From the NCBI RefSeq assembly GCF_006345805.1, contig NW_021832861.1, forward strand, positions 1 through 64,000: a stretch of 64,000 nt of DNA, read 5' to 3'. The position numbers and the translations under genes were made by a program. This document shows, piece after piece, positions 1 through 64,000 of this stretch (position 1 is the first letter of the stretch; each line of letters starts with the position of its first letter). This DNA comes from Octopus sinensis. Its lineage: Eukaryota. The notes beneath the pieces were generated by a model. That model was not told where the DNA came from. It did not search any database and saw nothing but the letters and a program-made list of their open reading frames with translations.

Positions 1-16230: not shown

Positions 16231-16534
16231 AGACTGGCAAAATCACTTATATGAGCTAAAGGTATGTTTCTGCCAGTGTTTACATTTGTAAGATCGCTCT
16301 ATGACTGTGTTTACAAGGTGATTCTTAGAGAAGAGAATATGGAGTTCAGAGTTGCAAATGTTACAAAATCCCTTGCCCTTGTCGTAAGGAAAAGATACGG
16401 ACAGGATGAACCCATCTAACTTAAAATCTATATTGTCTTTAAGACGTCAAACCAATTGGATACTGTACACACACAAACACACACACATATATATATATAA
16501 GCACATATGTATACATATTTTGTGTACGACGTGC

Positions 16535-16690
16535 TTCTTTTAGTTTCCGTCTGCCAAATCTACCAACAAGGACTTGACCGCCCCGAGGCCATAGTTGGAA
16601 GACTCTGGTGCAAGGTGCCAGGCAGCGGGACTAAACTCGGGACCATGTGGATGGGAAGCAAGATTCTTACCACGCAGCCACGCCTTCAGG
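16535..16690 (-). mobile_element. tRNA-derived SINE head
   Basis: CAAGGTGCCAGGCAGCGGGACTAAACTCGGGACCATGTGG..CACGCAGCCACGCC is the reverse complement of the head. Confidence 0.8.
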
Positions 16691-18109
16691 TACACTCTTT
16701 CATCAACTACCCCTAATTTAGTTATACGTTATCTGTACAGGGTGAAGCTGAAACGTTCCTGGCTTTGAGTAAAAGAAAATACTAGAGATTCAATTATGCT
16801 CTTGTTGAATATAATCCCACCCCAGATTCACACACCGATTGCAGTGGTCCTTCAGTTTTTCTAAGCCCTCTAAAAACACTCGGATGTTTGGGTCTCCAAC
16901 CAGGCCTTTCGCGACACCCTCAAAGCCAGGAACTTTTCTCCACCCTCTCGTATGTCTGTCTTCCAGTCAGTTTTTCAGTTTGTCTGTCGGCCATATTGTC
17001 TGAAAACTCGAAGGTGTCTGAATGTGTCTGCCAAAGCTCCGTTCGTCCGTCGGTCTGTCTGTCAGTACAATTACTTTCGGTTTCTTGTCCCTCTTTCATA
17101 TTCTTCCCACCACCACTATTTTAAAAAAAATCAGGTCCTTTATTTTGCTTCTTTTCACCCACTTTCCTTCCTTTTTCTGCTCCCCCTTTTTATCACCACC
17201 ACCACCACCACCATTCCTCATCCGCCTACATCGTCATGGTGAGCCTGACATTACCACAATCTACTACCGTCGCCACCCTATTATATCATCTTAATTATCA
17301 GTAGCATCATCAAGAACAGCATGAATGACATCAGCCTCCTCCCGCCCTGCCACCATCGTCTAATTAACGGTAGCAATTATCAAGCATAGTGAACAACGAT
17401 GTTAAGGAGGTCAATATCGCAATCTTCATAGAAAGAAACAAAAATACCCCCCCCCCCAAAAAAAAAAAAACTACATTAATACATGATCACGTGTTATCAA
17501 TATCGTCTTCATTGTTGTAGAAATCGTCTTTAACATTATCAAACACACCCCACCGAATATTCTTACCAACGCCGTAATCGTCAGCAGCATAGCCAATAAC
17601 ACCCGAAACCTCTAACAACCACTCCTGATGCCACCGTGACCAACACCATTGTCCAGAAATGACCGTCGATGCCCCATACCATCGCCGACAGTCAACATGT
17701 ACAACTGTAACAAGACCGACCAGACAAACGCTTTAAGAGAACCAATTATGACGTCATCACGTTCCATCAAAGTGGAAAATAATGGTTCTATGACACGTTT
17801 GTTCTATGATGTTAGTTTGTCTAACACACACGCGTATATACACCCTACATACAACTACATATATAGAATTACATATTTCACTATGCATGCAGATATACAC
17901 ACGTATGTTAACAGCAATTAAACGCAAGTATGTCGTCAATATGGCGTCCATCTCGAAGTACGGCGCCGAGCGTGCGATTTATTTTATTGTTGGATATTTT
18001 ACCAATAAAAGAAGCTGTTTTGCATGATTACCGATCTTTTAAGCGGCGGTGCCATTATCAAACAATCACAAATATACCTTGTTTTCTGGCATAAAATTTA
18101 ACCCTGTCG

Positions 18110-18405
18110 TTTGAGGCTTAGTCACACTGAGTGCAATCCTAGGCAAGTACCTGCTATAGACTCGGGCCGATCAAGGTCTTGTGATTTTATTTCCTAGATG
18201 GGAACTAAAATGACTGTCGTGTGCTCGGGTGTTGTTTCCCACCGCTTGAAAAAAACCAGTGCTGGTTTGTCTACGTACCCGTAACATGGCGATTCGGCAG
18301 AAAGAGTACAATGGAAAAAGTACCAGGCTTGAATAAGTGCTAGGGTTGATTTGCTCGGCTAAGGTCGTGCTCCAGCCTCACAGCAGTTGAAGTAAAAGAA
18401 AGATA
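18110..18405 (+). mobile_element. Degraded tRNA-derived SINE
   Basis: GGGCAAG-like, CCGTAAC..GGTTCGGCA and GCTCCAGC..CAGT..AGTAAAAGA tail motifs. Confidence 0.7.
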
Positions 18406-18882
18406 TACACTCGATTCGTATCAAGTCTAGGTCAATCAACGAATGTCTACCGAAATCGAATTTACAGCTTACACATCGATCTCTCTCATAGAAGCTAAGA
18501 AATGAAGGAAAACTTTAAAGCTCGGAAAAACACGACCAGGTTTCGTATTTTTTGTAGAACAGAAAAATGAATTTATTCGCTGATAGTTTAATTGTATGAG
18601 GTTGAGTTCGATATTTGGCACATCATATTTATCTAAATATTGTATTATTCCAGAATAATGTATCTGTTACTACATCAACCGATACGTGTGTACAGACGTG
18701 TGTGACAGTAAAAGTGGTATTATAAATGTGCATACCACTTGTCCATCAGAAATAAGATGTCCTTACACTAGAAATGGGATTCACAAGTTTCGCAGTAAAT
18801 ACAGCGAGGCAGGAAGTGAAAAATGGGGTCGGAGTGTGGAAGTCGCGCGCACATACATACATACATACATATATATATATAT

Positions 18883-19100
18883 AAGGCGAGCTGGCAGAAA
18901 CGTTAGTACGCCAGGCGAAATGCTTAGCGGTATTTCGTCTGTCGTTACGTTCCGAGTTCAAATTGCGCTGACGGCGACTTTGCCTTTCATTCTTTCGGGG
19001 TCGATAAATTAAGTACCAGTTACGCACTGGGGTCGATGTAATCGACTTAATCCCTTTGTCTGTCCCCCCTGTGTTTAGCCCATTGTGGGTAGTAAATAAA
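18883..19100 (+). mobile_element. Young SINE (AAGGCGGCGAGCTGGCAG family)
   Basis: Very similar to the reverse complement of 36480-36720. Confidence 0.9.
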
Positions 19101-19108
19101 TAATATAT

Positions 19109-19142
<34 letters not shown>

Positions 19143-19179
19143 CATGTGCACACTTTCCAACTGCCTCATCAAAGACGAT

Positions 19180-19330
19180 AATGATTGCGGTGCGGTCCTA
19201 CGTGATTAAAATCACGTGCATCAAATTCAATGAGTTCTACATCGGATGTACCATCAAAGAACACTATGCTAATGCTTCTTCCGTAGAAAAAGGAATCTGC
19301 AGAAATACCACACCAAAGACATTCAGGTTT
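19180..19330 (+). mobile_element. Possible Penelope GIY-YIG endonuclease remnant
   Basis: SYVIKITCIKFNEFYIGCT resembles VIYKITCxxCxxFYIGxT. Confidence 0.5.
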
Positions 19331-19499
19331 CCACTGCAGCCACAGAAAGAAACATTGGGAAACTGAGAATCAAAGCTGTTTTAATTAACACGCCATATGT
19401 GAGATCAGAGCCGCATGCGGCTGATGGGTTCACATAATAACGAATACCACCTTTCCTGAGGAAGGGGTAGGCGTGGCTTCCTTCAGCGGAGCCTCCTGA

Positions 19500-20120
19500 G
19501 TATATGACGGAGGGAGATGTAGAAAAAGTCGAGGAGGAGGTAGCCCCCTCGAAAGGAAAAAAAGAAAGAAGATTGGCGACAATGGTTGCCCACCGATGGA
19601 TTCTGAGGTGACGGGAGAAACTCTACCCTCTCATCGAGAAGAGAAAAAAAAAAGAAAAAAGAATGGGACATCGCTGGCAGTTGACAATCAACTGCCAGCA
19701 TGCCCCGAAACTGTCGGTGGGAAGTATGCCACCGATAGAGGGAGCAGTGACCCATCCAAGCAGGAGGGAAGATGAGTTTGTTGTTCTCTTTCTGAAGGGA
19801 GGGGCGATAGAAAACCTAAGGAAGCGAGGCTTGACGGAGGAGCCCTTAGCCTGGACCGAAGGCAGGAATTGGCCTTCGCAAGTGACTGCGAAGGTCATAT
19901 CGGAGGTCGACATGGCCATGGTGGTGGGCTCCTTTACGAGAGACTTGTTCAGAATCGTGATTTTGGACCCCGAGCGGGTACCTAAGGGCAGCTCACAGCC
20001 CGGTCGGAGGCGAAGAAGAATAGGCTCAGCGCCGAAATATGTAAATAGGCATTAATAATGTTGCCATTTCTGTAAGAGGGTTATTACCTCAAGATGTGTC
20101 TTTCTAAAAGAACAATGTTA
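19500..20120 (+). mobile_element. Probable Tx1/L1-clade ORF1 remnant
   Basis: ORF 19663-20055 resembles the central part of ORF1 at 45867; a degenerate knuckle (CHFCKRGYYLKMC) follows. Confidence 0.45.
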
Positions 20121-20261
20121 TGGAGAAGCAGAAGGTCGGCGGACACTTTCTGTCATCTCCCATTTTTACCATCCTGTATTATCGTTCGCCTCATCAATGT
20201 CTTGTCCAGCCCGCAAAGCTACCCATCTTAGTACTGCCTCTATGGAAAATTTGATAAAATA

Positions 20262-20435
20262 GAGTAGCTTGCTTACGAACCACGTGGTTCCAGATTCAGT
20301 CCCACTACGTGGCACCTTGGGCAAGTGCCTACTACTATAGCATCGAGCCGACCAAAGCCTTGTGAGTGGATTTGGTAGAAGCCCGTCATATATATATATA
20401 TATATATATATGTGTGGATGTATATGTATGTATAT

Positions 20436-20477
<42 letters not shown>

Positions 20478-20665
20478 CTCCCAACATCGCTTGACAACCG
20501 ATGCTGGTGTGTTTACGCCCCCGTAACTTAGCGGTTCGGCAAAAGTGACCGATAGAATAAGTACTAACCTTACAAAGAATAAGTCCTGGGGTCGATTTAT
20601 TCGACTAAAGGCGGTGTTCCAGCATGGCTACAGTCAAATGACCGAAACAAGTAAAAGAGTAAAGG
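20262..20665 (+). mobile_element. Near full-length tRNA-derived SINE with internal (TA)(TG)n
   Basis: Head, GCCTTGTGAGTGGATTTGGTAG body, microsatellite, then CATCGCTTGACAACCGATGCTGG...AAACAAGTAAAAGAG tail. Confidence 0.9.
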
Positions 20666-21216
20666 GTCCCAAAAGAACCGAGTTCTATGACCTGCTGTTG
20701 TTTTAGATTCAAAAGGATCTCCGTCCATTCATGGCGGAGACGTAGTTTTTTTTTATAAAATAAAAGTGGATTGTAGCGTAAATGTTAAACTGGCGAAAAT
20801 GGTTCGCATGTTAGATAAGTGATTACAGGTTAGGACCGGTGGAACATATTCTGTGAGAACTATTGTATTGGGCCCCTAGAACAAAAGGTCACAACAAATA
20901 CAAGGTTTTCTCTCCGACACTAACGACTCCAATTCAATACTTCTATTGAATAGAAATCATTTACTTAGCAAAAAACAAAACGATATCTTCACTTCCAACG
21001 TTTTATTCGTTTAAAGAAACTTCAGGGTGATATGTTATAGAATGTTTATCGTTTGCAGATCAAAAATATACAAAAACAATACGATATATGTACATTTTTA
21101 CATATAACGCCCCAGCATGAGAACAGCTCGAGGGTTGAGGGTTGAGACAGAAAATAACGTAAAGACTTAATATGTACATTTTACACATCAAAAATATACC
21201 GTACTATACAATTGTA

Positions 21217-21464
21217 TTCGGCTGGTGCATAATCATTGCGGCTTTTTTTTTTTTCCAACAAATTTTATTCAACAAAAACAATATTTAACAAAAACATCTT
21301 TAAATGACAGTCTGACCGTCTGCCAAACAAATGGGAAGCAGTAATTGAAGTAGATGGTGAATATGCTCCGGAATAATCATTTGAAGATGTTTTTGTTACA
21401 TGTTAGTGTTTTTTGTTGAATAAAATTTGTTGAAAAAAGCCGCAATAATTATGCACCAACTCAA
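21217..21464. mobile_element. Mariner-derived MITE
   Basis: TA on both sides; ~90-bp imperfect TIRs starting TTCGGCTGGTGCATAATCATTGCGGC / TTGAGTTGGTGCATAATTATTGCGGC (Hsmar1-like TTAGGTTGGTGCAAAAGTAATTGCGG); core encodes DRLPNKWEAVIEVDGEY, a mariner C-terminal motif. Confidence 0.9.
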
Positions 21465-22799
21465 TATAAAATATCAGTGTTCTGTATAATATAGAAGTTA
21501 TATGAATAACATCAAATGTTGTTGTGCAGTTTTAGGGAAACATTTCTCATATACCAAAAATGTTTTAAAACATCAAAAAGAGAACAAATATAAATGTACA
21601 AGTTTCATATCAAGAAATGAACAGAACTATATATGAACAAAATTTTGCTTAAACAATACAAAATATATTTTATTGATCAGAAATCCCAATAAAACGTTAC
21701 ATAATTTATTTCATATCAAAATTTACAAATCAGAAAACAATTCAAATAAAATATACATAATGATAATGCTTCGTGTTTTTTTTTTTACAGTTTATTCAAC
21801 AGCTTTGCAGACGGTTAAATAAGTTAATTCGGCTGGGAAACCCTGGGTAGCTGAATTTCACAATCTTATATTTTTAGCTTCTTAAATGATCCAGAGTTCT
21901 ACTGCATGATCGTTATACTACACACTACACATTCATGTAGGTAAGTGTCTGTGTATATATTGTGCATAGTATATATCACATACCAAAGACTTGAGAATGG
22001 AGTAAGTGGAGCAAGAACACACATGAAAACGAAAAGTGTCGCTGAAGAGGTCACAGATGTGTGGCGAAAGATTTCCGGATAATGGACAAGAGTTAAAATA
22101 ACAGTAATAAACGAGGGAAGAAGAAACAATTCTATAAGTATGTACAATATTTTACATATTGAAAATATAAGAATGAGGGTTCTAGCATGGCCACATCAGG
22201 AAATTCATGTTGGATGAATGTAATATATTAGGAGCCAGAAGATCGATATAATACATCTTACCGATCTTGGAAATGCATGAAAGATTAACTCAAACTTGAC
22301 TAGATTTGAACCCCCGAGGCGTAAAAGGATGCGACAATACCACAAGGTATTAAAACCGACATTTTAACAGTACTGACGTCGATCCTGCTTATTTCGTATA
22401 CAGAAAAATGGTGAGGTTGAATCAATCTAACCCAGTTACCATGGCTGGTACATATTTAGCTGGGAAACTTAAAAACCGTCTGTCGGATTTGAACCTCGAA
22501 TATAAGATGGCGAAATTGAACACCGACGAGAATTTAATCTGTCGCTTTGTCTGTACTATTAGAATAGTGGGTTTTGAGGGTCTCAGTAAACTCTCAGTAA
22601 ATCGTTTCTGAATAAAAAGGGAAGGTTCTGACAAGTAACATCTACGATCCTTGTGCCACGGCATCAAAGCCGATTCAGAGAAAGAAAGTCAATGGGTTGC
22701 TGCTATTTTATCGATACCGACGTGAAATTCAAAGGTGACATCGACAGGATTCGAACTCTGGACAGAGCCAGAAGAAATGCTGTCACATAGTTTGTTCGA

Positions 22800-23105
22800 C
22801 TGATGATGGCGACACTGAGAATGGTGGTGGAGGTGGTGGTGCTGGTGGTGGTGGTGGTTGTAGCATTGGTGACGCAGCTGTTAGCGATGGCAGTTTTCAC
22901 GATGACGACGACGATGATGATTCGGAGGAGGAGGAGGAGGAGAATAATTACAATGATGATAATTGATGCTGTTGACGGTGATACTGGTAATGATGATGTT
23001 GAGGATGATGCTGATGAGGCGGAGGAGGAGGTGGGATAGGAGGAAAATGAAAAAAAGGAAGAAAGGAAGCAAATGACGATGATGGTGCTGCTGCTGATTA
23101 TGCAC
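22800..23105 (+). repeat. Dispersed copy of the GAT/GAG module at 13880-14160
   Basis: Same unique phrases (GTTTTCACGATGACGACGACG, AATTGATGCTGTTGACGGTGATA, GCAAATGA..GGTGCTGCTGCTGATTATGC). Confidence 0.88.
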
Positions 23106-23479
23106 CTTAGAGATACTTTTTAAGTTTTGGCACAAGGCCAGCAATTTTGAGGGAAGAAAGTATTACACGACTGGGACTTGATTTTACCAGCTGCGGAAGG
23201 AGAAAAGGTCAAATGAATCGGCCATATTTGACAAATTGAAGCGATGGTAAGAAAAATAGCTTAAAGTATTTTCCCCCGAGAGTTCTAACGAGTCAGCCAA
23301 TCCGCTGCAAATATAGGCACAAGAGCATATTCTAATTCTGGCAAAAGTCCAAACCGGCAGTTTTCCAGATTCGGATGGGAATATTAATATTAAAACGTTA
23401 CTAATACCGGAAGGCATTCAATTCGTCGCGTTACCGATCCTGAATCTAGCACCAAAAAAAAAAAAAAAAAAAAAAAAAA

Positions 23480-23890
23480 ATCCAACATAGCAACAAGGCC
23501 AGAATTTTGTAAGGGACAGTAAAGTCGATTATCCGAACCAATAGGTTACTGGAACTACTATTTTACCCTGGTTCGATGAAGTTGATCTCGGTAGGATTTG
23601 AACTCAGAATGTGAAGAACCCTAACTAAATATTGCAAAGCATTTTGAACGAATCTAGCAGTCTACCACTCTTGATTGGTGCAGGGGGAGAAATTAAGTCA
23701 AAGCCAGAATTTTAAGTGGGAAGGAGTGTTAGTCGATGAAATCGAACACCTGTTTTAGCTTTTTTTTTTTTTAATCTGCAGAGTTTATAAAAGTTCACTC
23801 CGGTGGGATTAGAACTCGGAACGGTTACACCTACAACAAATGTCTCAAAGTATCTTGTCTGTCACATTAACGATTCTGCCAATGCACCAC
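23480..23890 (-). mobile_element. Two degraded SINEs of the second family
   Basis: CAAGGCCAGAATTTT..GTCGAT..ATTTGAACTCAGAA motifs twice. Confidence 0.7.
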
Positions 23891-25599
23891 CCATGGGTCA
23901 CGCTATTCATTGCAAATAGTGAACGATGCAAACAGTGGACAATGGAACACTAGAACCAAGCATTGGGGGAGAAAAACTGGGAGCAATGAAGTTGAACAGT
24001 AGAAACTGGACATTAGGAACTGAACGCTTTGAAAATTGAATAGTTTATGGTAACAGGTTTTTGGGAGTGTAAACCTGCATGTGCCAAGTCATTGTTAAAA
24101 GAAAATGTTGCAAATAGTGAACAGAGGAGCCAGTGAACAGAGGAGCTAGTGAACACTAGAAACAAACATTGCGAAACACTGGCACGAATTACGATGGCTA
24201 AGATCCGAAACTGAAAATTGGGAAAGTAAACATTAATAGTTACAAATAAAAATTATCGTGTAAACAGGCTTTTTATGCCAGTTATAATATTCATTAACAA
24301 CTAAACAGTAAATGGCGAACAAAATAAACGGTAACCATTGAAAATGAACACTGGAAAAAAGAATATCTATACAAATACACACTGGAGACGTTGAACGGTA
24401 TAAACTGAACGTCAGAAAACAAATTGGAGAACATCGGAAGAAAAGCAAATTACGGTCAGAGCATGTTGCAGAAGGATACCCACATGCATCGAATGGATAT
24501 TGCTTTTGCTTCCTTGATAAGAGTTCACCCAAAACTTTGGTCTACTTTTTCTTCATCCGGCGAAATATTTACCAATAACAACTTCAATCTATGTTTGCAT
24601 TTTGTTCAATTCTTCGAATTTGTCTGTTGTAATCTTTCACACTGTCCATATGTCCATCTCTTATTCTCTTCGCTCCATTTGTGCTCTTAAGGGTTACCGT
24701 ATACAAATAATGCAATACATATCAACAAGTGGGGGAAATGAGGGTAATACAAATGAATCAGAATAGTTTCGGGACCAATAAAGTCAGCTTCAAATGTTAT
24801 ACAAAAAGAGACTTGGAAACGGTCCGAAAAACCGTTATGTTCTGGCTGCTAATTATTGGAACAATGTTGCTTCTGCTTATCTCCAAGACTGTTCTGTTAA
24901 GTAAATATATGACGAGCGTCGTTCTAGTTGATCACCCTGACTTCCCTTTTCGCCTCGTATACATTTTAAGACAGTAGCACGTATTTGAGGCAAGTTGGTG
25001 ACTATTACTAGCAAGTCGGGGCTTCTCTGGAGGATTAGCTTATTTCAGAAACAAACCAGCATTTTTAAAATTAAAAAAGTGAAATCTTGAAGAATTCCAA
25101 GAATAAGTTTCAACGTGTCTATATTCCATATCTCGAATTTCTTTGTATTAACAGTTGAAACAGAAGGTGTGAGGTAGAGGGTGGAATATTACAGTAATGT
25201 TGCGAAGTTTGGTTAAAAGAATGGTAGACCATCTGCTGCTTCCTCTTGAGTAAACCTTGTAAAAAGTTACGAAAGCTGAGCCCTAAGACTAAAAAATGTG
25301 GTTCGCGGGTTCCCATGACATAAGTGAGATGGAACATCCATTCTCCCTGTGCGGGATGCCAGTTCGTTGCCAGAAATTGAGAGGAGGGGAACAAGTTGAT
25401 TTCATCTATCTCAGTATTTGATTTTCTCGACTCCGAGAGAGGTGAAAGGCCAAATTAGTCTCGTGTTTTGAACTCAGCTCAGAACTTAAAGGAAATGCTT
25501 CGCATTTTCTCCGACGTGGTAACGATTCCGCCATATTGCTGCTCTCTTTAAAAGCTGCCTAGATGTAAATACTGCTGGTTCTGATGGAGAAGTTTATGA

Positions 25600-26500
25600 A
25601 GGCCACTAGTCATGGTGTGCGGAAAGGAAACGTTGGGACAATGACCGGATTGTTGGTCCAGGTTGCAAAATCTGTCTCATACGACAAATTTGAGGTGGTG
25701 TTTGCGAAAAGGTGACGAGCGCTTTCTTCTTCCTCTTGAATAACTCATTATTGGAGCTAAATGCCAGATAATAGTCCGTATCTCAATAATGAGTGGGGGT
25801 TGAATCAGTTGAGAGAAACCGCTTCATCATACATTCCATGAAGGGTAAGCAGATGTCCAAATTCTCTTGAAATATAAGACGTAATGAATAAAAGAAAAGC
25901 TATGGAATTAACATTAGGTAATGATGAAACTGGTGTTTAATATTCCGAGTAACAAACTGGAAACGAGTTAACCGGTTCCGAGTCCAAAAATTCGAGGCAA
26001 AAATGTCCAAGGATCAATGAGAAAATTGATAATAGTTTCCAAAATGATGTAACAAAATTGCTGCTTCAGTCAAAGATGTCTTAGTCGGTAGAAGTTAAAG
26101 AGTGCGAGTGGTGGTAATTGGATCTTTTGGTTTGTGGTAGTGGACCAACAGAATTCATTTGAATATCGCCAAAACTAGCAGAGGTTCTTTTAAAGACACA
26201 TGGAGAAGATTTCGTTTTGATATTTGCCCAGGAACAAATATTTCAGTTTGGGCCTCTTTGTGATCACTAGATCTATGAAGGAGTGAAATCTGTCACCTTT
26301 GTGAATGACAACTTACAGTCACAATATCAGACATTTTTATTTTCTTTCGTAGAACAAATTGTAACATCAATGGTTGAAATCGGATTGAAAATCTTTCAGA
26401 TTAATTGTGTAGTCATTGCCAATATGAGTTTTTATACCAAAGATCAATTTCTAGACTTAAGGCACAAAATTGGCGTCAGTCGGACCTGTCTGAGATGCAA
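25600..26500 (-). mobile_element. Possible old LINE (APE endonuclease) remnant
   Basis: Only ISTIDVTICS and RSSDHK motifs in different minus frames; many stops. Confidence 0.3.
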
Positions 26501-28359
26501 ACAGAGCGACGTGGGTTTATGTTGAAAACCTGTCGCGTCTGAGACGATAACGGCTGTCGACCGAGTCCATAAAGATTGCTCCGCTGCTTTAACAGGGAAA
26601 GGCAGTTTTCCTCCGTCTAGTGGCTATCGCAAAAGAAGTATGGTTGTTGCGGGTGAAAGGTTTGAGGACATCTTTATTGGCGGCTTTTATTGACATCTTT
26701 AACTGGCTCATTAGCCAGTTAAGCCTGTCACAATACTAACCAATATACTTTTATGAAAAAACTTACAATTTATTTTATGTCCTTTTGCGTTGCATAATTT
26801 GACAACTGGAGTTAGTAAAGGGTTTCTGTAGTTGCTGAATGAGGCCTTGTCCTCTTCATAAGTACCGATGTGTTAATTCACGGGTGAGATAACAATGAGA
26901 GCCAATATTTCTTTCCAATGAAAGTGTAGCAAACTGGAGGATGGAATCTTACAGGAGATAGTGTGACCACGTCATTGCATCCTGCGATTTTGTTTTGAAA
27001 TCAGAGGTTAAGCAAAAGTAATATTGTGACACTGATATAGATGAGGGCAGCCAGTCACTTTCAGCAATAGCGATAAGGTGTTGATTTGTATGCTGACCAA
27101 GAACAAAGTCCGCTAATAGTTATTTTCACAGCCTGCTTATGACAATTATTTTCACGCTGCATCGGTGCCACTGAGGAAAAAACAAATTTAAATACCCTAC
27201 CGAAAATCTTCCTGAGGTTTTTGTACAATAAAAAAAAAGAAGAGGTTGGGTTCTGTTCGGCTTTCAAGACTTCCAACAATAAATAAAATCCATTTCGTTG
27301 GTCGGTGATTTTTCTTCAGGTGTTTTAAGTGACTGTGTGCGTCGTCGTCAATGGGATTTGGAAGTTAGGGGACCTGGCTGTGAGAGATGTATGTAAAAGA
27401 GCCCTGTCTAAAACTGCTTCTTGACTTAGCACACTAGAGAGTATAGAGAGAGTAAAGGGGCTTAAACACATTCACTGGCAGGGTTAAAGAGACTAAAACT
27501 AGTCAATTTGAAATCCAGAGTGATTAGGGGGGAGGAGTTTGGGTAGTTATGTAGACTTGGAAGATGACCGTAATCCAGACCAAGGACCCAATAAGGATAT
27601 GGTTACTGATAAAGGATATAAATCTGATAAAAACGTATATTTGTGTCACGAGACAGGATCGAGGTGATTGATACTATTATCGGTTGGAGAAAGATTTTAG
27701 TAGTAAACTATTGCATTTTTTAAGGGTTGTAAACAGGCAGATGAATAAAAGCTCCGTGGGACTAAAATCGGTTTGCAAAGGAAATCTTTACAAACCGATG
27801 TAAAAGAAAGGTCTGCGACAAAACGTTCAGAAAAGTTCGACATCTAGGTACTAAAGTACAGAGGTCCCGACGCAGCTACGTAACCCTAAATCTAACCCTA
27901 GCGAGTATGCACTGTAAAAAAAACAAAGTTACGGAGAAGCATCGAAACCTCTGTATTTAAGAAATGTCGATACCTGCAGTAAAAACTATCGTAATAAGAG
28001 CAAGGAAATTTGACATTACAAATTGTGAGGCATAACAGATAAGTGGCCATAACTAAGCTAATAGTTTGTATGTTATGTAGCTAAAAACCACTCATTCCAC
28101 GAGACAATTGTAGTTTTACGTTAGCCATCTTAAATAATGTAAGCCATCGGAGGAATATAAACAGCATATTGCTATCAGACTGCTTTTATTAACAAAAACA
28201 AAACTTCAGAAATAGAATCATTTGCCAGATTCTCTTAAGGGAACGTAAACTGTGGCGTGTCCACCGACGCCGCCATAGCAGTCTGAAAACTACCTGCTTC
28301 CATCGCTCGCTATCAACGAATATAAAACTGAGGTTACAGCCACCAAGCCCTGCCAGACC

Positions 28360-50994: not shown

Positions 50995-53155
50995 CTGATT
51001 CGCATATATGATAAGGAAAGCGGGCACCTCCATTCTATGAGGTGTCACGCAGGTAAATGCGATGGCAGTGCATTTAGAGCACCTGCCCCTAGTCCGGCTC
51101 TAGTCTCCTTTGATTGTGACCACTGCAGCCGTTCTTTTTTGACGGCCGTAGGTCGATCGCAGCACATTCAACATAATCATCCTGTAGTGGCAAATGCCCG
51201 CAGGATTGCTGCTCGCTTAAAGCAAATTGCGAAAAAACGTGCCGATCGGGCAGCCGCTGCTGAGGCAATAGGCCAAAGACGCAGGGGCTGTTGGTCCGAC
51301 GAAGAAGTAGCGGTCCTCGTTGAAAAGGAGTCTGAGCTGAAGATGATAGGGGTAAAGCAGATCAATGCAGGCATTGCACGGTTCCTACCGGGAAAAACAG
51401 CCAAACAGGTAGGATCGAAAAGGGCTGACCTGGCCAAAAGGGTTCATAAGAGTCATCAAGGGTCAGAGCAGTCCGCGACCAATACCCAATCACAAATCGG
51501 GGGAGAACCCCAGTCTAGTTTTGACTGGAAGGATCGCTTCCTCAATGCTGCATGTCCCAGGCATACCCGCTGGTCTGCAGTCTTCTCCGAGGCCCTTTTG
51601 GAACTCGTGGAAGATGGGACAGCGATTGTTTGGGACTCATTTGAGAAAACTATAGAGGACTGGGTGGAGCACTATGAATCGCGTAGGGAAGTTACCAACA
51701 ACAGGAGAAATTTAGCTAGTGATAGAAACACACCGAATACGTGTAACTTTAGGCCTAGGCGTCGGGATAATCGTCAAGCTTATGCCCGACATCAAGATTT
51801 ATTCAGAAAGAATAGGAAGAAGCTCCTTGCAGTTGTTAGGTGAAAACAGGGAGCAGGAATGCCCTATTCCAATCTATTCAATAGAGGAATTCTATAAGAG
51901 CAGGCTTTCCGCTCCAGGCCCTGGGGTGGATCTGAAGAACTACCCTTCCTCCTCCCAGGTTGAGAACGACTCCATTTTGAGTCCGTTATCCGTGGAGGAG
52001 ATTAAGGTAAGTAGGAAGCAAATGAAGATCTCCTCAGCGGCGGGTCCAGATGGCATCACTATAGGTGAAATCAAAGCAATGGACCCAGCTGTTCTAACTA
52101 ATATATGCAACTGCATGTTGCTGGCGGGTAAAGTACCCGAGATCCTGAAGCGGGGGAAGTCGATTCTATTACCCAAGAAATCAGACGACTCATACGATCT
52201 TGCTAATTGTCGGCCAATCACGATATGTTCTGCGGTATATCGTTTATTTTCAAAGATGGTCGCCAAACGCATGCTTCAGGTAACTCCCCTAAATCAAAGT
52301 CAACGTGGCTTTATTCGCGCGGACGGCTGCAGTGAGAACTCTTTTCTCCTACGACAACTCGTCACTCGCGCGATGGGGAGGCCAGCACGACTGAGAATAC
52401 CGCGGCTGGAGGTTGCCTTCTTAGATCTCTCCAAGGCCTTCGACACAGTCTCGCACTCGTTGGTGTATGCGGGACTGCGGAGACTTGGGTTCCACGAACA
52501 CATAATAGCGCTCGTGGAGGGGATCTACGAAGGTAACACTACCAGATTCTCAGTCGATGGGCAACTGAGTTCACCTATTGAGATTCGTCGAGGTGTTAGG
52601 CAGGGGGACGCGCTCTCGCCGATCCTCTTTAACATTGCAACTGACCCACTGCTAGATGTGTTATCCGGCTGTGGGGATTTGCAGGTTGACGGGATCCGGA
52701 TGGATGGAATCGCGTACGCCGACGACATGGCCCTAGTTGCGAAATCGCGTGAGGGGCTCCAGGCTCTTATGGATAGATGCCTGGAGTTCTATAGCGCGGT
52801 TGGACTGGGGCTTAATGTCGTGGTGTGCGTGATTCTCCATTCGCGGCTCAGGCAAGTCCTACCTCGTCAATGATAGCACCCCGCCGATGATTAATGGGAT
52901 CACTATCAAAAAGGTAGAACCAGGGGATAAGGTATTATATCTTGGTGTTAGCATCCCTACGTGGACTTCAATCTCTAGTCGGGAGTTTGACTTAAATTCA
53001 GTGGAGCAGGTGTCACTGGACATTGATAAAATGTGCAGGGCTCCGCTGAAACCCCGACAAAAATTCCTCTTGCTTCAAAGTTATTACCTGCCTAGACTTT
53101 TTTACAGTCTGGTGCAGTCTTTGCCGTCAAGGGGGATATTAGAGAAGCTTGACAC
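50995..53155 (+). mobile_element. R2: R2 array unit 1 (5'-truncated within ZF2, 3'-truncated after RT)
   Basis: ORF pieces 50698-51843, 51719-52873, 52887-53155. Confidence 0.95.
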
Positions 53156-56100
53156 CGCTGGCCGTGCCTTAGTTTCCCTATTTGGTCTTTAATGACCCGG
53201 TTAGCTTGCTGTTATTTTTGATCAGTTGGTGGGCGGTTCTCCTCTCAAAGGGATGAAGGTCATGGCTCTATGGAGCCAATTAATAGTTGTCTGGTGCAGA
53301 TAGGGGCCGGGGGTTTTGTTGGTTATATGGATCGCCAGTTTTTCCCGTGCCGGTGTCGAGGGGCCTGTGAGTTAGGTACCCAGTTGCGGTGTTAGGGAAT
53401 AGAGCCCTTCACGGGCTGTAGATGGGGGACTGTCCGGCTCGTATAGTCGGGCTGTAGCCTCGTAGCAGTGTAGAGTGAAGGCCCTCTCGTTTGCTTCCAT
53501 TATGGGGGTGAATGCCATAGAGATGGGCGCCTTATTGGTGTTAATGTTCTAGCCGGTTGTTGTGACGGGTGGGATATAGCCGTATCTTCTATATTAGCCT
53601 AGAGCGTGTTTTATCGCCTCATTCGCCGGTTGAGGTTTCCGTAATTGGATATATCGTAGGACTTATCATAAGGTGGCTCTTTCTTGTTCACCGCTTTAGG
53701 TCTGGGGTAGATACACTCACGGGTCCCGTCTAGCCTAGACTGGTCCCCCGGATATCTTCTGGGGGAATTAGTTCTCGGAGGGGTGGCTACTTGCTTTCTG
53801 TCTCTTGATTCGGTTGGGCGGCCGTTAGGATTCTTTGGTTAGGTTAGTGGCGTAGCTTGCCGATCTTGGTGGGGTTGGCGTTGCACTTCCTTTAAGTTCA
53901 ACTTTATCGTTTCGCGGCTAGGTTCCCTAGTAAAATGCCGCCAAGAATAGTGATGTCTAACAATAATTTTAGAAACACACGGCAGCCAGGCGCCGCCAAA
54001 CTGGTGGCCTGTGAGTCCGGGATGGGGCCCCACGTCAGGCCGACCGCACAAACCAAATGCGGTTGGCCGAAAGACTACCCTCCCTTGCACGGGACAACGA
54101 GTCATCTCCGGTGCGAGTAAGTACAAGTGGCTCATTAGGCTTCAACATGACCAGTGTCGGGCGCTCTTTTTTGCGTCCGACACTGAAGTACTATAGAAAT
54201 AGGAAAGACATATTTAGTTTAAAATATAGAGAACATTCCCTGATAGTAAGAGGAGAACAACTCCCACTGGACCTAGCACATGACCCCATCGATGAAGTCC
54301 GGTTTTCGTTAGAGACGGACAGAGAGGGCGATGCTAGGGACCTCCCCAACCATTCTCTTTATTTAGAAATGGATCGAGAGGAGGAAGTGGGGGTATCAAG
54401 CCCCACTCCAGGTGGTAGAGAATTCCCTGCGCGTCTTGCTCCATAGCCTGTCCGCTATGTCCTCTTCGCTTCTCCTCCCACCATGAATGGGGGGAGCATG
54501 TTATTTGTAGACATGGTATTAGGCCTGTCTACAGATGCATTAAGTGTGATAGGGAAAGCGGTCACCTCCATTCCATGAGGTGTCACGCAAGTAAATGCGA
54601 TGGCAGTGCATTTAGAGCACCTGCCCCCAGTCCGGCTCTAGCCTCCTTTGATTGTGACCACTGTAGCCGTTCTTTTTTGACGGCTATAGGTCGATCACAG
54701 CACGTTCGGCATAAGCATCCTGTTGTGGCGAATGCCCGCAGGATTGCTGCTCGCCTTGAAGAAATAGCAAAGAAACGTGCCGATCGGGCAGCCGCTGCTG
54801 AGGCAATAGGCCAAAGACGCAGGGGCTGTTGGTCCGACGAAGAAGTAGCGGTCCTCGTCGAAAAGGAGTTTGAACTGATGAAGACAGGGGTTAAGCAAAT
54901 CAATGCAGCCATTGCACGATTCCTACCTGGTAAAACAGCTAAACAGGTGGGGTCGAAAAGGGCGGTTCTGGCCAAAAGGGCTCACAAGAGTCATCAAGGG
55001 TCAGAACAGTCCACTACCACTACCAATTCCCAATCACAAATCGGGGGAGAACCCCAGTCTAGTTCTGACTGGAGGGATCTCTTCCCCGGTTCTGCATGCC
55101 CCGGGCACACCCGCTGGTCTGCAGTCTTCTCCGAGGCCCTGTTGGAACTCGTGGAAGACGGGACAGCGATTGCTTGGGCTCATTTGAGAATGCTATAGAG
55201 GACTGGGTGGAGCACTATAAATCGCGTAGGGAAGTTACCAACAACAGGAGAAATTTAGCTAGAGATAGAAATATACCAAACACGAGTAACTTTAGGCCTA
55301 GGCGTCGGGATAAGCGTCAAGCTTATGCCCGACATCAGGATTTATTTAGGAAAATAGGAAGAAGCTCCTTGCAGTTGTGTTAGGTGAAAACAGGGAGCGG
55401 GAATACCCTATTCCAATCTATGCTATAGAGGAATTTTACAAGGGCAGGCTTTCCGCTCCAGGACCTGAGGTAGATCTGAAGAACTACCCTTCCTCCTCCC
55501 AGGTTGAGAACGACTATCTTGAGTCCATTCTCCGTGGAGGAGATTAAGGTAAGTAGGAAGACAAATGAAGATCTCCTCAGTGGCAGGTCCAGATGGTATC
55601 ACAATAGGTGAAATCAAAGCAATGGACCCAGCTGTTTTAACCAATATATGCAACTGCATGTTGCTGGCGGGTAAAGTGCCCGAGATCCTGAAGCGAGGGA
55701 AGTCGATTTTGAGACCGAAGAAATCAGACGACCCATACGATCTTGCTAATTGTCGGCCAATCACGATATGTTCTGCGGTATATCGTTTATTTTCAAAGAT
55801 GGTCGCCAAACGCATGCTTCAGGTAACTCCCCTAAATCAAAGTCAACGTGGCTTTATTTGCGCGGACGGATGTAGTGTGAACTCTTTTCTCCTACGACAA
55901 CTCGTCACTCGCGCGATGGGGAGACCAGCACGACTGAGAATACCGCGGCTGGAGGTTGCCTTCTTAGATCTCTCCAAGGCTTTCGACAGTGTCTCGCACT
56001 CTCTTGTGTATGCGGGACTGCGGAGGCTTGGATTCCACGAACACGTTTTAGTGCTCGTGGAGGGGATTTACGAAGTTAGTACTACCAGATTCTCAGTCGA

Positions 56101-56700
56101 TGGGCAGTTAAGCGAACCTATTGAGATTCGTCAAGGTGTTAGACAGGGGGACGCGCTCTCGCCGATCCTCTTTAACATTGCAACGGACCCACTGCTAGAT
56201 GTGTTATCCTGCCGTGAGGACTTGCTTGTTGAGGGGATCCGGATGGATGGAATCGCGTACGCGGACGACATGGCCCTAGTTGCGAAATCGCGCGAGGTGC
56301 TCCAGGCTCTTATGGATAGATGCCAGGAGTTCTATTGTGCTGTTGGAATGGGGCTTAATGTCGGTAAGTGTGCGTGGTTCTCCATTCGCGGCTGGGGCAA
56401 GTCCTACCTCGTCAATGATGGCACCCCGCCGATGATTAATGGGATCGCTATCAAAAAGGTAGAGCCGGGAGATAAGGTATCATATCTTGGTGTTAGCATC
56501 CCTACGTGGACTTCAATCTCTAGTCGGGAGTTTGACTTAAATTCAGTGGAGCAGGTGTCACTGGACATTGATAAAATGTGCAGGGCTCCGCTGAAACCCC
56601 GACAAAAATTCCTCTTGCTTCAAAGTTATTACCTGCCTAGACTTTTTTACAGTCTGGTGCAGTCTTTGCCGTCAAGGGGGATATTAGAGAAGCTTGACAC
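53156..56700 (+). mobile_element. R2: R2 array unit 2 (partial 5' UTR to thumb, 3'-truncated at the same junction as unit 1)
   Basis: Junction GCTTGACAC|CGCTGGCCGTGCC identical at 53156 and 56701; period 3545 bp. Confidence 0.95.
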
Positions 56701-59700
56701 CGCTGGCCGTGCCTTAGTTTCCCTATTTGGTCTTTAATGACCCGGTTAGCTTGCTGTTATTTTTGATCAGTTGGTGGGCGGTTCTCCTCTCAAAGGGATG
56801 AAGGTCATGGCTCTATGGAGCCAATTAATAGTTGTCTGGTGCAGATAGGGGCCGGGGGTTTTGGTTGGTTCAGTTATATGGATCGCCAGTTTTTCCCGTG
56901 CCGGTGTCGAGGGGCCTGTGAGTTAGGTACCCAGTTGCGGTGTTAGGGAATAGAGCCCTTCACGGGCTGTAGATGGGGGACTGTCCGGCTCGTATAGTCG
57001 GGCTGTAGCCTCGTAGCAGTGTAGAGTGAAGGCCCTCTCGTTTGCTTCCATTATGGGGGTGAATGCCATAGAGATGGGCGCCTTATTGGTGTTAATGTTC
57101 TAGCCGGTTGTTGTGACGGGTGGGATATAGCCGTATCTTCTATATTAGCCTAGAGCGTGTTTTATCGCCTCATTCGCCGGTTGAGGTTTCCGTAATTGGA
57201 TATATCGTAGGACTTATCATAAGGTGGCTCTTTCTTGTTCACCGCTTTAGGTCTGGGGTAGATACACTCACGGGTCCCGTCTAGCCTAGACTGGTCCCCC
57301 GGATATCTTCTGGGGGAATTAGTTCTCGGAGGGGTGGCTACTTGCTTTCTGTCTCTTGATTCGGTTGGGCGGCCGTTAGGATTCTTTGGTTAGGTTAGTG
57401 GCGTAGCTTGCCGATCTTGGTGGGGTTGGCGTTGCACTTCCTTTAAGTTCAACTTTATCGTTTCGGCTAGGTTCCCTAGTAAAATGCCGCCAAGAATAGT
57501 GATGTCTAACAATAATTTTAGAAACACACGGCAGCCAGGCGCCGCCAAACTGGTGGCCTGTGAGTCCGGGATGGGGCCCACACGTCAGGCCGACCGCACA
57601 AACCAAATGCGGTTGGCCGAAAGACTACCCTCCCTTGCACGGGACAACGAGTCATCTCCGGTGCGAGTAAGTACAAGTGGCTCATTAGGCTTCAACATGA
57701 CCAGTGTCGGGCGCTCTTTTTTGCGTCCGACACTGAAGTACTATAGAAATAGGAAAGGTATATTTAGTTTAAAATATAGTGATCATTCCCTGATAGTGAG
57801 AGGAGACCAACTCCCTCAGGACCTGGCACATGACCCCATCGATGAAGTCCGGTTTTCATTAGAGACGGACAGAGAGGGCGATGGTAGGGACCTCCTCAAC
57901 CATTCTCTTTATTTAGAAATGGATCGAGAGGAGGAAGTGGGGGTATCAAACCCCACTCCTAGTGGTAGAGAATTCCCTGCGCGTCTTGCTCCATAGCCTG
58001 CCCGCTATGTCCTCTGCGCTTCTCCTCCCCCCAGGATTGGGGAGAACATGTTATCTGTGGACATGGTATTAGGCCTGTCTACAGATGCATTAAGTGTGAT
58101 AGGGAAAGCGGTCACCTCCATTCCATGAGGTGTCACGCAAGTAAATGCGATGGCAGTGCATTTAGAGCACCTGCCCCCAGTCCGGCTCTAGCCTCCTTTG
58201 ATTGTGACCACTGTAGCCGTTCTTTTTTGACGGCTATAGGTCGATCACAGCACGTTCGGCATAAGCATCCTGTTGTGGCGAATGCCCGCAGGATTGCTGC
58301 TCGCCTTGAAGAAATAGCAAAGAAACGTGCAGATCGGGCAGCCGCTGCTGAGGCAATTGGCCAAAGACGCAGGGGCTGTTGGTCCGACGAAGAAGTAGCG
58401 GTCCTCGTTGAAAAGGAGTCTGAGCTGAAGATGACAGGGGTAAAGCAGATCAATGCAGGCATTGCACGATTCCTACCTGGTAAAACAGCTAAACAGGTGG
58501 GGTCGAAAAGGGCGGTTCTGGCCAAAAGGGCTCACAAGAGTCATCAAGGGTCAGAACAGTCCACTACCACTACCAATTCCCAATCACAAATCGGGGGAGA
58601 ACCCCAGTCTAGTTCTGACTGGAGGGATCTCTTCCCCGTTCTGCATGCCCGCCCCGGGCACACCCGCTGGTCTGCAGTCTTCTCCGAGGCCCTGTTGGAA
58701 CTCGTGGAAGACGGGACAGCGATTGCTTGGGCTCATTTGAGAATGCTATAGAGGACTGGGTGGAGCACTATAAATCGCGTAGGGAAGTTACCAACAACAG
58801 GAGAAATTTAGCTAGAGATAGAAATATACCAAACACGAGTAACTTTAGGCCTAGGCGTCGGGATAAGCGTCAAGCTTATGCCCGACATCAGGATTTATTT
58901 AGGAAAAATAGGAAGAAGCTCCTTGCAGTTGTGTTAGGTGAAAACAGGGAGCGGGAATACCCTATTCCAATCTATGCTATAGAGGAATTTTACAAGGGCA
59001 GGCTTTCCGCTCCAGGACCTGAGGTAGATCTGAAGAACTACCCTTCCTCCTCCCAGGTTGAGAACGACTATCTTGAGTCCATTCTCCGTGGAGGAGATTA
59101 AGGTAAGTAGGAAGACAAATGAAGATCTCCTCAGTGGCGGGTCCAGATGGTATCACAATAGGTGAAATCAAAGCAATGGACCCAGCTGTTTTAACCAATA
59201 TATGCAACTGCATGTTGCTGGCGGGTAAAGTGCCCGAGATCCTGAAGCGAGGAAGTCGATTTTGAGACCGAAGAAATCAGACGACCCATACGATCTTGCT
59301 AATTGTCGGCCAATCACGATATGTTCTGCGGTATATCGTTTATTTTCAAAGATGGTCGCCAAACGCATGCTTCAGGTAACTCCCCTAAATCAAAGTCAAC
59401 GTGGCTTTATTTGCGCGGACGGATGTAGTGTGAACTCTTTTCTCCTACGACAACTCGTCACTCGCGCGATGGGGAGACCAGCACGACTGAGAATACCGCG
59501 GCTGGAGGTTGCCTTCTTAGATCTCTCCAAGGCTTTCGACAGTGTCTCGCACTCTCTTGTGTATGCGGGACTGCGGAGGCTTGGATTCCACGAACACGTT
59601 TTAGTGCTCGTGGAGGGGATTTACGAAGTTAGTACTACCAGATTCTCAGTCGATGGGCAGTTAAGCGAACCTATTGAGATTCGTCAAGGTGTTAGACAGG

Positions 59701-61348
59701 GGGACGCGCTCTCGCCGCCGATCCTCTTTAACATTGCAACGGACCCACTGCTAGATGTGTTATCCTGCCGTGAGGACTTGCTTGTTGAGGGGATCCGGAT
59801 GGATGGAATCGCGTACGCGGACGACATGGCCCTAGTTGCGAAATCGCGCGAGGTGCTCCAGGCTCTTATGGATAGATGCCAGGAGTTCTATTGTGCTGTT
59901 GGAATGGGGCTTAATGTCGGTAAGTGTGCGTGGTTCTCCATTCGCGGCTGGGGCAAGTCCTACCTCGTCAATGATGGCACCCCGCCGATGATTAATGGGA
60001 TCGCTATCAAAAAGGTAGAGCCGGGAGATAAGGTATCATATCTTGGTGTTAGCATCCCTACGTGGACTTCAATCTCTAGTCGGGAGTTTGACTTAAATTC
60101 AGTGGAGCAGGTGTCACTGGACATTGATAAAATGTGCAGGGCTCCGCTGAAACCCCGACAAAAGTTCCTCTTGCTGCAGAGCTATTACCTGCCCAGACTG
60201 TTCTATGGTCTGGTGCAGGCTTTGCCGGCGAGAGGGACGTTAGAGATGCTTGACACGGCCATCCGCGTGGGGGCCAAGAGGATGCTACATCTTCCCTACT
60301 CTACCTCTTCTTCCTTCCTATATAGCAGCCGGCGAGATGGAGGATTAAGTCTTCACCAATTCGTGAAGCTAATACCAAAATCAGTTATTTGCCGTAACCT
60401 TCGCCTATTAACGTCTGATTATGTCTGTTAGAAAGGTTGCGGATTCTGCAGGATTAGCCGAACAGAACCAACAACTGATAGTTTCCTTCGACTTGCCGTT
60501 ACTTCCTGCGGACGCGGCCAAATACGACCCTGACATCCGGCTGGCGCACTCCCATCGATGGGCGGCCCAGCCGGTGCAGGGAATGTGTGCGGCGGCCTAC
60601 CGTGGGGATGTGATTGGCAATATTTGGATAAGTAGGCCGGGTAGGATAACGGAGAGATGCTTCTTGAGTTTACCCAAGATGCGCTCTAACGTCTATCCTA
60701 CCCGTGAAACTCTGACACGTGGACTCCGTGGTGACTCAACGTGTCCGAGATGTAGATTAGGAGCAGAGACAATATCTCACGTCAGTGGAGTCTGCGGTGC
60801 TCTTAAAGGGCCACGACTTGCCAGGCATAACAAAATTTGTGACCTGGTGGCAAAGGAAGCTGTAGACCATGGTTGAAGTGTCAGTATAGAGCCGTCTTAT
60901 ATTATAAACGGCTCTAGGCTGATACCTGACCTGGTCTTTAGTCGTCCGGAAAAGGTGGTTGTCGTTGATGTGACTATCAGATTGGAGCAGGGGGACGCCT
61001 TGAAAGAGGTTGCCCTCGAGAAAATGCGCAAATACCGTCCACTTGAACAATTGCTGTTGCAGGAGTTTAACTGGCCGGTAGAGGTGCATGGACTCCCAAT
61101 CGGTGCGTGTGGTGCCTACCAGCGAGTCTTGCACTAGATGCCTTGGGCATAAAAGATGAGTCATTTCAACGACTTCTCAGCCGGACTTCTTTAATTTATA
61201 CCTATAATATGTTGAGGGATTAGCCCTCACATAATAAGCCTATTTCCTCACCGACCCCAGCATAACAACCCTTCAGTGAAGTCCAAAGTTTTTTTTTTTT
61301 TTTTTTGGGACTGAGAGGTGGGTTTGTTGGGGACCCTGCAGTGTGTTT

Positions 61349-61391
<43 letters not shown>

Positions 61392-61668
61392 ACTTTACTG
61401 CGAGGGGTAGCTGGGCGGGTAAAGCCTAGCTTCGGTGAGGTTGAGTCCTACCTTGAAAACACTTTCTTAAGTAAAGAAATAAAAATGACTCTAAGCCCGG
61501 CCTATTGAAGGGAGAATTTTGAACTTTAGTTTACATACTAACACTTTGTTATTTGTTTCTTTTTTCGTCACTATTCTCTTTTAAAAATGGGGGAAACGGG
61601 ATACTGGCTACCGAGACAGTGGGACCACCCACTATAATAATAGGGAAGCCTCCGAAGAGGAGATTAGA
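56701..61668 (+). mobile_element. R2: R2 array unit 3 (partial 5' UTR to complete 3' end, disrupted ORF)
   Basis: 3 ZF, Myb, RT, CCHC, RLE; 3' UTR collinear with 37540-37903 ending ..ATTAGA, not followed by 28S. Confidence 0.96.
57969..58751 (+). CDS. R2 N-terminal DNA-binding region: CCHH, CCHC, CCHH zinc fingers and Myb (frame open 156 nt upstream of the first ATG)
   Basis: Manual translation: RIPCASCSIACPLCPLRFSSPQDWGEHVICGHGIRPVYRCIKCDRESGHLHSMRCHASKC..FDCDHCSRSFLTAIGRSQHVRHKH..GCWSDEE; same at 54419 and, on minus, near 41095. Confidence 0.88.
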   Translation, partial: RIPCASCSIACPLCPLRFSSPQDWGEHVICGHGIRPVYRCIKCDRESGHLHSMRCHASKCDGSAFRAPAPSPALASFDCDHCSRSFLTAIGRSQHVRHKHPVVANARRIAARLEEIAKKRADRAAAAEAIGQRRRGCWSDEEVAVLVEKESELKMTGVKQINAGIARFLPGKTAKQVGSKRAVLAKRAHKSHQGSEQSTTTTNSQSQIGGEPQSSSDWRDLFPVLHARPGHTRWSAVFSEALLELVEDGTAIAWAHLRML

Positions 61669-63352
61669 AGAGAAGAGAAGAAGTGGGGGCTTGATGGTTA
61701 TGACTCACGAACCTTGCAATGGTGGGTGTTCTCACAGCTCTTCCGCTTGGGGTGAACCTGATAACACTCGATTGGGTTGATTTGTCCCTTCCCCGAGAAA
61801 CCCGAGTTTCGTTGGGGGCAGAAAGGCTTTAGTCGGAGGGGCACCTGCGGTGTCCTATAGGAACACCGGTGTGGATGGTGTACAGGGGGATACCCACCTG
61901 CAGTGTTGGCAGCGAGGCGAGAGGGTGGAGAGAGGGTGGATGCACCATCAAGTCTGTCTGGTATGTTATGATCTGCCGGGCTTCACCCGGCAGATGGATG
62001 CACTGCCAGGCTTCACCCACAGGGACACTACCTTGTCGTGGTTTAAGAGCTTACGTCTGTGGGTGGGACGCAAGCCGTTATTGGCCTTTGCGGGCACCAA
62101 CCCATCCGCGGACTAACTAAATGTGTCCTTTCCCCATAGCGGTTCCAATTAATTGGTGGGGACCAAGCAGTGTGGAGGATTATCGTGTGCAGAGTGGGAT
62201 GATACCCTGCTGGTTGGTCGTGGCTGCGCTTGTCGGCCTCCTGCTCATCCGGGTCGGCCACTACCTGGCTTCGGTGTGGTGTGAAGGTCCCCCATTTCTA
62301 TATAAAGAATTTCACGGGGCGGAGCCCATGGACGGCTAAGGTCAGAACGGCTGGGTTCGCTCTCCGGATTGGGCTGCTGACGGGGCGAGGTGGGGATGGG
62401 GTGCTTCCATCCTGCCTCTTATCTCGCCCAAAAGTTAGCGCCTCGTGAAGGTTGCTGTCCCTGCTGTCCCTGGGTGGCTCACGACATTGTCTCCTGACGC
62501 CAGATTGTTGTGGCTCACACATGTTATTGTGGGAGTGGACTCACTTTTGGCCTCATTACGGGAGCCAGTCAACTGACGGGTAAACCGTCAGTATTGAGCC
62601 CTTCGCGGACTGTTGCGGGGTATTTGGCTTGGTATGCGGATTTCGGTTGGCCAGGAAGGATGTTGGCTTACGGTCTGCAGGGTTTGACTCCATACTCTGG
62701 TACTCTTGATTTTCTTCCACGTACTCTTGGAAAATGCCGCGAAGTCCAATTCCTTAACGAAAAGTTATGAAACACACGGTTGCCAGGGGCCGTATAAGAT
62801 GGTGGCTTGTGGGCAAAAGAGCGGGGCTCCAAGCCAGGCCGAGCGTGTTGCCCAACCACGTTGGGTCGATATCAACGCTTCCTGCAGTTGTATAGAGCCA
62901 TTTACACTGCAGGTAATACCAATGGCTCACATACCTAACTTGACCCTGAGGGTTTCTATCGGATCCTGCACATAAAACCCCCTCGATGAAGTCTTCATAA
63001 TTTTTTTTTTTTTTTTTTTTTCGAGGACCGAGAGGCTGGTGTGTAGGATGCCCCTCAAGAAAATTTTTTTTTTTTTTGAGGAGGTGGCATGGTTTGGGGG
63101 CCGTGCCTCGATAGTTGCTTAAAATTAAAATATAAGGAAAATTAAAATAACTCGGATTGGACTTTCAGCTTCTTCTGCCTATCGAAGAAGCACCCGCTTC
63201 GCTGTTAGTTTTAGATCCCCACTACTTAGGTAGATTTTTTTTTTTTTTGTACTTTTATTTCTTTTAAGATTAACGCAAGCTGGGAATTGGCTGGATAGTG
63301 TGGGACCACCCACGTTAAATAAAGGGAAGGAGACTATTTAGTCTCATTTAGA
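61669..63352 (+). mobile_element. ORF-less R2 derivative (5' leader with ribozyme + 3' UTR), SIDE-like
   Basis: 61935-62180 matches the R2 leader at 63398-63690; 62970-63352 matches the R2 3' UTR (GTGAAGTC/T-tract, GTGGGACCACCCAC, ATTTAGA); no RT-like ORF between. Confidence 0.7.
62023..62128 (+). ncRNA. HDV-like self-cleaving ribozyme core (P2-P3-L3-P1'-P4-J4/2-P2')
   Basis: GGACAC / ACC-TTGTCGT-GGT / TTAAGAG / 13-bp P4 / CTAA / GTGTCC. Confidence 0.75.
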
Positions 63353-64000
63353 GGCCTGTTTCCTCTCTTGTGGGGTCTGTTTCTTATGACCTCTTTTGAG
63401 GTGGATGCATTAACAGGTAGGCCTGGTATGTTATGACCTGTCGGGATTCAGTGGGCTTTGCTCACTGTTTTTTACTCGGCAGGTGGATGCACTGCCAGGT
63501 GGATGCACTGCCAGGCTTCGCCCTTTTGGACACTACCTTGGCGTGGTAAGAGAGCTTACGTCCATGCGGGGTCGATGCCGGATATGCTTTACGCAATGCC
63601 GGATAAAAACCCCGTATTGGACAAACTAAACGTGTTCTTTCTCCAAAACGGTTCCAATTTAATTTGGTGGGGAGCTAGTGGATTTTGGGCGATTCTGATA
63701 GGGGGGTGCATGTCTCCCTACTAGTTAGGCTGAGCGGCCGCTGGCCGAACCCTTAGAGTCTTTTTGGTCTTTAGTGACCCGGTTAGCGCTACTGTTTGTG
63801 TGAGTCGGTTAGTGGGCGGTTCTCCCTTCGGGGACAAGAAAGTAAAGGTCGTGGCTTTATTTTAGAGCCAATGAATTGTAGACTTAGGCGTATAGAGGCC
63901 GGAGATTCTGGTTGGTTCATCGGTGTGGATCGCCTGTTTTTCCTGTGCTGGCGTGGAGGGGCCTGTGAGTTAGGTACCCAGCTGCGGTGTTAAGGAATAG
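63353..64000 (+). mobile_element. R2: 5' leader/UTR of a further R2 copy running off the window edge
   Basis: 63739-64000 is homologous to 53156-53410, the sequence preceding the R2 ORF in units 2 and 3. Confidence 0.85.
63528..63637 (+). ncRNA. HDV-like ribozyme core, second copy
   Basis: GGACAC / ACC-TTGGCGT-GGT / AAGAGAG / 12-bp P4 with compensatory changes / CTAA / GTGTTC. Confidence 0.75.

What the first reader, a model, noticed from the sequence alone, without database searches (positions are those of the whole stretch)
61669..63352. Candidate non-autonomous R2 parasite (SIDE-like, ~1.7 kb)
Seen: the unit keeps the ribozyme-bearing leader and the 3' UTR with its terminal hairpin but has no RT or endonuclease coding trace; it is clearly diverged from its neighbours while the structural elements are preserved. 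Established: short internally deleted elements that use R2 machinery are described in Drosophila. Inference: an independently propagating R2-dependent element in a mollusc.
Basis: partly seen in the sequence, partly recalled or inferred. Interest (0 to 1): 0.75.

Follow-up and report, generated by a model that had tools for sequence, protein, structure and literature searches.

The report
ORF-less R2 parasite (SIDE) family copy
The 1.7-kb unit is an old copy of a short, protein-less element that keeps only the two RNA ends of the R2 retrotransposon and has repeatedly inserted at R2's site in the 28S rRNA gene; such R2 parasites were found described only in Drosophila in the papers searched.

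Summary
Window 61669-63352 starts right after an R2 3' end and stops right before the next R2 5' end. It has no RT or endonuclease trace.

It is collinear only with R2 untranslated regions: R2 5' UTR 48-395 and 1157-1380, and 3' UTR 4924-5231. The genome holds 18 near-full-length copies of 1.65-2.0 kb. The middle segment occurs only in these copies and a few fragments of them.

Ten copies end exactly at the 28S R2 site (|TAGCCAAATGCC). Their 5' junctions vary, as target-primed reverse transcription produces. The copy tree is ladder-like, which fits one evolving lineage sampled over time.

The leader carries an HDV-like ribozyme core at 62023-62128. Its P1 partner is a 28S-derived heptamer about 350 nt upstream, and the two sides changed together between subfamilies. 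The 3' end keeps the hairpin module shared by all R2 lineages here.

The window copy itself is a dead member. It lacks the P1 5' strand and lies in a decayed head-to-tail R2/SIDE array outside intact rDNA.

Self-cleavage, transcription and present activity are not shown, and the host taxon is not checked. Other first-reader notes on this same stretch describe the array and the ribozyme.

The parts
61353..61668 (+). 3' UTR end of the upstream R2 copy (body 57575-61668); context, not part of the unit
   Evidence: Aligns to the 28S-inserted R2 at 37556-37838 (76.6%) and ends ...ATTAGA.
61669..61683 (+). 15-nt AG-rich junction filler. It sits where full-length copies carry the 28S-derived leader CTCTTAAG; only the last AAG matches.
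   Evidence: no 7-mer complementary to TTAAGAG lies upstream in this copy.
61684..62022 (+). 5' leader, equivalent to the long J1/2 loop of the ribozyme. It starts with TGGGGGCTTGATGG, the shared 5' end of the family.
   Evidence: Same start in 13 copies. 61935-62235 aligns to R2 5' UTR 48-395 at 68-80%.
62023..62128 (+). HDV-like ribozyme core: P2 62023-62028/62123-62128, P3 62030-62032/62040-62042, L3 62033-62039, P1 3' strand 62043-62049 (TTAAGAG), outer P4 62055-62059/62109-62113, and an invariant C at 62117 in J4/2 (candidate catalytic C).
   Evidence: Alignment A1 of 27 leaders: 96.8% of cells paired against 21-46% when the partners are slid. P1 compensatory change. Most conserved 60-nt bin of the family, 0.91. 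No Rfam HDV-like family reaches E<=10 here.
62129..62969 (+). Central non-coding region. 62711-62929 is homologous to R2 5' UTR 1157-1380, just upstream of the ORF. The rest is specific to the family.
   Evidence: profile E 1.9e-18; found only in copies and fragments of the short element.
62970..63352 (+). R2-type 3' UTR: T-rich tracts, then hairpin GTGGGACCACCCAC (63300-63313), GGGAAG (63324-63329), terminal hairpin 63330-63345 and tail ATTTAGA (63346-63352).
   Evidence: Aligns to R2 3' UTR 4924-5231. The hairpin's closing pair covaries as AU/UA/CG/UG. A terminal hairpin is predicted in 17 of 18 sequences, with lineage-specific stems.
63353..64000 (+). 5' end of the next, full-length R2 copy (runs to contig position 68603); context
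   Evidence: 5251 nt, ORF about 1415-4885 broken by stops. Its own ribozyme core is at 63528-63640, with P1 3' strand AAGAGAG and an upstream CTCTCTT.

Best explanation
The unit is one old, inactive copy of a non-autonomous, R2-dependent retrotransposon family of the SIDE type (short internally deleted element). The family consists of an R2 5' UTR with its ribozyme and an R2 3' UTR. The whole ORF (R2 positions about 1381-4920) is missing.

Inferred life cycle:
1. A copy sitting in a 28S gene is transcribed as part of the rRNA precursor.
2. The HDV-like ribozyme pairs its P1 3' strand (TTAAGAG or GTAAGAG) with the heptamer CTCTTAA or CTCTTAC at 28S positions -9 to -3. It cuts just 5' of that heptamer, across a J1/2 loop of about 350 nt. 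The RNA therefore starts with 8 nt of 28S-like sequence.
3. R2 protein supplied by an autonomous R2 binds the shared 3' module: GUGGGACCRCCCAC hairpin, AGGGAA, terminal hairpin and short tail.
4. The protein nicks the 28S site and copies the RNA by target-primed reverse transcription. This gives a precise 3' junction and a variable 5' junction.

Shown here: the anatomy, the target site, the junction pattern, the subfamily succession, and the compensatory change in P1 and in the 3' hairpin. Inferred: self-cleavage, trans-mobilisation and transcription.

The window copy lies head-to-tail between two R2 copies with no 28S between them. It lacks the P1 5' strand and carries about 4% private changes.
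For: Family size and ends: 59 matches; 18 copies; subfamilies at 93-100% and 92-97% identity within; the middle segment occurs only in these copies and their fragments.

Target site: one search shows ...TTTAGA|TAGCCAAATGCC or ...ACAG|TAGCC in 10 copies, and 28S ...CTCTTAAG|TGGGGCTTG upstream in L015 and L017. In one search, 5 of the 10 insertion-type exact 28S 3' junctions in the assembly are this element. 28S lies on both sides in L017, and with different upstream 28S deletions in L016 and L012.

Collinearity with R2 UTRs only. No ORF.

Ribozyme. In one search, P1 is 7/7 bp in L002, L015 and L017 (CTCTTAA with TTAAGAG) and in L005, L006 and L007 (CTCTTAC with GTAAGAG). That is a change on both sides between strands 348-360 nt apart. 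In L006 and L002 the heptamer is present although the sequence upstream is not 28S, so it travels with the RNA. Long J1/2 loops (216-498 nt) and a P1 built from 28S are documented for silkmoth R2 (PMC3774820).

3' module.

Ladder-like tree, with terminal branches falling from 0.067 to 0.0085.

Possible helpers: two R2 copies with uninterrupted 1155- and 1311-aa frames carry the same 3' core and end at 28S.

Public runs: contigs labelled with at least three organisms hold pieces at 0-few differences, and one shows a 28S junction.
Against: No biochemical test of self-cleavage was possible. Rfam HDV-like models give no hit, and P1.1 is not evident.

P2 and P3 are almost invariant within this clade, so their support is conservation rather than covariation.

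Some copy number comes from DNA duplication. L008-L011 are essentially identical (terminal branches <=0.0025) with identical flanks. L002, L004, L005 and L007 share one variant 28S flank.

The R2 lineages closest to the element (C9332/C3 for the leader, C2 for the 3' UTR) are only seen as broken copies.

The youngest copies still differ by 3-4%, and the rDNA array is not assembled: only one exact uninserted site was found. Present activity is therefore unknown.

Only assembled contigs of runs were available, and their RNA label is a guess.
Confidence: 0.85

Rival explanations
1. One internally deleted R2 insertion arose once and was multiplied only at the DNA level, by unequal crossing-over in rDNA and segmental duplication of rDNA scraps. 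No retrotransposition of the short form took place. [quoted passage not shown]
For: L008-L011 are essentially identical (terminal branches <=0.0025) with identical flanks. L002, L004, L005 and L007 share the same variant 28S downstream flank. The precedent is PMC4370867.
Against: There are at least six different 5' junction classes beside a precise 3' junction, and 5'-truncated copies at different points (L003, L018, L008-11). The tree is ladder-like with graded terminal branches. A compensatory change maintains P1. Copies lie on 9 chromosome-scale scaffolds and 3 small contigs.
Confidence: 0.08
2. Concerning this copy only: the head-to-tail array R2-short-R2-short-short-28S remnant was made in a single TPRT event. 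[quoted passage not shown] On this reading the window unit was never an insertion of its own.
For: There is no 28S between units. The R2/short junction at contig position 68603 carries TAG(C), which could be 28S sequence on the 3' end of an R2 co-transcript. R2 template jumps are documented in vitro and in vivo (PMC3414825, section 'In vivo template jumps').
Against: The three short copies in the array belong to successive rungs of the family tree. Their terminal branches fall from the 3'-most to the 5'-most copy: 0.067, 0.053, 0.043. That fits successive insertions upstream of older ones better than one event. With three copies, the order has a 1 in 6 chance of arising by accident.
Confidence: 0.3
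3. The unit is a full-length R2 whose ORF has decayed beyond recognition, or an unrelated insertion caught between two R2 ends.
For: None beyond the mosaic, decayed state of the region.
Against: The unit is 1684 nt against 5251 nt for R2. There is no tblastx or Pfam signal. The same 1.65-2.0-kb structure recurs 18 times with 28S flanks. The middle is partly R2 5' UTR.
Confidence: 0.02

Closest known systems
R2 SIDE of Drosophila willistoni (R2Dwi_SIDE; Eickbush & Eickbush 2012, PMC3414825)
   Same: It sits in the R2 site of 28S. Its 5' end is homologous to the R2 5' UTR with an HDV-like ribozyme, and its 3' end to the R2 3' UTR with conserved structure. Part of the centre has no identity to R2, and there is no ORF. 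5' junction variation is like that of R2. It is about as frequent as R2 among inserted sites.
   Different: The element here is 1.65-2.0 kb against 529 bp and has no poly(A) tail. The ribozyme core is about 350 nt inside the element, with P1 made from 28S-derived sequence and predicted cleavage at -9. In the Drosophila SIDE the ribozyme lies at the element's 5' end. Copies here are 3-20% diverged with a succession of subfamilies, against under 3% in D. willistoni. Self-cleavage was shown for the fly element and not here.
Silkmoth and other arthropod R2 ribozymes that cleave upstream in 28S (Eickbush, Burke & Eickbush 2013, PMC3774820)
   Same: The P1 5' strand is supplied by 28S sequence. The J1/2 loop is very long (216-498 nt in silkmoths, about 350 nt here). 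The RNA keeps 28S nucleotides at its 5' end.
   Different: The predicted cleavage position is -9 rather than -28, -29 or -13. A long P4 is present here and absent in silkmoths. In one subfamily the carried 28S-like heptamer has itself mutated (A to C), with a compensating change in the core.
Degenerate R2 (R2Br-deg) of Bacillus rossius (PMC4370867)
   Same: A non-coding-competent R2 derivative persists in 28S alongside a functional R2.
   Different: R2Br-deg is full-length, has lost ribozyme activity, shows no 5' deletions, and is thought to multiply by unequal recombination. The element here is internally deleted, keeps the ribozyme pairings and shows varied 5' junctions.
Other SIDE-type partners of non-LTR elements, such as Persaeus/CR1-Zenon in Lepidoptera (PMC6740152)
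   Same: A short internally deleted derivative that relies on its parent's machinery.
   Different: That element is not site-specific and has no ribozyme-defined 5' end.

Membership tests
[quoted passage not shown] | Inserted at the R2 target site of the 28S rRNA gene | tested here: met
   Ten copies end |TAGCCAAATGCC, and canonical 28S lies upstream in L015 and L017. Rfam LSU matches span the insertion in L017, L016 and L012. The window copy itself is flanked by R2 copies, not 28S.
[quoted passage not shown] | 5' end homologous to the R2 5' UTR, including the ribozyme | tested here: met
   Unit 267-567 aligns to R2 48-395 at 68-80%, with profile E 4e-42. The core has the same P2/P3/L3/P4 layout as the neighbouring R2.
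[quoted passage not shown] | 3' end homologous to the R2 3' UTR and folding like it | tested here: met
   Unit 1302-1661 aligns to R2 4924-5228. The hairpin, AGGGAA, terminal hairpin and tail are shared with six R2 lineages, with covarying pairs.
[quoted passage not shown] | No reverse transcriptase or endonuclease ORF | tested here: met
[quoted passage not shown] | Precise 3' junction with variable 5' junctions (28S deletions, truncations, extra nucleotides), as expected of TPRT | tested here: met
   at least six 5' junction classes.
[quoted passage not shown] | An autonomous R2 in the same genome that can supply the protein | tested here: inconclusive
   Two R2 copies have open frames of 1155 and 1311 aa without stops, and they carry the same 3' core at 28S junctions. 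They belong to a lineage about 60% identical in protein to the R2 beside the unit. The closest lineages are seen only as broken copies.
[quoted passage not shown] | Evidence of recent or current propagation (near-identical copies, polymorphism) | tested here: inconclusive
   The youngest copies are 96-97% alike, with terminal branches of 0.0085-0.021. The rDNA is not assembled. Contigs of public runs hold pieces with 0 differences, at summed contig depths of about 300 in one run of unknown kind.
HDV-like self-cleaving ribozyme, R2 type | Nested double pseudoknot in the order P1-P2-P3-L3-P3'-P1'-P4-J4/2-P2' | tested here: met
   The order and pairings are present. P2 is 6 bp, P3 3 bp with a 7-nt L3, P1 7 bp and P4 long. 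A compact version lies at the 28S junction of another R2 lineage (L050, L057).
HDV-like self-cleaving ribozyme, R2 type | Covariation supporting the helices | tested here: met
   P1 shows CTCTTAA/TTAAGAG, CTCTTAC/GTAAGAG and CTCTCTT/AAGAGAG. In P4, one pair shows CG, UG and UA and the adjacent pair GU, GC and AU; P2 has one AU for GC. By eye, P2 and P3 differ entirely but still pair in the compact lineage. Support for P2 and P3 within the clade is mostly conservation.
HDV-like self-cleaving ribozyme, R2 type | P1.1 and a catalytic C in J4/2 | tested here: inconclusive
   An invariant C lies in J4/2 (window 62117). No clear 2-bp P1.1 can be drawn between L3 (UUGUCGU) and the nucleotides after P1.
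HDV-like self-cleaving ribozyme, R2 type | Match to curated covariance models | tested here: not met
   No HDV-like Rfam family reaches E<=10 on 61200-64000 or on the compact junction L050. These models cannot bridge a 350-nt J1/2, so the negative result is weak.
HDV-like self-cleaving ribozyme, R2 type | Self-cleavage | not testable with these tools
   This needs an in vitro co-transcription/cleavage assay or mapping of RNA 5' ends. Only contigs of runs were available.

The most novel reading that the evidence does not exclude
R2 and its short parasite can insert at the 5' junction of an element that already occupies the site, recognising mainly the upstream 28S half-site. Head-to-tail arrays without intervening 28S would then grow stepwise, youngest unit first. 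On this reading the parasite is the commoner occupant of rDNA in several related species, and its 28S-derived P1 strand evolves as part of the element.
Probability: 0.2. Interest if true: 0.65.

Novelty: new member of a known kind. Interest (0 to 1): 0.5.

Why it matters
In the open literature I could search, R2 SIDEs are reported only from Drosophila. A 2026 review of R2 diversity does not mention non-autonomous R2 at all. R2 itself is known in molluscs (PMC5035012).

A long-lived, subfamily-forming SIDE in a distant animal lineage would show that parasitism of R2 needs only the ribozyme leader and the 3' protein-binding module, and that it can persist through much sequence turnover.

The family also offers a natural experiment. 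It gives a compensatory pair in P1 across a 350-nt loop, and a minimal conserved 3' module shared by six R2 lineages. Both point to the RNA elements the R2 protein and ribozyme actually need, which is of use to those engineering R2-based insertion systems.

Tried and rejected
- Rfam at gathering and at E<=10 gave no ribozyme or R2 RNA family on the unit or on a compact R2 junction. Multi-source Rfam calls failed with a tool error.
- tblastx and Pfam on the unit's open frames found nothing. A recurrent 100-140-aa frame over the ribozyme region was considered as a small ORF. It was rejected because 1-nt indels and G-run length changes shift it between near-identical copies.
- I looked for an intact autonomous R2 at the 28S junctions present in the assembly. 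All five examined are broken. Intact frames exist only in another lineage.
- Expression: no listed holder is on record as RNA, and only contigs were available. There is therefore no RNA 5' end, strand or level. Pieces in two runs guessed to be RNA are not evidence of transcription.
- Uninserted 28S sites cannot be counted from the assembly: only one exact site is present.
A profile HMM was used only for searching.

Full report
**Setting**

The window is a patchwork of R2 copies and rDNA scraps. A 28S fragment lies at 36690-37403 on the minus strand. It is preceded by an R2 copy whose 3' end meets 28S exactly at the canonical R2 site...GAGAATTTAGA|TAGCCAAATGCCTCGTCATC. RT-bearing frames lie at 37904-39796(-), 51719-52873, 55565-56737 and 59262-60431. 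On the plus strand an R2 body runs 57575-61668.

**The unit**

The unit of the finding follows at 61669-63352, and a further R2 starts at 63353. Fetching the contig beyond the window showed the full arrangement: R2 (57575-61668), short unit a (61669-63352), full-length R2 (63353-68603), short unit b (68610-70231), short unit c (70240-71842), then a degenerate 28S downstream sequence. No 28S lies between the units.

**What the unit is made of**

The comparison R2 is the 5251-nt neighbour, whose frame runs from about 1415 to 4885 and is broken by stops. Against it the unit is collinear only with untranslated regions:
- unit 267-567 with R2 48-395
- unit 1043-1261 with R2 1157-1380
- unit 1302-1353 with R2 4924-4973
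- unit 1574-1661 with R2 5143-5228

A profile of the family gives the same picture (E 4e-42, 2e-18 and 9e-15). The missing part is therefore the whole ORF, with about 35 nt to spare at each side.

tblastx gives nothing outside these nucleotide-level matches. The six longest frames have no Pfam match. No ORF is conserved among copies.

**Is it a family?**

The whole unit finds 18 near-full-length copies on 12 contigs, plus fragments. The internal 486 nt finds only those copies, with 20 candidates, all scored.

Identity defines two main groups. One group of about 1665 bp comprises L005-L011 at 93-100%. The other, of 1760-1830 bp with a 115-bp internal duplication, comprises L012 and L015-L018 at 92-97%. 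The window copy and L013 are close to the second group (89-92%). There are intermediates (L002-L004) and one old copy (L024, 72-79%).

The maximum-likelihood tree is a ladder: L004, L003, L002, L013, window copy, L012, then the youngest four. Terminal branches fall from 0.067 to 0.0085. This is the pattern expected when successive insertions sample one evolving lineage.

**Where the copies sit**

Ten copies end exactly at |TAGCCAAATGCC. Of the ten exact 28S downstream half-sites in the assembly that are preceded by something other than 28S, five are this element and five are R2 copies, including the one in the window.

Upstream junctions differ among copies:
- canonical ...CTCTTAAG|TGGGGCTTG in L015 and L017
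- ...CTCTTACG|TGGGG in L005 and L007
- a 5'-truncated form joined to 28S in L008-L011
- two different large deletions of upstream 28S in L012 and L016, where 28S still lies on both sides
- non-28S sequence in L013 and L018

A precise 3' junction with varied 5' junctions is the signature reported for R2 and for the Drosophila SIDE (PMC3414825).

Part of the copy number is DNA duplication. L008-L011 are essentially identical (terminal branches <=0.0025) with identical flanks. L002, L004, L005 and L007 share one variant 28S flank.

**The ribozyme**

A lead from another first-reader note (s1-109640) and the 5' junctions of other R2 lineages located the core. Compact R2 junctions read 28S CTCTCTT, a few nucleotides, a P2 strand, GCC-TTGTCGY-GGC, and AAGAGAG. 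That is P1 (28S with AAGAGAG), P3 and L3 of an HDV-like fold. The closing P2 strand follows a conserved GGACTAAC.

The unit has the homologous core at 62023-62128:
- P2: GGACAC / GTGTCC
- P3: ACC / GGT
- L3: TTGTCGT
- P1 3' strand: TTAAGAG
- a long P4
- an invariant C at 62117

On 27 leaders, 96.8% of cells pair. With the partners slid by 1-3 columns only 21-46% pair. Within this clade P2 and P3 are nearly invariant, so that support is mainly conservation. P4 has real covariation.

The strongest point is P1. Copies with TTAAGAG have CTCTTAA at the 5' junction. Copies with GTAAGAG have CTCTTAC. R2 copies with AAGAGAG have CTCTCTT. Each is 7 of 7 pairs, across 348-360 nt.

In L006 and L002 the heptamer is there although the upstream sequence is not 28S. 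It is therefore part of the transcript that was copied. This implies cleavage 5' of position -9 and an RNA that starts with 8 nt of 28S-like sequence.

Both features, P1 from 28S and J1/2 loops of 216-498 nt, are documented for other R2 elements (PMC3774820).

Some points weaken the case. Rfam HDV-like models do not match. I cannot draw a convincing P1.1. Catalysis is untested. In the window copy the P1 5' strand is replaced by AGAGAAGAGAAGAAG, so this copy could not process itself.

**The 3' end**

All copies and all six R2 lineages seen at 28S junctions share the same series of elements:
- a hairpin GUGGG-ACCR-CCCAC, whose closing pair is AU, UA, CG or UG depending on lineage
- an A-rich stretch and AGGGAA
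- a 4-6-bp terminal hairpin with lineage-specific stems, predicted in 17 of 18 sequences
- a 7-9-nt tail before TAGCC

This is the likely protein-binding module, by analogy with R2 3' UTR recognition (PMC3414825). That role is inferred, not tested.

**Helper**

The R2 copies nearest in sequence are broken. Two copies of another lineage, at C11 53.248 Mb and C18 17.538 Mb, have uninterrupted frames of 1155 and 1311 aa. They have compact ribozymes at 28S 5' junctions (L050, L057) and the same 3' core at 28S 3' junctions. A source of protein therefore plausibly exists, but which lineage serves the parasite is unknown.

**Abundance and spread**

The assembly holds only one exact uninserted R2 site. 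The rDNA arrays are thus essentially unassembled, and true copy numbers are unknown.

Public runs labelled with four organisms hold words of a young copy. Contigs of three organisms were laid on it and match pieces with 0 to a few differences. One contig from another organism continues from the element's 3' end into TAGCCAAA. Summed contig depth in one 3.8-Gb run of unknown kind is in the hundreds.

Two small runs guessed to be RNA hold pieces of the element. This does not show transcription.

**Origin of the array**

Two readings remain open.

The first is successive insertions upstream of older ones. The three short copies lie in age order, youngest 5'-most, by both branching order and terminal branch length. 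With three copies this order has a 1 in 6 chance of arising by accident.

The second is a single event with template jumps between RNAs, which R2 reverse transcriptase is known to make (PMC3414825). The TAG(C) after the R2 3' end at contig position 68603 could be 28S sequence on an R2 co-transcript.

**Comparison and novelty**

The element meets the tested defining features of an R2 SIDE. It differs from the Drosophila examples in size, in the upstream-cleaving long-loop ribozyme, in lacking poly(A), and in its long subfamily history.

In the literature I could search, R2 SIDEs are reported only from Drosophila. R2 itself is known from molluscs (PMC5035012). I could not verify the host taxon.

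I rate it a new member of a known kind, of moderate interest. The window copy itself is a fossil.

Noticed in passing
G000:C11:53248079-53250028 and G000:C18:17537854-17539803 (5' junctions in L050 and L057; 3' ends in L086 and L085): Two R2 copies of a second lineage have uninterrupted 1155- and 1311-aa frames. Each has a compact HDV-like ribozyme directly at the 28S junction and a canonical 3' junction. The C18 copy lies about 7 kb from a short-element copy (L015).
   Followed up: partly
whole assembly: Only one exact uninserted 28S R2 site, and about 25 upstream half-sites, exist in 2.7 Gb. The rDNA arrays are essentially absent from the assembly, and what is seen are dispersed rDNA scraps, many carrying insertions.
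   Followed up: partly
L067-L077, L079 (C1, C6, C7, C18, C20, C22, C6071): The same leader and ribozyme core occurs on many chromosomes with a different P1 3' strand (GAAAGAG). These may be R2-like lineages with another P1 partner, and perhaps another target or no target specificity.
   Followed up: no
window 51009-60259: A tandem duplication with a period of about 3.54 kb (95.8% identity) joins a 3'-truncated R2 body directly to an R2 leader piece. This looks like DNA-level duplication rather than retrotransposition.
   Followed up: no
window 41494-42437 and 44622-45566: A 945-bp inverted repeat at 97% identity lies next to the 5' break of the minus-strand R2 copy.
   Followed up: no
window 30198-30787: A leader piece 85-93% identical to the short element's leader (unit 267-393) abuts sequence 69% identical to the R2 RT region. 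It is either another deletion derivative or a rearrangement.
   Followed up: no
window 46459-47973: Frames with weak Exo_endo_phos and RVT_1 matches suggest an unrelated APE-type LINE fragment.
   Followed up: no
L002, L004 (contig 71843+), L005, L007, downstream flanks: Four short-element copies are followed by the same variant 28S, in which about 36 nt after the R2 site are missing (AAGG then TGAACGGATC...). This is an old rDNA pseudogene block that has been duplicated.
   Followed up: no
run X5 (another organism) laid on L017 at 3298: In a related species the element's 3' tail before TAGCCAAA (TTACGG...CGTAAGTGCTGG) resembles the terminal hairpin and tail of the intact second R2 lineage (L086), not that of this genome's copies. 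This may be a 3'-end exchange that tracks the helper.
   Followed up: no
L050 1535-1560: The 5' end of the compact R2 lineage (GGTTGCTGCCTTGTCGC) aligns to the 28S sequence downstream of the insertion site (GGTAGCCAAATGCCTCGTC). This fits the published idea that R2 5' ends and ribozyme parts derive from target duplications.
   Followed up: no

What the first reader, a model, noticed from the sequence alone, without database searches (positions are those of the whole stretch)
62023..63637. HDV-like self-cleaving ribozyme with covariation in the R2 leader, with atypical P1.1
Seen in two full copies (62023-62128, 63528-63637) and one truncated copy (30348-30391). P2 is GGACAC/GTGT(C/T)C; P3 is ACC/GGT around L3 TT(C/G)NCGT. 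A 7-nt purine-rich P1' is followed by P4 of 12-13 bp with compensatory changes (GTCTGTGGGTGGG/CCCATCCGCGGAC versus GTCCATGCGGGG/CCCCGTATTGGAC), and CTAA precedes P2'. Established: R2 RNAs are released by HDV-like ribozymes (antigenomic HDV core ACC-UCCUCGC-GGU, J4/2 CUAA), and some use upstream 28S as the P1 5' strand. P1' here (TTAAGAG, AAGAGAG) is complementary to 28S CTCTCTTAA just 5' of the target. Unusual: the J1/4 GG is replaced by CT while L3 position 3 is G in two copies, suggesting a swapped G-C P1.1. The P1 assignment is inference.
Basis: partly seen in the sequence, partly recalled or inferred. Interest (0 to 1): 0.85.

Follow-up and report, generated by a model that had tools for sequence, protein, structure and literature searches.

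The report
R2 retrotransposon's HDV-like self-cleaving ribozyme
The reported sequences are the 5' self-cleaving (HDV-type) ribozyme of R2 ribosomal-DNA retrotransposons in an unidentified 2.7-Gb animal genome, well supported by compensating base changes but belonging to an already described class.

Summary
Two complete cores (62023-62128, 63528-63637) and one truncated core (30348-~30407) have the HDV-like order P2-P3-L3-P3'-P1'-P4-J4/2-P2'.

About 35 copies in the genome fall into four lineages. P4 also covaries, at six positions. The CTAA cytosine is invariant in all 34 aligned copies.

Four independent non-rDNA copies begin exactly at the predicted cut. That cut is 28S position -9, or -11 in the window's second copy.

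J1/2 is a large folded insertion that a conserved 10-bp helix can close.

P1.1 is one inverted G-C pair next to a U-U. It never varies here, but canonical relatives carry CC/GG at exactly those positions.

All of this fits R2 ribozyme biology as described by Eickbush et al. 2013, and weak P1.1 helices are known in active HDV-family ribozymes. This is a new member of a known kind.

Copy 1 lacks its P1 5' strand and belongs to an ORF-less, SIDE-like element. Copy 2 looks structurally complete. Catalysis was not tested.

The parts
63363..63369 (+). Copy 2 (lineage B): P1 5' strand CTCTCTT. This is the element's 5'-terminal heptamer, identical to 28S -11..-5. The predicted cut is immediately 5' of 63363.
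   Evidence: 7/7 Watson-Crick with AAGAGAG at 63548-54; P1 covariation.
63370..63527 (+). Copy 2: J1/2 insertion of 158 nt made of hairpin modules (GTTATGACC...GGTGGATGCAC). Its ends can pair as GUGGGGUCUG/CAGGCUUCGC.
   Evidence: MFE -65.5 kcal/mol, z = -4.0, ends closed in both MFE and centroid structures; the closing complementarity is conserved in 27 copies.
63528..63637 (+). Copy 2: ribozyme core. P2 63528-33/63632-37; P3 63535-37/63545-47; L3 63538-44; P1' 63548-54; P1.1/J1/4 CTTAC 63555-59; P4 63560-63622; J4/2 63623-31 with the putative catalytic C at 63626.
   Evidence: (CM 112 bits).
61683..62022 (+). Copy 1 (lineage A): 340-nt J1/2 leader starting GTGGGGGCTTGATGG. The heptamer before it (61676-82, AGAAGAA) is filler, not a P1 5' strand.
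   Evidence: 2/7 pairs with TTAAGAG.
62023..62128 (+). Copy 1: complete ribozyme core. P2 62023-28/62123-28; P3 62030-32/62040-42; L3 62033-39; P1' 62043-49; CTTAC 62050-54; P4 62055-62113; J4/2 62114-22 with C at 62117. It lacks a substrate strand, so it is predicted inactive in place.
   Evidence: (119 bits).
61683..63352 (+). The whole ORF-less (~1.67 kb) R2-derived element that carries copy 1. It ends with the R2 3'-UTR motif GGGACCACCCAC (63302-13) ...CATTTAGA.
   Evidence: two further tandem copies at contig 68610-70231 and 70237-71842; in L055 the same family is flanked by 28S on both sides at the R2 site and has no ORF.
30153..30407 (+). Copy 3 (lineage C): degenerate P1 5' strand TTATTTC (30153-59), 188-nt J1/2 (30160-30347), and the core 5' half from 30348. 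It is truncated within P4 and has no J4/2 or P2'.
   Evidence: no 3' half found; 49.8 bits.
37520..37586 (-). Context: an R2 3' end (GGGACCACCCAC...GAATTTAGA) joined to 28S TAGCCAAATGCCTCGTCATC at the canonical R2 site. The R2 ORF (RT, CCHC, endonuclease region) lies at 39802..37904.

Best explanation
These sequences are the 5' processing ribozyme of R2 elements, an HDV-like nested double pseudoknot. R2 elements are site-specific non-LTR retrotransposons of the 28S rRNA gene.

Inferred mechanism: R2 is transcribed as part of the 28S precursor. The heptamer at the 28S/R2 junction is CUCUUAA at 28S -9..-3 in lineage A, with lineage-specific variants elsewhere. It pairs with P1', which lies immediately 3' of the P3 hairpin and 128-352 nt downstream. 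A folded J1/2 domain whose two ends pair brings P1 and P2 together. The cytosine of J4/2 CUAA then catalyses cleavage immediately 5' of P1. This releases an R2 RNA that carries 7-9 nt of 28S-like sequence at its 5' end, and reverse transcription copies that sequence into new insertions.

Shown here: the fold topology, covariation in P1 and P4, invariance of the core nucleotides, and 5' ends of dispersed copies at the predicted cut.

Inferred: catalysis itself, the one-pair inverted P1.1 (L3 G with J1/4 C, next to U-U), and a role for the J1/2 closing helix.

In the window, copy 2 is structurally complete. Copy 1 has lost its substrate strand. Copy 3 is truncated.
For: (1) P1. Four lineages have perfectly matched pairs: CTCTTAA/TTAAGAG, CTCTTAC/GTAAGAG, CTCTTTC/GAAAGAG, CTCTCTT/AAGAGAG. 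Fifteen copies are paired 7/7. In the formal count, three P1 pairs change on both sides, 88.3% of cells are paired against 82.8% in shuffles (0/500 reach the observed value), and slid registers give 23-49%.

(2) P4. A 12-bp closing helix is 91% paired, six positions show alternative Watson-Crick pairs, and 0/1000 permutations reach the observed value. Stable hairpins form in nearly all copies despite different sequences and lengths of 42-120 nt.

(3) P2. It is 98.7% paired, with one G-C to A-U double change.

(4) Core nucleotides. The C, T and first A of J4/2 CTAA, the CTTAC, and L3 positions 2-3 are invariant in 34 copies. L3 U1 and G6 are at least 90% conserved.

(5) 5' ends. Four lineage-C copies at unrelated loci start exactly at the C of CTCTTTC, after unrelated flanks (TTATAG, TGTAAA, GATGCA, CAGGAA). 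Two lineage-A copies start at CTCTTA(A/C) after a partial leader.

(6) R2 identity. Junctions with 28S occur on both sides at the R2 site. The ORF downstream of copy 2 has three C2H2 fingers, a Myb-like region and RT. A second copy shows RT, CCHC and endonuclease motifs.

(7) Relatives. R2 relatives with 39% protein identity carry a canonical compact version with the same segment order: P3, L3 UCCACGC, P1' GAGAGUC pairing 28S GACUCUC, GG, UAA, P4, GCUAAAA. One of them sits in 28S context.

(8) Literature. R2 ribozymes use 28S as the P1 5' strand and cut 9-36 nt upstream. P1 and P1' are separated by 23 to over 700 nt (PMC3774820).
Against: - No Rfam HDV-family model matches, even at E <= 10. 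The same scan also misses the canonical relatives, so this carries little weight.
- P1.1 has only one standard pair, in inverted orientation. The second position is U-U in 26/26 copies.
- The first P1 pair is C-G rather than the G-U of HDV.
- J1/4 after P1.1 is 3 nt, whereas 0-2 nt is reported for R2 ribozymes.
- P3, L3 and P1.1 never vary informatively, so covariation neither supports nor tests them.
- Most copies examined are decayed copies outside intact rDNA.
- The copies are related by descent, so cell counts overstate the number of independent events. P1 rests on about three lineage-level changes.
- No cleavage assay was done.
Confidence: 0.85

Rival explanations
1. A decayed or non-catalytic derivative. 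The RNA keeps the HDV-like secondary structure, for example as a folded 5' UTR used for protein binding or translation, but the altered P1.1 (U-U plus an inverted G-C) and the C-G first pair of P1 have abolished self-cleavage. The 5' ends would then be made in some other way.
For: P1.1 has one standard pair only. Some R2 ribozymes with good predicted folds, such as sow bug and wild-type horseshoe crab, showed no cleavage in vitro. All copies seen are outside intact rDNA, and many are mutated.
Against: Keeping P1 complementary through three lineage-specific changes, and keeping the CTAA cytosine and L3 U/G invariant, is what selection for cleavage predicts. Dispersed copies begin at the predicted cut. 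Fast-cleaving HDV-family ribozymes with one Watson-Crick pair plus U:U or C:U in P1.1 have been crystallised, and CPEB3 has G-C plus U-U.
Confidence: 0.1
2. The same ribozyme with a different tertiary register. P1.1 would form between L3 G3-U4 and the AC of CUUAC, or P1 would be 6 bp and P1.1 would use the following GC. The reader's swapped pair would then be wrong.
For: In lineage A, GU (L3 positions 3-4) could pair with AC (CUUAC positions 4-5). This is read directly from the sequence.
Against: L3 position 4 is G in lineages B and C while CUUAC is unchanged, which breaks that pairing. In the canonical relatives, the two nucleotides directly after P1' are the P1.1 GG, followed by a 3-nt UAA, in the same register as CU + UAC here.
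Confidence: 0.04
3. Chance resemblance within a repeated 5' UTR, with no HDV-like fold at all.
For: There is no Rfam hit. RNAalifold on the core alone recovers P2 but not P3 or P4.
Against: There is long-range P1 covariation and P4 covariation. The descriptor finds 0 hits in 40 shuffles. The architecture matches that of relatives in 28S context.
Confidence: 0.01

Closest known systems
R2 HDV-like ribozymes that use 28S rRNA sequence as the P1 5' strand (Eickbush, Burke & Eickbush 2013, PMC3774820)
   Same: The element type, its position at the 5' end of R2, the double-pseudoknot order, P1 formed with the 28S sequence just upstream of the insertion site, cleavage inside 28S (reported range -9 to -36), a large J1/2 (23 to over 700 nt reported; 216-498 nt in silkmoths), a variable P4, and a CUAA-type J4/2. 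New copies carry 28S-like sequence at their 5' ends, and P1' drift shifts the cut site.
   Different: L3 is UUG(U/G)CGU instead of the UC(C/U)NCG(U/C) type. P1.1 is an inverted single G-C next to U-U instead of CC/GG. There are 3 nt (UAC) between P1.1 and P4. Four co-resident lineages show P1 variants, two of which (CTCTTAC, CTCTTTC) no longer match 28S itself, so the junction sequence is inherited with the element. The host species is unidentified.
Canonical compact R2 ribozymes in relatives found here (L091 in 28S context, L089; ENA metagenome contigs; R2 protein 39% identical)
   Same: Identical segment order and spacing logic: P2 (G)UACAC, P3 of 3 bp, L3 of 7 nt with U1 and G6, a 7-nt P1' pairing 28S, a 2-nt P1.1 strand, a 3-nt UA(A/C), the P4 hairpin, then (G/A)CUAAA(A/N) and P2'.
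   Different: The relatives pair GACUCUC (cut at -13). Their J1/2 is only 4 nt (L091). They have L3 UCCACGC and P1.1 GG, and a short P4 of 6 bp in L089.
HDV-family ribozymes with a weakened P1.1: mammalian CPEB3 (G-C + U-U), C. briggsae (U:A + C:U), Ackermannviridae (U:A + U:U)
   Same: P1.1 is reduced to one Watson-Crick pair plus a pyrimidine-pyrimidine pair. Activity is retained in those cases (PMC4836649, PMC13635239).
   Different: In those ribozymes the pyrimidine is in L3 and the purine follows P1. Here the purine (G) is in L3 and the C follows P1. They are also not retrotransposon 5' ends that use rRNA as substrate.
Large HDV-like ribozymes with a structured J1/2 peripheral domain (Webb et al. 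2016, PMC4908430)
   Same: A folded domain inserted in J1/2 has ends that come together, which could hold P1 and P2 side by side (the 'pinch').
   Different: Here the closing helix is only predicted. It rests on MFE folds and conserved complementarity, with no covariation and no kinetics.
SIDEs: non-autonomous R2 derivatives that keep the ribozyme and the 3' UTR (Eickbush & Eickbush 2012, PMC3414825)
   Same: Lineage A elements are 1.65-1.8 kb and have no ORF. They have the ribozyme leader at the 5' end and an R2-type 3' end, and they occur at the exact R2 site in 28S (L055).
   Different: No nucleotide similarity of the internal part to the co-resident coding R2 was detected beyond the ribozyme. 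Origin by internal deletion is therefore not shown.

Membership tests
HDV-like self-cleaving ribozymes | Nested double-pseudoknot order: P1-(J1/2)-P2-P3-L3-P3'-P1'-P1.1-P4-J4/2-P2' | tested here: met
   All segments occur in this order in about 34 copies. Overall pairing is 88% against 23-49% for slid registers. The descriptor scan finds the two window copies only.
HDV-like self-cleaving ribozymes | A P1 of about 7 bp whose 3' strand directly follows P3'; the cleavage site is at its 5' base | tested here: met
   Four lineage-specific complementary heptamer pairs; three pairs change on both sides.
HDV-like self-cleaving ribozymes | A 3-bp P3 closing a 7-nt L3 with U at position 1 and G at position 6 (the reverse wobble of HDV U20-G25) | tested here: met
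   ACC/GGT is 96% paired. L3 U1 and G6 are at least 90% conserved. There is no covariation because the positions are invariant.
HDV-like self-cleaving ribozymes | A two-pair P1.1 between L3 positions 2-3 and the two nucleotides after P1' | tested here: inconclusive
   G(L3-3) with C is present in 26/26 copies, and U(L3-2)-U never forms a standard pair. Both are invariant in about 35 genome copies. Relatives have CC/GG at these positions. Weak P1.1 helices are known in active members.
HDV-like self-cleaving ribozymes | A catalytic cytosine in J4/2 followed by adenosines | tested here: met
   The C, T and first A of CTAA are invariant in 34/34 copies, and the following positions are A in at least 90%. 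This is sequence-level evidence only.
HDV-like self-cleaving ribozymes | A P4 hairpin (dispensable and variable) between J1/4 and J4/2 | tested here: met
   The 12-bp helix is 91% paired with six covarying positions; z-scores are -3.7 and -5.5.
HDV-like self-cleaving ribozymes | Site-specific, divalent-ion-dependent self-cleavage | not testable with these tools
   There is indirect support only: dispersed copies begin at the predicted cut.
HDV-like self-cleaving ribozymes | A match to a curated Rfam HDV-family model | tested here: not met
   No hit at E <= 10. The test is uninformative, because the canonical R2 ribozymes of L089 and L091-type relatives are also missed.
R2 non-LTR retrotransposons | Insertion at the specific 28S site ...CTCTTAAGG|TAGCCAAATGCC... 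| tested here: met
   The 3' junction is in the window at 37540/37541. 5' junctions with 28S occur in L009-L011, L017, L019, L027, L029, L030, L036 and L037. Both junctions are present in L055.
R2 non-LTR retrotransposons | A single ORF with N-terminal zinc fingers/Myb, RT, and a C-terminal CCHC plus restriction-like endonuclease, with no APE domain | tested here: met
   Three C2H2 fingers, a Myb-like region and RT lie downstream of copy 2. RT, CPRC...H...C and PD...K-type motifs are in the 632-aa ORF at 39802..37904. These were seen on two decayed copies, not on one intact ORF.
SIDE-like non-autonomous R2 derivatives | ORF-less, with the R2 ribozyme at the 5' end and the R2 3' UTR, mobilised to the R2 site | tested here: met
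   In L055, 28S flanks an element of about 1.8 kb with no ORF of 120 aa or more on its strand. The window element 61683-63352 has two tandem relatives.
SIDE-like non-autonomous R2 derivatives | Derived from a full-length R2 by internal deletion | tested here: not met
   blastn finds only the 67-nt ribozyme half shared with the neighbouring coding R2. The parent lineage may be absent or diverged.

The most novel reading that the evidence does not exclude
All R2 lineages of this genome use a naturally inverted, single-pair P1.1: purine in L3, pyrimidine after P1, next to a U-U. They remain active because a conserved 10-bp helix closing the 128-352-nt J1/2 domain (GUGGGGCYUG/CAGGCUUCAC, abutting P1 and 6 nt from P2) compensates for the weak inner pseudoknot. 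This would be a natural example of a peripheral-domain 'pinch' substituting for core stability. It would come with a set of co-resident lineages that record stepwise drift of the cut site (-9 to -11) and junction sequences that have diverged from 28S.
Probability: 0.35. Interest if true: 0.45.

Novelty: new member of a known kind. Interest (0 to 1): 0.3.

Why it matters
The locus adds a well-documented natural example to the R2 ribozyme family, in four co-resident lineages whose P1 strands have co-evolved. Two of the 5' heptamers no longer match 28S. This illustrates the published model in which the junction sequence is copied with the element and the cut site drifts.

It also offers a natural P1.1 variant (inverted G-C plus U-U) and a large closed J1/2 domain. 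Both could be used to test how much inner-pseudoknot stability an HDV-type ribozyme needs.

For annotation, it shows that Rfam's HDV models miss R2 ribozymes. The ends of R2 and SIDE-like elements in this genome can instead be placed from the heptamer/P1' pair.

It does not open a new class of RNA or mechanism.

Tried and rejected
- Rfam at gathering and at E <= 10 found no ribozyme family at any of the three sites. I judged this uninformative after the same scan missed the canonical R2 ribozymes in L089 and L090.
- A P1 made from the sequence immediately upstream of P2: CCCACAG 5' of copy 1 is complementary to CTGTGGG in P4, but other copies read CCCTTAG, CCCATAG and so on without compensation. 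Rejected as chance.
- RNAalifold on the core alignment recovers P2 only and mispairs L3. It cannot model the pseudoknot, and the P4 columns are out of register between lineages because lineages B and C have a bulged U. I replaced it with explicit pair counts.
I used a pattern scan instead. It found no lineage with a canonical CC/GG P1.1. Three extra zero-mismatch hits (L059, L063, L085) were chance matches.
- A metagenome scan for the conserved core 28-mer found nothing.
- The homology search with the R2 protein gave only 24-39% identical relatives from diverse animals, so the host was not identified.
- An alternative P1.1 using AC of CUUAC is rejected: L3 position 4 changes U to G without compensation.
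- The idea that the sequence following the truncated 28S at 36690 is a tRNA-derived element got no support: ARAGORN found nothing.
Full report
**Observation**

The window is part of a 124-kb contig of a 2.7-Gb eukaryotic assembly.

- Copy 1: P2 GGACAC 62023-28 / GTGTCC 62123-28; P3 ACC/GGT around L3 TTGTCGT; P1' TTAAGAG 62043-49; CTTAC; a 13-bp P4; CTAA with C at 62117.
- Copy 2: the same plan at 63528-63637, with L3 TTGGCGT, P1' AAGAGAG and C at 63626.
- Copy 3: begins at 30348 and breaks off inside P4.

A generic descriptor returns exactly the two full copies, with their exact end coordinates, and nothing in 40 dinucleotide shuffles of the window. It required P2 6 bp, P3 3 bp, L3 U1/G6, a P4 closing helix, CTAA and P2'. 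Its spacings were fitted after the fact, so it is a sanity check only.

A covariance model built later from genomic copies finds only these three places in the 64 kb. Rfam finds no ribozyme family there, even at E <= 10. It equally misses clear-cut canonical R2 ribozymes in related contigs, so that negative result carries little weight.

**Context**

- On the minus strand, an R2 3' end abuts 28S TAGCCAAATGCCTCGTCATC at the canonical R2 site (37540/37541). Upstream of it is an ORF with RT, CCHC and endonuclease-type motifs.
- On the plus strand, R2 3'-UTR motifs lie at 61621 and 63302. R2-type elements therefore sit head to tail here, without 28S between them.
- Copy 2 heads a roughly 5.3-kb element. 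Its ORF, which has one in-frame stop, encodes three C2H2 fingers, a Myb-like region and RT.
- Copy 1 belongs to a 1.67-kb element without an ORF (61683-63352). It recurs twice more in tandem further along the contig.
- On another chromosome, the same family sits between both 28S flanks at the exact R2 site (L055). It behaves like the non-autonomous SIDE derivatives of R2 (PMC3414825). Derivation by internal deletion could not be shown.

**Genomic copies and the missing P1 strand**

DNA and pattern searches of the genome gave about 35 distinct copies. Reading their upstream flanks located the true 5' end of the elements 128-352 nt upstream of P2. It has the form heptamer, then G/A, then TGGGGC(C/T)TG.

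In copies that still lie in 28S, the flank reads ...GGGAGTAACTATGACT|CTCTTAAG|TGGGG... The heptamer is therefore 28S -9..-3.

Four lineages are present.

| Lineage | 5' heptamer | P1' |
|---|---|---|
| A1 | CTCTTAA | TTAAGAG |
| A2 | CTCTTAC | GTAAGAG |
| C | CTCTTTC | GAAAGAG |
| B (includes window copy 2, heptamer at 63363-69) | CTCTCTT | AAGAGAG |

Fifteen copies are paired 7/7. The exceptions are visibly decayed or 5'-truncated.

On a 26-row alignment, three of the seven P1 pairs change on both sides (UA/CG; UA/AU; CG/AU/UA). The whole structure is 88.3% paired, against 82.8% for shuffled partners (0 of 500 shuffles reach it) and 23-49% for slid registers.

Two of the heptamers (CTCTTAC, CTCTTTC) no longer equal the 28S sequence. 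The junction sequence is therefore inherited with the element, as the published model proposes.

**Other helices and core nucleotides**

- P4 differs in sequence and length among lineages (42-120 nt) but always closes with a 12-13-bp helix. Lineages B and C have one bulged U. The helix is 91% paired, six positions show alternative Watson-Crick pairs, and 0 of 1000 permutations reach the observed pairing. The two window hairpins have z = -5.5 and -3.7.
- P2 is 98.7% paired, with one G-C to A-U double change.
- P3 is essentially invariant.
- The C, T and first A of CTAA, the CTTAC after P1', and L3 positions 2-3 are invariant in 34 copies. L3 U1 and G6, the counterparts of HDV U20 and G25, are at least 90% conserved.

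**Cleavage site**

The fold predicts cleavage immediately 5' of the heptamer. That is 28S -9 for lineages A and C and -11 for lineage B.

Four lineage-C copies at unrelated chromosomal sites begin exactly there, after unrelated flanks. Two lineage-A copies begin at CTCTTA(A/C) after a partial leader. This is what full-length reverse transcripts of a cleaved RNA would give. The evidence is indirect.

**J1/2**

The 128-352 nt between P1 and P2 consist of hairpin modules. In MFE folds of nine representatives, the two ends of the insertion pair with each other. For copy 2, z = -4.0.

A 10-bp complementarity, GUGGGGCYUG with CAGGCUUCAC, starts right after P1 and ends 6 nt before P2. It is kept in 27 copies, but without double-sided changes.

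I take this as a likely closing helix of a peripheral domain, in the sense of Webb et al. 2016. It is inference.

**P1.1**

The two nucleotides after P1' are C and U. L3 positions 3 and 2 are G and U. This gives one G-C pair in the orientation opposite to HDV, plus a U-U. It holds in every copy except the truncated window copy, whose L3 position 3 is C. Within this genome it cannot be tested by covariation.

Two contigs encoding R2 proteins 39% identical to the window's carry a compact canonical ribozyme with the same segment order:

- L089 (1312-1378): P3 AGG/CCU, L3 UCCACGC, P1' GAGAGUC, then GG, UAA, P4, GCUAAAA, P2'.
- L091: the same, with P3 AGC/GCU. It lies directly behind 28S ...GACTCTCTTAAG, so its P1 is 28S -13..-7.

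The register CU + UAC in the window elements matches GG + UAA there.

An alternative pairing with the AC of CUUAC is contradicted by the uncompensated U-to-G change at L3 position 4.

**Comparison with what is known**

Eickbush et al. 2013 (PMC3774820) showed the following:

- Most R2 ribozymes take their P1 5' strand from 28S.
- They cut 9 to 36 nt upstream of the insertion site.
- P1 and P1' are separated by 23 to more than 700 nt.
- P4 is variable.
- P1' drift moves the cut site.

The present case fits on every count.

A P1.1 made of one Watson-Crick pair plus U-U or C:U is documented in CPEB3 (PMC4836649). It is also documented in two fast-cleaving, crystallised ribozymes (PMC13635239).

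What remains particular here:

- the inverted polarity of the single P1.1 pair;
- the 3-nt J1/4;
- the C-G first pair of P1;
- four co-resident lineages with co-evolved P1 strands;
- the ORF-less lineage that keeps the ribozyme.

**Verdict**

This is a new member of a known kind.

In the window, copy 2 is structurally complete. Copy 1 has a complete core but no substrate strand (61676-82 is AG-rich filler). Copy 3 is a fragment.

Catalysis is untested, so confidence in the ribozyme assignment is 0.85 and not higher. Interest is modest (0.3).

Noticed in passing
window 61621-64000, continuing on the contig to about 71842 (L058): R2-type elements lie head to tail with no 28S between them: an R2 3' end at 61668, 14 nt of AG-rich filler, the ORF-less element 61683-63352, the coding R2 from 63353, then two more ORF-less copies at contig 68610-70231 and 70237-71842. 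This may reflect end-to-end template jumping or local amplification.
   Followed up: partly
L057 (G000:C27:14086500-14092300, minus strand), also L026/L028: The 5'-terminal 22-23-nt unit CTCTCTTGTGGGGCCTGTTT(CT), which is the P1 strand plus the first element bases, is repeated 9-10 times in tandem between 28S and the lineage-B ribozyme. This gives many alternative P1 5' strands. Window copy 2 has a partial extra unit (GGCCTGTTTC, 63353-62).
   Followed up: partly
window 36690-37540 (-): The 28S fragment downstream of the R2 insertion has large insertions relative to the Rfam model. It stops at model position 2821 (...CGTTAGCAC), after which unrelated sequence follows. No tRNA-like gene was found there, and the cause of the break was not determined.
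   Followed up: partly
L090:3982-4065 (JGI metagenome contig): A second HDV-like candidate (GCUGAAC ACC UCCGCGU GGU GAGAG...UUCAGC) lies a few hundred nt downstream of an R2 ORF. It gave weak hits to Rfam drz-agam-1 (E 3.6) and to my model (E 1.9). The same contig starts with a canonical -28-type R2 ribozyme (ACC UCUUCGU GGU CCCGCC A GG).
   Followed up: no
L007, L011, L013, L017 (P4 5' strand): The G-run in the 5' strand of P4 is expanded to 10-13 G in several lineage-A copies (homopolymer expansion), while the base of the helix stays in register.
   Followed up: no
window 45233-60876 (+): There are several further decayed retroelement ORFs: one with an APE-type endonuclease plus RT (46378-47973), and R2-like zinc-finger/RT pieces (50632-52873, 55553-56737, 59229-60431). 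None has a ribozyme core nearby, so they are presumably 5'-truncated. The region is a retroelement graveyard derived from rDNA.
   Followed up: partly
L012-L015 (G000:C18 3.79-4.19 Mb and C11612): Four near-identical copies share a 5'-truncated junction, 28S ...GACTCTCTT|GACCCACGAACC. This indicates segmental duplication of an R2-bearing 28S fragment. Their remaining heptamer CTCTTGA could still form 6 of 7 P1 pairs with GTAAGAG.
   Followed up: no
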